Below, piece by piece: positions 1 to 64,000 of a stretch of 64,000 bases of DNA. The notes beneath the pieces are model-generated. The model saw only the letters and a program-made list of their open reading frames with translations. It did no database searches and was not told where the DNA came from. Positions within the stretch are counted from its first letter, which is position 1, and each line of letters starts with the position of its first letter. The stretch spans positions 1 through 64,000 of the forward strand of contig JBAXWY010000006.1 in the NCBI GenBank assembly GCA_037128175.1. The letters are read 5' to 3'. A program made the position numbers and the translations under genes. Origin of the DNA: Methanothrix sp. Its GTDB lineage: Archaea; Halobacteriota; Methanosarcinia; Methanotrichales; Methanotrichaceae.

Positions 1-28
1 GAGGGAGGGCACTTACAGCCTAAAATTA

Positions 29-54
29 GGCTTATTTAAGCCCAGCTGTACTAG
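29..54. mobile_element. Right terminal inverted repeat of an IS/MITE extending left of the window
   Basis: ggcttatttaagcccagctgtactag closely matches the right end of the MITE at 4353-4378 (ggtttatttcggcccagctgtactag). Confidence 0.65.
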
Positions 55-364
55 TCATAGTTGTAGGATCTACCTAAAAACTTTTGGGTAGCTAATAACA
101 CGTTCACAACACTATCTTGATGGCCAACAAGTTGCACGCACTTAAATATATAGCATTTTTTATCAGAATTGGAGTCCAGGATATTTTTATAAATATGCTT
201 TCTACCTCACAAGGTATAATATCGAGTTCAAATAGTATTTATAAAAACATCCACTGGCCGTATGCCTGAAAATAGATCCGAAAAAGAGAGAGAATTAGTT
301 CAAGGTTGTACGCATCTGAGAATTTAACATCGGAAAAAGAAAACAAAACCTTCACCGTTGTTTT

Positions 365-1036
365 CTATGCAAGGGAATTTCTGAGATCATCAATCCCATG
401 AATGGAATTTTCTTCCTGCCACTTCTTATACGCCTTCAAAATCTCCGCCGCCGCCTTCGCCCTTTCTTGGGGATCTGCATTCTCCCAAGACAGTTTGCTG
501 TTATCAACAACACCCTGCGGTTCGATGAATTCTTGATTGTCTATGCTTTCCGAAATTAGTTCGCTCATGCCGGTCTTGATAACCTCATGGGCTGGAGCGA
601 GTCCAATGATGGTCGAAATGATATCATCTCGAAGACCCTTCATTGCACTATCGACCTCATATGGGGTTGCTCCGTTTTCAAACATGGCTCTTTCAAATTT
701 CTCCGGCTCTAAAATCATATTCAAAAGGCCGCCGTCTTCATCCGTTGTAAGCGTAGAGAAAAATACGGGATTATCAATGCTCTCTTGAAGTAGTTGTGGC
801 GTGAATACCTCATATATTATTTTTGCATCCGAAACGAGTTCTTTAGCCATATCTTCAAATGTAATGGTATTCCATGGCCAAGTGCCACTATTGCTCGGCA
901 CGCTAGTGGGGGTGCTCATTGCGTTTTCCATTGAAGACGCAATGTCTCCAAAATTGAGCGAGTTGCTTGCTTGCCCACCCACACATGTCACGACCGCAGT
1001 CAGCATAAGCATCAAAAACCATGTCTTTAATGTCAT
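365..1036 (-). CDS. Hypothetical secreted protein
   Basis: 223-aa ORF with an N-terminal hydrophobic signal-like segment (MTLKTWFLMLMLTAVVTCVGG); no recognisable domain. Confidence 0.7.
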   Translation of the reverse strand: MTLKTWFLMLMLTAVVTCVGGQASNSLNFGDIASSMENAMSTPTSVPSNSGTWPWNTITFEDMAKELVSDAKIIYEVFTPQLLQESIDNPVFFSTLTTDEDGGLLNMILEPEKFERAMFENGATPYEVDSAMKGLRDDIISTIIGLAPAHEVIKTGMSELISESIDNQEFIEPQGVVDNSKLSWENADPQERAKAAAEILKAYKKWQEENSIHGIDDLRNSLA

Positions 1037-1099
1037 TATCGTAATTTCTCCGGCAACCCGTTTGATTCTCTGTTCATATGATAAAGTTTTGCCTGATAT

Positions 1100-1291
1100 A
1101 TGAGCCGAATTGGTTTGCTCAGAGCCAGGCTTGATGTGCTGGAGCAGAACGGCGGATACGTGATTCAGTCTGACGGCTCCAAGTTCCGGTCACATGATAG
1201 CAGCATCCGGCTTTTGCGAGAGTACACAAGGCTGCAAGAAGAGACTGACCTGGAACCTATGCTTTTCTCCAGGAATAATGAGCAGATCTGA
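1100..1291 (+). CDS. Small hypothetical protein or gene fragment
   Basis: 63-aa ORF with plausible composition inside the accessory island. Confidence 0.3.
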   Translation: MSRIGLLRARLDVLEQNGGYVIQSDGSKFRSHDSSIRLLREYTRLQEETDLEPMLFSRNNEQI

Positions 1292-1826
1292 TAAAGATCT
1301 ATCTAGGGTTTTTATGGTGGATGCTTGATCCTTATGATCTTGCATAGATTGCAATGGATTCGGCCTTCATCTCGCTTGCCTTGTTGAGTCAATTAAAATT
1401 TTTTGGCTCTTCGCTGTTTGGTAGTGCATACTGTTTTTCCGCAATTGGAACATTTTTTAAATCTGGCCTTGTATATGCACTTCGCATAGTAGTTGTAGTA
1501 TATAGCCAAAACTTTTTGGTGGTGGAAATTTATTTCTTCTGGAAACCATAAAATAGGTGTAGGTCTTTGCTCCCTTCTTGGTACCCTTAATCTTCTTCTG
1601 CCCCCATACATGGAGAGAGCCTCTTAGCAGCCATAGATTGAAGATTCATTACTGTAACCATGGCCGCTCTCATAGTTGCCGCCGCTTCCTTCTTCAGAGT
1701 TTTTGCTCTCTCGCCTCTGAAGGCGCTAAATGTCGAAGAATGATAAAACTTCTTATTATATAATATAATAGTTTTTAAATAAATACTAGTACGGAAATAG
1801 GAAATGAAAACTAACCGTGCTAATCG

Positions 1827-2801
1827 CTATTCATTTACTAAATTTTCCAACCTATTTAAAAACTCATAATTTATATTATCGCCCAATGCAATATATTCAA
1901 TCCCGAATCCATTTTTTAATTTTAAAATTGGAATTATTTCCTTATTAACATATTTTATTATTCTATCTTTCTCGTTTGCAGTAGTATGGCCGTTACTACC
2001 TGTAGGCTCTCCATCAGAAAGCAGTATTATTCCATTGTTTCCCTTACTTAAGTTCTTTTTGGCGCATACAAATGCATCATACATATTAGTGCCGCCACTA
2101 TCCGAATGTATATTTTGAATTGCTGAGTATAAATCTTTTCCGTTTTTTTTGTATTCACTCCAGATCACATTTCCGCCAAATAATATAAGACCAAAAGAAC
2201 TTTTGCTTAACCGTTTTTCCTTTTTTAAATATTCTATCAAAACACTTTTATGAGGGTCCAAAATTGTTCTCATGCTTTCTGAGACATCAATCATTAATAA
2301 TATGCTATATTTTTTATTTTCATCCATTTTGAGCTTTTCTAATTGGGATCGCATCTTGGCAGCTTCATGGATCTCAGCCAGGCACTCATCAATTTCATTT
2401 TTTAGCTTGCCGTTTGGTGCTGTTTTCGATGCTTGAGTGCATTGGCGCTCGGCAGCTTCAAGATCTCCTTTGCCTACTGATTGCTGAGCTAATTCGTAAT
2501 TAATCATAGCCAGGCAATCACCAATTTCATTTTTTAGCTTGCCGTTTGGTGCTGTATTCAATGCTTGAGTGCATTGGCGTTCGGCAGCTTCATAATCTCC
2601 TCTGCCTACTGATTGCTGAGCTAATTCGTAATTAATCATAGCCAGGCAATCACTAATTTCCTTTTTTAGCTTGCCGTTTGATGTAATTATTTTGTTTGGT
2701 TCTATTTTTATTGTATTATCGGATTCCTTCAGATAATACCCATAAGAAAATGAAATTATTATAGCAATTATTATTATGCCAATTATTAGGTTATAATCCA
2801 T
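1827..2801 (-). CDS. Membrane-anchored TPR-like repeat + von Willebrand factor A domain protein
   Basis: N-terminal TM helix; 44-aa helical repeats; vWA MIDAS motif IDVSESM, GGTNMYDAF, IILLSDGEP. Confidence 0.85.
   Translation of the reverse strand: MDYNLIIGIIIIAIIISFSYGYYLKESDNTIKIEPNKIITSNGKLKKEISDCLAMINYELAQQSVGRGDYEAAERQCTQALNTAPNGKLKNEIGDCLAMINYELAQQSVGKGDLEAAERQCTQASKTAPNGKLKNEIDECLAEIHEAAKMRSQLEKLKMDENKKYSILLMIDVSESMRTILDPHKSVLIEYLKKEKRLSKSSFGLILFGGNVIWSEYKKNGKDLYSAIQNIHSDSGGTNMYDAFVCAKKNLSKGNNGIILLSDGEPTGSNGHTTANEKDRIIKYVNKEIIPILKLKNGFGIEYIALGDNINYEFLNRLENLVNE
2375..2680 (-). repeat. Intragenic tandem repeat, 132-bp unit, about 2.3 copies
   Basis: tttagcttgccgtttg recurs at 2401, 2533 and 2665 (exact 132-bp period). 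Confidence 0.9.
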
Positions 2802-3197
2802 AAAACCACCATTAATTTGTTATGCATGCAATACCAGTTCCTCCTTAAATACGTTCGGATTCATCATTATATGCACTCAGCACATTACGGTCGTGCCCAG
2901 TCTCTGGGAGGGAGCAAAGTAAATATTCTTTGGAGTCAGATAAAAAGATTGTAGTGAGCCAGCCCCTAAGATCTTTCATCCATCCTGGAGCAGGAGGCCT
3001 GAGCAGGCCAAGCTCCCCGGCCCGTAGTTCTTTTGTTATGTTTTCGTTAACGCCTCTCTCTTCATAGCCTTAGCTTTCTCCTGGGCCTCTACTCTACTCA
3101 TCTTATGGGAAGAGTCCTGGTAAGCAGAGTTAGGTTGATGGAAGCTTTGCACAAGTGGAGATATAGTTAAAACATTTGGCCTACTAGGCAAAAATGT

Positions 3198-3398
3198 TTA
3201 ACGAAAGCCTTTCGCCCAGCAGTTCCCAGCTTCACTGTATTCTTTGCTACCACAATTGGGACAGCGATCATAACCGCATTGATAACAGTAGCAGGTCCCA
3301 CACTTATCACATTCATATATCTTAAAGTGATTGCCATCCCACAAAGACCCACTAGGTGGAGGGTTGTTACAATTAGGACACTGGTTAAAGTTAGTCAT
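3198..3398 (-). CDS. Small Cys-rich zinc-finger protein (66 aa)
   Basis: CPNC, CDKC, CYQC and CPNCG motifs; GAGGA-like RBS upstream of the ATG at 3398. Confidence 0.7.
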   Translation of the reverse strand: MTNFNQCPNCNNPPPSGSLWDGNHFKIYECDKCGTCYCYQCGYDRCPNCGSKEYSEAGNCWAKGFR

Positions 3399-3809
3399 GC
3401 ATTGATCCTCTTTTTGAAGGGATCTCCAAGCAAGCATACTGATTCAATCTATAGATAAATCTTATGGAGCATAAGATGGCCTGGTTAAAGTCTTTGCACG
3501 TTCTTGGCCTGTAAGTTACATGTATTGCCTTAGCTGGCTGGAGAGAGCCCTGGGAAGGTCTGGGAAGGGAGGAAGAAGCCATAACATATTATTATAAGAA
3601 TACTTCCAGGGTCAAACCCTCTGATGTTGCGCGGCGGATTCTAGAGCAATTTTTTGATTTCACTGATGCCGGTAATCCGATAACGCGCAATTGCCGATAA
3701 AGTATTCCATAGTGTCTAGAATGGGTTGCTTGCCAGAATCGAATTTGTGACCATCCAGGCCAAGTGAGAAAAAAGGCGAGATGTTTTACAGGTTATACAC
3801 ACATCCCTT

Positions 3810-4200
3810 CTAATTTGCACTCACCGGCCCAAATCCATACAGATCATACGTCTCCTTCACCGGGGCCAGCGTCACCGTGGCGTAGATCTCCGTCGTAGAC
3901 AGCCTCTTGTGCCCTACCTGCTTCTGAATCATGGGCACCGGCACGCCGGCCATGAGCGCATTCACCACATGGCTGTGCCTGAGGATGTGGGGCATGACCT
4001 TCCTCCGGGAGAACTTCTCTCTGCACGAAACCTCCTGGATCCCGGCCTCTTCTGCCAGGCGGTCTATGGTCCGAAGCACCGTCTTGGTGCATAGATGTCC
4101 GGAGCTCCGGCCGGGGAAGAGCCACTCCTGACCATGCCGGACTGGACGACCTGCAAAGTTCCTGTCTCACCTGGGTGGCCCCGCTGCGCAGATCAGATAG
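3810..4200 (-). pseudogene. C-terminal remnant of a tyrosine recombinase/integrase
   Basis: WLFPG...PHILRHS...QVGHKRLSTTEIY retains the H-x-L-R, GH and Y catalytic motifs; the frame breaks upstream of ~4140 and the N-terminus is lost at the MITE. Confidence 0.85.
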
Positions 4201-4378
4201 CTAGTACAGCCGGGCCTAATTAAAGCCGTGATTGTGAGAGGATAATGCACCTTTGTGAACGGTTGATCGTTCTTCGCGCCTTCGCAGCTTCGCGTAAGAT
4301 TCGAACGGGTCCGGTTTCACGCGAAGGCGCGAAGCCGCGAAGTTAAAACACTGGTTTATTTCGGCCCAGCTGTACTAG
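4201..4378. mobile_element. MITE (~178 bp) with ~26-bp imperfect TIRs at a CTAG target
   Basis: ctagtacagccgggcctaattaaagc ... ggtttatttcggcccagctgtactag; no transposase; internal palindrome at 4272-4342. Confidence 0.75.
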
Positions 4379-4422
4379 AACAAGCAAGAAGCATAATAAT
4401 CTTCAAAATATCTGCAGGGAAT

Positions 4423-5364
4423 TCAATCCATCCCCCCTATCCTGTGCTCGTACCCCCTTGCCTCCACCCGTCGCTTTTGGCCCCCCCGCTCCATCCAGAT
4501 CCCTTCCGCCACCACTTCTCCGATCACCGTCAGCCCGCATGCCCGCCGGGCCGCCTCCAGTCCACCTGGCCGCACGGTGAAGACCAGCTCATAGTCCCCG
4601 CCCGCGCTCATCACAAACTCTCGCGCCTTCTCCTGCCCCACCATCTCCGCCAGGCCAACGGTCACGGGCAGCGCTTCATCTCGTACCACAAAGCCCACCT
4701 GGCTCACCTCTGCCAGGTCAAAGAGCGATAGCGCCAGACCGTCGCTGTTGTCCATCATGGCCGTGACTGCACCGCTTTGGGCCAGGGCGCGGCCCTCCGC
4801 CAGGCGCGGTTCGGGCTCCAGCAGCCGCGTGATGAACGGGCTATCAAGCCTGCCCTGCTGCCAGGCCCACAGGCCCCCGCCCGCGCCCCCCAGCGCGCCC
4901 GTGCTGCAGAGCAGGTCGCCCGCCCGTGCGCCCTTGCGCCGCAGCGCCAGATCCTTTTCCACGAACCCCAGGGCCGTGCCCGTGATGGTCAGCTCCTCAT
5001 GCGAGTCCGTATCGCCGCCGATGATGCGCGTGCCGTAGTAAGCAGCGCAGTCCCCAAAACCCGAGAAAAGCTCATCGATGAAGTAGAGATCTGCCTCGGG
5101 CGGCAGGCCCGCCGCGATGAGAACGCCCGCCGGCTCTGCCCCCATGGCGGCGATGTCGCTCAGGTTCACAGCTACCGCCATCCAGCCCATCTGCCAGGGA
5201 TTCATGATATCGGGAAAATCTGTTTTCCGGTGCAGCATGTCTGAAGTTGCTACCAGATAGCGCTCGCCTGCGTCAATCACGGCGCAGTCGTCATTCTCCA
5301 CACCGCCCAAGATCTCGGAGATGCGCCGGATCAGCTCTCGCTCGCCCAAAACATTTCCCGACAT
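4423..5364 (-). CDS. thiL: Thiamine-monophosphate kinase
   Basis: GERELI, DDCAVI, NLSDIAAMGAEP, GGDT, DNSDGL, GGDYELVFT motifs. Confidence 0.95.
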   Translation of the reverse strand: MSGNVLGERELIRRISEILGGVENDDCAVIDAGERYLVATSDMLHRKTDFPDIMNPWQMGWMAVAVNLSDIAAMGAEPAGVLIAAGLPPEADLYFIDELFSGFGDCAAYYGTRIIGGDTDSHEELTITGTALGFVEKDLALRRKGARAGDLLCSTGALGGAGGGLWAWQQGRLDSPFITRLLEPEPRLAEGRALAQSGAVTAMMDNSDGLALSLFDLAEVSQVGFVVRDEALPVTVGLAEMVGQEKAREFVMSAGGDYELVFTVRPGGLEAARRACGLTVIGEVVAEGIWMERGGQKRRVEARGYEHRIGGMD

Positions 5365-5438
5365 GAATGCCTGCCCGCCTTCTTCTTGCTGAATCGATCA
5401 GAAGGCTAATAAATTTTGAGACTATTACTATCAATACC

Positions 5439-6377
5439 ATGCTCGATTACAAAAGATTATTTATTCCCGTCCTGGCACTCCTCCTGCTCCTGCCGCCTTC
5501 TCTTGCCGAGACACGGGTCTGCTCGGAAGGGTGCGATTACACCAGCATCCAGGCAACGCTCGATGCCGCCTCTCCGGGTGACAAAATCGTTGTGGAGAGC
5601 GGAATCTACAACGAATCGCTCCTTATCGGTAAGAATGTGTTCCTGCACGGCCTGGATACGGGCAAAGGAAAGCCCGTGCTCGCGCCGGAAAACGGGCGGG
5701 TAATCCTGGCCGCCAACGGCGCCGTCTTGCGAGGCTTTGAGATCGGCGGACCTGCCGGCTCGGATGACCTGGCCCCTCAAAGCGAGAACTGCACTTTGGA
5801 AGTCATCCTTCCCGCCGGCATTTACCTGAACGATTTTGCCGGCAAGAAGAGCGTCTGCCCGGTTGATGCCGCGTCCTGGAATTCCAGTGACGGCATCAAC
5901 TACCAGTTCAACAGCCGCGTGCTGCGCGGCCGCCTGGGCAACTACTGGGCCGATTACAACGGATCGGATGGGAACGGTGACGGAATTGGCGACCAGCCCA
6001 TGATTTTGAACGAAAAAAATATAGATTATTATCCACTGATAGAGCCCGTGGACAACTACCGAATACCTGATGAAAAGCAGACGGGTGTAGAGCTTATTCG
6101 CGCCAAGGTTAACGAGCCCTTTACCATTTCCCTTCCTGCCAATCCCACTACGGGTTATGAGTGGAAGGTGGATTACGATTATGTCCTGCTCAAACAGGAA
6201 AGCGCAGAGTTTGAGCGAACCTATGTCGAGACGAAGCTTGTGGGAGCGGGCGGAACATCGGTCTTTGTCTTCCTGCCCATTAAGCCCGGCAAGAGCACCA
6301 TCTACTTTGTCTATAAAAGGTCCTGGGAGAATATTGTGGCAGACACGAGAGCCTTCCATGTGGATGTATCTGCCTGA
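5439..6377 (+). CDS. Secreted NosD/CASH-like beta-helix + chagasin (I42 protease inhibitor) domain protein
   Basis: Signal peptide; YTSIQA..., GNYWADYNGSDGNGDGIGD; C-terminal NPTTGYEW, VGAGG, YKRSWE chagasin motifs. Confidence 0.85.
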   Translation: MLDYKRLFIPVLALLLLLPPSLAETRVCSEGCDYTSIQATLDAASPGDKIVVESGIYNESLLIGKNVFLHGLDTGKGKPVLAPENGRVILAANGAVLRGFEIGGPAGSDDLAPQSENCTLEVILPAGIYLNDFAGKKSVCPVDAASWNSSDGINYQFNSRVLRGRLGNYWADYNGSDGNGDGIGDQPMILNEKNIDYYPLIEPVDNYRIPDEKQTGVELIRAKVNEPFTISLPANPTTGYEWKVDYDYVLLKQESAEFERTYVETKLVGAGGTSVFVFLPIKPGKSTIYFVYKRSWENIVADTRAFHVDVSA

Positions 6378-6436
6378 AGCGGATCCCGGGCTCTATATCC
6401 CAAAATAATTTATAGAATTAACGCATACATTTTTTT

Positions 6437-6682
6437 ATGTTTGGCATATTTTCGTTTATAGGATGGCTGATCATAGGAGCTATCATCGGCTGGATAGCAG
6501 GAAAAGTTTGGGTAGGACACGGCTTCGGCCTGATGGGAAACATGGTGGTCGGCATCGTGGGCTCCATAATAGGAGGAGCACTCTTTGGCGGGCTTTTGGG
6601 CACATCCGGCATAGGTGGCTGGATTACATCCATCCTGGGTGCCATTGTACTGCTGGTTATTGCTGGATTTATTAAGAGATAG
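6437..6682 (+). CDS. GlsB/YeaQ/YmgE (transglycosylase-associated) small membrane protein
   Basis: IIGAIIGWIA...GNMVVGIVGSIIGG pattern. Confidence 0.9.
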   Translation: MFGIFSFIGWLIIGAIIGWIAGKVWVGHGFGLMGNMVVGIVGSIIGGALFGGLLGTSGIGGWITSILGAIVLLVIAGFIKR

Positions 6683-6889
6683 ATCAGGGCCAAGCCTTTC
6701 GCGAACGATCCCAGGCCGGGAAGAATATATCATCCTTCTGTCGCAGTAGAAACAAGCACAATCACCTAATCTCTGCCAACCAGAGAGATGGCAACCTGGG
6801 CTACGTCTGAAAAGCGGACTTGCCAGGAAGTATTTATATAGTGATCGCCATCAATTCCTGGTCATTACAATCCTTAAGGAGATTTCAAT

Positions 6890-8185
6890 TTGGCAAAATC
6901 CGATATCAAATCTGAAGCTAGTTCAGAATCCAAAGCCGAGGTGAAGAAGCCTGCGGCCCCTAAACCGGAGGTCAACATCGGCATGGTGGGCCATGTCGAT
7001 CACGGCAAAACCACCCTTGTAAAGTCACTCTCAGGCGTCTGGACCGATCAGCACAGCGAGGAAGTTAAAAGGGGTATCTCCATCCGACTGGGGTATGCAG
7101 ATGCAACCTTCCGAAAGTGCCCGAGCTGTCCCGAACCGGATGCTTACACCGTTGATGAGAAATGCTCCCACTGCGGCACAGAGACGCAGGTTTTACGCAC
7201 CGTTTCTTTCGTAGACTCGCCCGGCCACGAAACACTCATGGCCACCATGCTATGCGGAGCGGCTATCATGGATGGTGCCGTGCTGGTCATATCAGCCAAT
7301 GAGCCCTGCCCCCAGCCCCAGACCAAAGAGCACCTCATGGCCCTTAACATCACGGGCATCAACAAAATCGTGATAGTGCAAAATAAGATCGATCTCATGT
7401 CCCGTGAGCAAGTAATGGAGCACTACCGCCAGATCAAGGATTTCGTAAAGGGAACTGTGGCAGAGAATGCACCCATTGTGCCTATTTCCGCTCAGCAGAA
7501 CCTCAACGTCGATATGGTCATTGAGGCCATCGAGAAGACCATACCCACCCCACCCCGGGACGTCAACAAGCCGGCTCTTCTGAAGATTGCTCGCTCCTTC
7601 GACATCAATCGGCCAGGTGCTACCCCTGAGGCCCTTAAAGGCGGAGTCATAGGCGGCTCTCTCAGCCAGGGCATCATGCATACGGGCGACAAGATAGAGA
7701 TCTGTCCGGGTCGACTCGTGGAATATGAGGGCAGGAAACAGTGGGTGCCCATCCAGACCAAGGTGGTAACACTGCTGGCAGGAAAACATGTTCAGGACGA
7801 GATCACACCAGGAGGCCTGATGGGCGTGGGCACTCTGCTCGACCCCATCATGACCAAGAGCGATGCGCTGGTGGGACAGGTGGCAGGAGAGCCTGGCAAA
7901 CTTCCGCCAGCACGATCTTCATTTACCATGAATATGCGGCTATTGGAGCGCGTCGTTGGAGTCACGGATGAGTCTTGTGTCGAGCCCATACACTCCAGCG
8001 AACCCTTGATGCTCAATGTCGGCACGGCCACAACCGTCGGTGTCGTAACCAGCGCTCGTGAGGGCGGCATTGTTCAGGTGCAGCTCAAGAGACCTGTATG
8101 TGCCGATAAAGGTGAACGTGTGGCGGTTAGCAGGCGAATTGGTGCCCGATGGCGTCTCATTGGCGTTGGCACCATAATCGAGTAG
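6890..8185 (+). CDS. eif2g: Translation initiation factor 2 subunit gamma
   Basis: [34 protein letters not shown]. Confidence 0.97.
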
Positions 8186-8186
8186 C

Positions 8187-8597
8187 ATGAAGGCATACAT
8201 TGATACGAGTAGCGTAAAAGTCGTCCTCGATACCAACGCATTGATGGTGCCCGAGCAGTTCGGTGTGGACATCTTCAGTGAGCTTCTCCGCTTGGGGTAT
8301 GCAGAGTGGCTGGTCCCTGCCTCTGTCCTGGGAGAGCTTCGATTTCTGGCAACACGGGCCGACAAAGGAAAGGATAAAATTGCCGCCCGCGTGGCACTCA
8401 GCCTTGCGAGTGGCTGCAATGCCGTTGGGGTGGACAATTATAATGCAGATCAGGCAATCGAAGAGCTTGCCCAGGAGACGGGCGCGGCTGTCTTTACCAA
8501 TGACAAAGCTTTAAAGAAAAGGTTATTTAGTAAAGGCATCACCGTAGTATACCTGCGCCAGGGGCAATATCTAGAGGCGTCGAAGAAGGAGTACTAG
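8187..8597 (+). CDS. PIN-domain protein (Fcf1/Utp24-like)
   Basis: VVLDTNAL, AD, TND acidic PIN motifs; conserved position after aIF2gamma. Confidence 0.9.
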   Translation: MKAYIDTSSVKVVLDTNALMVPEQFGVDIFSELLRLGYAEWLVPASVLGELRFLATRADKGKDKIAARVALSLASGCNAVGVDNYNADQAIEELAQETGAAVFTNDKALKKRLFSKGITVVYLRQGQYLEASKKEY

Positions 8598-9173
8598 ATG
8601 TATAAGAAGATGAAGCTTAAGGGTGTGGCCAAAATAGAACCGGATCATCTGGGTGATCCCCTCGAAGCAGCAGTGGACAAGTCACTGCGCGACAAATACG
8701 AGGCAGTAGTTGACAAGTCACTGGGAACCATAGTGGCCGTACTCGGAGCAGATGACATTGGAGAAGGTCACATCCTGGCAGGGGATGGATCTATTTACTA
8801 CGAAGTCAATTTTGATGCCCTCGTCTTTAAGCCCGAGATGCAGGAGATCATCGAAGGCGAGGTAGTGGAGATAGTTAAATTCGGAGCTTTTCTCTCTCTG
8901 GGACCATTCGACGGCCTTCTGCACGTCAGCCAGATCACCAATGAGTATATATCTTATGATGAAAAGAACGCGCGGCTGGTCAGCAAAGAGTCGAACAAGT
9001 CCTTAGGAGAAGGAGATAAGGTTCGAGCCAGAGTCATAGCCGTAAGCCTGAATGAGAAAGAGCCTCGCGAGAGCAAGATTGGGCTTACCATGAGGCAAAC
9101 GGGCCTGGGACGGCTGGAGTGGCTAGAGGTCAATACCAGTGCAGAAGTAAATGTTGAGGCAGAGGCGAAATGA
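8598..9173 (+). CDS. rpoE1: RNA polymerase subunit E' (Rpo7)
   Basis: S1 domain FGAFLSLGPFDGLLHVSQI; KIGLTMRQ. Confidence 0.96.
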   Translation: MYKKMKLKGVAKIEPDHLGDPLEAAVDKSLRDKYEAVVDKSLGTIVAVLGADDIGEGHILAGDGSIYYEVNFDALVFKPEMQEIIEGEVVEIVKFGAFLSLGPFDGLLHVSQITNEYISYDEKNARLVSKESNKSLGEGDKVRARVIAVSLNEKEPRESKIGLTMRQTGLGRLEWLEVNTSAEVNVEAEAK

Positions 9174-9355
9174 CTGAGCAGGCATGCAGAGAATGTCGCA
9201 GAATCGTTGAGGGTCAGGTCTGTCCCATCTGTAACTCAGCCTCGCTCAGCAAGGACTGGAGCGGATACGTCGTGATCATCGATCCCAAGGAATCGATCCT
9301 CGCGCAAAAGCTGGAGATTACCCTTCCCGGCAGATATGCTTTGAAGGTGCGTTAG
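9170..9355 (+). CDS. spt4: Transcription elongation factor Spt4 (RpoE'')
   Basis: ACRECR...CPIC...WSGYVVIIDP...PGRYALKVR. Confidence 0.96.
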   Translation: MTEQACRECRRIVEGQVCPICNSASLSKDWSGYVVIIDPKESILAQKLEITLPGRYALKVR

Positions 9356-9357
9356 AA

Positions 9358-9888
9358 TTGCGTCTCCTCCTTCTCCCAGATGATCTGCGCTCTTCACTGA
9401 AAGAGCCATTGGGCAGGTTATACAAGGGAAACGGCCAAGAGTGCGTGATGGCCATGGAGAAAGAGCTTCTTTCTGCCAAGAAAGTTGTTGCGATCGGCGA
9501 TATGACTGCCTTCTATCTCTTGAAGGCATCCATAGTACCGGATCTGCTTGTCGTGGACAATAAGACTAAGAGGATGCCGGTTTCCGATCAGGTCAAAGAG
9601 ATGCTGGATCACGAAAGCTATAAGACGGTAATGGTAAAAAATCCGGCGGCAACTATCACCAAAGATCTTATAGACCAGATCCGGGAATCTCTCCAAGGCA
9701 CTAAACATGTTAAGATCGTAGTAGAGGGCGAAGAAGATCTGGCAACGCTTCCTGCCATTCTCTATGCGCCACTGAGCTCTGTCGTGGTCTACGGCCAGCC
9801 CAATGAGGGGAGCGTTCTGGTTGATGTTACTTTGGAAAGGAAGCTACATATCGAAGAATTCATGAAGCGAATGATTGTGGAGGAATGA
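9358..9888 (+). CDS. GTP-dependent dephospho-CoA kinase (DUF359)
   Basis: LKEPLG, IGD, VDNKTKR, GEEDL, YGQPNEG. Confidence 0.92.
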   Translation: MRLLLLPDDLRSSLKEPLGRLYKGNGQECVMAMEKELLSAKKVVAIGDMTAFYLLKASIVPDLLVVDNKTKRMPVSDQVKEMLDHESYKTVMVKNPAATITKDLIDQIRESLQGTKHVKIVVEGEEDLATLPAILYAPLSSVVVYGQPNEGSVLVDVTLERKLHIEEFMKRMIVEE

Positions 9889-10196
9889 AGTTGGATATTC
9901 AAGTAATAGAAGCAAAGAACAACACCATCTTGAATCGGCGGGAGCTCGTTTTCAAGGTTATTCACGATGCGTCGACACCGACCAGAAAGAGCGTTGTGGA
10001 GAGGCTGGCGGCAACTCAGAACTCGAAGGTAGGCTTGGTCTATGTGGACAGCCTGAAGACAGAGTTTGGAAAGCGCGAGACCATTGGATATGCCAAGATC
10101 TACGAGACTGCTGAGAGGGCCAAGGAAATAGAGAGAGCTCATATCATTGAGCGCAATACCTTCAACAAGCCACAAGAAACCAAGACGGAGGCCTAG
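9885..10196 (+). CDS. rps24e: 30S ribosomal protein S24e
   Basis: NTILNRRE, TPTRK, TEFGK..TIGYAKIY. Confidence 0.96.
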   Translation: MKLDIQVIEAKNNTILNRRELVFKVIHDASTPTRKSVVERLAATQNSKVGLVYVDSLKTEFGKRETIGYAKIYETAERAKEIERAHIIERNTFNKPQETKTEA

Positions 10197-10200
10197 CTAG

Positions 10201-10386
10201 ATGGCAGCCAAAAAAGGTGCCAAGAAGGGCGCAGTTATTGGAGCCTCTAGATTTTATGAGGTAACCGGCGACTCCATCAAGTCCAAGAAGTCAGTCTGTC
10301 CCAGGTGCGGCAATGGCGTATTTTTGGCCAGCCATGTCGACAGACAAAGCTGCGGCAAGTGCGGTTATACGGAGTTCAAGAAATAG
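10201..10386 (+). CDS. rps27ae: 30S ribosomal protein S27ae
   Basis: [25 protein letters not shown]. Confidence 0.96.
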
Positions 10387-10450
10387 ACCCGGGGTTGCCC
10401 GGGTCCTGATTCTTGGACCTGATTTTGCTATTTTATTAGATTTTCCTCTT
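10386..10450 (+). terminator. Hairpin followed by T-rich tracts, putative operon terminator
   Basis: gacccggg-gttg-cccgggtc followed by T-runs. Confidence 0.5.
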
Positions 10451-10526
10451 TTACACGCTCCGGTCACCGGGTCACTTTTCGTTCCTGCTGCAGGGTATCT
10501 ATTTAAGAACAGGATGCACAATTATT

Positions 10527-11396
10527 ATGGGTGTTTATTTGGCTGAAATTGGTATATCTACCCCGATAGCCCTAATGGTAGCGTTTATTATCTTATCCCA
10601 GGCTATAAAGATCGTTCGAGAGTATGAACGAGTGGTCGTATTTCGTCTGGGGCGCTTTTCCGGAGTGAAGGGGCCAGGCATATTCTTTATTATCCCCATT
10701 ATCGATCGCGTTATACTGCTTGACCTGAGAGTCTTTACCATCGACGTGGCCAAGCAGGTGGTCATAACCAAAGATAACGTGAGCGTGGAAGTGGATGCAG
10801 TCATCTACTACCGGGTGGTAGATCCCTCCCTGGCTATCATAAAGGTAGAAAATTACAAGGTTGCTACCTCCTTGCTGGCACAGACCACCTTGCGGGACGT
10901 TCTGGGACAGATTGAACTGGACGACCTGCTCTCCAAGCGCGACGAATTGAACAAGAAGCTGCAGGATATCTTAGACAGGCACACCGATCCCTGGGGAATC
11001 AAGGTTACCGCGGTCACACTGCGGGACGTGTCTCTGCCCGAATCGATGAGAAGAGCGATTGCCAAGCAGGCAGAATCGGAAAGAGAAAAGAGGTCGCGCA
11101 TCATCCTGGCCGACGGCGAATTCCTGGCCTCCAAGACCATGACCGATGCCGCCCGGCTTTATGCGGAAGTGCCTGCTGCTCTCAAGCTGCGGGAGCTGCA
11201 AACATTGGTCGATATCGCCAGAGAGAAGACGCTCATCGTGGTCACACCCAGTGGGGACACAGGGAGCGGGGCCATGGTCGGCCTGACGGCAGCCTTGAAC
11301 CGGGAGCTTTCCGAGAGAGAGACATCCCGGAAAGACGAGGCTAAAAAAGATGCCTTGAGAGAGGCAGAGAGCGAGACCGTAAGAACCAGGAGATGA
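10527..11396 (+). CDS. SPFH/stomatin (slipin) family protein
   Basis: EYERVVVFRLG, ITKDNVSVEVDAVIYYRV, AQTTLR, WGIKV. Confidence 0.95.
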   Translation: MGVYLAEIGISTPIALMVAFIILSQAIKIVREYERVVVFRLGRFSGVKGPGIFFIIPIIDRVILLDLRVFTIDVAKQVVITKDNVSVEVDAVIYYRVVDPSLAIIKVENYKVATSLLAQTTLRDVLGQIELDDLLSKRDELNKKLQDILDRHTDPWGIKVTAVTLRDVSLPESMRRAIAKQAESEREKRSRIILADGEFLASKTMTDAARLYAEVPAALKLRELQTLVDIAREKTLIVVTPSGDTGSGAMVGLTAALNRELSERETSRKDEAKKDALREAESETVRTRR

Positions 11397-12760
11397 AAAA
11401 CCAAATGTTGAAGAGCCGTTCCTGCTCGGTATCTTTTGGGGGGGCGGCCCCATCATTTCCTCTCAGGAGACAGAGAGTAGCCTTCCTTTTCCTTTTATCG
11501 CTCTTGCTGCTCTTATTGCCGGCGCTTCCCATCGCTTCCGCCACCACCACCGGACCGGTTCTGGCAGTAGAGCTGCAGGGTACCATCACGCCAGCCAGCG
11601 ATGACATCGTAGCTGCGGCCTTGCAGGAGGCAGAGACGGGCGGCTTTGCTGCCGTGATACTCCTATTGGATACGCCGGGCGGCGGACTGACCGAGACCTA
11701 TGAGATCCAGAGACTGATGGAAGAGACGAAGGTCCCTGTCATAGCCTACGTTTATCCTGCGGGTGCTGCGGCCTGGTCGGCGGGAACGCTCATCCTGATG
11801 AGCTCCGATGTGGCAGCAATGGCGCCGCACTGCATCATCGGCTCGGCTCAGCCGGTGCGGCTCTCGGCGTTAGGCGAAGCCCTGCCCATCAACGATAGCA
11901 AGACCACCAATGCCATCGTAGCCCTGATCGAAGAAAAAGCGAGAGCTCACGGGCGAAACACGACTGCTGCCAAAGAGTTCGTTCTCTCCAATCTGAACCT
12001 GAACGCTGATGAGGCTAAAAATTACGGTGTGATCGAGTACATCGCGCCGTCTCCCGAGAACCTGATGCGCCAGATCAACGGCAGTCGTGCCAAGAATACC
12101 ACCCTGCTCACAACGGCAGCCGCGGTGCAGTACTTTTCGCCGCCCATAAACTTGCAGCTCTTAAAGCTCCTCTCCGATCCGACGCTAGCTGGGTTGCTCA
12201 TGCTGGTGGGCCTTTATGCCCTTGTTTTCGGCCTGTCCAGCCCAGGCATCGGATCGGAGGCCTTTGGTGTGGTGGCCCTGGCTTTAGGTCTGATTGGACA
12301 GGGCTATAATGTGAATATAGGTGCTGTTTTCCTACTACTGATCGGCCTGGGGCTGATTTTGGCGGAGCTGCACAGCCATTCCTTTGGAATATTGGCCGTG
12401 GCCGGGCTGATATGCGTAATAGTCGGCAGCATCCTTTTTATCCCCACCAGCTTTCCCCAGTGGTATGTGCCGGGTAGCTACCAGCGGTCTATGGCCCTGG
12501 ACATCATCCTGCCATCGCTGATCTTGGGCGCATTCCTGACCGTGGCCATTTACAAGGTAGCACGAGCCAGGGTTTCCAAGCCGATGCTGGGCCGCTTCGT
12601 CGGTGAAGAGGCAGTGGCCATTGACAGGCTGGACAGGAATGGCTACGTGCTCTTCCAGGGAGAGTACTGGCAGGCGGAAGCTGAGGATACGACAGAGAAG
12701 GGCGCGAATGTGGTGATCACCGGCAAGGAAGGGTCCAGGCTGAAGGTGAAACCACGTTAA
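11393..12760 (+). CDS. nfeD: NfeD-family membrane-bound ClpP-class serine protease
   Basis: LDTPGG, AAWSAG, IGSAQP, TM region, C-terminal OB fold GEYWQA; paired with stomatin. Confidence 0.93.
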   Translation: MKNQMLKSRSCSVSFGGAAPSFPLRRQRVAFLFLLSLLLLLLPALPIASATTTGPVLAVELQGTITPASDDIVAAALQEAETGGFAAVILLLDTPGGGLTETYEIQRLMEETKVPVIAYVYPAGAAAWSAGTLILMSSDVAAMAPHCIIGSAQPVRLSALGEALPINDSKTTNAIVALIEEKARAHGRNTTAAKEFVLSNLNLNADEAKNYGVIEYIAPSPENLMRQINGSRAKNTTLLTTAAAVQYFSPPINLQLLKLLSDPTLAGLLMLVGLYALVFGLSSPGIGSEAFGVVALALGLIGQGYNVNIGAVFLLLIGLGLILAELHSHSFGILAVAGLICVIVGSILFIPTSFPQWYVPGSYQRSMALDIILPSLILGAFLTVAIYKVARARVSKPMLGRFVGEEAVAIDRLDRNGYVLFQGEYWQAEAEDTTEKGANVVITGKEGSRLKVKPR

Positions 12761-12786
12761 TACTTTAAATAAAATTGTGATTAATA

Positions 12787-14064
12787 TTGGTGAAAGGTAT
12801 GAAAGTAATGAGCAAGATTTTGATAATGGCCTTAATTGCCATATTATTAACCATAAATTGCGTCAGCGCTGGTATGGTAAGCCTGACTTATGATGACGGC
12901 AATGTTGATGACGCCGTCTGGATCGATGAACAAAGGGGCCACGGTGTGGTCTTCACAGCACCGGCCGATAATTGGAGTTTAGCCCAGGTGGCTATTTTAG
13001 GAAAGCTGGTTGCACCGTCCAAATCGGAGATGTTTGTGATCGAGGTTTGGGATCAAAACCTATCTCTTCTGTATAAAACTACTGATAAAGCAAGTGCATA
13101 TTTCGGTGATAACTTAACCTGGTCACTGGTTGACTTGCCTGATGTCAAAGTCTCCGGCGATTTTCTCATCGCTTTCTTCGAGTTCGCCGGCGTATGGCAG
13201 GGAGTTGACACGTCCCCTTCATCAGGCAGGTCCATTCTAGTTGCCAGAAACCCCAACAGAATATTGAATTGGAGTGTGCAAAACCGTACCCAGAACCAGA
13301 CCAACTGGATGATCCAGGCCGTCGGACACTCTCCAGAACCCGACATTACAATCTCGGTCCTCTTGGATACGGCTAGCGAAAAGAGCCCCGCAAAAATAAA
13401 GGCGAAGACTACAGACACTGACGGCAATCTTAAAAGCGCCACCGAGTACGTTGTGGACAACAAGACCAGAGAGATCGTCTGGTCAGAAGTAGTGGAGATG
13501 ACGGGAAGCAGCGCCGAAGCGGAGTTCTCCTGGCCGGCAGTCGCATTTAGGATTTCTGCAAACGGTCAGGATGAGGGCGTGATATTCGCAATCAATAATC
13601 TGGGGGTTATGGCGAATTTGAGCCGTTTGTTGGCCTACTCTGCGCCCTGCATCCTTGAGCTGGATAAAAACGTGAACTTCACCGCACAAGCGTATTTCGG
13701 AGAGGATGGGCAGTTTAATGCATTGATAGATTCGTATGGATTCACTCATTATCTGTCGCAGGATATCCTGAATATCACAACGCCGGGCATTGATTACGAG
13801 AAATTTGTTAAGAATAATATTACCATAATCAAAGATAAGAGCCAGATCGGATTTATCAATATGATGGTTCCTGCCAGGCAAGATGAGCCGGCATCGAAGA
13901 TAATCGGGCCGATAGTGCTCTCTGGCACTCCATCTTCCCATTACGATCTCAAATTATTGCGATCGAATGCTGGCATGGGTGAATATATTGCCATAGTCAA
14001 GGTAGAAGATCAGGCATTCAACGTATTGAGCGATATAGGAGACAAGGCAATCAAGGTGAAATGA
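12787..14064 (+). CDS. Hypothetical secreted protein
   Basis: Signal peptide followed by LTYDDG; 425-aa ORF. Confidence 0.8.
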   Translation: MVKGMKVMSKILIMALIAILLTINCVSAGMVSLTYDDGNVDDAVWIDEQRGHGVVFTAPADNWSLAQVAILGKLVAPSKSEMFVIEVWDQNLSLLYKTTDKASAYFGDNLTWSLVDLPDVKVSGDFLIAFFEFAGVWQGVDTSPSSGRSILVARNPNRILNWSVQNRTQNQTNWMIQAVGHSPEPDITISVLLDTASEKSPAKIKAKTTDTDGNLKSATEYVVDNKTREIVWSEVVEMTGSSAEAEFSWPAVAFRISANGQDEGVIFAINNLGVMANLSRLLAYSAPCILELDKNVNFTAQAYFGEDGQFNALIDSYGFTHYLSQDILNITTPGIDYEKFVKNNITIIKDKSQIGFINMMVPARQDEPASKIIGPIVLSGTPSSHYDLKLLRSNAGMGEYIAIVKVEDQAFNVLSDIGDKAIKVK

Positions 14065-14070
14065 TTTTCA

Positions 14071-14106
14071 AGGGCGGATTGGCTTTGCTCCGCCCTGCTC
14101 TTTTTT
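14071..14106. terminator. Hairpin between convergent genes
   Basis: agggcgga-N10-tccgccct followed by a T-tract. Confidence 0.55.
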
Positions 14107-14980
14107 AGTTCCTGCTGATCATGGTGCCAACGCCCTCGTGGGTGAGCAGCTCCAGCAGTATGGCGTGATGCTTCCTGCCGTCAATGATGTGAGCTTTCTC
14201 AACTCCTTCCCGCACCACGGCAACGCACGCTTCCACTTTAGGGATCATGCCACCCTTGATGACGCCCCCCGCCACCAGCCGGTCGAAGTCGGAGGCAGGA
14301 AACTCGGATATGACGCTCTTCGGATCGTCGGGATTCATGCGCACGCCCTCCACGTCAGTGATGGAAAAGAGCTTCTTGGCCCGCATGGCCACGGCCACAG
14401 CTCCGGCCACGGTGTCGGCGTTGACGTTGAGGTTATTGCCCTGGCCGTCAGACGCTATTGGAGAGATGACGGGGATATAGCCCTTGCCGGCCATGATCAT
14501 GAGTATCTCCGGGTCCACCTTCTCCACATCGCCTACGAATCCCAGGTCCACAGGCTCCATGCCCTCTACTTTGAGCAGTGCCTTCTTCCGGGCCCTGAGG
14601 AACATGCCGTCCTGGCCGGATAGGCCAATGCCCTTACCCCCGTGCTTGCCGATTAGGTTGACAAGCTCCGCATTGATGTTGCCGAGCAATACCATGCGAG
14701 CGATGCCCAGCGTCTCTTTATCGGTGACACGAAGGCCCCCCACGAATTCGGCCTTCTTGCCGAATTTCTCCATGGCCTGGGAGATCTCAGGACCGCCGCC
14801 GTGCACAATGATGGGATGAATGCCGATGTAGCGAAGTAGCACCACATCCTGGATGAAATCCTCCAGCACAGCGCGGTCGGACATGATAGAGCCCCCTATC
14901 TTGAAGACCATGATGCTGTCGTAGAACTCACGGATGTAGGGCAGAGCCTCAATGAGCACCTGTTCTCTCTTAACTGTCAC
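14105..14980 (-). CDS. argB: Acetylglutamate kinase
   Basis: EALPYI, KIGGS, VHGGGPEI, GLRVTD, NVNAD, GGMIPK. Confidence 0.96.
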   Translation of the reverse strand: MTVKREQVLIEALPYIREFYDSIMVFKIGGSIMSDRAVLEDFIQDVVLLRYIGIHPIIVHGGGPEISQAMEKFGKKAEFVGGLRVTDKETLGIARMVLLGNINAELVNLIGKHGGKGIGLSGQDGMFLRARKKALLKVEGMEPVDLGFVGDVEKVDPEILMIMAGKGYIPVISPIASDGQGNNLNVNADTVAGAVAVAMRAKKLFSITDVEGVRMNPDDPKSVISEFPASDFDRLVAGGVIKGGMIPKVEACVAVVREGVEKAHIIDGRKHHAILLELLTHEGVGTMISRN

Positions 14981-14993
14981 AACTCATACCCCT

Positions 14994-16700
14994 CTATTCG
15001 ATGGACATCAACACGTCGCCGGGAGTGACGGTCGTCCCTTCATTGATGTATATCTCTTTTACAGTCCCATTCTTATCGGCCAGGATGTTCTGCTCCATCT
15101 TCATGGCTTCTATCACGACCACTGCATCTCCCTCGGCCACCTTGTCGCCCTTCTTGACCTTGTAGCGGATGATAACGCCCTGCATGGGCACGGTTAATCC
15201 ATCCTTGGGGGCTTTGGGCACAGCCTCCTGGATGGTCATGCCGGCCGGGGCAACCTTGACCAGATAGGACTCACCATCGATCTCGACATTAAGGGCCATG
15301 GGCTCTGCCTTCAGAGGGGCAGACGATGTCGCTGTGGGCTGCTTTTTGATCAGTTGCTCTTCCACAGCCGTGCCCTGCAGGAACTTAAGAGCCACCTGAG
15401 GATAGAGGGCATAAGTGAGATAATCCTCTTCCTGTTTAGCCAATCCCAGGGCATCGACTGCTTTCTTGGCGCTTTCATATTCAGGTGGCAGCAGATCTGC
15501 GGGGCGCACCGTAATGGGCTCCTCATCGCAGAGGACCTTCAGCCTGACCTGGGGGTCGATCATAGCCGGCGACTTTCCGTAAAGGCCTTTGACATAGTCT
15601 TTGACCTCTTTGGGGACCATTTTGTATCGATCGCCCGTAATTACATTAAGGACTGCCTGCGTGCCCACTATCTGGCTGGTGGGTGTGACCAGGGGCGGAT
15701 ATCCCAGGTCCTTTCGAACCTTCGGTATCTCGGCCAGCACCTCATCATACTTGTCCAATGCCTTTTGCTCGATGAGCTGGGAGACCAGATTGGAGAGCAT
15801 GCCGCCCGGAACCTGATAGATCAGGACATTGGTATCCACGCGTGCCGAGATGGCATTGAAGACCGGCGCATAGATCTCCATGATCTTCTCGAAGTACCTC
15901 TTGATCTCGGTAAGAAGCTCCAGATCCAGGCCCGTGTCGTAAGGGGTTCCCTGCAATGACGCCACCAGGCTCTCTGTGGCGGGCTGAGAGCTGCCGCCGG
16001 AGAGAGGCGACATAGCCGTATCCAGGATGTCCACTCCTGCCTGGCAGGCATGGAAGTAGCTCATCTGGGCCATGCCGCTGGTGCAATGCGTATGGAGATT
16101 CACCGGTAGGTTGACCTCCTTTTTCACAGCCCGGATAAGGTCGTAGGCATTTTGGGGAGTTATCAGTCCGGCCATATCCTTGATGCAGATAGAGTCGCAT
16201 CCCAGCTCCGCAAGCCGGACGGCAAACTCTGCAAACAACTCATTGCTATGTACAGGGCTGATGGTGTAGCTAATGCCGCCCTGGACGTGCTTTTCCATTT
16301 TTTTCGCAGCTTTGATAGAACGTTCCATGTTGCGAATATCGTTCACAGCATCGAAGATCCTGAATATATCAACACCGTTAGTGGCCGCTTTTTGCACAAA
16401 CTTGTCCACTAAATCATCGGCATAATGCCTGTATCCGACCAGGTTCTGCCCGCGAAGCAGCATCTGCATCGGAGTATTAGGCATGGCCTTTTTTAATGCC
16501 CTCAGCCTTTCCCAGGGATCTTCGTTCAGATACCGAATGCAGGTATCGAACGTCGCTCCGCCCCATGTTTCCAATGAGAAGAAACCAACCTGGTCCATCT
16601 TCTCTGCTATGGGTAGCATGTCCCTGGTCCTCATCCTGGTGGCCAGAAGAGACTGGTGAGCATCCCTAAAAACCGTGTCTGTAAGCTTAACCCTGCCCAT
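14994..16700 (-). CDS. pycB: Pyruvate carboxylase subunit B (carboxyltransferase + biotin carrier)
   Basis: RDAHQSL, WGGATFD, IKDMAG, HTHCT, PGGMLSN, EAMKM. Confidence 0.93.
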   Translation of the reverse strand: MGRVKLTDTVFRDAHQSLLATRMRTRDMLPIAEKMDQVGFFSLETWGGATFDTCIRYLNEDPWERLRALKKAMPNTPMQMLLRGQNLVGYRHYADDLVDKFVQKAATNGVDIFRIFDAVNDIRNMERSIKAAKKMEKHVQGGISYTISPVHSNELFAEFAVRLAELGCDSICIKDMAGLITPQNAYDLIRAVKKEVNLPVNLHTHCTSGMAQMSYFHACQAGVDILDTAMSPLSGGSSQPATESLVASLQGTPYDTGLDLELLTEIKRYFEKIMEIYAPVFNAISARVDTNVLIYQVPGGMLSNLVSQLIEQKALDKYDEVLAEIPKVRKDLGYPPLVTPTSQIVGTQAVLNVITGDRYKMVPKEVKDYVKGLYGKSPAMIDPQVRLKVLCDEEPITVRPADLLPPEYESAKKAVDALGLAKQEEDYLTYALYPQVALKFLQGTAVEEQLIKKQPTATSSAPLKAEPMALNVEIDGESYLVKVAPAGMTIQEAVPKAPKDGLTVPMQGVIIRYKVKKGDKVAEGDAVVVIEAMKMEQNILADKNGTVKEIYINEGTTVTPGDVLMSIE

Positions 16701-17200
16701 GAAGATCTTCTCCTATACGGTCCCTCTTCCTTAAAACCCCATCGCCTTTTGATTATTAATTCTCCAGCACAACCACGGATAAGTTATATAAAGCTAATGG
16801 CAAGCCCATCAAGTAATGCGACATCAGAATATGGTTCTAACGAAAGTCTGCACGATTTATTGCCTGCATTCTCAATTTTGAATTTAAAAATACTTGCTCT
16901 TTTTCGTAGCTGTTTTCTTTTTATTATTGCCAATAGTTGTCCTGAAGGTCAAAAGATTAAAAAGGAAGAATTAAGGGCAAACCGTAAGGCATTGCTTTGC
17001 CTTGTTTCCTGCAGACCACATAGAATATATGTTATGTTATATTTATATTAGTCTCAGTTTTGTCAAATTTAGTACTTCAAAAGCTGGCGAGATTTGTTTT
17101 GTTAACATGTATATGGACGAATGATATCGTTCTGTACATATGTGTCCACCTAAAGCGTCTATTAATACTAAGATACATTATTTAGTAAATAGGAGAATCT

Positions 17201-17608
17201 ATGAGACTTAGAGTTGTCAGCGCAAGAAATGAGATTCCAAATCTCAACCCTAATGAAAAGACTGTTCACCTGGCTTTTCGGGCCAGCAATGTAGACTTCC
17301 TCAATCTGATGCAGAGATGCCCCCGGCTAAGGATGATTCAGGTACCACCCTCCTACCGCAAGACCATGTCCAATGCCATCCAGGTATTTCTGGACATGCA
17401 GGGCATTGAGCTCCTGGAAGGAGATGTTTGGGGCCACCGAAAGGATCTGGATGAGTACTTCACCGTAGACGACACCACCATGGAAGAGATCCGCTCCCTG
17501 GCCGCCAACGGTGCCAGCATGGACGAGGTATCCAACCAGATTCAGAAGAAGGCCAGAATCGGTCCGGAGCTGGTCAAGTACATCGTCAAAAGCAAGATCA
17601 CCGTTTGA
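17201..17608 (+). CDS. DUF1699 family protein
   Basis: VHLAFRASNVD, LEGDVWGHRKDLDEY. Confidence 0.9.
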   Translation: MRLRVVSARNEIPNLNPNEKTVHLAFRASNVDFLNLMQRCPRLRMIQVPPSYRKTMSNAIQVFLDMQGIELLEGDVWGHRKDLDEYFTVDDTTMEEIRSLAANGASMDEVSNQIQKKARIGPELVKYIVKSKITV

Positions 17609-17620
17609 TATTTAGAATAT

Positions 17621-17647
17621 GAGCCGGATTGCCGATCCGGCTCTTTC
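17621..17647 (+). terminator. Hairpin terminator
   Basis: gagccggat-tgccg-atccggctc-ttt. Confidence 0.55.
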
Positions 17648-17748
17648 ATCAATTACGATATTTTTAGAATAGTCTTTCTTCACAGTCCTGTCTTCAATTA
17701 TTATCACTTTGGAAAAGTAAAAGAATCAAGCGAATCAATGAAATTCCA

Positions 17749-18201
17749 ATGATCAAAAAAATCATGATAGCCACCGATGGATCGGATACGAGCAAGAAGG
17801 CAGCAATGATTGGCATAGACATCGCGCACCGCGCAAACGGCAGCATCACAGCCGTCTATGTCATGGAGATCTTGCGCCTGGCCCACCTGCCGGGATACGC
17901 TACCATGCCGGGACTTAAAGAGAAGATTTTAGAGCTCATGCAAGAAGAGGGACAGCAATCAACGAAGTTCGTTGAAGATCAGGCCAACAGAATGTCAGTC
18001 TCCTGCCACAAGATCGTGGTCCAGGGCAGCCCTAGTGAGGAGATTCTCAAGATCTCCCAGAGCCATGGGATTGACCTCATCATCATGGGCAGCTTAGGCC
18101 GCACCGGCATGGAAAAATTTCTCCTGGGGAACGTTGCAGAGAAAGTGGTCTTGCAGTCCACAATTCCTGTGCTCTTGGTTAAAGGAGAGTCAACGATCTA
18201 G
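17749..18201 (+). CDS. Universal stress protein
   Basis: KIMIATDGS, GSP, IIMGSLGRTG, LLGNVAEKV. Confidence 0.95.
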   Translation: MIKKIMIATDGSDTSKKAAMIGIDIAHRANGSITAVYVMEILRLAHLPGYATMPGLKEKILELMQEEGQQSTKFVEDQANRMSVSCHKIVVQGSPSEEILKISQSHGIDLIIMGSLGRTGMEKFLLGNVAEKVVLQSTIPVLLVKGESTI

Positions 18202-18202
18202 A

Positions 18203-18418
18203 TCACTTTGCTTTTGCCGCTATAAACTCCCGCGCCAGCCTTGCCGCCAGGAGCGCCGTCTCGCCGCGATCATAGGCTGGTGTAAGCTCGTTTATGTCCA
18301 GACCGATCGCCTTTGGCGCAACACGCTCAATCACTCTCTTTACATCCCAGGAGGTGAGGCCAAAGGGTTCCGGGTTGCCAACAGCCGGCGCGAATGCCGG
18401 ATCGAGGGCATCAAGATA
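18203..18418 (-). pseudogene. speB: C-terminal remnant of agmatinase
   Basis: Hand translation gives YLDALDPAFAPAVGNPEPFGLTSWDVKRVIERVAPKAIGLDINELTPAYDRGETALLAARLAREFIAAKAK*; no start codon; begins about 10 bp after the aIF5A stop. Confidence 0.85.
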
Positions 18419-18426
18419 ATTGGATT

Positions 18427-18810
18427 TCAGCGCACGTCCAGCTTGGTCCGGCCCATGACGGAGAGATAGGATACCTCTTTTCCTTCCTCGATCTTCGGTT
18501 TCTGATCCTCGGTTATAGGAACATCGACTGTAGCGTAGGTGCCCAGGTCCATGATCTGCACCGATGTGCTGCCGATGGATAGAACCTGCCCCGTCTTGCG
18601 CTCCACATTGGGCACATAAATCTTGGTGGTAACCGGCTGAACGATGGACTTCTTCTGGTTGTCGAAGATGCCTATAGCGTCCACCCTGGCCTTGGCACTG
18701 CCATGTTTCCCAGGCTTGGAATGGGATATGCTTCTGATTATGCAGGGCTCTTCGTCGATGATAACGTATCTTCCTTCTTTCAGCTCTCTGACCTCAACCT
18801 GCTCCTTCAT
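18427..18810 (-). CDS. eif5a: Translation factor aIF5A
   Basis: SKPGKHGSAK hypusine motif. Confidence 0.97.
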   Translation of the reverse strand: MKEQVEVRELKEGRYVIIDEEPCIIRSISHSKPGKHGSAKARVDAIGIFDNQKKSIVQPVTTKIYVPNVERKTGQVLSIGSTSVQIMDLGTYATVDVPITEDQKPKIEEGKEVSYLSVMGRTKLDVR

Positions 18811-18845
18811 TTCATCACTCCTAGCGACGAATGCAACTCTCCTAT

Positions 18846-19949
18846 TTAAAGGATGTCTTTCATGCGTCGCATTGCTTCCTCAAGCTCTGAGCGCGCCGCA
18901 GCATAAGAAATTCTGATGTGCTCTTTTCCACCCGGCCCAAAGGCCGATCCGGGAACAACAATGACACCCGATTTGCCTAAGCGGGCAGCGACCGCGTCGC
19001 CGTCTCCCACCCGGGGAAAGAGATAGAAAGCGCCTTCAGGCTCAATGATATCGACGCCCATCTCCCGGAAGCCTTTTACCAGCAGATCCCGACGAGCTTT
19101 GAATTCGTCCCTCATCCGAGCTACGCACTCCTGCGGCCCGGTGATGGCCTCCAGGGCAGCGGCCTGAGAGATGGAGGGCGCGCAGGCCTGGACATACTGG
19201 TGGATCTTGAGCAATTGTTCGAGCGCGCCACCTTTAGCCACCAGATAGCCCAGCCTCCAGCCAGTCATGGCATAGGTCTTGGAGACGGCATTAACGGTGA
19301 TTACGTTGTCCGAGAACTGGCCTGGGCTGACATGCTTACCTGTGTAAATGAAATGCTCATAGACCTCATCAGAGAGCACCGCGATGCCTCTGTCTTCTGC
19401 AATTTCGGCAATGGCGCGCATCTGCTGGGGCGTTGCCACCGAACCCGTGGGATTGGAAGGCGAATTGACTATTATCAGCTTAGTTTCTTTGGTTATCCTC
19501 TCCAAAATAGCATCGGGAGCAAGGCGCAGGTTGTCATCGAGAGGGACGCTCACGGGTCTGCCGCCTACCAGGCGGGTCAGCTCGGCATAGGAAAGGAAGC
19601 TAGGATCACCGATCAGAACCTCCTCGCCCCGGTCGACCAGCGCGGCTATGACCAGGAAGAGAGCCTCGCTGGCCCCGCTGGTCACCATGATCTCCTCCGC
19701 AGTGCAATCGATCCGGTTCTCGGAGCAAAACTTTTTTGCGAGGGCACTTCTAAGGGCCGGCACACCACAGTTGGGGGTGTAGCCGCACAACCCCTTTTCA
19801 ATAGCAACAATCGCCGCCTTCTTGATATGCTCCGGCGTGTCGAAGTCGGGCTGGCCCAGTCCCAAATTCACGGACCCGGGGGCCGCTCCCTCAAAACATT
19901 TCCTTATGCCTGATATCTCAATCTTTTCCGTGCAGCTTGCAAATCTCAT
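18846..19949 (-). CDS. PLP-dependent class I/II (aspartate-type) aminotransferase
   Basis: GQPDF, NSPSNPTG, DEVY, SKTYAMTGWRLG. Confidence 0.93.
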   Translation of the reverse strand: MRFASCTEKIEISGIRKCFEGAAPGSVNLGLGQPDFDTPEHIKKAAIVAIEKGLCGYTPNCGVPALRSALAKKFCSENRIDCTAEEIMVTSGASEALFLVIAALVDRGEEVLIGDPSFLSYAELTRLVGGRPVSVPLDDNLRLAPDAILERITKETKLIIVNSPSNPTGSVATPQQMRAIAEIAEDRGIAVLSDEVYEHFIYTGKHVSPGQFSDNVITVNAVSKTYAMTGWRLGYLVAKGGALEQLLKIHQYVQACAPSISQAAALEAITGPQECVARMRDEFKARRDLLVKGFREMGVDIIEPEGAFYLFPRVGDGDAVAARLGKSGVIVVPGSAFGPGGKEHIRISYAAARSELEEAMRRMKDIL

Positions 19950-20473
19950 GGCTCCTCTCTCCTGCCAACAGCTCCCACCGGCTCATCCTTATAAACCACA
20001 TTTTGTGTGCCAAAGCAATTGAGCCCGGACAGCTCCTCTTTTATCAGATTCATCCTGATTTTGCCCCCTCTCCAGTAAAGGGTGATCTTTACATCCTCTT
20101 TCTCCGTCTCCTGGGAGATGGACTCCATGAACATCTCCAGTGCCCGGATATTGGAGAACGGAACCACAAATATGGCCCTGTATTTCTCTTTCTTCCGGGC
20201 ATAAGAGGTGAGGATGTAGCCGTTGTTCTCAAACTCGCTGATCTCTTCGAAAAGGCATAAAACCTCCTTCTCATGCTCCGCGGTTCCATCGACCTTGGAG
20301 ATAATCAGAAGAATCTTGGCGATAAGCGACTTATCAAATTTTCTTCCGAACCAGATATTGATAGTGCCCTGGGTGAGGACAATGGATACCGCAGAGCCGC
20401 TCACCTCAATGGAGACCGGCTCCGGCCTGTTGCCTGAAGAGCTGGGCATAGCCGCTAGATCGAGCGTAGCCAA
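19946..20473 (-). CDS. Hypothetical protein
   Basis: 175-aa ORF coupled to the aminotransferase by a 4-bp overlap. Confidence 0.7.
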   Translation of the reverse strand: MATLDLAAMPSSSGNRPEPVSIEVSGSAVSIVLTQGTINIWFGRKFDKSLIAKILLIISKVDGTAEHEKEVLCLFEEISEFENNGYILTSYARKKEKYRAIFVVPFSNIRALEMFMESISQETEKEDVKITLYWRGGKIRMNLIKEELSGLNCFGTQNVVYKDEPVGAVGRREEP

Positions 20474-20515
20474 TATAACCGTTTCGCGAATAATCTCCTA
20501 GAGAGGAATGATACT

Positions 20516-20932
20516 TTGGACCAATGCCTGGCAGCTTTAGAGAAACGATTTGGTGAGGAGCCTTATGCCAAGATTTTCGGCATTCGGATTGTGCAGCTTG
20601 AGGCGGGCCGCGCTCTTCTCAAGATGAAGACTTCCGAGAATATGAATAACCTCTTCGGCACGACCCATGGAGCTGCCATCTTCTCGCTGGTGGATGCCGC
20701 TTTCGAGCTGGCCGTCAACTCGCACGGCACCGTGGCTGTGGCCTTAGGCGTGAATATGAATTACCTCAGCGCGCCCCTGGCCGGCGAGGAATTGCAGGCC
20801 GAAGGGCGCGAGGTCACTCGCTCTCGAAAGATCTCAGCCTGCCAGATTACCGTCACCGGCGAAGACGGGCGATTGATCGCGACCTGCCAGGCCCTGGCTT
20901 ACCGAAAGAAGGACAAATTGCCCTTCCTTTGA
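20516..20932 (+). CDS. PaaI-family hotdog-fold thioesterase
   Basis: NLFGTTHGAAIFSLVD. Confidence 0.92.
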   Translation: MDQCLAALEKRFGEEPYAKIFGIRIVQLEAGRALLKMKTSENMNNLFGTTHGAAIFSLVDAAFELAVNSHGTVAVALGVNMNYLSAPLAGEELQAEGREVTRSRKISACQITVTGEDGRLIATCQALAYRKKDKLPFL

Positions 20933-20971
20933 AGCAGAGTTTATATTCCATCGCTGCCCTTAGCCCAGGCA

Positions 20972-22195
20972 ATGAGACTAGCGTCCTGCATAAAAAAGTA
21001 CAAAGACGATACCCACCGGGCAATGCCTCCTGAGGAGACGCTAAAACGTGCCGAGGCCAAATTGCCTGCAGCCGGGATCACCAGAGTGGCGGACATAACC
21101 AATCTGGACCGAATCGGCATTCCCGTCTTCTCCTCCATCCGGCCCATGGCCGATAAAGGTGCGGTCTCCGTTTACAATGGCAAAGGAGCCACGCCCACCG
21201 AGGCTAAAGTATCGGCCATGATGGAGGGCCTGGAGCGCTACTCTGCCGAATTGAGAGACAGGGAGCTTAAAATCGACTGCTTCTCCCATCTTGACACCGC
21301 GCTGGACCCAAGCGATCTGATCCTGCCGGAGGGGGCAGATCCGGATGCCATGATACCCTGGATTTCCGGCTGGGACATAATGAACGATGAGGAGATTTTA
21401 GTTCCGGCCAATGCGGTTTTTCATCCCCTGCCCGCAGATTACAAACGCCTATTTAGAACAAATACCAGTGGCCTGGCCTCAGGCAATGTGATTGAAGAGG
21501 CGATATTCCACGGCCTGGCCGAAGTTATAGAAAGAGATGCCTGGGCTCTGGTGGAGGCGACGAGGATGACCGGCCCCCTAATTTGCGACATTGAGGACGA
21601 CCAGGCAAAAGACCTCCTGGATAAATTCGCGGCAGCCGAGGTGGATGTCTATCTGAGGGATATCACCAGCGACATTGGCATTCCTACCTGCGCGGCGGCG
21701 GCCGATGATGTCCGGCTGCGCGATCCGACTCTTCTCACCACCGGCATGGGCACCCACACCAGCGCCGTAGTGGCGGTGCTGCGCGCCCTCACTGAGGTGG
21801 CGCAAAGCCGTCTTACCCAGATTCACGGGGCAAGAGAAGATACAACAATAGCAGATTTCCGAAAGCAGATCGGCTACGATCGGACCAAGAGGCTTAACAA
21901 GCACTGGTTTGAAGCAACCGATACAAAGAAGTTTGCCGAAATTGAATCCTTTGAGAGCGATGACTTCCTGCTGGACATAAAATACATGCTAAATAAGCTG
22001 GGGGAGGCAGGCCTTGATCGAGTCGTGGTAGTGGATTTGACTCGCGAGGAGATCGGCCTTCCCGTGGTCAGGGTGATTGTGCCAGGGCTTGAGATATCTG
22101 CCGTGGACCCGGAAAGGGTGGGAAAGAGGTGCAAAGATGCCCGCAAAAACGCCAGGAATAGTCGTCTTCCTAGGGCCAAGTCTCTCCAGGGATAA
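20972..22195 (+). CDS. ycaO: YcaO McrA-glycine thioamidation protein (methanogenesis marker 1)
   Basis: [45 protein letters not shown]; adjacent to tfuA. Confidence 0.95.
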
Positions 22196-22805
22196 GGCGG
22201 AGCCGGTTTTAGAGGCTGACTACCGGCCACCGGCCAAACGGGGCGACCTTTACCTGGCTGCCAGGGAAGGGGCAGAGATCATTCTGCTCATCGATGGCGT
22301 CTTCTTTCAGGAATGCTCCGTGGCTCACAAGGAGGTAATCTATGCCCTGGAGGCGGGGGCAAAGGTCCTGGGCGCTTCCAGCATGGGGGCCTTGCGCGCC
22401 TCGGAACTGGACATTTACGGCATGGAGGGCATAGGCAGAATTTATCAGGCTTACAAGAGCGGCCATCTGGTCTCGGATGACGAAGTGGCTCTAGTCTTCG
22501 ACCCGTTCTCCTATGAGCCCAGTTCCGAGCCGCTGGTGAACATTCGCTTCAATTTGGATTTGGCCTGGCAGATGGGTGTAATTAGCGCTTCTTGCAAAGA
22601 CAAGCTCTTCCATTGCGCCGAGGCCCAGTACTTTCCCGATCGAACCTATGAGCGCATGCTTTCTGATGCAGGGACAATGGTGAAGGAAAAGGAGCTGCTG
22701 CGTTTTCGCGATTTTTTGGCCAAAGATAAGCGCGACTTCAAGATGGAGGATGCACTGCTGGCCCTGGAGCGTGTTTGCAGAATGGCGGATGAATGTGGTA
22801 AATGA
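22137..22805 (+). CDS. tfuA: TfuA McrA-glycine thioamidation protein
   Basis: VFLGPSL, IDGVF, HKE, GASSMGALRASEL, SDDEVA. Confidence 0.95.
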   Translation: MPAKTPGIVVFLGPSLSRDKAEPVLEADYRPPAKRGDLYLAAREGAEIILLIDGVFFQECSVAHKEVIYALEAGAKVLGASSMGALRASELDIYGMEGIGRIYQAYKSGHLVSDDEVALVFDPFSYEPSSEPLVNIRFNLDLAWQMGVISASCKDKLFHCAEAQYFPDRTYERMLSDAGTMVKEKELLRFRDFLAKDKRDFKMEDALLALERVCRMADECGK

Positions 22806-22946
22806 TGTTGGTTAAGATCAGATCTTTTTTCCGCGGCCATCGGCAGATAACTCTAAATCAATTTTGATTTAATTAAGATAATACTATTTGGTATATCTAT
22901 TTAAAAAGGTTGAAATAATAGTTTCTCAGACAATGGGGCCAATTCT

Positions 22947-23849
22947 ATGACAATGATACAAGATATTCTCGCTTTAAAAAAGGAACGCCAAGCGACCATC
23001 CTGGCCCATAACTACCAGGTTCCGGAAGTACAGGATGTAGCCGACCTGGTGGGCGACTCCCTGGAGCTCTCCCGGGCGGCTGCCCGACTGGACTCGGAGG
23101 TCATTATCTTTTGCGGAGTGGACTTCATGGCGGAGACGGCAGCCATCCTCTCCCCGCAAAAAAAGGTCGTTTTGCCAGAGAAGGGTGCCTGGTGCCCCAT
23201 GGCCCATATGATCACCCCCGAACAGCTTTGTGATCTCAAAACACTCCATCCGGAAGCTGCCGTGGTTTGCTACGTGAACTCCACTGCAGAGATAAAAGCG
23301 GAAAGCGATGTCTGCTGCACTTCCGCTAATGGCGTGCAGGTGGTAAACTCTCTGTCCGAGAAGGAGGTCATCTTTGTGCCGGACCGGAATCTGGCCGCCT
23401 ACGTTGCCCGCCATACCGATAAGAAGATCATTCCCTGGAACGGCTACTGCTACGTGCACGATCACCTCACCGCGGAAGAGGTGCGCCTCGCCCGATCGGA
23501 GCATCCACGAGCGGAAGTGCTGGTCCACCCGGAGTGCCGGCCAGAGGTCATCGATCAGGCCGATTTCACCTACAGCACAGCCGGAATGGGCAAACATGCC
23601 AAGGCCAGCGCTGCCAGGGAGTTTATCATCGGCACGGAGGCGGGCATGATCTACCGGCTGAAGAAAGAAAATCCGGATAAGGTGTTTTATCCGCTCAGCC
23701 AGAAGGCCATCTGCCAGAATATGAAGAAGACCGACCTCTCCAAGGTCTTGCGGGCGCTGCAAACCTTGCAGCCGCAGGTCACGGTGCCTGAGGAGATCGC
23801 GGTGAAGGCGCGCCGGTCGATTGAGAGGATGCTGGCGGTAAAAATCTGA
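22947..23849 (+). CDS. nadA: Quinolinate synthase
   Basis: LAHNYQ, GDSLELS, CGVDFMAE, YVNS, HPEC, CQNM. Confidence 0.96.
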   Translation: MTMIQDILALKKERQATILAHNYQVPEVQDVADLVGDSLELSRAAARLDSEVIIFCGVDFMAETAAILSPQKKVVLPEKGAWCPMAHMITPEQLCDLKTLHPEAAVVCYVNSTAEIKAESDVCCTSANGVQVVNSLSEKEVIFVPDRNLAAYVARHTDKKIIPWNGYCYVHDHLTAEEVRLARSEHPRAEVLVHPECRPEVIDQADFTYSTAGMGKHAKASAAREFIIGTEAGMIYRLKKENPDKVFYPLSQKAICQNMKKTDLSKVLRALQTLQPQVTVPEEIAVKARRSIERMLAVKI

Positions 23850-23894
23850 GCGATTGGGCGGAAGACCCGATTTTTCATTTTCTTGCAATAAGGC

Positions 23895-24590
23895 TCACGC
23901 GAAGCCGCGAAGGCCTTTGTTGCGTTTTTTGATTGCGATCTCGTGATCCACAGGTTAAAATCTGATTCCTCGCCATTTCGAGTGGATAATAGAATAATCG
24001 AGTCCTCTGTGAGTCCTCCGTGCGCTCTGTGTCTGCGGTGGTGGTAGTTCGTAACCTCTTGGTTATAACCAGCGGCTAACGACGTTTCCACCACAGAGAC
24101 ACCACAGTTCACAGAAGGACGCACAGAGCGACTAACTAACAACTGGAAAAACATAGTAACCTGAGATTAGCAACTGGAAATAGCGAAGAGCCTTAAATCT
24201 TCACCCTGCGATTTGATTTTCGGTTTTTATGCAAGAACGGTTAATATTATTACTACTACGATTATCACCACAAAGGCACAAAGGCACAAAGACGCCACAC
24301 AGACGGATCTGACTATCAGAAAAGGCTAGACTGCAAAGCGGTGGCGCAAAAGGCCCCCCAGGCATGTGCGAACGTGGGAGCGCGCGCGTGCGGGGCGTGT
24401 TCATGGAGGAGCAGCAGACTGAGTCGGTGGCGGCGCCGGGGGGGCGGAATCAACGGGTGGAGGGGATGGGCCCGGATGATCCAGATGCTGCACATCGCGG
24501 TAAATATTATTGATCAGAATACATAAAAACATTAACGAGGGCACGAATTCTACCACAGAGGCGCAGAGCTCACAGAGGACGCACAGAGAA
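23895..24590. repeat. Cluster of short-period (8-11 nt) repeats forming inverted pairs
   Basis: CACAGAG/CACAAAG/CGCGAAG-type units at 23895, 24005, 24088, 24264 and 24552. Confidence 0.75.
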
Positions 24591-24767
24591 CGACGAAATG
24601 ACATTGGGTTTTGGGGAGCAGAATCCAAACCCGACCATCCAAGACCGCGAGGAAGCTGAAAATGCCAGGCTGCTGATGAATGGTGCGGAAGGGTCCCAGG
24701 CGGGTGCCCGGCGGTTCTTACGAATACGGTTAAATACTACTACTGCATGAGATTGGCTGCCTCTTTT

Positions 24768-24852
24768 GCGGGGGTTGCCAAGCCAGGTCAAAGGCGCTGG
24801 ATTCAGGGTCCAGTCACGAAGGTGTTCATGGGTTCGAATCCCATCCCCCGCA
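24768..24852 (+). tRNA. tRNA-Leu(CAG)
   Basis: GCGGGGG/CCCCCGC-A acceptor stem; CTGGA-TTCAGGG-TCCAG anticodon arm; long variable arm; GGTTCGAATCC; TTAAATA TATA box upstream. Confidence 0.96.
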
Positions 24853-25234
24853 CCTAATTACTCTTAATTGTCAACATTGAAAGTCTCTTTGCTTCCCCCT
24901 GAGGAGAGCCTTCGAGCCGAAACACCGTCACTCTTGTCTCCTGCATCCTTCACCCCCATCCTGTCCGGCTCTCCCGCGCCCGGACGCGAGCGACCTCTGG
25001 CGGGGCCCCGAGCCCCAAGAGCGTCGCCCGGAGCGAGGCCCGGCCCGGTGGGCAGCCCGAAACAGCCAAGTCCCCAGGCAGCCCACGAACGGGCTAGTAA
25101 CGGTCAAGGAAGATGATTATCGTTCCCCAAGCCAGCTCTCCGGAGTCATAGTTGCTACAGCCGAAGGACAGCGACTGTCAAGGGATTATGGTGAGATTTA
25201 GGATAGGCGATGGGTCAAATGTCCCTGCAAAAAG

Positions 25235-25288
25235 TCTTTGTGCGTCCTTTGTGAGCTTCGTGATCTTTGTGGTTGGATTCGTTCGTCG
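25235..25288 (-). repeat. Inverted copy of the 24535-24590 repeat
   Basis: Reverse complement acgaatccaaccacaaagatcacgaagctcacaaaggacgcacaaaga versus acgaattctaccacagaggcgcagagctcacagaggacgcacagaga. Confidence 0.75.
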
Positions 25289-25413
25289 TCACTCGGGCAG
25301 ACCGCTGCTAATAGTAACCGTAGATTTGTGCGCTGGCATGTAGACTGGACCGGCAAAGATGAGCTAATATTTCCAATCACCTTACAGATTTAAACCAAGA
25401 AGAATAAGCGGCT

Positions 25414-25588
25414 GTTGCCCGTCCGCAGTCCTGCGGTTTCTGCCGTTGTGGGCGGCGGGCCCGCGTGGCCGGCTTTGCCTCACAATTCGCCGAAGTGACG
25501 CACCGGGCAATACCGACATCATTGGACGAGAGTACGCCCATTCCTTGCTCCTGGCCGCAGCCGCAGGACCGGCGCGAGGACTGGCAAT
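25414..25588 (-). ncRNA. Candidate ~175-nt rod-shaped structured RNA
   Basis: End-to-end nested helices; G-U wobbles mostly favour the minus strand; apical cUUCGg; strand not certain. Confidence 0.5.
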
Positions 25589-25622
25589 GCTTTAATGCCT
25601 GACGGCCCCCAATAATAAACAG

Positions 25623-26048
25623 ATGATTCCCTTCGAGTACCTGGAGCACACCGCCGACATAAAGTTTCGAGCCTACGGAAAAACGCCGGCCGAGATGCTC
25701 TCCAATGCCGCTGCCGCCCTCTTCAAATCCATGGTGGAACCTGCAACGATCGTTGTCAAAGAGAGCTGGAAGGTGGAGCTGAAGGCCTTTGATCTGGAGG
25801 ATCTGGCCTACCAATGGCTCTGTGAAATTGTCTTCCTCTTCGAGACGGAGTCGGCTGTCTTCGCCACCTTTTCCGTCAATCTAGAGCAAGATGGGACTGA
25901 ATCTATGCGGCTTTTGGCAGAGATTGGCGGGGAGAGGATTGACCTAGAGAGACATTCCTTCGAGAATGAGGTCAAGGCCATCACCCGGCACAAGTTTGGC
26001 ATCAAGAAGAATGAGATGTGGTGCATTCAGGTTATTTTGGACGTGTGA
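25623..26048 (+). CDS. Archease
   Basis: FEYLEHTAD, EVKAITRH, C-terminal LDV. Confidence 0.95.
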   Translation: MIPFEYLEHTADIKFRAYGKTPAEMLSNAAAALFKSMVEPATIVVKESWKVELKAFDLEDLAYQWLCEIVFLFETESAVFATFSVNLEQDGTESMRLLAEIGGERIDLERHSFENEVKAITRHKFGIKKNEMWCIQVILDV

Positions 26049-26050
26049 TT

Positions 26051-27478
26051 ATGGCAGAGATCAGCAAGATCAATGATAATACTTACGAGGTGCCCATCGG
26101 CTACCGACCAGGCATGCGCGTGCCTGGACGAATTTTTGTCTCCGCGGCATTGCGGGATATGGTGGAGTCGGGAACAATCGATCAGGTGGCCAACGTTGCC
26201 AACCTGCCCGGCATTGTCAACTACTCCATGGCCATGCCCGATGCCCATCTGGGCTACGGCTTTCCTATCGGCGGCGTGGCTGCCTTTCGCGAGGAGGATG
26301 GCATCATCAGCCCGGGGGGAGTAGGCTTTGATATCAACTGCGGCGTGCGACTGCTACGCACTGATCTGCAGGCAACGAGCGTGCAGCCGCGTATCAATAC
26401 CCTCATCGACGCTCTCTTCGAGGCCATCCCCTCAGGCCTGGGAGCCACGGGCCGGCTGCATGTCAGCGACCAGCAACTGACCGAGGTTTTCACCAACGGC
26501 TCCAAATGGGCCGTGGAGGAGGGCTACGGCGTTGAGGCCGACCTGTCCCACTGCGAGGAGAGCGGACACATGCCGGGAGCCGACCAGGCCCAGGTGAGCG
26601 TGAGAGCACGAAAGCGCGGCCGGCCCCAGCTGGGAACTCTGGGCAGCGGCAACCACTTCCTGGAGATCCAGAGGGTGGAGGAGATCTTTGATGAGCCCGT
26701 GGCCAAAAAATTCGGCCTTTTCAAGGGCCAGATTACGGTTATGATCCACTGCGGCTCACGGGGAGCCGGCCATCAGATCTGCACCGATCATCTGGAGGTT
26801 CTAACACGGGCCGTGAAAAAGTACAACATCGACATTCCCGACAAGCAACTGGCCTGCGCGCCCCTGGGCTCGCCAGAGGCCGACAATTACTTCGGGGCCA
26901 TGGTCTGTGCCGCCAACTACGCCTGGGCCAACCGGCATATCATCGCCCACTGGACGCGAGAGGTCTTCGAGAGATACTTCCCCGGCTCAAAGCTCGATCT
27001 GGTCTATGACGTGGCCCACAACGTGGCTAAGATCGAGGAGCACCAGGTGGATGGAAAACGCGAGCGGCTTTATGTGCATCGCAAAGGGGCCACGCGGGCC
27101 TTCGGCCCCAGCCGGAGTGAAGTGCCCGACTCCTACCGGGGCGTGGGCCAGCCGGTGCTCATACCGGGAACCATGGGAACGTCCTCTTACGTTCTTTGCG
27201 GCAATGACCTGGCCCAGGATCTCACCTTCGGCTCCGCCTGCCATGGCGCGGGCCGGGTCATGAGCCGCAGCCAGGCCCTCAAGCTGTTCACCGGCCAGAA
27301 TGTGAAAGCCGCCTTGAACAGAGACGGCATCGTGGTCAAGGCCACCAGCCTCGGCATGCTGGCCGAGGAGGCCCCTCAGGTCTACAAGCCCTCCGGAGAC
27401 GTGGTGGACGTGGTGCATAATCTGGGCATCGCCACCAAAGTAGCCCGGCTGGTACCTCTGGGTGTGTCCAAGGGATAA
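26051..27478 (+). CDS. rtcB: RNA-splicing ligase RtcB
   Basis: MPDAHLGYGFPIG, DINCG, GNHFLE, HCGSRG, HN, HRKGAT, HGAGR. Confidence 0.97.
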   Translation: MAEISKINDNTYEVPIGYRPGMRVPGRIFVSAALRDMVESGTIDQVANVANLPGIVNYSMAMPDAHLGYGFPIGGVAAFREEDGIISPGGVGFDINCGVRLLRTDLQATSVQPRINTLIDALFEAIPSGLGATGRLHVSDQQLTEVFTNGSKWAVEEGYGVEADLSHCEESGHMPGADQAQVSVRARKRGRPQLGTLGSGNHFLEIQRVEEIFDEPVAKKFGLFKGQITVMIHCGSRGAGHQICTDHLEVLTRAVKKYNIDIPDKQLACAPLGSPEADNYFGAMVCAANYAWANRHIIAHWTREVFERYFPGSKLDLVYDVAHNVAKIEEHQVDGKRERLYVHRKGATRAFGPSRSEVPDSYRGVGQPVLIPGTMGTSSYVLCGNDLAQDLTFGSACHGAGRVMSRSQALKLFTGQNVKAALNRDGIVVKATSLGMLAEEAPQVYKPSGDVVDVVHNLGIATKVARLVPLGVSKG

Positions 27479-27482
27479 CGAG

Positions 27483-28241
27483 ATGAACCTTCGCGTCGTC
27501 CTGGTGGAGCCCCTTTACGAGGGCAATGTGGGCTCCGTGGCCCGGGCCATGAAGAACTTCGGCTTTCACGATCTGGTGCTGGTCAATCCCTGCAAAATCG
27601 AGGACATGGCTTGTGCCATGGCGTCGCACGCCAGAGATGTCCTGCAGATGGCCCGCACCTACACCAGCCTTCCGGAGGCCCTGGCGGGCGCAAACCTGGT
27701 GGTGGGCACTACGGGAAAGAGGCTAGATGAGGCGCAGCATCACCTGCGTCTGCATCTACGCGTGCCCTGCTTCACCCCGGCAACGCTCGCGGAAAAGCTG
27801 AGGGGAAAAGAGGGAACTGTGGCGCTGCTCCTGGGCAGAGAGGACTGCGGCTTGAATTCCGAGGAGCTGGCCCTCTGCGACATGCTGGTCTCCATTCCCA
27901 CCAGCAGCGAGTATCCGGTCATGAACCTCTCCCATTCCGCTGCCGTGCTCTTCTACGAGCTATCCCAAACGGATAACGTAGACGGCAATAAAGTGGAGAT
28001 GGCCAGCGGGGAAAGTCTGGCCCTGCTGCAAGACAAGTCAAGATCGCTTCTCGCTGAAGTCAGCTATCCTGTTCACAAGGTGGAGTTCACCCTGCTCATG
28101 CTGCGCCGCATCTTTGGCAGGGCGGAGCTGACACAGAGAGAGGCGCGCACCCTGCTCGGTTTGATAAAGAGAATTCGCTGGCGGATAGCTGGCTGCGAAA
28201 AGCTGGAAATGCAGGGCGATGATGAAAATGAAAAAAAATGA
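27483..28241 (+). CDS. trmJ: TrmJ/LasT-family SPOUT RNA methyltransferase
   Basis: VVLVEP, GNVGSVARAMKNFG, GREDCGL, MNLSHS. Confidence 0.88.
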   Translation: MNLRVVLVEPLYEGNVGSVARAMKNFGFHDLVLVNPCKIEDMACAMASHARDVLQMARTYTSLPEALAGANLVVGTTGKRLDEAQHHLRLHLRVPCFTPATLAEKLRGKEGTVALLLGREDCGLNSEELALCDMLVSIPTSSEYPVMNLSHSAAVLFYELSQTDNVDGNKVEMASGESLALLQDKSRSLLAEVSYPVHKVEFTLLMLRRIFGRAELTQREARTLLGLIKRIRWRIAGCEKLEMQGDDENEKK

Positions 28242-28252
28242 AGTGAAATAAT

Positions 28253-28747
28253 TCATCGTCTGCAGCAGCCGCCCGCCCTACCTCCCTCCAGGGTCTCGGC
28301 GGTCTTCATGGCAGCCGCAGCCTCCTTTATCCGACCCAGGCAGTGCAAGGCGAGCGCCGTATTATACCAGGCCCCAGAAAAATAAGCGTCCGCGACAATG
28401 GCCGCCTCAAAGCAGCTCAATGCCTCCGTATATTTCTTCTGCTGGGCCAGAACCATGCCCTTATTGCTCAGAGCATGCTTATGCGTTGGTGTGAGCTTAA
28501 GAACCTCTTCGAAGCACTGCAGTGCCTCAGGGAAACGTTCCAAGCTGGCCAGAATCAGGCCCTTGTTGTTCCAGGCGTCGATCAGAGTAGCATCGATGCC
28601 AAGAGCTTGATCGTAGGCTTTGATCGCCTCTTCTCCCTGCCCGCTGTTGCATAGCTCATTTCCTTTCTCAAGCCAAAAGCCGGCAGACTGCGTTTCACTG
28701 GCGGATGGGATCATGAGCACGGAAAAAGCCTGAATTGGAGAGAACAT
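28253..28747 (-). CDS. TPR repeat protein
   Basis: AWNNKG, ALSNKG, AWYN TPR motifs; start codon uncertain. Confidence 0.85.
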   Translation of the reverse strand: MFSPIQAFSVLMIPSASETQSAGFWLEKGNELCNSGQGEEAIKAYDQALGIDATLIDAWNNKGLILASLERFPEALQCFEEVLKLTPTHKHALSNKGMVLAQQKKYTEALSCFEAAIVADAYFSGAWYNTALALHCLGRIKEAAAAMKTAETLEGGRAGGCCRR

Positions 28748-28801
28748 AAACAGGAGAATTGTCTCCTATGGCAAAAAGGTTTCGACGAAGAGAAAATATC
28801 T

Positions 28802-29587
28802 TTAGTCCTGCCTCTTCGCCCTCTTGAAGGCGTCCTCCACTGCATCGCGGATGATGTAGCCGCCCTTGTGCAGCACGGTGTCGCCAAGCTCCGTGTCCCG
28901 CTCCATCGATCCCGTGCAGGGGTAGGAATGATGCGCCTCAGAGATCCTCTCCCGGATGTCGGGCTGATCCGGCTCCAGGCCCAGGAGACGCTTGGCCACA
29001 AACCAGGTGGAGCCGCAGGGCGCTGTGCGCAGCACACTAGCTGCCAGGATGTGGTCTTTTCCCGCCCGGCTCTTTTGCACCGTCACATCGATTAAGGGAT
29101 CGCCAATGCCGGCCTCCATGAGAAAGGCATAAATGTTCGGCTTGGCCGGATCAGGAACCAGGGCGCAAAAGGGCTTGGCAAAGGCCGCCTCCATCCCGAG
29201 CTCCTTAGCCTTCTCCTCCAGTTGCGTTCTCTGGCCCAAAGGAAGATCGCGAGGCGACTCCGAGCCGCCCACAATGCCCTTCACGCCCGCCTCCTTCAGT
29301 TTGGGAAGCAGGCCGAAGAGAATGTCGGGATGAACATTTATGACGAGAGCAATGTCCGCGACAGGGATGTTCTGGGGCAGTAGTGGTTCCACATCATCAA
29401 TGAAGTCCCCCAGGGATGCTGGATCTGGCATCTCCACCAGAGAGACGATGTTCTGGGCATAGCCCGGCCGGACATTCCTGCACTGGGTGCAGGCATCGGC
29501 ACAGGAGATGCAAAAGCCCGAATAGTTGATGAGATTGCCCACAACCCTCTCGCCAAATTCGCCATTGTAGAATACTAGCAGCTTCAA
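28802..29587 (-). CDS. DUF166 family protein
   Basis: HPD, KPFCAL, APCGSTWFVA, HHSYPCTGSM. Confidence 0.85.
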   Translation of the reverse strand: MKLLVFYNGEFGERVVGNLINYSGFCISCADACTQCRNVRPGYAQNIVSLVEMPDPASLGDFIDDVEPLLPQNIPVADIALVINVHPDILFGLLPKLKEAGVKGIVGGSESPRDLPLGQRTQLEEKAKELGMEAAFAKPFCALVPDPAKPNIYAFLMEAGIGDPLIDVTVQKSRAGKDHILAASVLRTAPCGSTWFVAKRLLGLEPDQPDIRERISEAHHSYPCTGSMERDTELGDTVLHKGGYIIRDAVEDAFKRAKRQD

Positions 29588-29719
29588 GCCTTCACCACAC
29601 TATGAATAAACGCATTAACGTCTTTGATATCAAGGTATTTAGCATTGAGCGTTTCTGCAAAGATACCCTTTGCAGGCACGCTGTAAGCAAATCGCGATTT
29701 TAAGGGAAAAAAACGTATT

Positions 29720-30730
29720 TCAGGCTGCCTTTGCCTGGCAGGCCATGTGGCGCGCTGCATAGAGCAATGCAGCAAAGCCCAGGCTCATGGAGATCAATGA
29801 GATCAGACCTCCCACCAAGGGCAGCAGAGAGAGCACATTGAGGATTACAAATCCGATCACGAAGTAGACCAGATCGCTCTGTTTCTTATTTACCCGCTCG
29901 CCAATCCACTTGCCCAGACTGAAGGAGACGAAGGTTCCGCTCAGCATGAGGGCTGCAAAGAATAGCAGAGTTGAGATCACGGCAATGGGCAGCCCCACCA
30001 CCGTTACCGCCACCAGCAGCAAGGCAATAAATGAGGCAATGATCATGACGAAACCCAGCAAGGTCTTGAGCAGGGTCGAGCTTCTCACCTCGCGATCCAC
30101 TGCTTGGACGATGACGGGCAGACACTTGACCAAAATCAATCCCAGAATGAAGTAGCCAAGCATGGCCAGCAGGCTGAAGATGTTAAAGCCCATATCATAA
30201 TCCTCGTTCTTTTGAGATTGATCTTCTACCTTGTGGAAATTCACCTTTCCCGCCGAGCCGGTGTTATTGAATTGGTTGGCGCTGACGGTGAGGGTGCCGT
30301 TTACCTGTCCCGCGTTAACCACCTGGCCGCCGCCGATGAGAGCATCTCTCTCAATTGTATTGCCGGGAAGGATGTTCACCTGGCCGCCTAGAGCCACCAG
30401 ATTGGTGCCGATGTTGCCGCCCAGGTTGACATTTCCGCCCGCAGCTACAACCTTTCCCCCCACGTTCGCGTTGACATAAACCTGGCCACCGGCGGCGATT
30501 ACATCCCCCTTCACCGGGGCATTGATGTTCACAGTGCCGCCGGCAACTATGGCCGAGTCCACCGGGGCATTGATGCTCACCATGTTGCCCGCTGCGATGA
30601 TGTCGTCGGCAACAGCCGTGTCTACAGAGATTGTATCACCAGAAAAAACCTGCAATGCCTGCCCTGGTGAGCAGAGCAGAACAAGAGTCATCAAAACGAG
30701 AATTGCTTTAATACACTTCATCCCATTCAC
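29720..30730 (-). CDS. Secreted bactofilin-like beta-helix repeat domain fused to a multi-TM region
   Basis: Signal peptide; repeated AAGGxVxI units; about 5 C-terminal TM helices. Confidence 0.8.
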   Translation of the reverse strand: MNGMKCIKAILVLMTLVLLCSPGQALQVFSGDTISVDTAVADDIIAAGNMVSINAPVDSAIVAGGTVNINAPVKGDVIAAGGQVYVNANVGGKVVAAGGNVNLGGNIGTNLVALGGQVNILPGNTIERDALIGGGQVVNAGQVNGTLTVSANQFNNTGSAGKVNFHKVEDQSQKNEDYDMGFNIFSLLAMLGYFILGLILVKCLPVIVQAVDREVRSSTLLKTLLGFVMIIASFIALLLVAVTVVGLPIAVISTLLFFAALMLSGTFVSFSLGKWIGERVNKKQSDLVYFVIGFVILNVLSLLPLVGGLISLISMSLGFAALLYAARHMACQAKAA

Positions 30731-30847
30731 CTCAATTAAATTGCATTTTATCCAATAAATAACCCATGTATGAGTTTTATAGCATTTTTTCGTTTTGTTA
30801 TTTATTGAATCAGAAAAGATTTATCATACAATTGCTCGTAGAATAAT

Positions 30848-31432
30848 TTGTATGGGAGGCATGGTTTGAAAATCGCGGTAGACATTGACGGGGTTCTGGC
30901 AGACCAAGTCAGTGCGGTTCTTTTGGAAATTGAAAAAGATTATGGACAGACGTATTGCAAGAGCGATATTAATCGTGCCCACTGGAGCTTTGCGGGAATA
31001 GAGATATGGACGGAAATAGCCCGGTTGTTGGCCGACCCCGAATACGTTATGCGTGTGCCGTTGATCGAGGGCTCTCAAAAAGCCATAAAGCAGCTTTGCA
31101 GGCATGATCTTCTTGTGGTAACGGCCAGACGGCCCAATGCCGAGGAGGCCACCAGAAGATGGCTGAACTGGCACTTTCCCAGCCTCACGCAATACTATCA
31201 TGCCAGGACCGGCACCAAGCATAATATACCCTCCGACGTGCTGATCGATGACCTGGATATGAACATCGTAGAATTTGTCAGAAGCGATCCCAATCGACGA
31301 GGAATTCTTTTCCTGCACCCCTGGAGCTTAAACGGCACAGATATTGAAGATTATTCCGATCGAGTCTACTATTGCCCGCAATGGCATAGTGTTGTGAAAG
31401 CTATAGATGATATTATGGACGATCAACCTTGA
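30848..31432 (+). CDS. HAD-family 5'(3')-deoxyribonucleotidase-like protein
   Basis: VDIDGVLAD, VTAR, K, LIDD. Confidence 0.88.
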   Translation: MYGRHGLKIAVDIDGVLADQVSAVLLEIEKDYGQTYCKSDINRAHWSFAGIEIWTEIARLLADPEYVMRVPLIEGSQKAIKQLCRHDLLVVTARRPNAEEATRRWLNWHFPSLTQYYHARTGTKHNIPSDVLIDDLDMNIVEFVRSDPNRRGILFLHPWSLNGTDIEDYSDRVYYCPQWHSVVKAIDDIMDDQP

Positions 31433-34005
31433 AAAGACTGCCACAGCTGCTCGCCCCCGCCGGTTCACCGATGGCTCTGCATGCAGCCATCGCCGCTGGT
31501 GCCGATGCCGTTTACCTGAGCGGCAAGAGATTTGGGGCACGAAAATTTGCCGCAAACTTTGATGAGCCCGACTTAGCTAGGGCTATAGACTACGCCCACC
31601 TCCGGAACGTAAAAGTCTATGTGACAGTCAACACCCTCATCAGAGAAAATGAGCTCTACGATGTGGCTGTGTATCTTATCCGCCTTTTTGAGATGGGGGT
31701 AGATGCCGTGCTGCTACAGGATCTGGGGCTAGGCCTGCTGGCAGGCCGCATGGTGCCAGAGCTGGAGAGGCACGCCTCCACCCAGATGACCATTCATAAC
31801 AAAGAAGGTGCTCTCTGGGCGAACCGCGCCGGATTTAAGAGAGCCGTCCTGGCCAGAGAGGTCGGGCTGGATCAGATAAAAACGATGGGGCAAGAGTTGG
31901 AGAATGAGAAGGATACAGCCACGCAGGCAATCGGCCTGGAGGTTTTCGTGCACGGCGCTCTATGCTACTCTTACTCCGGGCAGTGCCTTCTCTCCTCGGC
32001 CATCGGCGGGCGCAGCGGCAACCGGGGCATGTGCGCCCAGCCCTGTAGAAAGCCCTACGTGCTGCTCAGAGGAGAAAAAGACATTTACGGCAGGCCGACC
32101 GGCCTGGCAGCCCAGCCGCAAAGAGAGCGTTTTCTCATATCCACCCGCGACCTTTGCGTTTACCGGCATCTGGACAGGATCGTCCGCTCGCCGATAGAGT
32201 CCCTGAAGATTGAAGGGAGGATGAAGTCCCCGGAGTACGTGGCCATTGTAACCAGCATTTACAAAAGAGCCCTGCAGGCCATTGCCAAAGGCAAGTGGTC
32301 GCCGTCTTCTGAGGATGAAAGAGACCTGGCCTTGTCCTTCAACCGCGACTTCACGAATGGCCACCTGCTGGGGGCCAGGGATGTCATGGGCCGGGAGATG
32401 TCGGACAACCGGGGCGTTCTCATCGGCAGCGTGGCCTCTTTCGATGTGCAGAGAGGCGAGGCGGCAGTAAGGCTCTCCGGCCCCTTTTGCCCTGAGAAGG
32501 GCGACGGTCTGGTCTTTCTGGCTCCTGGCCAAGAGATGGGCCTGGTGGTGCAAAATGTGGTGAAAAAGGATGGCCTGCTGCGGCTGATGACGCCGGAGAG
32601 GGTGCGCCCAGGCAGCAAAGTCTATCTGACGGGCAGCACCGCTCTGGCCAAAAAAGCGCAGGAGATCATCGCCTCCGACAAGATAGAGATCCCCCTGGAT
32701 TTAACCATCATCTGGCAGGAGGGCACGCCTCTGCTGCAGGCCACGCTGGAAGACGGCCGCATCGTTCAGGTCAAAGCCGCCTTTAAAATGGAAAAGGCCA
32801 AAAATCAGCCCACTTCCCGGCAGCAGATCGTTTCGCAGATGCTGCGAACGGGTGGAACGCCTTTTGTCGTCCAAAAGATTGCCATGGACTACGCCGGGGA
32901 TCTTTTCGCTCCCTTAGGTGCCTTAAACCAGGCTCGGCGTGATCTCTTGGAAAAGGTGCAAGAGGCCCTTTTAGAAAAGAGACGCCCCACCAAGGAGAAG
33001 GTAGAGAGAGCGCGAGATATATTGAAAGAACTGAACCTGTCTGCCTCTACGTTTCCAGCCTCTACTGGTCCCACCTCCAATGCCCCGACCACATCGATGG
33101 CCCGCATACCTTCACTGGCCGTCTATGCCGATAGCCTGGAGACTGTGAGGGGCGCCGTGGAAGGAGGATGCCAGCGAGTTTACTTTGAGCCCGTCCTGGG
33201 ATGGGAAGAGAAAGACCGGGCAACAAAGGCCGCGAAGATGATAGAAGAGGCAAAAACAATCTGCGGAAAAGTGCCGCTGATCTGGAAGTGGCCCAAAATC
33301 ACGCACGCAAATTTCTTCAACTTTGCCGGGCCTATGTTGCTGGCCAAGGCAAATGTCGATGGGGTCATGGTGGAGAACGTAGGAGCAGTGCAGGCCGTTA
33401 TGCAAGCTGCCCCCGATGTCCATATTTATGGAGCCTCCGGCCTCAACGTCTGCAATCACCTGACTGTGCAGGCGTTAGCTTCGCCCTTAGAGCAACTCAC
33501 CCTCTCGCCGGAGCTGTCCGCCCGGCAACTGGCCGATACCGTAGCCGCTGTGCGCCTTATCCCGGACGCGCCCCAGATGGAGCTGATGGTGCAGGGTAGC
33601 CAGGAGGTAATGGTAGCCGAGGACTGCATGCCCCTTCCGGCCAACGGAGAATATGATGCAAAAGAATTCTGGGGGCTGCAGGACATGAGACGCATCTTTC
33701 CCCTGCGCCTGGATGATGATAAGAGGACGCATATCTTTAACTCCGCCGAGACCTGCCTGCTCGACCAGATGCCCGAGATCTTCGCCATCGATCTAGATGG
33801 TGTGGCCGTGGACGCACGGGGCCGGACGGGAGAGTACGCCCGCGAGATGACAAAGATTTACAAAAAGGCCATAGATCTTACCGAGAGGGGAGGCGGGACT
33901 CTCCGCCAGGATCTGGAAAGCCTGAAGGAGTCTATACGGCCCCTGGCTCTGGGGGGCATAACCCACGGCCACTTCCAGAAGGGGCTGAAGGATGAGATCA
34001 CTTAG
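31429..34005 (+). CDS. Peptidase U32 family protein with DUF3656 (RlhA-like)
   Basis: LLAPAG, HASTQ, HGALCYSYSGQC, NRGMCAQPCR, KIEGRMK; second degenerate U32 barrel. Confidence 0.9.
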   Translation: MKRLPQLLAPAGSPMALHAAIAAGADAVYLSGKRFGARKFAANFDEPDLARAIDYAHLRNVKVYVTVNTLIRENELYDVAVYLIRLFEMGVDAVLLQDLGLGLLAGRMVPELERHASTQMTIHNKEGALWANRAGFKRAVLAREVGLDQIKTMGQELENEKDTATQAIGLEVFVHGALCYSYSGQCLLSSAIGGRSGNRGMCAQPCRKPYVLLRGEKDIYGRPTGLAAQPQRERFLISTRDLCVYRHLDRIVRSPIESLKIEGRMKSPEYVAIVTSIYKRALQAIAKGKWSPSSEDERDLALSFNRDFTNGHLLGARDVMGREMSDNRGVLIGSVASFDVQRGEAAVRLSGPFCPEKGDGLVFLAPGQEMGLVVQNVVKKDGLLRLMTPERVRPGSKVYLTGSTALAKKAQEIIASDKIEIPLDLTIIWQEGTPLLQATLEDGRIVQVKAAFKMEKAKNQPTSRQQIVSQMLRTGGTPFVVQKIAMDYAGDLFAPLGALNQARRDLLEKVQEALLEKRRPTKEKVERARDILKELNLSASTFPASTGPTSNAPTTSMARIPSLAVYADSLETVRGAVEGGCQRVYFEPVLGWEEKDRATKAAKMIEEAKTICGKVPLIWKWPKITHANFFNFAGPMLLAKANVDGVMVENVGAVQAVMQAAPDVHIYGASGLNVCNHLTVQALASPLEQLTLSPELSARQLADTVAAVRLIPDAPQMELMVQGSQEVMVAEDCMPLPANGEYDAKEFWGLQDMRRIFPLRLDDDKRTHIFNSAETCLLDQMPEIFAIDLDGVAVDARGRTGEYAREMTKIYKKAIDLTERGGGTLRQDLESLKESIRPLALGGITHGHFQKGLKDEIT

Positions 34006-34011
34006 GGCAGA

Positions 34012-34314
34012 TCAGAGGACATAATCCACCACTATCCGGCTCTCACATACTTTGCCGACAAAGTTTGCCACCAAAATGTGTTCAGGCTGCTTCTGATAGC
34101 TGTAAAGGGCTTCTTTGCTCTCGAATTCTGAAACGAGGACCAGATCATAGGCCACGCCCGCCTCCAGAAAGTTGATGCCCACCTCGAAGAACTTAATCTC
34201 CTCGATTTGGGCAGGTAGGGCTTCCAGCTTAGCCTTCAGCACCTTGATATTTGCCGCCTTATCCCTGCCCTCGGCCCATTCTTTGAGCTTGAACATAACG
34301 ATATGCTTGATCAT
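34012..34314 (-). CDS. Dabb (stress-responsive A/B barrel) protein
   Basis: MIKHIVMFKLK, YQKQPEH, VVDY; AGGGAGG RBS. Confidence 0.92.
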   Translation of the reverse strand: MIKHIVMFKLKEWAEGRDKAANIKVLKAKLEALPAQIEEIKFFEVGINFLEAGVAYDLVLVSEFESKEALYSYQKQPEHILVANFVGKVCESRIVVDYVL

Positions 34315-34409
34315 CCGCAAAAGCCTCCCTGCTACCAGGAACAATTCCTCTATTGCGGTCACATGCTTAGTTTATAACGATAATGGTTTTCCCGGTGAGC
34401 AAAGGGCAT

Positions 34410-34527
34410 GCGACTTGTACGCTGCCTGCTTGGCAAAAAGGGCAGCACTGGAGCGAAGAGGAAGAATAAGGAGGGAGGCAAAAGTCGTCTGGATGTAGGA
34501 GGGAGAAAATAGCCATCGACTTTCGCC
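34410..34527 (-). ncRNA. Candidate sRNA with two CUCCCUCCU anti-SD motifs
   Basis: TTAAATA about 25 nt upstream; two hairpins; anti-SD in a loop and in the linker. Confidence 0.5.
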
Positions 34528-34629
34528 AATACACTATACGTCAGTTGACGATATTTAAGGATTTCCGTCAAGAAAGGTCAAGAGCCAGGAATCCTTACCA
34601 AAGAAGATAACAGAAAAGAGCGAAATCAA

Positions 34630-35040
34630 GATATCAGGCAGGCCAGCGCCGAAAGCCACAGCGTCCCTTTTGAAGGAGCCAGTCACCGCAGTGATGGCCT
34701 GACCCTGCCCGAAGCCCGACTAAAAGCCGGAAGGCGGCAGAGCACTGGAATTTGACACAGCGTCCGTTTTAAAGGAACCCGTTCTCATGGGGCCTCGTGC
34801 TCGCCTTACGCCAATGGTTTGCGTCGCGCTCCTGTTTCCCGGTCGTGTATTAGCGTGAGAGATCCCGGCGGATTGCTAGGCCGTTTATGGCATGCAACTT
34901 TCAGCCACCGGATCATTTTACTCACAGGCTCCATAGCCCGAATGCATTGCCACGAAGGCATGCATCTCCTGAAACAGAGCATTATCGGAATTGCGGTTAA
35001 GCCCACGACACGCCCGCCAACCCTTGCAGTACGCGACGAA
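34630..35040 (-). ncRNA. Candidate large (~410 nt) structured ncRNA
   Basis: More than 10 helices with minus-strand G-U pairs; long-range pseudoknot; duplicated 24-nt motif; U-rich tail; no credible ORF. Confidence 0.6.
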
Positions 35041-35041
35041 C

Positions 35042-35064
35042 TATCTATATGATCGTTATAGATA
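35042..35064. promoter_or_regulatory. Palindromic divergent promoter/operator TATCTATA-N7-TATAGATA
   Basis: Perfect 8-bp inverted repeat in an AT-rich gap between two GC-richer structured blocks. Confidence 0.5.
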
Positions 35065-35074
35065 TTTGTAGTTT

Positions 35075-35230
35075 GCGGCTGAGCCTGGGAAGGGATGAAA
35101 AGGAGACGAAGGCACATCCAAACAAGCACTTGCCGTGCGAAAAGACCAGACGGACCAGGTGCTTGAGGTACGTCGCGAACCTCCATTATCTCGCCCTGAT
35201 ATTACCTGCGACGACCAATAATGGGTTCAA
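35075..35230 (+). ncRNA. Candidate ncRNA with a 3' pseudoknot
   Basis: caagcactt/aggtgcttg stem; crossing helices cgtcgc/gcgacg and gaacc..cattat/ataatgggttc. Confidence 0.45.
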
Positions 35231-35359
35231 TCTACTACCTATTCACCTCGAACTACAAAACAGGAGAGCAAACCATTAATTAGCCATGAAGTCATAGTAA
35301 TAGAGCGTGGCATGGATTAAAGAAATGAAATGAAATATGTGAATTTAAGGGTAAGTGAT

Positions 35360-35641
35360 ATGAAGAACTCGATAATATTAGGCTTAATATTCGTGTTGTT
35401 GGCAGGCAGCTCTTTTGCCGTACCTTTGCAGCTAAGCGGGGACTCTGGCCGGGCCATTCTCGGCACAATTGATCTAAACAACAGCACCAACATGGCCAAC
35501 ACCACCAATGAGACACAGCTGTGGAGCTGGGGAAAGCTGCCCATCGGCCATTTTATTAATGCTTCCGGAAAGCTGGCGGCCAACCCCCTCAATGACGATA
35601 GTTTAGTGATCGTGCCGCCACGTTCTGATGCAATGAATTAA
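35360..35641 (+). CDS. Small secreted hypothetical protein
   Basis: Signal peptide MKNSIILGLIFVLLAGSSFA; LWSWGKLPIGH. Confidence 0.75.
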   Translation: MKNSIILGLIFVLLAGSSFAVPLQLSGDSGRAILGTIDLNNSTNMANTTNETQLWSWGKLPIGHFINASGKLAANPLNDDSLVIVPPRSDAMN

Positions 35642-35652
35642 AAAAAGTGTAG

Positions 35653-35726
35653 CGGACCCGCCGGGATTCGAACCCGGGTCCGAGGCTCCGGAGGCCTCTA
35701 TTCTATCCAGACTATACTACGAGTCC
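35653..35726 (-). tRNA. tRNA-Arg(CCG)
   Basis: GGACTCG/CGGGTCC acceptor stem; GAGGC-CTCCGGA-GCCTC anticodon arm; GGTTCGAATCC. Confidence 0.96.
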
Positions 35727-35799
35727 ATTATGAGTAAAATTTTAGAATATATAAGTTAGCGGGCCCTTCAACCCACGGAAGCAGCCCCTAACTAATGAT

Positions 35800-36108
35800 T
35801 TAGCTTTCCAGCACAATCTCAATATTTACATTCTTTGGAACCTGGATTCTCATGAGCTGGCGAAGCGCCCTCTCATCAGCATCCAGATCGATGAGCCTCT
35901 TGTGCACTCTCATTTCCCAGTGATCCCAGGTGGCAGTTCCTTCGCCGTCAGGACTCTTCCTGCAGGGAACCACCATCTTTTTGGTGGGCAGCGGGATGGG
36001 CCCCGCCATGTGAACGCCTGTTCTCTGAGCTATCCCCTTTACCTGGCTGCATATATCGTCCAGCATCAAGGGATTAGTGCCGGAAAGTCGAATTCTTGCC
36101 TTCTGCAT
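35800..36108 (-). CDS. rps10p: 30S ribosomal protein S10
   Basis: [19 protein letters not shown]. Confidence 0.97.
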
Positions 36109-36130
36109 GTTTTAACACCAAAAAATTAGT

Positions 36131-37405
36131 TTAGCGTGGTATCACGCTGATGCACATGCCGGCTGCGACGGTAGTGCCCATATCTCGAATGGCGAACCTT
36201 CCCAGTTGAGGAATCTCCTTCACCGGTTCAATGACCATAGGCTTGGAGGGAGTAACCATGATGATGGCCGCATCTCCAGCCTTGATGAAGGCAGGATTCT
36301 CTTCCTTGACCGCGCCGGACCTTGGATCCAGCTTGGCCAGAATGGCAGTGAGGGTGCACGCGATCTGCGCGGTATGGCAGTGGAACACCGGGGTGTATCC
36401 CGCCGATATGGCGCTGGGGTGCTGCAACACTACGATCTGGGCCTTGAACTCCTTGGCCACGGTCGGGGGCTTAGCTACCGATCCGCAAACGTCGCCGCGA
36501 CGAATGTCGTTCTTGGCGACACCGCGCACGTTCCATCCGATGTTGTCGCCGGGGAATGCCTCGGAGACTTCCTCGTGATGCATCTCAATGGACTTGACCT
36601 CGCCAGTAGATCCGGCGGGCTCGAAGATGATCTTGTCGTTCTTTCTCATGACGCCCGTCTCAACACGGCCCACAGGCACCGTACCCACGCCAGATATGGT
36701 GTAGACATCCTGCACCGGTACGCGCAGAGGCAAATTGGTCGGCTTCGCGGGCACCTTGAGGTTGTTCAGGGCTTCCAGAAGGGTTGGGCCCTTGTACCAC
36801 TTCAGGTTGTCACTGGGCTTGGAAAGGTTGTCTCCCATCAGGCCGGATATGGGCACGAAGGGTATATCCTCCACCTTGAATCCAACCATCTTGAGCAGCT
36901 TGCCTACCTCTTCCTTGACCTCGTTGAATCTCTTCTCGTCGAAGGGCGGGGTGGTGGCATCGATCTTGTTCATGCCCACAACAAGCTGGCTGACTCCCAG
37001 TGTCCTGGAAAGGAAGACGTGCTCCTTAGTCTGAGCCATGACGCCGTCCGGGACGGCCACGATCAGCACCGCGGCATCAGCCTGGCTGGCGCCGGTGATC
37101 ATGTTCTTTACGAAGTCCCTGTGACCGGGGCAGTCCACCACGGTAAAGTAGAACTTGGCGGTATCGAAGCGATGATGGGCGATATCAATGGTAACGCCCC
37201 TCTCGCGCTCTTCCTTCAGGCTATCCATGACCCAGGCGAACTCGAAGGTTGCCTTTCCCTTGGATGCTGCTTCTTTCCTGTACTCATCAATGACGTGAGC
37301 GTCTACAGCTCCCGTCTCGAACATCAATCTGCCTACGGTCGTCGACTTGCCGTGATCGACGTGTCCAATGAATGCGAGATTGAGGTGTGGCTTTGCATCT
37401 GCCAT
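36131..37405 (-). CDS. tuf: Elongation factor 1-alpha
   Basis: [37 protein letters not shown]. Confidence 0.98.
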
Positions 37406-37470
37406 AATTTATCTCCTCCAACTGGCACTATCAATATTTTTCAGTATTTCATCTTTTCTAGAGGTCGCGC

Positions 37471-39666
37471 TCAAACGACCTTCAGGTAATCGGAAGGTTT
37501 GGGCATCTCAGGTTTCAGGCCCTTTCTGGTCCGAATCTGCTTGACGGTATCTTGCAGCAGGTTAGCGGGCAAGGGCTCAAATCCAGCGAACTCAGAGGAC
37601 CAGAGTGCTCTGCCTTCGGTGGCCGACCTTATGGCCCCGGAGAATCCGAACATTTGAGCCACAGGCATCTTGGATTTAAGGATAATCATATCGCCCTGGC
37701 TGTCCATGTTCAGGATAACGCCTCTCCTTCCCTGGATCTCAGACATGGCTCCACCCATTTGATCCTGAGGCACCTGTATATAGACATTCTGGAAGGGCTC
37801 CAATAAAACCGGATCCGCCATGAGTATTCCCGCCTGCACGGCTTGCCTTACCGCAGGAATGACCTGAGCGGGGCCACGGTGCACTGCATCCTCGTGCAGC
37901 TTTACATCTACGATTTTGGCTTTTATACCCTGCGCGGGTTCCCTGCAGATGGGGCCGTTCTTCAGCGCTTCCTCGAAGCCCTCTAAGATGAGCTCCATAG
38001 TCTCTCTCAGGTACTGGATACCTTTGGTCATGTTGAGCAACATGTTGGTGCCAAAGTATCCGACAATGCTCTTCGCTTCCTCTTTTCCCATGCCGTTCTC
38101 GAGGAGAACCTTCCTGCGCTCAACCTCTTCCATCTTCATGCTGATCTTGCCTTCTTTCAAGGCCTCGATCACGCCCGGTTCCAGGGGCTCAAACTCGATG
38201 TAGAAACGGTTGTGGTGGTTAGGTGACTTGCCTTCCACTGGTCCAGCTCTGCCGCCCACGGACTCACGATATACGACGATTGGTGGAGAAGTCTTCAGCT
38301 CCACGCCGCGATCGCGCTGCAGCCTGGTCACAGTTACATCCAGATGCAGCTCGCCCATGCCAGCCAGGAGGTGCTCGCCGGTCTCCTCGTTGATGGTGAC
38401 CTGCAGGGTTGGGTCCTCTTTGGCGATCTGCCTTAAGACCTCTACAACCTTTGGCAGGTCGCGGGTGTTCTTGGCCTCGACGGCTACGGTCATGACCGGT
38501 TCAGAGACATGCTTGATCTGCTCGAAAGGCGTCATGTTCTGTTCTGAAGAGATGGTAGATCCTACGATGGCATCTCTTAGACCAGTCACGGCAGCAATGT
38601 TTCCGGCTGGTATCTCCTCTACCTCAACCCTCTCCGCACCCATGACGATACCCGTCTGCTGAATACGATTGGTATCGACCACGCCGGATACATACAGCTC
38701 CATGCCGCGATGCAGGGTTCCAGAGAAGAGCCTGCCCGTGGCTACCTCGCCTGCATGCGGGTCGATCTTCAACTTATTGATCATGAATGCGACAGGACCT
38801 TTTGGGTCGCAGGTAGCCATGGCTCTTCCCACGTCACTATCCCAATTGCCATGCCAGATGACCTTGACTCTCTCCTTTTGGGCATCGATGGGGCTGGGCA
38901 AGAACTTGACTACCATATCGTTTACGGCAATATAAAGCGGGACCTTCTCGGCCAGCTCCTTCATCTTTCCTGCCCGGCAGTATTCGACGACCTGCTCAAA
39001 GCCGATGCCCGTCTTCTTCATCTGAGGCACGCTGATGGCCCAATTATAGAGAGCCGACCCAAAGGCGATATTTCCCCGAGCAGCATCCAGCTTCCAGCCG
39101 GCTTTATATTTCTCTTCATCCATTCCTTGGATGAGCTTGTTGACATTGTCAATGACCTTGCCCAGGCGCATGGCCATATCTTTCGGCTCAACTTTCAGCT
39201 CATTGATCATGCGGTCCACTTTATTGACGAAAAGGACCGGCCTGACACCTTCCTTGAGAGCCTGTCGCAGCACAGTCTCCGTCTGAGGCATGGCGCCCTC
39301 AACGGCATCCACTACAACCACTGCGCCGTCAACCGCCCGCATCGCCCGAGTAACGTCGCCTCCAAAGTCCACGTGGCCGGGAGTATCAATCATGTTGATG
39401 AGATATTCCTTGCCATCTATCTCGTGAACCATGGATACATTGGCAGCATCGATAGTAATTCCGCGCGCCTGCTCCAGGGGATCGAAATCCATGAAGAGCT
39501 GCTTGCCTGCCAGATCCATGGAGATCATGCCTGCGCCTCCCAGAAGGTTATCAGAAAGGGTTGTCTTGCCGTGATCGATATGTGCTACGATTCCGATGTT
39601 CCGGATAAACTCAGGCTTGTCCATCAGAGTCGTTACACGTTCTGCTATTTTCTTCCTCTTGCCCAT
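37471..39666 (-). CDS. fusA: Elongation factor 2
   Basis: [17 protein letters not shown], diphthamide motif [11 protein letters not shown]; start taken as MGKRKK. Confidence 0.97.
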
Positions 39667-39846
39667 AATACGCCTCGCGAAGTTTAAGATAAAGGTTAAA
39701 TCCAGACTAGGACTCAGATTCCTCGGACTCAATCTATTTAAGCCTTCGGCCATCTCAGGGCGGTTTCAAAATCGAATATGGCGCGAAATTATAATTATGG
39801 ATAAAGCTTAAATCGCGGCGAGAAAAGCAGATCAACGGTTTTTACG

Positions 39847-41241
39847 ATGGCGCGCTTGGTAATGAAGTTTGGTGGTGTTTCCGTTGCTGACGGAAACAGA
39901 CTGCGGCATGTAGGAGATCTGGTCTTACATTTTAGCCGCGACAATGAGATAGTTTTGGTTACTTCCGCCCTGCAAGGCGTCACTGACGACCTTTTGGCCT
40001 GTGCCAAAAAAGCAGCAAAGGAGGGAAATGTCTCAGAAGTGATCGATTTCATGGAGAAGCTCACGGATAGGCACAATCAGGCCATAACTGATGCCATAAA
40101 AGATCCTCAAATCGCCAAAGAGGTCAGTGAGACGATATCTAACAAGCTGTCTGAGCTCGAAAAAGCTTACATCGGCATCTGCTACCTGGGTGAGCTTACA
40201 GCACGCTCGTTGGATTATATATCCAGCTATGGCGAGCAACTGGCGGCGCCCATTCTCGCAGGAGTCTTGAGAGATATGGGCATACCCTCTTTGCACTATA
40301 CCGGCTCAGAGGCAGGAATCATCACCGACAGTAACTATGGCGACTGCAGGCCCTTAGAGAAGACCTACAATTTAATTCCCCAAAGGCTCTTGCCGCTCAA
40401 GGGCGTTCCCGTGGTCACTGGCTTCATCGCCAAGGACGAAAAGGGCACGATTACCACCTTAGGGCGGGGTGGCTCGGATCTGTCCGCCTCGCTCATCGGG
40501 GCGGCTATTGATGCCGATGAGATCTGGTTCTGGAAGGAGACATACGGCATAATGACTACCGATCCCAAGATCGTGCCCGAGGCCAGGTCTATTCCCTCCA
40601 TCTCCTACCGGGAGGCTATGGAGCTGTCCAACTTCGGGGCCAAGGTCTTGCACCCCCGCTCCATTGAGCCTGCCATCCGAAAAGGCATCCCTGTGCGTGT
40701 TAAATGCACCTTCGATCCCGATATCCCCGGCACACTAATAGTGCATGAAGTTGTACCCAAAGCGGATGTGATAAAGGCAGTTACACTGCACAAGAATGTG
40801 GCTCTGCTCAACATTTCCGGGGCAGGCATGATTGGAACGCTGGGCGTCGCGGCGCGCGCTTTTTCTGCTCTCGCCAAGGCAGGCATCAATATAGTCATGA
40901 TCAGCCAGGGATCGTCGGAGGTCAATATCTCCATGATCATTGAGGAGCGGCAGGTGGAGAAAGCAGAAGATGCCCTAAGAGCCGAGTTTCCCAGAGATCT
41001 GGTCAAGGATATCTCGCACGATCACGATGTCTGCGCTGTGGCAGTTGTAGGCGCTGGAATGGAGGGCACACCGGGCGTTGCCGCGCGAGTCTTCAAGGCC
41101 ATGGGCGCGGCCAGGATAAATGTGGTCATGATCAGCCAGGCATCGGGTCAGCTTAACATCTCCTTTGTGGTCGCTTCCAAGGATGCAGAGCAGGCAGTAA
41201 GAGAGCTGCACCGTGAGTTTTGCCTGGGAGGAGAAGCATGA
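39847..41241 (+). CDS. lysC: Aspartate kinase
   Basis: MKFGGVSV, LGRGGSD, GAKVLHP, two ACT domains. Confidence 0.95.
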   Translation: MARLVMKFGGVSVADGNRLRHVGDLVLHFSRDNEIVLVTSALQGVTDDLLACAKKAAKEGNVSEVIDFMEKLTDRHNQAITDAIKDPQIAKEVSETISNKLSELEKAYIGICYLGELTARSLDYISSYGEQLAAPILAGVLRDMGIPSLHYTGSEAGIITDSNYGDCRPLEKTYNLIPQRLLPLKGVPVVTGFIAKDEKGTITTLGRGGSDLSASLIGAAIDADEIWFWKETYGIMTTDPKIVPEARSIPSISYREAMELSNFGAKVLHPRSIEPAIRKGIPVRVKCTFDPDIPGTLIVHEVVPKADVIKAVTLHKNVALLNISGAGMIGTLGVAARAFSALAKAGINIVMISQGSSEVNISMIIEERQVEKAEDALRAEFPRDLVKDISHDHDVCAVAVVGAGMEGTPGVAARVFKAMGAARINVVMISQASGQLNISFVVASKDAEQAVRELHREFCLGGEA

Positions 41242-42233
41242 AGGGGCTGACGTATGCAGAGGCGGGCGTGGATATTCACCAGGAGAACCGATCCATTGAT
41301 GCCATGAAGGCCGTGCTGACGACAAAACGTAAGGGCTTCGGAGCGCCCATGACCGAGATCGGCCACTACGCCGGACTCCTGGATATGGGCAGCTTTGCCC
41401 TGGCCATGACCACAGATGGTGTGGGTTCCAAGGTCCTCATTGCCAATGCGATTTCCAAGTGGGATACGATCGGCATCGACTGCATCGCCATGAATGTCAA
41501 CGACCTTTATGCTATCGGGGCCGAGCCCATCGCCTTTGTGGACTATCTGGCCGTAGAGAAGGTGGACCCTGAGCGTGCAGGGCAAATTGCGATAGGCTTG
41601 GCCCGCGGCGCCGAGATATCCAATATGACCATTGTGGGAGGGGAGACGGCTTCCTTGCCAGAGATCATTCGGGGCTTCGACCTGGCAGGCACCGCCATCG
41701 GCGTCGTGGACAAGGACAAAGTTGTGACGGGCGAGAAGATCCAACTGGGTGATGCTCTGGTGGGCGTGCCCAGCAGCGGCCTGCACAGCAACGGCTATAC
41801 TTTGGCCCGGCGCATCATTGCCGAGTCCAAGTACACCTACTTCGACCGCATGCCCGGCGGGAAAAATACCATTGGAGAAGAGTTGCTCACACCCACCCGG
41901 ATCTACCCCGAGATCGTGAAACTGGTGCAGGAGTGCGATGTGCATGGCCTCGCCCACATCACCGGCTCGGGCCTTCTCAAGCTGCGCCGCATCTCGCAAT
42001 TGGGCTTTGAGATCACCGATCCACTGGAACCGCAATCCATCTTCCGCTTCCTGCAGGAGCTGGGCAATGTGGATGAGGCAGAGATGTACCGCACATTCAA
42101 CATGGGCATGGGCTTCGTGGTCGTAGTAGCCGAAGATGAGGCCCAAAAGGCCTGCCGTATCATGGGGCCGGGCGCAAAGGTAATCGGATCGATTGTAAAA
42201 GAAGGAATAAAAGCAGGCCGCATGACCTTCTAG
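41238..42233 (+). CDS. purM: Phosphoribosylaminoimidazole synthetase
   Basis: YAEAGVDI, DGVGSK, GGETA, SSGLHSNG, FNMG. Confidence 0.96.
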   Translation: MKGLTYAEAGVDIHQENRSIDAMKAVLTTKRKGFGAPMTEIGHYAGLLDMGSFALAMTTDGVGSKVLIANAISKWDTIGIDCIAMNVNDLYAIGAEPIAFVDYLAVEKVDPERAGQIAIGLARGAEISNMTIVGGETASLPEIIRGFDLAGTAIGVVDKDKVVTGEKIQLGDALVGVPSSGLHSNGYTLARRIIAESKYTYFDRMPGGKNTIGEELLTPTRIYPEIVKLVQECDVHGLAHITGSGLLKLRRISQLGFEITDPLEPQSIFRFLQELGNVDEAEMYRTFNMGMGFVVVVAEDEAQKACRIMGPGAKVIGSIVKEGIKAGRMTF

Positions 42234-43000
42234 GCCTGCTGCTTTTTTTCGCCGAACATCTCTTCTAATTTGGTCTTAATCTTTCGTATGGATTCTATGG
42301 CCGGGCAATTCACATCAATGGGCGGCTTGCCTGCCAGGTCCGCTTCTACCAGACATTTGTCAAAGGGAATGGTTCCCAGGACCGGTATGCCCATCAAGGC
42401 CAGCTTCTCGGCCACGGGACCCGGGTCGTCGGCCTTGTTTATGACGGCAAAGTACCTGGTAATGCCGATCTCCTTGCCCAGATGCATTATCCTCTCCACG
42501 GTCTCAATGGATCTCATGCCCGGTTCTACCACGGCGATCATGGCATCGACCCCGCGAGCTGTGGCCCTGCCTAAGTGCTCGATGCCAGCTTCCATGTCCA
42601 TGATCACCAGATCCTTTTCCCGAACGATGACGTGCCTGATGAGTGCTTTGACAAAGGCATTGGCCGGACACATGCAGCCCGAGCCGCCGGAATCGATGGT
42701 ACCCATGACCACCAGCTTGACATTGTCGGGCCCGGTGCAGCCGCACATGGCCACCACGTCGTCTACCTTGGGATTCATCTTGAACATGCCGCCGGGCATG
42801 CCCGCCCGCTCCTCAACCAGGTCTTTGTGCTCGGTGACGGGCTTGGGCAAATTCGGGATGCCCAGAGCTGAGCCCAGGTTCATGCTCGGGTCCGCGTCAA
42901 TCGCCAGAACATTGTAGCCGTCGCGGGCAAAGAGACGGGCTAAGGTGCCGGCCAGGGTGGTCTTACCCACACCGCCTTTTCCTGAAATTGCGATCTTCAT
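42230..43000 (-). CDS. cooC: CooC/AcsF-type nickel-insertion ATPase
   Basis: GKGGVGKT, DADP, GCMCP, DMEAGIEHLGR. Confidence 0.92.
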   Translation of the reverse strand: MKIAISGKGGVGKTTLAGTLARLFARDGYNVLAIDADPSMNLGSALGIPNLPKPVTEHKDLVEERAGMPGGMFKMNPKVDDVVAMCGCTGPDNVKLVVMGTIDSGGSGCMCPANAFVKALIRHVIVREKDLVIMDMEAGIEHLGRATARGVDAMIAVVEPGMRSIETVERIMHLGKEIGITRYFAVINKADDPGPVAEKLALMGIPVLGTIPFDKCLVEADLAGKPPIDVNCPAIESIRKIKTKLEEMFGEKKQQA

Positions 43001-43088
43001 TTTTATAAACCTCGTGAGAATGATTAAGTCTATTTCTAGCATGTACGTTTATATCGATTCTGCATGATAACAGTAGCGGGGCGCTGCA

Positions 43089-44882
43089 ATGATCAAGAGC
43101 ATCAGAAAGAGCGGTGACGAGACCGAAAGACTTGGCCAAGAGAGGATTGCCGCAGCCCTTGCCGACGACATTTTGCTCTCCAGCAATGCCGCTACAATTC
43201 TCAAGAAGAGATATCTACGTCGCGACGAGCGCGGGGCCATCGCGGAGACACCGGGAGAGATGTTCGAACACGTGGCCGCTCATGTCTCGCAAGCTGAGAT
43301 AAAGCATGGAGGCAATGAAAAAAATTTCTGCAGAAAATTTTTAAAGATGATGCGTGACCTGGAATTTCTGCCCAACTCCCCCACGCTCATGAACGCAGGG
43401 CTGCCGCTGGGGCAGCTCTCCGCCTGCTTCGTCCTACCCGTAGAGGACTCTCTCGCCGGTATCTTCGAGGCTCTGAAGAGCATGGCCCTCATCCACCAGA
43501 GCGGGGGGGGCACTGGCTTCTCCTTCTCCCGGCTGCGGCCTAAAAATGATGTGGTGCGCGCGACGGGCGGAGTGGCCAGCGGCCCGGTATCCTTCATGCG
43601 CATCTTCGACACGGCCACGGATGTGATCAAGCAGGGAGGCCGCCGCCGGGGCGCCAACATGGCCACGCTACGCGTCGATCACCCGGACATCCTGGAGTTC
43701 ATCCAGGCCAAGGAGAAGCCGGGGTTTTTGGAGAACTTCAACATCTCTGTGGCGGCAACCGATGAGTTCATGCACGCGGCGCGGCAGGGCGAAGAGATCG
43801 AGCTGATCAATCCGCGGACCGGCCAGGTCGCGGGACATATCAATGCCAGAGAGACAATGGACTGCATCGCTAACTCTGCCTGGCGAGGTGGCGATCCGGG
43901 CATGATCTTCATAGACAGGATCAATGCCGCTCACCCTCTGCCTGGCCTGATTGAGAGCACCAATCCCTGCGGCGAGCAGCCGCTGCTTCCTTTCGAATCC
44001 TGTAACCTGGGCTCCATCAATCTCGCCAAGCTGGTGGAGAGGGGCGAGATGAACTGGGAACGACTGGGGGAGCTGGTCTCATTGGCAGTGCGCTTCCTGG
44101 ACGATGTCATCGATATGAACTGCTACCCTTTGCAGCAAATCGAAGAGACCACCTTGCAGTCGCGAAAGATCGGTCTGGGGGTGATGGGCTTTGCCGAAAT
44201 GCTCATCCTGATGAATATCTCCTACAACTCCCTGGAAGCCGTGCGCCTGGCGGAAGGGATCATGAAATTTATCACCCAGGCGGCGCGCGCGGCGTCAGCA
44301 GAGCTGGGCGAAGAGCGCGGCTCTTTTCCGCTCTTCGAAGAGTCCCGGCTCAAGAATTGGAGCGCCATGAGAAACGCCACGGTGACTACCATCGCACCCA
44401 CGGGCACCATCAGCATCATCGCGGGGACATCCAGCGGCATTGAGCCGCTCTTTGCGCTGGCTTTTGTGCGCCGGGTGCTGGAGGGAGCGCGGCTTTTGGA
44501 GGTCTCGCCCCTCTTTGAGGGCGCAGCCGCAGCGCGCGGCATCTACAGCTCGGAGATGAAGGCTGAGCTGGCCAAAAAGGGCTCGGCAGCGGATATGGCG
44601 GGCGTGCCCCAGGATCTGAAGGACCTTTTTGTAACGGCTCTGGACATCCCTTCCGAGCAGCACGTGCGCATCCAGGCCGCCTTCCAGAAGTACACAGACA
44701 ACGCCGTCTCCAAGACTGTGAACCTTCCCGAGAGCGCCACGGTGGACGATGTATTGCGGGTCTTCAACATGGCTTACGACCTGGGCTGCAAGGGCGTCAC
44801 CGTCTTTCGCTACGGCAGCAAAAGCCAGGTGCTCTATCTGGGCAACGGCGAGACGGTGCCGGGGTGCAAGTACTGCGGGTGA
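43089..44882 (+). CDS. nrdJ: Adenosylcobalamin-dependent (class II) ribonucleotide reductase
   Basis: [42 protein letters not shown]. Confidence 0.92.
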
Positions 44883-44963
44883 GCTATGAATACAAGAGAA
44901 GGCGATGCCAAGAGCGGTCGTAACTCAAAAGAATTTTATTGAAAGCAGACGTTATCTCGTAGT

Positions 44964-46592
44964 ATGTACAGACAAAATTCCCGGAAATGCACCCATCAAT
45001 CAGCGATTGTCCTACTCTGTATTTTCGTTTCCTGTTCTTTAGCAGGACTCGCAGATGCAGAAAAAATAATTCCCACTAATTCGTCTAGCGACCAATTAAA
45101 TAATTCTGATCCGTCCGTTGGCATATCATCGAAAACCTTTCTCATCCCTCCGGGCATAATGCCCATTGTCGTACTGCAGGGAGAGCCCTACGAGATGGGA
45201 TATCAGTATGCACTTCAGGCGGAAGATTACATTGCAATCGTGCGGGACGCCGCCTGGGCCAGCGCCCTCTCAAAGAACTCATCGCCAGAGATCCTGCAGA
45301 CCTGCCAGGAATACCGGCAATATATCACAAGAGAGCTGCCCCAATTTAATTTTAGCTATTTTTTCCAGGGTATGACTGATGCCATGAACGATCAAGGTTT
45401 TCAGTTTGGCCCAGATGATCCGGTGGTGATGCTCTACTGGGGCGGACGACAGGGTCCTGAGCCTCCCGATCACTGCACGGCCATAGCCGCCTTCGGCAAC
45501 GCCACCGGCTGTGGTATGATCGCGGGAACAAATTTTGATTACTATCATCTGCCCTCTAATTCATATTCGATCATCCTTGCTCTCTATCCAAATTCAGGTA
45601 ATTCCTGTATCATTCCTTCCGGGGCAGGGCGAACAGGAAGCAATTCTGCCTTCAATGATAAGGGATTGATATACATCCTGGCGGCAGCATCTCAGAAGGG
45701 TCCCGGCGACAACGGCCCCGGCATTACCGGCTTTTTGGAGCTGCCCTACGTGGCCATGACCTGTGACACCGCCCCTGAGGCGGAAAAATTCCTCATCAAC
45801 TCGACCCGCATGTTCGGACTTAACCACCTCCTACTTGATGCAGGGGGCAATGCCACGGTCCTGGAAGCAACTCGGGCCAGATATGCCCTGAGAAAGGCCG
45901 GGGACAACAATGAGTCGGATTATCTGGTGGTGACCAACCATTATCTTAATCCCGTGATGAAACCCTCTCAACCGATTTGGGACCCACTGAAGTATTATCC
46001 ATCCAGCTATTATCGATACATCACCGCAGAGAAGATGATCGCCGACCAGCAGGGCAGATTCAACTATACAACAGCCGTGCAGACTTTCTCGTTAACCGAT
46101 TGGTGGGATGGGAAAGCATGGCATCTTGACGATCCCTGGAGCACCAACACCATCAACCGCTTCCGCCCTGATGTTGCCACTCTCTATTCGGCAATAGCCA
46201 TTCCCAGCGATCATAAAGTCTCCATCTGCACGGGAAATCCCGGCATGCCCTACTGGGGCACCTTGGCTTGCGGCCAGACAGGGACCTATGTCAACTTGAC
46301 TATGGGAAATAAGCCGGAAGACCTCGTATTTGACCTCAAAAAGGATGCATCGGCGGTCATGTGGATGACGGTCCAGGTGATGGAAAAGCAGCCAACGGAA
46401 AAAACCGCAAATTTATGGGCGGAAGCGGAAAACAATTACTGGGAAGCGATTTGGTGGCTTGACCGAGCCGTGCTGGAGAGAGAAGGTTCTGCAAAGGCGG
46501 CTGCCTGGGGAAGGTCGGCAACCAACTTTGCGGAAGTGATCGCGCAGGCAGAAATGATTCAGGAGCTTTGCCGGCCTCATCCGACAAATTGA
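44964..46592 (+). CDS. Secreted Ntn-hydrolase, peptidase C45 (AAT) family
   Basis: Signal peptide; GEPYEMGYQY; autoprocessing Cys in DH-CTAIAA; GTNFD; TNH. Confidence 0.8.
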   Translation: MYRQNSRKCTHQSAIVLLCIFVSCSLAGLADAEKIIPTNSSSDQLNNSDPSVGISSKTFLIPPGIMPIVVLQGEPYEMGYQYALQAEDYIAIVRDAAWASALSKNSSPEILQTCQEYRQYITRELPQFNFSYFFQGMTDAMNDQGFQFGPDDPVVMLYWGGRQGPEPPDHCTAIAAFGNATGCGMIAGTNFDYYHLPSNSYSIILALYPNSGNSCIIPSGAGRTGSNSAFNDKGLIYILAAASQKGPGDNGPGITGFLELPYVAMTCDTAPEAEKFLINSTRMFGLNHLLLDAGGNATVLEATRARYALRKAGDNNESDYLVVTNHYLNPVMKPSQPIWDPLKYYPSSYYRYITAEKMIADQQGRFNYTTAVQTFSLTDWWDGKAWHLDDPWSTNTINRFRPDVATLYSAIAIPSDHKVSICTGNPGMPYWGTLACGQTGTYVNLTMGNKPEDLVFDLKKDASAVMWMTVQVMEKQPTEKTANLWAEAENNYWEAIWWLDRAVLEREGSAKAAAWGRSATNFAEVIAQAEMIQELCRPHPTN

Positions 46593-46733
46593 TCTGCAAA
46601 GAATTGCCATTGGATGGAAAGGAGGAAAGGGCCAGAGGCTGCAAAAGGTAAAGGAGGGAGATTGTGTCGAAAAGCCGCCCCAGGCCACAAGCCATCAGCA
46701 AACCAATTACCCCTTATTAACTGTGTCGGTTGA

Positions 46734-47300
<567 letters not shown>

Positions 47301-47315
47301 ATTAAATAATACCAC

Positions 47316-48293
47316 TCAGGCCGTCGCGGCGGCCTGAGTGGTATTATTTCCCTGCATTGTTTCATTTAGCAATGTTTCGTTCACCATCGTTTCATTGCCG
47401 TCCGGGACAACAGGAACTGCTTGTGTGGAGACCATTAGACCCATGGAAAGGGGCTGGACCTTCTTGGCCTCGGCAGGAAGCTTGATACTTACGCTCTCAT
47501 TGAAGCCCTCAAAGATCATGGAGACCTCTGCATTTATTCGCATCTCCATTGTCCCGGATTCGTTGGCCTGCAGGCCTAAAGACTGAGGGGCCACGGTGAA
47601 GATTTCCAGTACATCCGTCTTCTTGAGAAGATGAGTATCTTTAGTGATCCAGTAGTAGACGTCCAGGCTCATATTGCGGAAGAGTTCGGAGTAGTTCATG
47701 CTCGGCATAGGCACAAGAGATGATGTCTCTCCGGCGAGCTGTTCGGCCACTGTGCTCATATCCATCTCCGCCCGGACTTTGTAGCAGTTCTGGCCCTCCA
47801 CCATCTCCGAGCCAATCAGAGAGAGGCGAGACTGATTGAACATTTTGAGCTGCCGGGTCATTGTGTTTTGCTGGGACCAGGCATTAGCCACACCGGGCAC
47901 CTTTATAGCCGTCCAGTTTCCATCCATCTTCATGTAGATGGTGTCGTTGATAAGATACTCCTCCAGAGCGATGGCGCTGGTGTTGTCCTCATCGCCCTTT
48001 GCATAAGTGAGTGAGGCCATGGACAGCTTTAGAGCATGATCGGTCATGTTGGCCATGCCGTAGCCTAAAGAGCGCGTGTAGAGTTTCTGGGAATCGCCCG
48101 CGGAGAGGTTGACCAGATCTATTTTCTGCTCCATCTCCAGGGAAAAGCGGTAGGACTCAAGACTGGCCGAAGAGTCGACCACCAGAGACTGCAAAGTTGA
48201 GGCTATCAATTCATCGAAGGTGCTATTCGTCTGGCCGAGCGCTGCAGGACAGCAGAGCAGCAGGGCCAGCGCCAAAAGCATAAAATATCTCAT
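47316..48293 (-). CDS. Secreted LolA/LppX-like (DUF6612-type) protein
   Basis: Signal peptide; DTIYMK..W, CYKV, YYWITKDT, IKLPAEA. Confidence 0.65.
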   Translation of the reverse strand: MRYFMLLALALLLCCPAALGQTNSTFDELIASTLQSLVVDSSASLESYRFSLEMEQKIDLVNLSAGDSQKLYTRSLGYGMANMTDHALKLSMASLTYAKGDEDNTSAIALEEYLINDTIYMKMDGNWTAIKVPGVANAWSQQNTMTRQLKMFNQSRLSLIGSEMVEGQNCYKVRAEMDMSTVAEQLAGETSSLVPMPSMNYSELFRNMSLDVYYWITKDTHLLKKTDVLEIFTVAPQSLGLQANESGTMEMRINAEVSMIFEGFNESVSIKLPAEAKKVQPLSMGLMVSTQAVPVVPDGNETMVNETLLNETMQGNNTTQAAATA

Positions 48294-48451
48294 GGCCGGG
48301 GAGATGGTGGAATGGAGGTAAATCCTTTTTGCTTCTTTTCAGAAAATCGCCTCAGTTTTGCGTCAAAGATTCTAGGAAATAAAGAATAGGATGCTGATCG
48401 AGGAATCCATCAGATTAAAGTATATCATAATCTATCGTACCTTAGATCTAA

Positions 48452-51265
48452 ATGAAAAACGATTGGATGCGAGCCGGAGAATTTTCCCAATACCTCTGTG
48501 AGAATGAGGTATTGGGAATCTATCAGACATCTGCAGCAGGACGCTATGTGATTGCGAACCCAGCTCTTGCTCACATCCTGGGATATGATTCTCCGGAGGA
48601 TTTGATCAATTCCATCACAGACATCGATAGGCAAGTTTTTGTCGATCCCTTCCGGTGCCTGGTGTTTCATCGCCTCCTGAAAGAAACGGGCAGCGTGAAG
48701 AACTTCGAGGCAGAACTATTTCGCAAGAACGGGGAACGGGTCTGGATTTCCATCCAGGCCGATGCGATAAATGACCAGAATAATATAGCTTTATCTTACC
48801 AGGGATTTCTGTTAGATATCACTGAACAAAAAAACGTGGAAAAGTCTCTGAAAAGGTCGGAAGAAAAATATCGAACGCTTGTGGAGAACCTCAACGATGT
48901 TATCTTTACCTTGGACAACGCTGGCCGCATCATTTACGTAAGTCCAGTAGTGGAACCGCTGCTGGGATACAAGCCAAAAGAAGTAATTGGAGAAGACTTT
49001 GCGGCATTCATTCATCCCGATGACCTGCCCGGCCTGACGGACAGTTTCTACAAAACGATGCAAGGCAAGCTTGAGCCTTACGAATTCCGCATACTTGACA
49101 ATCGCAATCAATACAGGCAGGTAAGGACTACCAGCAGGCCTGAGATTGACGAACTGGGTCGGTCATTGGGAATAACCGGGCTTTTGTCCGACATCACTAA
49201 GCAAAAGCAAAAAGATGATGCAGAGCAGGAATCGGAAAGTAAACTGAAAGCGATTATTGAGTTTCTCCCGGATGCAACCTTTGTCATAGATCTAGAAGGA
49301 AAGGTAATCGCCTGGAACCGGGCCATGGAGGAGATGACCGGGGTCAACAAGAAGGATATGATCGGACAAGGAAATCATGCTTATGCCATCCCGTTCTATG
49401 GTGAAAGACGACGACAGTTGCTGGATCTATTAGATAAGAACGATAAAGAAATTGCATGCAACTATCGATATGTGCGACGAAAAGGGAATACACTCTACGC
49501 AGAAATATTTACCCCGGCATTGTTCGGTGGCAGAGGGGCAAATGTATGGGCAACGGGAGCACCGATCTTCGATGCCAAAGGAAAGCGCCTGGGTGCCATA
49601 GAATCCATTCGCGACATCACCGAGAGCAAGAGAGCAAAAGAAGAGCTGCAGGAATCCAAGGACTACCTGGAAAAGATAATCAATTCCATAGGCGATCCCT
49701 TATTCGTCAAGAATCGGCAGCATCAATTTGTTTTGGTAAACAACGCATTTTGTGCATTATCGGGCCGCAGTTGTGAGGAACTCCTGGGAAAGATGGACTA
49801 CGACTTCTTCCCGGAAGAGCAAGTTGACGTTTTCCTGGAGAAGGACGAGCGGGTCTTTGAGACGGGAAAAGAGAACGTGAATGAGGAAACAATTACGGAT
49901 TCCCAAGGAGTCGATCGCACCATAATAACCAAGAAGACGTTGTATACGGACATTTCCGGGAACAGGTTTATCGTGGGAATCATCCGGGATATAACCGAGC
50001 GCAAGTGGGCGGAAGAGGAGCTGCAAAAGACCAACCGGCAATTAAAGCAATCAATTGCCAAGGCCAATGAACTGGCCGGTCTGGCCGGAAAGGCCAACGC
50101 CGCCAAGAGCGAATTTTTGGCCAACATGAGCCATGAGATCCGCACGCCCTTGAACGGCGTCATAGGCATGACCGAATTACTCTTGGACACGGATTTGAAT
50201 AGCGAGCAAGAGGAATACGCCCAAACCATCAACATGAGCGGCGAAGCGCTGCTGGCACTCATCAACGATATTCTGGATTTCTCCAAGATTGAGGCCAATA
50301 AGCTGGTGATGGAGAAACGAGAATTCGACCTGCACTCCGTTCTTAAGTATACAACCGATCTCCTGGCCAGGAGCACCCAGGAAAAAGGCTTGCGGCTTAC
50401 CTGCCAGGTAGAGCCCGACGTACCGATGCTGCTGCGGGGCGATGCCGGAAGGCTCTGTCAGATTCTGGCCAACCTGGGAGGCAATGCCGCGAAGTTCACG
50501 AACCGGGGCAATATCCAGATCCAGGTAAGCGTGGAGAAAAGGGAAAAGAGAAATATCACGCTTCGCTTTTCGGTCAGCGATACCGGAATCGGCATCCCGG
50601 CCAACCGATTGAAGGCCCTGTTCACACCCTTCACGCAAGCAGACGGCTCCACCACAAGAAAATACGGCGGAACGGGCCTGGGTCTTGCCATCTCCAAACA
50701 ACTAGCCCAGATGATGAACGGCAAGATCGGAGCTAGAAGCGTTCCGGGAGTCGGATCTACGTTCTGGTTCACAGCCAGGTTCGAGAAGGTTCCCGACAAG
50801 CAAGCAGAGGAAGAAGTCTTGGACAGCAAGGTGCAAAAGGCGCCGGAAGCAGGCGATGTTCTATCTCTACCCGACAAGGTGCGCATCCTGTTGGTGGAGG
50901 ACAATCCCGTAAACCAGAGAGTCGCCCTGGCCATGCTGAAAAAGCTTGGCATCCGGACGGATGTGGCGGCCAATGGCCAGGAGGCGGTCCAGGCTCTGCA
51001 GACCGTAACTTACGATCTGGTGCTGATGGACTGCCAGATGCCTGAGATGGACGGTTTCGAGGCCACCCGCGCCGTCCGGCAAAAAGAGTCGGCGGCGAGC
51101 AGTCCGAGCATCCCCATCATCGCCATGACCGCTTCCGCCATGCAGGCCGACCGGGAGAAATGCCTTCAAGCGGGGATGAGCGATTTCATTGCCAAGCCGG
51201 TCCAACAGGGAGAGCTGGCCGAGATGCTGGCCAGATGGCTGGCCATATCTATTCGACCTTCTTGA
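48452..51265 (+). CDS. Cytoplasmic hybrid histidine kinase (4 PAS + HisKA + HATPase + REC)
   Basis: Four PAS/PAC repeats; [11 protein letters not shown]; DTGIGI; GGTGLGL; LMDCQMP. Confidence 0.95.
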
Positions 51266-51746
51266 ACATCGATCCTTTCACCCCGCAGACCGGGCACTTC
51301 TCGGGAGCTTCCTTCTCCACAGTCATGCCGCAGACCGGGCAGACGAAGTAGGGGTAGCTCTCCTTCTTGGTCTCCAGGCTTTCCAGCATATCATGATAGA
51401 GCCGGGCGTGGTATTCCTCTACCGCATTGGCATAATTGAAGCTCCTCTCGGCGTCCCTGGCACCCTCGGCCTTGGCTGCCGCGATCATCTCAGGATACAT
51501 CTCCTTGAACTCGTGCGTCTCGCCAGCGATGGCCTCGCGCAGGTTCTCCTTGCTGGTCTTGATGGCTTTCAAAGCGCGCAGGTGGTTGGCAGCGTGCACG
51601 GCCTCCGCCTCGGCGGCAGCCCTAAAGAGCTTGGCAGCTTGGGGAAAGCCTTCTTTATCGGCCTGGGCGGCAAAAGCGGTGTACTTCCTGTTCGCCTGCG
51701 ACTCTCCGGAAAAAGCCTCCATCAAGAAATCCTCAGTCTTGGTCAT
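51249..51746 (-). CDS. Rubrerythrin
   Basis: GESQANRKY, EAVH, EEYH, CPVCG..CPVCG. Confidence 0.95.
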   Translation of the reverse strand: MTKTEDFLMEAFSGESQANRKYTAFAAQADKEGFPQAAKLFRAAAEAEAVHAANHLRALKAIKTSKENLREAIAGETHEFKEMYPEMIAAAKAEGARDAERSFNYANAVEEYHARLYHDMLESLETKKESYPYFVCPVCGMTVEKEAPEKCPVCGVKGSMFKKVE

Positions 51747-51852
51747 TTTTAATCACACCATGCTAACTTGGCAGACAAATAAGTTAAGACTTTTGTCCCC
51801 CGGCCAGATCTGTCATCTATAAATTCTCAGAGGTGGAAAGACTGCCTTGCAA

Positions 51853-52836
51853 ATGAGCGAGAGAATCATAGAGGTCAAGGATCTCGAATACAAATACGGC
51901 GACTTCAAAGCCGTTGACGGCGTCTGCTTCTTCGTGCGAGAGGGCGAGATCTTCTCCTTCCTGGGGCCCAACGGGGCAGGAAAGAGCACGGTCATCAATA
52001 TTCTCACCACGCTTCTGCCCGTGCAAAAGGGCAGCGTCACCATTGCCGGATACGACCTGGCCAAAGAGCCGCAAGAGGTGCGCCGCTCCATCGGCATCGT
52101 CTTTCAGGATGAGACACTGGACCGCGACCTCACCGTCTGGGAGACCCTGGAGCTGCACGGCCGCATCTATTCCATGCCCAAATCGGAACGAAAAGAGAGA
52201 ATTGACGAGATCATAAAGCTGGTGGAGCTGGAGGAGAAGAGGAATGTGCGCACTCGCTTTCTCTCCGGCGGCATGAAGCGGCGGCTGGAAATAGGCCGTG
52301 GGCTGATGACCCGCCCCAAGGTGCTCTTCCTGGATGAGCCCACCATCGGCCTGGACACGCAAACTCGGCGCCGTCTGTGGGACTACATCAAAAAGGTCAA
52401 CGATTCCGGGACTACCATCTTTCTTACCACCCACTACATGGATGAGGCAGACCAGGTCAGCAACTGGATAGATATCCTGGACCACGGCAAGATCATCGCT
52501 TCCGGCGATCCGACCAAGCTCAAAGATGCCCTGGGAAATGATATGATCTACCTGGACACCAGCGACAACGTCGCGACGGAAGAAATGCTGCGGGGCATGA
52601 AGGCCGTTTCGAACGTCAAGGCTGCAGCCGCAGGCCTGGCCGTCACCATAAACGCAGACGGCACGCACTGCCTTCCCATCATCATGAACAGGCTGCGGGA
52701 AAGGGGCATCGATATCGTCAGCGTCAACCTGAAAAAGCCCACATTGGATGACGTCTTCGTGCACTACACGGGAAGGGACATCAGAGAGGCAGGGGCGGGC
52801 AAGCTGCCCCGCATTCAGCCCAAAGGAGGCCGGTGA
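51853..52836 (+). CDS. ABC transporter ATP-binding protein (DrrA-like)
   Basis: GPNGAGKST, LSGGMKRR, LDEPT, TTHY. Confidence 0.95.
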   Translation: MSERIIEVKDLEYKYGDFKAVDGVCFFVREGEIFSFLGPNGAGKSTVINILTTLLPVQKGSVTIAGYDLAKEPQEVRRSIGIVFQDETLDRDLTVWETLELHGRIYSMPKSERKERIDEIIKLVELEEKRNVRTRFLSGGMKRRLEIGRGLMTRPKVLFLDEPTIGLDTQTRRRLWDYIKKVNDSGTTIFLTTHYMDEADQVSNWIDILDHGKIIASGDPTKLKDALGNDMIYLDTSDNVATEEMLRGMKAVSNVKAAAAGLAVTINADGTHCLPIIMNRLRERGIDIVSVNLKKPTLDDVFVHYTGRDIREAGAGKLPRIQPKGGR

Positions 52837-53675
52837 AAATGAGCTGGGAATTTTTGACAATCTACTGGCGCGATATGCTCCGCTTCGTTCGCTTTAGAAT
52901 TGCTCTGGTCGTCTCTCTCATCCAACCGGCCCTGTGGATGGCGCTTTATGGGGCAGCCATGTCCAGCAACTTCTCGCGGCTTAGCTCAGGCATGACCGTG
53001 CCCGAGGGCGCAGTCGCTGTCTCCTACCTGACCTTCATGGGGGCAGGAGTGATTGCTTTGACCACCCTATTTACCAGCCTCTTTGGCGGCATCACTCTGC
53101 TGTTCGACAAGAACTGGGGGCTGATGAGAGAGCTGTTGGCCAGCCCCATGCCCCGAAACCACATCATCCTGGGCGTCGGCCTCTCCGGAGTTACCAAGTC
53201 CTTCATCCAGGTGATGGTCATCATGGGCTTTGGCCTTCTCATCGGGGTGCACTTCTTTCCCGGCTACACCTTGCTGGAGACGGCAGGTGCCATTTTGGGA
53301 GTGCTGCTCTTTGTGGGCGTCTTTTCCTTAGGATTTCTATTCCTCTCCTCGGCCATATCCATGAGCATGGACACTCCAGAGGGGCTACAGGCCGTCATCA
53401 CCCTTCTCACCCTGCCCCTGTTCTTCGCCAGCAATGCCCTCTACCCCATCGATGCCTTCCCGGGTGTGATGAGAACGCTCGCCCAGTTCAATCCGCTTAC
53501 CCATCTGGTGAACGGGGTGCGCTACTTTGCCGTAGGAAAGGACTTTTACGCCATCGGCATTCATTACGTTTACAACAGCTCCGACATCATGCTCTCCTTT
53601 TTGGCGCTGACGGGCTTTGCCGCGGTTATGTTCCTGGTGGCCTGGCGGGTTTTCAAGAATGCAGTGGTAACTTGA
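52833..53675 (+). CDS. ABC-2 type permease
   Basis: Six TM helices; QPALW; NPLTH. Confidence 0.92.
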   Translation: MKMSWEFLTIYWRDMLRFVRFRIALVVSLIQPALWMALYGAAMSSNFSRLSSGMTVPEGAVAVSYLTFMGAGVIALTTLFTSLFGGITLLFDKNWGLMRELLASPMPRNHIILGVGLSGVTKSFIQVMVIMGFGLLIGVHFFPGYTLLETAGAILGVLLFVGVFSLGFLFLSSAISMSMDTPEGLQAVITLLTLPLFFASNALYPIDAFPGVMRTLAQFNPLTHLVNGVRYFAVGKDFYAIGIHYVYNSSDIMLSFLALTGFAAVMFLVAWRVFKNAVVT

Positions 53676-53721
53676 ATCGAAATTTCAATGACTATCATGA
53701 TAAGTTAATGGAGGAAAAGAT

Positions 53722-54384
53722 ATGAAGGTCTTAGGAATTTGCGCCAGCCCGCGGGGCTCCAAGAGCACGACACTGCGGCTGGTTCAGGCCGTCCTGGACG
53801 GGGCGAAAGCCTCCGGTGCTGAGGTGGAAATGGTGGACGTCTGTGAGCTGGACATCAAGTTCTGCAACGCCTGCACCGTCTGCTTCAAGGAAGGGAAATG
53901 CGTGCACAAAGACGACTTCCAGGGTCTTTACGACAAAATCCTGGCTGCGGACGGCCTGGTCTGGGGCTCGCCCAACTACTTCGACACAGTCACCGCCCAG
54001 ATGAAGACGCTCATCGACCGCATGGCGGACGCCATTCACTGCCAGCTTCTGCGGGGCAAGTACTGCGTCAGCGTGGCCAGCGGTGGCAACAACTACGATC
54101 AGGTCACCACCTACCTGGACGGCCTGATGATCCACTTCGGGGCCTTTGTCACAGGAAACGTGGGAGCAACCATGTCCCAGGGCCCGGCGGCTCTAGAGGG
54201 GGCGGAGAAGAAGGCCGCCGTGCTCGGCAAATCTCTTGCCGAGGATATCAGGACCAAGCGCGACTATATCGAGCAAAGGGAGATGCAAGAGGAGATTCGG
54301 GAGTACTTCAAGAAACTCGTGAAGATGAACAAAGAGAACTGGGAGCACGAGTACGAGTTCTGGAATAAACTAAACTGGAACTGA
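53722..54384 (+). CDS. Iron-sulfur flavoprotein (multimeric flavodoxin) family
   Basis: ASPR, CNACTVC..GKC, GSPNY. Confidence 0.92.
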   Translation: MKVLGICASPRGSKSTTLRLVQAVLDGAKASGAEVEMVDVCELDIKFCNACTVCFKEGKCVHKDDFQGLYDKILAADGLVWGSPNYFDTVTAQMKTLIDRMADAIHCQLLRGKYCVSVASGGNNYDQVTTYLDGLMIHFGAFVTGNVGATMSQGPAALEGAEKKAAVLGKSLAEDIRTKRDYIEQREMQEEIREYFKKLVKMNKENWEHEYEFWNKLNWN

Positions 54385-54408
54385 GAGGAGATTGGCTGAT
54401 TTCGGCTT

Positions 54409-54456
54409 AAATAACAAAGATATCGCCTCGTTTGGGGGCGAGATCTTCGTTATTTA
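54409..54456. terminator. Long imperfect hairpin between convergent genes
   Basis: aaataacaaagatatcgcc ... ggcgagatcttcgttattt. Confidence 0.55.
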
Positions 54457-54477
54457 ATTACGAATATTATTCATTGT

Positions 54478-55173
54478 TCAAGATTTTCTTCCCACAGGCA
54501 GAACTCCGATGGGCTCTTCGCCGGGAGAGAGGGCCAGGTACTCTTTGGTTTTATTCTCATCAAATCCCGCGGTGTAGGTGGATCCCAGGCCCAGGGACAC
54601 AACTTGAAGAAGCAGATTTTCAGCAGCAGTCCCTGCCTCAATGTACACGAACCGGCTCAAATCCTGACCGGAGATTTTGTTTGTGCGTTCGAATACACCT
54701 GTGATTATGAAGACTGCCGGTGAGCCCGTTCTCCAGTCTTCCCGGCCACCTCGGCCGGAGTTAAAAAGCTCAGGGATCTTGTTGCCCTTGGATATAAGCG
54801 TCAGATTGTGACCCAGAGGGGAGTAGTGATAGACGCCGGCAGGCAAGCCTGTGACATTTCCTGCCAGAAGATAGACCTCCAGGGGATATGTTGCCATTGC
54901 CGAAGGCGATGTGCGATGGCCTTTGTCATCCGTCACGCCCTGGGCGGCCCAGGAGAGCTGAGAGATTTCATCCAGAGTCAAAGACTCGTTCCTGAAGCTT
55001 CTTATGGACCGCCTCTCTAAAAGGGCTTTTTCTACGCTCATGCCGCCATCGGTGCGGGGTTGCGGCAGCGTTACCACATCAGATGCCCCTTGATTTGAAC
55101 TTACGGACACCGCCATTATGGCCGTTAGAAGGACAATCAGGCCAACCACAAATACAATCATTGTTTGTCTCAT
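54478..55173 (-). CDS. SagB/ThcOx-type nitroreductase with N-terminal TM
   Basis: LPQP, RRSIR, RTSPSA, EAG. Confidence 0.88.
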   Translation of the reverse strand: MRQTMIVFVVGLIVLLTAIMAVSVSSNQGASDVVTLPQPRTDGGMSVEKALLERRSIRSFRNESLTLDEISQLSWAAQGVTDDKGHRTSPSAMATYPLEVYLLAGNVTGLPAGVYHYSPLGHNLTLISKGNKIPELFNSGRGGREDWRTGSPAVFIITGVFERTNKISGQDLSRFVYIEAGTAAENLLLQVVSLGLGSTYTAGFDENKTKEYLALSPGEEPIGVLPVGRKS

Positions 55174-55229
55174 TTTTCTCACCAGATCCACATAACTCTT
55201 TAATAGTTTCCAGCCCTACAATAATGTTT

Positions 55230-55844
55230 ATGCTAACACTGGAAGAGGGCAAGATGGCCGTCCATCTGGCCAGGCAGGCCCTGACCAACTACATCGAGAA
55301 GAAAAGAATTATCGAGACGGAAAATCTCTCGCCCGTCTTCGAGGAGAAGCGAGGCGTCTTTGTAACCCTGCACGAGGACGGCGACCTGCGTGGCTGCATC
55401 GGCTATCCTCAGCCCGTCATGCCGCTTGGCAAAGCGATCGTGGACTCGGCCATCAATGCAGGTTCCCGCGACCCGCGCTTTCCCGGCGTGCGTCCGGGGG
55501 AGCTCGGGAGAATTGAGGTGGAGGTGACCATCCTCACCAGGCCCAAAATCTACACCGCACCCAAAGAGAAGCTGCCCGAGCTGGTGCTGGTGGGCAGGGA
55601 CGGTCTGATCGTAACCAATGGTCCTTATTCCGGCCTGCTCCTGCCCCAGGTGGCTTTGGAGTGGGGCTTCGACTCACGAGAGTTCCTCTCCCAGACCTGC
55701 GTCAAGGCCGGGCTAGCAACGGATGCCTGGCTGGATGAGGATACACAGGTTCAGCACTTCGAGGCGCAGATCTTCGCAGAGGTGGCGCCGGATAGAGAGG
55801 TCTTCGAGAAGAGCTTCCCGGAGAGCGGATGCGGGACGGTGTAG
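55230..55844 (+). CDS. AMMECR1-domain protein
   Basis: GVFVTL, LRGCIG, DPRF, GLLLPQV, KAG. Confidence 0.93.
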   Translation: MLTLEEGKMAVHLARQALTNYIEKKRIIETENLSPVFEEKRGVFVTLHEDGDLRGCIGYPQPVMPLGKAIVDSAINAGSRDPRFPGVRPGELGRIEVEVTILTRPKIYTAPKEKLPELVLVGRDGLIVTNGPYSGLLLPQVALEWGFDSREFLSQTCVKAGLATDAWLDEDTQVQHFEAQIFAEVAPDREVFEKSFPESGCGTV

Positions 55845-55990
55845 GGGGATAGCTTATAGGATCGAAGATCACGCGCAGCGAGCTAGCTCAAGATGAGATC
55901 TCTCAGGATCTGGAGCCGGATTTTGACCTGGTGCGTCGCATTACTGCCAAGCTGAAGAAAGAGGGCCGTCTGTAGGGCAATCTCTTCCGC

Positions 55991-56363
55991 TCACTGCTTT
56001 AAAATATCCAATAGTCCTTGCTGAAATACCTGAAAACTTCGGGAACGATTGCGAGAGGGCACCATGTTTGCCGTTTTGGGCTGCGCTCCTGGCCACCAGG
56101 CCGGCATCTCTTGCCGCCCGGTCCAGCTTTTCTTTCAGGGATTGGCAGTCTTCTCGATCTTCATCGACCAGCACCACTATTCTCCAGTCTGGCGGCAAGA
56201 AATTCCCATAGCCTTTGAGCCGCTGGGGCAATTTGCTCAGCAGATCGGTTTTGCTCCGGTAGGCGTAAATGCCAAAGGTAATGCCGCTACCGCAGATCTT
56301 AGGAACCAGGTTTTGCAGTGCAGCCTCGGCAGAAGGCTCTTCCACAAGGAACTCGATATGCAT
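55991..56363 (-). pseudogene. DUF4276 protein with an internal deletion
   Basis: FLVEEPSAE and DED TOPRIM-like motifs; family-type C-terminus MVPSRNRSRSFQVF lies in another frame; middle missing. Confidence 0.7.
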
Positions 56364-56370
56364 CTCGAAT

Positions 56371-57633
56371 TTACCTCAGAGGGCTTTCTTTGGGCTTATG
56401 ACTTACAGCGATCTTCGGACCACCGGATGCAGTCAAAGGATCGCCCACCTCGAAGTGGCCCTCCATCCAGAGCTGCCCCAGGCTCGCCCCTTCTTTTAAA
56501 AATTCAGGTATGCCCTTCATATCCGACGCTTTTTTTGCCTGGGTGTAGCCGTGCTCATCCCTGTAGAGCACCCAGAGTTCTTCCGGCTTGAGGCCGTCAA
56601 CGAAGAACGGAGAGTGGCTGGTGACCATCAACTGCGTTCTCTCCGTTGCCATGCGGCACTCTTCCGCCAGCTCAGGCAGAAGGCGTGGATGAAGGTGATT
56701 TTCCGGCTCCTCTATGCCTATCAGCTCCGGTGGGCTGGGGGTCGTAAAGCAACGTCAGGTAGGCCAGCATCTTCAGGGTGCCGTCGGAGGCAAACTTGGC
56801 CAGGATGGGCTGCTCGAAGGGAGCGTCCTTGATCTGCAAAAGGAGACGGCCGTCGGGCATGAAATGAGACTCCACTTTTTCAAGCCTTGGCACACGTTCG
56901 GATAGTGCTTTTAAGACCTTCTCTAGTCGGTCTTCATGTTGTTCTTTGAGGTACTGAATCACATTAGGAAGGTTGTCCCCCGTCTCGGAAAGCCTCTCCT
57001 GGGGTCCGGCTTCAGGGGAATGCCACGGCTGGAGTCTGCGGTCAGATAAGAGAGATACCATCCGGCAATGAAGCGACGCAGTGCGCTGATCCGAGGATGC
57101 TTTGCCAACTGACCAAGTGTATTAACCGCAAGCACATCGGGAGATGTCAATATTTCGTGAATCCGCATCTCTTTTTCATCAGGCTGGTCCCCTGTGACCA
57201 CGAGACCCGCGCCGTTCTTGAAATCGAGGAACCGGAAAGACTTGCCTTGTGATGCCCTGCGCCACTGTAGCCACTCCTCGGCGACAAATGGACCGGTCGG
57301 GCCTTCATTGATGGATAGATGATAGGTAATGAGAAGCGAATCCTTGCTCTCACGATACTTCAACTCAATCACAATAGGCCCTTTCGAGCCTCGGGTGCGC
57401 AGCTCCTTAAATCTACTGCGTCTGTCCCAGGCTTTACGCAGACCTACGGAGAAACATTCGGAGAGAAAGGCGAAGACATCGAATATGGTTGATTTGCCGC
57501 TGCCGTTTGGTCCTAGGAAAACTGTGAATGGGGTGATGCCTTTGAGTTCGAGATCGTGCAAAGCTCTATAATTCTTTACACGCAAGTATTCAATTCGCGG
57601 GACCGACTGTCTGCTGCTCTCTGGATTAATCAT
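56371..57633 (-). pseudogene. AAA_21/ABC-type ATPase split by two frameshifts
   Basis: [20 protein letters not shown] and TSHSP spread over three frames. Confidence 0.85.
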
Positions 57634-58129
57634 GACTTCTCACATAATGATTTTGCACTTATTTAATGGTAACCCGCTCATAATGATATTCTCGGCCAAA
57701 GACAAAAGAGTCGTCCGCTTCGCCCGGCATCTGTATTTTGACATACGCCTTTTTGAATCCCATGCAAATGGCGCCGTTCCTCAACATCCCTCGGGCCCGG
57801 TGCCCTTCCCGGCCAAAACTCTTCATTCCACCCGGCTTTGACGGCGTCATCCGGCGGAATGCTGCGATATCGGCGGTCGATGTTCTCTCACAGAGCGCGG
57901 GTGGCGTATCTGAGCAAATATGCTTAAACGATTAGCTAATGGTTATTATATTCAGTTAATTTGCCAATTTTTTCTAATTTATAACTTTTTTTGCCGAATA
58001 TTTTTCAGGATTTGCAAAAGCGTTTGCAGCAAAGTCCTCGCGCTCTTCCACCCTTTTTTGGGGTACTTTTGGATTAAATTAATATACCGAATCAGAGAGG
58101 CTTATTCATATCCACGAAGGAGGAAAAAT

Positions 58130-58396
58130 ATGGCTGAGATGAGAAATTTCGCCCTGCGCGATGCTGAGGGAAATGAGATTGGAGTTTTTACAGGAAAATC
58201 ACCCAGACAGGCCGCCCTGAAGGCAGCCAACCGGGGCTTCACCGATATCAAGCTGCGCGAACGCGGTACCAAGAAGGTGCATGTGTTTACAGGAGAGAGA
58301 GTGCAGGTGGACAAGCCTGCGGGTGCACCGGCCTGGATGCCTGACAAGATCTGGAAGCCAAAGGTAAAGAAGGTCGGCATCGAGAAGCTGGAATAG
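58130..58396 (+). CDS. Non-histone chromosomal protein MC1
   Basis: GVFTGKSPRQAALKAA, LRERGT, PAWMP; GGAGG RBS. Confidence 0.96.
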   Translation: MAEMRNFALRDAEGNEIGVFTGKSPRQAALKAANRGFTDIKLRERGTKKVHVFTGERVQVDKPAGAPAWMPDKIWKPKVKKVGIEKLE

Positions 58397-58490
58397 GCGA
58401 AAGCCCTGTATCTGAAATCCAGAAAAGAAATGGGATGATGAGGCCAAGGTCGGCCTCACACCCGCATCCTTGCCTCGTAGCGGGAAATTC

Positions 58491-59696
58491 TCACATCCGG
58501 GCTTTTTTCGCGTCCGTACCAGGCTTTAAGCCACATATTGTTTCGAAATACCTCCAGCTGCCCCAGGTAGGAGCATTAGGATCAGGATCAAATTCTGAGG
58601 CATCGTTGTTGGCCTGTACGCGCCAGTAGTAAACAGGGTCATCATCCGGCAGGATCCCCAATGAACCTGAGCATCTGAATCCTTTTGTCACCTTATCTGC
58701 CCTAAAATCCCCTTCTGCCACAATAATGTCCTCTTCGTCCTGGTAGTTGATCACCTGCAAATGGTATTCTGTGGCAAGAGGTGATGCAGTCCAGGTGAAG
58801 GTTGGCGTGCCGGTGGAGATGAGCCCCTTGGGGGATAAGGGAGTCGATTTTCCCGGAGGCGTGTCCACATATCTGAAGCTCTTGTAATAGCTCCAGGGCC
58901 CTTCGCCCTTGCAATTAATGGCCTTAATCCACCACTTGTAGTAGATTCCAGGATCGAGATACAGTTCGGGGGGCGCAAAGAAGCAGACCTTATCTGTATC
59001 GGAGTACACATCTTCGACATTAAGATCTTCATCAAAGATGATCTCATTTGGATAGCTTGCTTCGGCTACCTTGAGGCGGTACTCAGTGCATCCGGTCACA
59101 GGCAGCCAAACAAAGGTCGGACTCATGCTGCCAATGTTATCTTTGGGCGAGACAAGCATCGCCCTGCCTGGGAAAGAGGAAGATGTGCAGACGGTAAATT
59201 CCATTAAATCGCTCAACTGATCGTCGCTGCCGCAGTCCCTACACAGGATGCTCCAGGTATAGGTTCCTGGACCCAGGCTTTCGGGAGGAGTCACTAAGAT
59301 TATACCATCATTATCCGGAGGGAATTCCGAGGCCTCATACCAGTGCTTGATCACGGTAGCATCCTGACCGTCCCTTACCTCCAGGCAGTAGTACTGGCAA
59401 CCACCCACGGCGTACCATGAATAGGTGAGCTTGCCGGTCTTCACGGTTTCAGAAGGCGATATAAGTTCGGGAGCTTCAAGCACCTGTCGAACCGATGCAT
59501 TTGCTAAAACCGTTTCCCGGGCCGCATCATCTAAGCCCGGCGAACTGGAAGCGTTGGCACTGCAGTTCGTGCAGTTCTCCGGTCCGCTCATTTTCAATGG
59601 TGTCTGAGCGACACATGATGCCGCCAATAGCAGCATTAGCATCCCAGCCATTGCCGCAATTGCCAGCTTCTTTTGAAGTGATTCTCGTTTAATCAT
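58491..59696 (-). CDS. Secreted protein with three FnIII-like beta-sandwich repeats
   Basis: Signal peptide; repeated LxSP...PTFxW...Y.L.V...YxWxI/V. Confidence 0.75.
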   Translation of the reverse strand: MIKRESLQKKLAIAAMAGMLMLLLAASCVAQTPLKMSGPENCTNCSANASSSPGLDDAARETVLANASVRQVLEAPELISPSETVKTGKLTYSWYAVGGCQYYCLEVRDGQDATVIKHWYEASEFPPDNDGIILVTPPESLGPGTYTWSILCRDCGSDDQLSDLMEFTVCTSSSFPGRAMLVSPKDNIGSMSPTFVWLPVTGCTEYRLKVAEASYPNEIIFDEDLNVEDVYSDTDKVCFFAPPELYLDPGIYYKWWIKAINCKGEGPWSYYKSFRYVDTPPGKSTPLSPKGLISTGTPTFTWTASPLATEYHLQVINYQDEEDIIVAEGDFRADKVTKGFRCSGSLGILPDDDPVYYWRVQANNDASEFDPDPNAPTWGSWRYFETICGLKPGTDAKKARM

Positions 59697-59935
59697 GAGA
59701 CCATCTCTTTTATTGTGAAGTAATTTGTAGACAAGTTATATATATTTTTTTCTTAAAGAATTGAATTTCATTGAAATGAAGACACTAAAAGACGAGCCTA
59801 GCCACTAAGAAATAATATCAGTAAAACAATTTTATTTTTACTAGCAGAGTCGCAAAAATCGCTAGAAAATATCAGGAATAGCTGATAAGAAATCAAAAAA
59901 AAGAAGGCTGCTAAAAAAAAGGGCAGCCTGTGTCT

Positions 59936-61240
59936 CTAGGGCACCAACCGCCTTCGGTCGCGCGGGAAGAGAACCGCATCGCGGATATTCTCCAATTTAA
60001 GCATGGTCATGACCAGCCGGGAGAGACCCAGCCCCCAGCCGGCATGAGGCGGCATACCGTAGCGGAAGGCATTGAGGTAGAACTCGAATCCATCCGGGTC
60101 CAAGCCTTTCCCTTTTATGCGCTCCACAAGCTGGCTGTAGTCATGCACCCTCTGCGCCCCGCTGGCCAGCTCCATGCGCGGATGCATGAGATCAAAACCC
60201 CGGCAAACCTCGGGCCGGTCCTCATAAGGCAAGGTGTAGTAGGGCTTTATGGAGGACGGCCAGTCGGTTAGGAAGTAGTGCTCGCCGATAGTTTCACCGA
60301 GGAACCTCTCCGTCTCTGTATCCAGATCATCACCCCACTGCATCTTGACGCCGGCCTTCGCTGCCGCCAGCTCCAGCGCCTCGGAATAGGTGATTCTCTT
60401 AAAGGGAAGCTTGGGAACTTGCAGATCCAGGCCCAATACCTCTAACTGGTAGCGGCAGTTCTCGGCCACATATAGGTAGGCTCCCGCCACCGCCTCTTCT
60501 AAAATCTCCATAACGTCCTTGTCATCGACAAAGCTAAACTCAATATCGATGGAGATGGCCTCATTGAGGTGGCGGCGGGTGTCATGCTCCTCTGCCCGGA
60601 AGATGGGCCCGATCTCAAAAACCCGGTCCATACCCGCACTCATGAGCATCTGTTTGTAGAGCTGTGGGCTCTGATTCAGGAAAGCCTCCTTCTCGAAGTA
60701 GCTGATGGGGAAGAGATCCGTTCCTCCTTCAGTGGCCGCTGCCACTATCTTGGGAGTGAAGACTTCAGTTACCCCTTTTTGGTAAAAGTAGCTTCTCAGG
60801 CTCTGCAAAACGGCGCTCTCGATCTCGAACGCAGCCAGAACAGAGGGCCTTCTGATGTCCATGAACCTGGCATCAAGGCGTGTGTCCAGCTCGCACTCCA
60901 CCTTCTCCGTGGGGTCCAGGGGCAAAGGCACCTGGGCAGCATTCAACACCTGGATTTCCGTGGGAAGGATCTCATATCCGCGAGGAGCTTTAGCCTCTGC
61001 CTTGACACATCCCCGCACCATTACCACACTCTCCCTGCTGATGGAGCGCGCGCTCTTGAACATCTCTTTTCCCAGCAGCTTCTTGACCAAAGTTACCTGA
61101 GCCAGTCCTTTCCTGTCCCGCAGTACCAGGAAGGCTATGCCCCCCAGGTCGCGCATCTCGTGGGCAAAGCCGGTTAAAATTACCTCTTTGCCATCCAATC
61201 CTGCGTTAATATCGCCGGAATAATGAGTTCTAAGGATCAA
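59936..61240 (-). CDS. aspS: Aspartate-tRNA ligase, probably non-discriminating
   Basis: [19 protein letters not shown]; His in GFAHE and Pro in KAPRG match the non-discriminating signature. Confidence 0.95.
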
Positions 61241-61352
61241 GTCGTCTCACGCCAGCGAGATTGGATTCATGATATAAAAACCGTCTGGATAAGATAAAGA
61301 CAAATAAGATGAGTGGCTACATTTCTTAAGTTGTTTATCAGGGTTTATAGAT

Positions 61353-61562
61353 ATGGCACTATCCTTGCAGGGTTTCCTGGGCCAGAAGGAATTCTGGATT
61401 TTTCTCTTCATCTTAGGGTGGGTGCTGCTCAACTGGCCTTTAATTGAACTGGCGAGCAGCCACGTTATATTAGGTACGCCGGCCATATTGGTTTATATTG
61501 CCTCGATCTGGCTATTTTTCATCCTGGCTCTGTATCTCTTCGATCGGGGGAATTTTGATTGA
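61353..61562 (+). CDS. Small two-TM membrane protein, partner of the SLC5 sensor
   Basis: GWVLLNWP..GTPAILVY; TTGA overlap with the next gene. Confidence 0.8.
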   Translation: MALSLQGFLGQKEFWIFLFILGWVLLNWPLIELASSHVILGTPAILVYIASIWLFFILALYLFDRGNFD

Positions 61563-64000
61563 TTGGACAGAATGTCGCCTTGGTCGTAATGGTCCTTTAC
61601 CTGCTGCTGCTCTTTGGCATCGCCCGGTATGCCGACCGCCAAAAACACTTAGGAAAGAGCATCGTGGCCAATCCCTATGTTTATGCTCTCTCTCTGTGCG
61701 TATACGTCTCGGCATGGACCTTTTACGGCTCCATCGGAAGGGCGGCATCCACAGGTCTCGAGTTTTTGCCCATCTACCTGGGACCCGTCTTGGCCATGAC
61801 AGTTGGCTGGATAATAATCCGAAAAATGATTCGCGTCTCAAAAGAACACAGGCTCACATCCATTAGTGACTTTATCAGCTTCCGCTATGGGCGAAGCTAC
61901 GCCATAGGTGCCGTGGTGGCAGCAATGAGCCTGATCATGGTAACACCTTATGTGGCATTGCAGCTCATTGCCATCTCCACATCTCTCGATATATTGAGCG
62001 GCTCGAACATCATATTCCTAGGCTTTAATGTGGAAAGCAAGCTGGTAGTGGCCGTTCTCCTGGGGGCCTTTGCCGTTATATTCGGGGCACGCCATCTCGA
62101 CCCTATGGAGCGCCATGAGGGCCTTATCGCTGTGGTGGCCTTTGAATCTCTGGTGAAGATCGTGGCCTTTCTTCTCGTGGGACTCTATGTCACCTATGGC
62201 GTCTTTTCAGGATACGGAGATATTATGAGCCGGACGATCGACCTGGCCTCAAACAACCAGACATATGAGACGCTCATGGATGTAGAGCCGACGCTCTGGT
62301 TCACCTTGACTTTAGTATCCTTCTTTGCCATTCTTTTTTTGCCCAGGCAGTTTCATGTCATGGTGGTGGAAAACTCCGATGAGGTGCATCTCAAGAAGGC
62401 CATGTGGCTCTTTCCACTCTATCTTTTATTGATCAATATATTCGTTCCCGCTATTGCCTGGGGTGGGGTGCTCCTGAATACTCCGGGTCTGAAGGATGCC
62501 TTCGTAATAACCATACCTTACACGATGGGATTGGATGCTCTCTCGCTCTTCGTGTTCATAGGAGGTACTTCAGCAGCCACGGCCATGATCCTGGTTGAAT
62601 CCGTTGCCGTGGGCACCATGCTGCTCAACGATCTGGAGATGCCTTATATTTTAAGCCATATAAAGAAGGACAAAAATCTGGCCGATACGCTTCTCAATAC
62701 CAGAAGGCTGAACATACTTCTGGTCGTGTTCTTAGGATATCTCTACTCGCGTGCTGTGGCTTACCAGACACTGGCCGATATTGGAGTCGTCTCTTTTCTG
62801 GCGGCCAGCCAATTGGCTCCTGCCGCCTTGGGTGGCCTGTACTGGAAGAAAGGCAACCGAAAAGGGGCCATGTTAGGCCTGATGTCAGGCTTTTTGCTCT
62901 GGGCCTACACCGCCCTCATTCCCACGGTTGCGAAAGGGAATGTCTGGCTGGTAGATTTAGTCCGGGATGGACCGTTCGGCATAGCCGCTCTTAGGCCCAC
63001 CAATCTCTTCGGGCTTGATCTGGACATCTGGACCAACTCCGTATTCTGGACACTCCTCGTCAACTGTAGCCTGTATGTCCTCGTATCTTTGGCAAGCAAG
63101 CCCAATTTGGATGAAGAGAGCAATGCGAATTGCTTCGTGGATGCTTACCTGCAAAAGGCAACGCATCACGAACTGGAGAAGGGAGCGATACACCAGGGAA
63201 CGGTTGAAGAGCTGGAGGCAACGCTGGCGCACTATATCGGTGAGACGCCGGCCAAGATAGAGGTCGATGCCTACCTTGAGTTTCTCGGCACCAGCCGGGA
63301 GAAGATCGAGGCAGGACAGCTTCGGATGCTATGGGGCCAATTTGAGAAGACTCTTACCGGTTTTGTGGGATCCTCGGCCACCAGGATGATTGTGGAAGAT
63401 CAGGTAACTGTGAAGCCGGTGATGGAAGCCGTCAAGGAAACCCTTCCGGCATATGATTTAGTGCGAGGAAAGATCTATGTCGTGCCTGAAATTGCCTATG
63501 AGGTCTTCACCGATCAGATCACCCATGGCGTGGAGGGGCTGTGCATTACGCATGATGCCCCGGAGGAGGTGAGGCGACGCTGGGGCTTTAAAGAGACGCC
63601 CATCATAAAACTCTCCGATGAGAAGGGAAGCGATCGCTACATCTCTCCCAGAAATCTGCCACTCCTATTTGTGACCATAAAGTCATTCGTTGAGTCCAGC
63701 AAGAACAGCATCATCCTCATAGACAGCATCGAGCAGCTCATCAAAGAGAACGAGGGCAAAATCCCGCAAAAGGAGATACTGGACTATGTCTACCAGATGG
63801 AGCTTTTGGGCCATAAGTCACATTTGATACTGGCGGAAAAGCCGGATTTTGTCCATACGAGCATAACTATGAGCATAAATGAGGTCAAAGAGCTGCTTTT
63901 CTCATTAGGCCCCCTTTCCACCTATCTCTTCCGGGCATTCTCAGATGCCATGCTCTCAAAGCTCGACGATAATGTGAGAAAAGAGGTAGTTATGCAGGCC
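61559..64000 (+). CDS. SLC5 (Na+/solute symporter)-STAC-DUF835 fusion, partial (runs off the window)
   Basis: Hand translation: YALSLCVYVSAWTFYGSIG, LPRQFHV, STAC-like EKTLTGFVGSSATRM, DUF835-like GLCITH..ISPRNL..IDSIEQL; absent from the ORF track because there is no stop in the window. Confidence 0.85.
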   Translation, partial: MIGQNVALVVMVLYLLLLFGIARYADRQKHLGKSIVANPYVYALSLCVYVSAWTFYGSIGRAASTGLEFLPIYLGPVLAMTVGWIIIRKMIRVSKEHRLTSISDFISFRYGRSYAIGAVVAAMSLIMVTPYVALQLIAISTSLDILSGSNIIFLGFNVESKLVVAVLLGAFAVIFGARHLDPMERHEGLIAVVAFESLVKIVAFLLVGLYVTYGVFSGYGDIMSRTIDLASNNQTYETLMDVEPTLWFTLTLVSFFAILFLPRQFHVMVVENSDEVHLKKAMWLFPLYLLLINIFVPAIAWGGVLLNTPGLKDAFVITIPYTMGLDALSLFVFIGGTSAATAMILVESVAVGTMLLNDLEMPYILSHIKKDKNLADTLLNTRRLNILLVVFLGYLYSRAVAYQTLADIGVVSFLAASQLAPAALGGLYWKKGNRKGAMLGLMSGFLLWAYTALIPTVAKGNVWLVDLVRDGPFGIAALRPTNLFGLDLDIWTNSVFWTLLVNCSLYVLVSLASKPNLDEESNANCFVDAYLQKATHHELEKGAIHQGTVEELEATLAHYIGETPAKIEVDAYLEFLGTSREKIEAGQLRMLWGQFEKTLTGFVGSSATRMIVEDQVTVKPVMEAVKETLPAYDLVRGKIYVVPEIAYEVFTDQITHGVEGLCITHDAPEEVRRRWGFKETPIIKLSDEKGSDRYISPRNLPLLFVTIKSFVESSKNSIILIDSIEQLIKENEGKIPQKEILDYVYQMELLGHKSHLILAEKPDFVHTSITMSINEVKELLFSLGPLSTYLFRAFSDAMLSKLDDNVRKEVVMQA

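What the first reader, a model, noticed from the sequence alone, without database searches (positions are those of the whole stretch)
34630..35040. Unannotated ~410-nt highly structured RNA with a long-range pseudoknot and a duplicated domain
Seen (minus strand): the 5' end gucgcg (35037-35032) pairs with 34823-34828. gucgug (35009-35004) pairs with 34842-34847 and gcucuguuuc (34980-34971) pairs with 34828-34838; these two helices cross, forming a pseudoknot. Enclosed are hairpins at 34942-34965, 34926-34939 and a long stem at 34855-34925. The 3' half has two closed domains (gagcac/gugcuc and caggcca/uggccug), each carrying GGYUCC-UUYAAAAS-GGA-CGCUGUG (plus-strand cacagcgtcc...gga.cc at ~34657 and ~34756), separated by another stem and followed by a U-rich tail. 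G-U wobbles consistently favour the minus strand. I see no RNase P, SRP, group I intron or complete riboswitch consensus. Inference: a new large ncRNA class, possibly a ribozyme-like or scaffold RNA with two ligand- or protein-binding modules.
Basis: partly seen in the sequence, partly recalled or inferred. Interest (0 to 1): 0.85.

Follow-up and report, generated by a model that had tools for sequence, protein, structure and literature searches.

The report
Abundant multi-copy structured RNA of Methanothrix
This stretch is a gene for a large, intricately folded non-coding RNA that matches no catalogued RNA family, exists in several copies per genome only in the acetate-eating methanogen family Methanotrichaceae, and turns up at great depth in environmental RNA libraries, so it probably marks an unknown piece of the biology of major methane producers.

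Summary
The region is a real RNA gene on the minus strand (about 35039 to 34611) with its own conserved promoter and a U-tract. It matches none of 4227 Rfam families. RNase P RNA and SRP RNA lie elsewhere in the genome.

It is one of at least 7 paralogous copies here (72-76% identity). A covariance model of the 3' half finds the family in 54 of 74 Methanotrichaceae genomes. It finds nothing in 76 other genomes of the class, and only one marginal partial match (21.3 bits) among 146 genomes of other families drawn from the phylum.

Compensatory changes support a fully nested fold: a 5' domain closed by P1, then two homologous arms, each ending in a four-way junction with near-invariant loops. 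The third helix, and so the pseudoknot, is not supported by the family, nor is the gagcac/gugcuc stem.

Contigs of four metatranscriptome studies cover 34633-35039, single contigs at depths up to 25,000.

There are no terminal inverted repeats, no conserved ORF, no conserved downstream gene and no antisense targets.

Function is unknown. My best guess (about 0.5) is the RNA core of an abundant ribonucleoprotein whose two junction modules dock protein.

The parts
35041..35083 (-). Conserved promoter region. It holds an A/T-rich TATA-like box (35068-35056), preceded by CCGC(A/C)AAC and followed by a near-palindromic conserved stretch that reaches the start of the RNA.
   Evidence: Homology among paralogues starts here. 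The columns are 90-100% conserved in 29 sequences. A 38-base consensus with up to 8 mismatches is found 5 times in the genome, and each hit sits directly before a copy. That this is a promoter is inferred from its position and A/T boxes. The start site is not mapped.
34611..35039 (-). The RNA gene itself, about 420-430 nt in this copy. The 5' end is near 35039-35033 and the 3' end lies in or just before the U-tract.
   Evidence: Contigs of four metatranscriptome runs lie between 34633 and 35039. The strand follows from the promoter, the U-tract and G-U pairs. The exact ends are inferred.
34823..35037 (-). 5' domain closed by helix P1 (35037-35032 with 34828-34823, and 35030-35027 with 34834-34831).
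   Evidence: P1 has 5 of 14 pairs with changes on both sides. A second, deeply diverged subfamily keeps P1.
34842..35009 (-). Long-range helix P2 (35009-35004 with 34847-34842), nested inside P1.
   Evidence: 100% paired in 46 of 46 sequences, with C-G in 34 and U-A in 12 at one pair. The divergent subfamily has CGAGG/CCUCG in the equivalent place.
34938..34988 (-). P3 (34988-34985 with 34941-34938) encloses P4 (34979-34975 with 34971-34966) and hairpin P5 (34965-34957 with 34951-34942). A variable insertion hairpin sits in the loop of P4. It is up to about 95 alignment columns long in other copies and is absent here.
   Evidence: P3 is 99.5% paired, with G-C in 22, G-U in 18, A-U in 4 and C-G in 1. 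P4 is 98.1% and P5 99.8% paired. The insertion is seen.
34855..34925 (-). Long composite stem: P7 (34925-34921 with 34859-34855), P8 (34911-34905 with 34871-34865) and P9 (34897-34889 with 34882-34873).
   Evidence: P7 is 98.8%, P8 91.7% and P9 98.4% paired. P8 and P9 each have 4 pairs changed on both sides. The P9 hairpin is also kept in the divergent subfamily.
34723..34820 (-). Arm 1: an irregular stem (34820-34816 with 34728-34723, 34807-34802 with 34736-34731, 34800-34798 with 34739-34737) capped by four-way junction module 1. The module has hairpin 34792-34778, a UCC-N8-GGA hairpin at 34776-34763 and a CGCUG...CAGUG hairpin at 34762-34743.
   Evidence: Helices 1-8. In the model-fitted alignment, all 7 pairs of helix 5 change on both sides. 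The UCC/GGA stem is 100% paired, with U-A to C-G and C-G to U-A changes.
34625..34720 (-). Arm 2, homologous to arm 1: stem 34720-34715 with 34630-34625, 34707-34704 with 34638-34635, and 34701-34696 with 34644-34639, capped by module 2. The module has hairpin 34694-34683, hairpin 34677-34664 and a CGCUG...CGGCG hairpin at 34663-34647. The 3' end of the RNA is therefore base-paired.
   Evidence: Helices 9-14. Helix 9 is 97.1% paired with 4 of 5 pairs changed on both sides, and helix 14 is 98.4% paired.
34611..34619 (-). U-tract (UCUUUUCUG), the likely archaeal terminator.
   Evidence: Read in the sequence. A T-rich stretch follows the last helix in most of the 29 aligned copies. That it terminates transcription is inferred.

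Best explanation
WHAT IT IS (about 0.9). Window 35083-34611, minus strand, is a free-standing gene for a non-coding, highly structured RNA of about 420 nt. Other copies reach about 490 nt.

Shown:
- It is one of at least 7 paralogous copies in this Methanothrix genome.
- It belongs to a family found only in Methanotrichaceae among the genomes searched.
- It matches no Rfam family.
- The fold is nested. A 5' domain is closed by P1 and holds the long-range P2, P3-P5 and the P7-P9 stem. Two tandem homologous arms follow. Each is a long irregular stem ending in a four-way junction whose loops are the most conserved part of the molecule.
- Contigs of four metatranscriptome studies cover it at high depth.

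HOW IT WORKS (inferred, about 0.5 for the general form). It acts in trans as the RNA core of an abundant ribonucleoprotein. The two near-identical junction modules are docking sites for two copies, or a dimer, of one protein. The 5' domain gives the particle its architecture or binds further partners.

The data do not say whether it scaffolds an activity or titrates a protein away from other targets, as repeated-module sponge RNAs do in bacteria. I put the sponge version at about 0.2.

The multiple old paralogues, each with the same strong promoter, would serve dosage or differential control.

The confidence figure given for this explanation (0.5) is for the whole statement, mechanism included.
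For: Not a known family:
- cmscan gives 0 matches at E up to 10 on 34200-35500 and none over the copies in 4 other loci at E up to 1.
- RNase P RNA is at C37 (220.9 bits) and SRP RNA at C82 (187.7 bits).

Family and spread:
- nhmmer finds 4 full copies, 1 copy cut by a contig end, 2 divergent copies and 3 fragments in the genome.
- BLASTN hits 24 of 24 same-genus genomes and 0 of 16 genomes of other families.
- Model R1 hits 54 of 74 Methanotrichaceae genomes and 0 of 76 genomes of four other families of the class.
- In the phylum draw, apart from the window's own genome, R1 hits 1 of 150 genomes: a partial match of 21.3 bits.
- 46 of 120 pattern loci from named genomes carry the whole RNA. 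All 46 are titled Methanothrix, Methanosaeta, Methanotrichaceae, uncultured Methanosarcinales or, in one case, uncultured archaeon.

Structure:
- 5' domain: 95.3% of cells are paired against 31-47% when partners are slid. 18 pairs change on both sides against 8.3 +/- 1.8 in shuffles (0 of 500 as high).
- 3' domain on the MAFFT alignment: 88.1% paired against 23-43% slid, and 26 pairs against 14.7 +/- 2.4 (0 of 500).
- 3' domain on the model-fitted alignment of 77 distinct sequences: 91.5% paired, and 38 pairs against 15.0 +/- 2.2.
- A second subfamily with a strongly diverged 5' half keeps P1, a P2 equivalent, a P5-like hairpin and P9.

Old paralogues:
- The window copy is 97% identical to a copy in G012 and 84-90% identical to copies in four further genomes.
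- It is only 72-76% identical to its own paralogues.

RNA libraries:
- 24 runs of 17 studies hold part of the stretch.
- Contigs of X1-X4 lie on 34633-35039. 843 contigs were laid from X2, and single records reach depth 25,000 (X2) and 879 (X3).

Not coding, cis-acting or antisense:
- The longest sense ORFs vary from 30 to 128 aa with shifting positions, and 12% of gap runs are multiples of three.
- Downstream genes differ between copies and are often on the other strand.
- Conserved unpaired segments have 0 to 4 near-complementary sites elsewhere in the genome; the 12-base P9-loop probe has 17.
Against: - No protein partner is identified.
- The only recurrent neighbour is a DUF1699 gene directly upstream on the same strand, at 17 of 78 elements. 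In this genome it precedes the RNA at only 2 of 8 of its own loci.
- DUF1699 is present in 5 of 5 tested genomes from genera where the RNA was not found.
- Its model looks like an alpha/beta domain plus a three-helix DNA-binding type domain, not like a known RNA binder.
- The RNA libraries are contigs. By the tool's own caveats they cannot show ends, strand or level, and DNA can be present in RNA libraries.
- Single-sequence folding energy is not exceptional (z = -1.00).
- Shuffle controls overstate significance for related sequences, and the alignment is fitted to the structure it tests.
- A repeat of two modules is equally compatible with ligand binding or RNA-RNA contacts.
Confidence: 0.5

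Rival explanations
1. RNA-only machine. The molecule works without a dedicated protein, either as a ribozyme or as a self-assembling multimer. The conserved loops of the two arms would then make intra- or intermolecular tertiary contacts, in the way reported (recalled, not checked here) for bacterial large RNAs such as ROOL, GOLLD and OLE.
For: - It has the size and multi-domain nested fold of such RNAs, with near-invariant unpaired loops.
- No conserved neighbouring protein gene was found.
- The two arms are homologous, which would suit symmetric contacts.
Against: - No match to any ribozyme or large-RNA model in Rfam.
- I found no complementary loop pairs that are conserved across the family. 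One loop is AAUU-containing in only a subset of copies.
- Nothing here tests catalysis or assembly.
Confidence: 0.15
2. Mobile-element or virus-linked RNA. The copies are spread by, or serve, integrated plasmids or viruses, for example in maintenance, copy control or counter-defence. The chromosomal copies are then remnants.
For: - Copy number varies from 1 to 12 matches per genome.
- The window copy is not syntenic in G020 and G021. There the S10-tRNA locus and the Dabb-U32 locus lie apart and carry no copy.
- One of 7 pattern hits in IMG/VR contigs holds a full copy between a tyrosine integrase (PF00589, 7.7e-30) and a ParA-like ATPase.
- tRNA genes lie within about 0.4-0.6 kb of 3 copies.
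- Two contigs of the assembly end inside copies.
Against: - No inverted repeat of 12 bases or more lies in 34400-35250.
- Homology between paralogues runs exactly from promoter to U-tract.
- None of 6 integrase matches in the genome lies within 5 kb of a copy.
- Recurrent neighbours are housekeeping genes: MoaA-type radical SAM and UbiA.
- Orthologous copies are far more alike than paralogues, as expected for old resident genes.
- Strong purifying selection acts on the fold.
Confidence: 0.12
3. Trans-acting regulatory RNA that senses or pairs. The two modules are tandem aptamers for a small molecule, or exposed segments base-pair with mRNAs.
For: - Tandem homologous modules with invariant loops recall tandem aptamers.
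- There are several paralogues, as is common for regulatory RNA sets.
Against: - No conserved downstream gene exists, and a U-tract ends the RNA, so it is not a cis riboswitch.
- Conserved unpaired segments have only chance-level complementary sites in the genome.
- A size of 420-490 nt with about 120 conserved base pairs is far beyond what pairing regulators need.
Confidence: 0.1
4. In the window's clade, which lacks the insertion hairpin, gcucuguuuc (34980-34971) does pair with 34828-34838 and forms a pseudoknot with P2.
For: - In this copy the two strands can form 10 pairs with one bulge.
- 5 of the 46 aligned sequences (this copy and 4 close relatives) share that arrangement, judged from the rows.
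Against: - Family-wide the helix is 68.0% paired, no better than shuffles (490 of 500), and worse than a -2 slide at 73.0%.
- The same 3' segment completes P1, which covaries.
- CAGGAG occurs twice in this copy, so the match is explained by the local P4 hairpin.
Confidence: 0.08
5. No function of its own: a repeated intergenic sequence, a transcribed relic or a small protein gene.
For: - It is multi-copy.
- The single-sequence energy is unremarkable.
- An antisense ORF of 68-93 aa overlaps the copies.
Against: - Compensatory changes occur in many helices.
- The promoter is conserved.
- Antisense ORF products are only 39-64% identical where the DNA is 72-76% identical.
- ORF positions are not conserved.
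- Depth in RNA libraries is high.
Confidence: 0.03

Closest known systems
Large orphan structured ncRNAs of bacteria (OLE, GOLLD, ROOL, raiA, HEARO).
   Same: - Several hundred nucleotides long.
- A multi-domain conserved fold defined by covariation.
- A narrow lineage range.
- High cellular abundance for some of them.
- No biochemical function evident from the sequence.
   Different: - No match to their Rfam models.
- It is archaeal.
- It has 1-12 copies per genome with old, diverged paralogues.
- Each copy has its own conserved promoter.
- The 3' half is a tandem duplication of a four-way-junction arm.
Protein-sequestering RNAs with repeated modules (CsrB/CsrC, RsmX/Y/Z). Properties recalled.
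   Same: - Abundant and trans-acting.
- Several redundant paralogues per genome.
- A repeated binding module within one RNA.
   Different: - It has only two modules, each a large four-way junction rather than many short GGA hairpins.
- It also has a 215-nt structured 5' domain.
- No CsrA-type partner is known or sought here.
- The resemblance is functional analogy only.
Archaeal RNase P RNA and SRP (7S) RNA
   Same: Abundant, 300-400 nt, protein-binding structured RNAs with long-range helices and their own promoters.
   Different: - Both are present elsewhere in this genome as single copies that pass the Rfam thresholds.
- The window RNA matches neither model even at E up to 10.
MITEs and other non-autonomous repeats, and transposon-encoded guide RNAs (omega RNA, bridge RNA). 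Properties recalled.
   Same: Multi-copy, a few hundred bases long, intergenic, and some copies lie near tRNA genes or an integrase.
   Different: - No terminal inverted repeats.
- No recurrent transposase or recombinase neighbour among 78 elements.
- The paralogues keep a complex fold by compensatory change.

Membership tests
Archaeal RNase P RNA (RF00373) | Match to the covariance model, which includes the P4 pseudoknot and conserved regions | tested here: not met
   No match at E up to 10 on 34200-35500. The genome's RNase P RNA is at C37:17303-17606 with 220.9 bits.
Archaeal SRP RNA (RF01857) | Match to the covariance model (Alu and S domains) | tested here: not met
   No match. The genome's SRP RNA is at C82:2856-3170 with 187.7 bits.
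Any of the 4227 Rfam 15 families, including OLE, GOLLD, ROOL, HEARO, raiA, group I/II introns and riboswitches | A covariance-model match, even a weak one | tested here: not met
   - 0 matches at E up to 10 for the window copy.
- In 5 loci holding other members, the only matches at E up to 1 are a tRNA, an overlapping weak mascRNA hit and a chance HOTTIP_2 hit outside the copies.
MITE / non-autonomous DNA transposon | Terminal inverted repeats at the ends of the repeated unit | tested here: not met
   0 inverted repeats of 12 bases or more (seed 8) in 34400-35250.
MITE / non-autonomous DNA transposon | Target-site duplication and an empty site in relatives | tested here: inconclusive
   In G020 and G021 the two flanks lie about 131 kb apart or on different contigs. 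No clean empty site was therefore available.
Transposon-encoded guide RNA (omega RNA of TnpB/IscB, IS110 bridge RNA) | Constant adjacency to the nuclease or recombinase gene | tested here: not met
   Neighbour clustering around 78 elements gives DUF1699 (17), then synteny-specific housekeeping genes. No transposase family was seen among the clusters annotated. Only clusters of 4 or more members were looked at.
Cis-regulatory leader / riboswitch | A conserved downstream gene on the same strand, with the expression platform overlapping a terminator or start site | tested here: not met
   Downstream genes differ between copies and are often on the opposite strand. The RNA ends in a paired 3' stem plus a U-tract.
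Box C/D sRNA (K-turn RNP) | C box RUGAUGA and D box CUGA brought together by a terminal stem | tested here: not met
   A CUGAUGA is present in most long-form copies but absent in the window copy and its clade. No partner CUGA is seen in the facing strand (read). The K-turn rules are recalled.
tRNA / tRNA-like element | Cloverleaf with the canonical stem and loop sizes | tested here: not met
   - The Rfam tRNA model finds only 35653-35726 and 24768-24852 in the window.
- The modules are four-way junctions, but their spacer and loop sizes are unlike tRNA (read).
- ARAGORN was run on 9 related loci, not on the window.
Protein-coding gene (either strand) | A conserved open frame, indels in threes, and protein more conserved than DNA | tested here: not met
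   - Longest ORFs are 30-128 aa (sense) and 32-139 aa (antisense), at shifting positions.
- 415 of 3349 gap runs are multiples of three.
- Antisense ORF identity is 39-64% where the DNA is 72-76% identical.
Ribonucleoprotein scaffold or sponge RNA (functional class, not a homology family) | Specific binding of a protein to the repeated modules | not testable with these tools
   No tool here models RNA-protein binding. This needs pull-down and mass spectrometry, or EMSA.

The most novel reading that the evidence does not exclude
Methanotrichaceae possess a lineage-specific, extremely abundant ribonucleoprotein or RNA-only particle built on this RNA. That would make it a new class of large cellular RNA machine in archaea, comparable in rank to SRP, RNase P, OLE or ROOL. 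Its two cloverleaf-shaped junction modules would carry out or organise an activity tied to the special physiology of these filamentous, sheathed, acetate-scavenging methanogens. The paralogue set would provide condition-specific versions.
Probability: 0.25. Interest if true: 0.92.

Novelty: categorically new. Interest (0 to 1): 0.8.

Why it matters
- Methanothrix (Methanosaeta) is regarded as one of the largest biological sources of methane, in wetlands, rice paddies and digesters (recalled). It is slow-growing and largely intractable genetically.
- An RNA of more than 400 nt that is conserved across most of the family, kept in several old paralogues and highly represented in RNA libraries of sediments and fresh waters points to a major cellular component that nobody has named.
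- Few large structured RNAs beyond rRNA, RNase P and SRP are known in archaea. A new one with a well-defined fold is an immediate target for probing, pull-downs and cryo-EM.
- Practically, it is an unannotated sink of reads in metatranscriptomes and a possible activity marker for Methanotrichaceae. Pipelines that drop or misassign it will distort expression estimates.
- My claim that it is undescribed rests on Rfam 15. It also rests on eight literature searches that returned nothing relevant and on passages of one paper. Subscription journals and supplementary files were not searchable.

Tried and rejected
- Single-sequence thermodynamics gives z = -1.00 for the minus strand and +0.13 for the plus strand. 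It is not informative.
- RNAalifold on the first rough MAFFT alignment gave only fragments of the fold.
- A helix finder based on the fraction of canonical pairs was far too permissive, because most columns are conserved. I replaced it with counts of double changes.
- Cover in RNA libraries. In one search the bins 35040-35335 and 34559-34632 had depth 0 in all four runs. Bins 34300-34447 also had none, X3 had depth 1-3 at 34448-34558, and X1 had depth 2-3 at 35336-35400. Summed depths (up to about 1.06 million in X2) add overlapping variant contigs and are not a measure of expression. The three 'joints' in table 5 each rest on one contig and probably reflect paralogues with or without variable hairpins.
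- The degenerate 24-base pattern hit 74 unrelated loci that nhmmer did not confirm (all but one bacterial) and 6 unrelated viral contigs. These are chance matches.
- DUF1699 as the protein partner is weakened. Foldseek gave no match with E up to 0.001; the best rows have TM about 0.3 and rmsd about 14 A to retroviral integrase cores. VIA-align gave only Z 5.3-7.5, mostly three-helix DNA-binding domains for residues 88-135 and assorted alpha/beta domains for residues 1-87. That is below the level the tool calls distinctive. A resemblance of its N-terminal RVxS motif to serine recombinases is from memory and untested.
- The antisense-target search with nine conserved segments gave chance-level hits.
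- No K-turn could be read consistently in the P4 region.
- The search of earlier findings returned nothing by place, sequence or words.
The 5' test therefore rests on a MAFFT alignment of the 46 core-subfamily sequences. The 14 divergent ones were left out and folded separately, where 13 of the 14 were used; L030 was omitted.
- Not run: complex prediction, the metagenome-contig scan and the annotated-record searches.
Full report
WHAT IS THERE

On the minus strand of the window lie an A/T-rich, TATA-like region (35068-35056) and then a G+C-rich stretch of about 420 nt ending in a U-tract at 34619-34611.

Upstream on the same strand are EF-1 alpha (36131-37405), ribosomal protein S10 (35800-36108) and a tRNA (35653-35726). 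Downstream are a small Dabb-type protein (34012-34362) and, on the other strand, a U32 peptidase. The gene names are my reading of the translations, not database hits.

Rfam 15 finds only two tRNAs in the whole window at gathering thresholds. It finds nothing at E up to 10 in 34200-35500.

The minus strand folds to -162.3 kcal/mol and the plus strand to -134.6 kcal/mol. Against dinucleotide shuffles, however, the minus strand is unremarkable: z = -1.00, and 16 of 100 shuffles fold as well. One sequence alone therefore proves nothing.

IT IS A GENE FAMILY

- Copies in this genome. BLASTN and nhmmer against the window's own assembly (98 contigs) find four full copies: C6 (the window), C28, C8 and C55, the last cut by a contig end. 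There is also a fifth 5' end at the end of C33, two divergent copies (C31, C4) and three fragments.
- Divergence. Paralogues are 72-76% identical to the window copy.
- Extent of homology. It begins about 45 bases upstream of the RNA, in a block that is 90-100% conserved. It ends at the U-tract. A 38-base consensus of the upstream block occurs five times in the genome, always directly before a copy.
- Insertion. Most copies carry a variable insertion hairpin, up to about 95 alignment columns, at a point where the window copy has none.

WHO HAS IT

- BLASTN hits 24 of 24 other genomes of the genus and 0 of 16 genomes from two other families of the class.
All 46 are titled Methanothrix, Methanosaeta, Methanotrichaceae, uncultured Methanosarcinales or, in one case, uncultured archaeon. 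The other 74, all but one of them bacterial, are chance pattern hits.
- A covariance model of the 3' half (R1) finds the family in 54 of 74 genomes of the window's family, including 32 of 34 of its genus. Ten further genera have hits. Four genera had none in those searched (0 of 7, 0 of 3, 0 of 2 and 0 of 1).
- R1 finds nothing in 76 genomes of four other families of the class.
- In a draw of 150 genomes from the phylum, the only match outside the own genome is a 21.3-bit partial hit.
- These searches used Infernal's stricter filters. They are samples, so the correct wording is 'not found in those searched'.
- Matches per genome range from 1 to 12.
- The window copy is 97% identical to a copy in G012 and 84-90% identical to copies in four other genomes, far closer than to its own paralogues. 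The paralogues are therefore old and separately maintained.

THE FOLD

I collected 67 full-length copies, 60 of them non-identical, with a median pairwise identity of 73% and a minimum of 49%.

5' domain, on a plain MAFFT alignment of the 46 core-subfamily sequences:
- My nested model of 64 pairs in 9 helices is 95.3% paired, against 31-47% when partners are slid by 1-3 columns.
- 18 pairs change on both sides, against 8.3 +/- 1.8 in shuffles (0 of 500 as high).
- 63 cells change on both sides, against 16.1 in shuffles.
- P2 is the clearest case. All six pairs are intact in 46 of 46 sequences, and one pair is C-G in 34 and U-A in 12.
- P3 shows G-C, G-U, A-U and C-G. P8 and P9 each have four doubly changed pairs.

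3' domain, 60 sequences, MAFFT alignment:
- 56 pairs in 14 helices are 88.1% paired, against 23-43% slid.
- 26 pairs are doubly changed, against 14.7 +/- 2.4 in shuffles (0 of 500).
- On 77 distinct sequences aligned to model R1 the figures are 91.5% paired and 38 doubly changed pairs against 15.0 +/- 2.2. That alignment leans towards the structure it was fitted to.

Second subfamily. A subfamily of 14 sequences has a strongly diverged 5' half. RNAalifold on 13 of them still predicts P1, a helix in the place of P2 (CGAGG/CCUCG), a P5-like hairpin and the P9 hairpin.

Resulting architecture:
- A 5' domain (35037-34823) closed by P1.
- Two tandem homologous arms (34820-34723 and 34720-34625).
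- Each arm is an irregular stem ending in a four-way junction with three short hairpins.
- The junction sequence GGNUCC-N8-GGR-CGCUGUG is nearly invariant.
- The last six bases before the U-tract pair with the base of arm 2.

- Right: P1, P2, the hairpin 34942-34965, the stem 34855-34925, caggcca/uggccug, the duplicated motif, the U-rich tail and the strand.
- Not supported: the helix that makes the pseudoknot, 34980-34971 with 34828-34838. Over the family it is 68.0% paired, 490 of 500 shuffles do as well, and sliding by -2 does better. In this copy CAGGAG occurs twice. One occurrence pairs locally with CUCUG (P4). The other completes P1, which covaries.
- Not supported: the gagcac/gugcuc stem, at 68.3% paired with 458 of 500 shuffles as high.

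EXCLUDED IDENTITIES

- RNase P and SRP RNAs are elsewhere in the genome and pass their thresholds.
- Four other family members also match no Rfam family.
- No inverted repeat of 12 bases or more lies in 34400-35250.
- ORFs on either strand are not conserved in length or place. Only 415 of 3349 gap runs are multiples of three.
- The products of the overlapping antisense ORFs are less conserved than the DNA.
- Downstream genes differ between copies.
- Nine conserved unpaired segments have only chance-level complementary sites elsewhere in the genome.

CONTEXT

Around 78 elements the only neighbour recurring beyond local synteny is a 135-155 aa DUF1699 protein (PF08004, E 6.5e-56). It lies directly upstream on the same strand at 17 elements.

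The link is loose:
- The genome has 8 DUF1699 genes, one of them in the window at 17201-17608. Only 2 are followed by the RNA.
- Five of 5 genomes from the four genera without RNA hits still have 3-7 DUF1699 matches.
- Its AlphaFold model is confident (pLDDT 93.7). It is an alpha/beta domain followed by a three-helix domain.
- The three-helix domain's best structural neighbours are DNA-binding domains, at Z 5.3-7.5, a range the tool calls common. Foldseek finds nothing significant.

Other recurrent neighbours are housekeeping genes: MoaA-type radical SAM and UbiA.

Hints of mobility exist but are weak:
- The window copy is not at this locus in G020 or G021, where the two flanks lie apart.
- One IMG/VR contig carries a copy between a tyrosine integrase and a ParA-like ATPase.
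- In the own genome no integrase match lies within 5 kb of a copy.

RNA LIBRARIES

- Twenty-four runs from 17 studies hold part of the stretch; 23 are on record as RNA.
- I laid four metatranscriptomes from four studies. All are kept as contigs.
- Their contigs lie on 34633-35039: 12, 843, 176 and 15 contigs respectively.
- Single records reach depths of 25,000 and 7,512 (X2) and 879 (X3).
- The many variant contigs fit a multi-copy family in mixed strains.
- Contigs cannot show ends, strand or level, and RNA libraries can hold DNA. Expression is therefore strongly suggested, not proven, and the ends are inferred from the promoter and U-tract.

HOW IT PROBABLY WORKS

Shown: a conserved, nested, three-part fold; two duplicated junction modules under the strongest constraint; independent promoters; old paralogues; high representation in RNA libraries.

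Inferred: it acts in trans as the core of an abundant ribonucleoprotein, with the two modules docking two copies or a dimer of one protein (about 0.5). A protein-titrating role is one version of this (about 0.2).

Rivals:
- An RNA-only ribozyme or self-assembling particle (0.15).
- A mobile-element-linked RNA (0.12).
- A sensing or pairing regulator (0.10).
- No function (0.03).

NOVELTY

No Rfam family matches. Eight full-text searches brought up no paper on this RNA. The passages I read in PMC4405575 are irrelevant. Earlier notes of this scan hold nothing.

Papers in subscription journals and supplementary tables could not be searched. A transcriptome study might list it there as an unnamed transcript.

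Noticed in passing
window 34447-34583 (minus strand), just downstream of the RNA: A second, separate repeat of about 110-135 bases, with a TATA-like TTAAATAT followed by a conserved segment ending in CT-rich runs.
- It follows the RNA in the window and on C28.
- It also occurs alone at C4:92204-92343 (downstream of a DUF1699 gene), at C1:136270-136363 and at C67:3764-3864.
- G020 has at least 8 matches, one directly before the Dabb gene.
- No Rfam match.
- One X3 contig of depth 2.76 lies on it.
   Followed up: partly
window 17201-17608 (+), and 7 further loci of the genome: DUF1699 (PF08004) is a multi-copy family with 8 genes here.
- It is very conserved: 2423 proteins with E up to 1e-5, and the best 120 are 84-95% identical.
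- Its confident model (pLDDT 93.7) has an N-terminal alpha/beta domain and a C-terminal three-helix, DNA-binding-type domain.
- It could be a DNA-binding regulator.
- Its N-terminal RVxS motif reminded me of serine recombinases (recalled, untested).
   Followed up: partly
window 35041-35063: Between the TATA-like box and the start of the RNA lies a near-palindrome, ATCTATA-N-TATAGAT in this copy. It is conserved across paralogues. It may be an operator for a dimeric DNA-binding protein.
   Followed up: no
window 35084-35349 and 34447-34590; G020:C1:1381146-1381959 and 1512733-1513747: The S10-tRNA block and the Dabb-U32 block are adjacent here, with the RNA between them. In G020 they lie about 131 kb apart, and in G021 they are on different contigs. 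A rearrangement breakpoint therefore lies near 35346-35349.
   Followed up: partly
L160 (IMG/VR contig) 4806-7501: A full copy of the RNA (5895-6433, minus strand) sits between a tyrosine integrase (6917-7501) and a ParA-like ATPase (4806-5561) on a contig classed as viral.
   Followed up: partly
window 35653-35726; L005:574-647; L031:986-1057: tRNA genes lie 0.4-0.6 kb from three copies of the RNA, including the divergent C4 copy. Seven other loci examined with ARAGORN had none.
   Followed up: partly
long-form copies, e.g. L002 (C28) between the equivalents of window 34975 and 34974: The variable insertion hairpin begins with CUGAUGA, a C-box-like heptamer, in most long-form copies. It is replaced by CUGUUGG in the window's clade, or deleted altogether.
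   Followed up: partly
G000 contigs C55 (start) and C33 (end): Two contigs of the assembly end inside copies of the RNA. The true copy number is therefore probably higher than counted, and the family breaks short-read assemblies.
   Followed up: no
L100:5313-5663 and 4 related loci: A PemK/MazF-type toxin gene (PF02452, 2e-9) lies near five copies, four of them downstream on the opposite strand.
   Followed up: no
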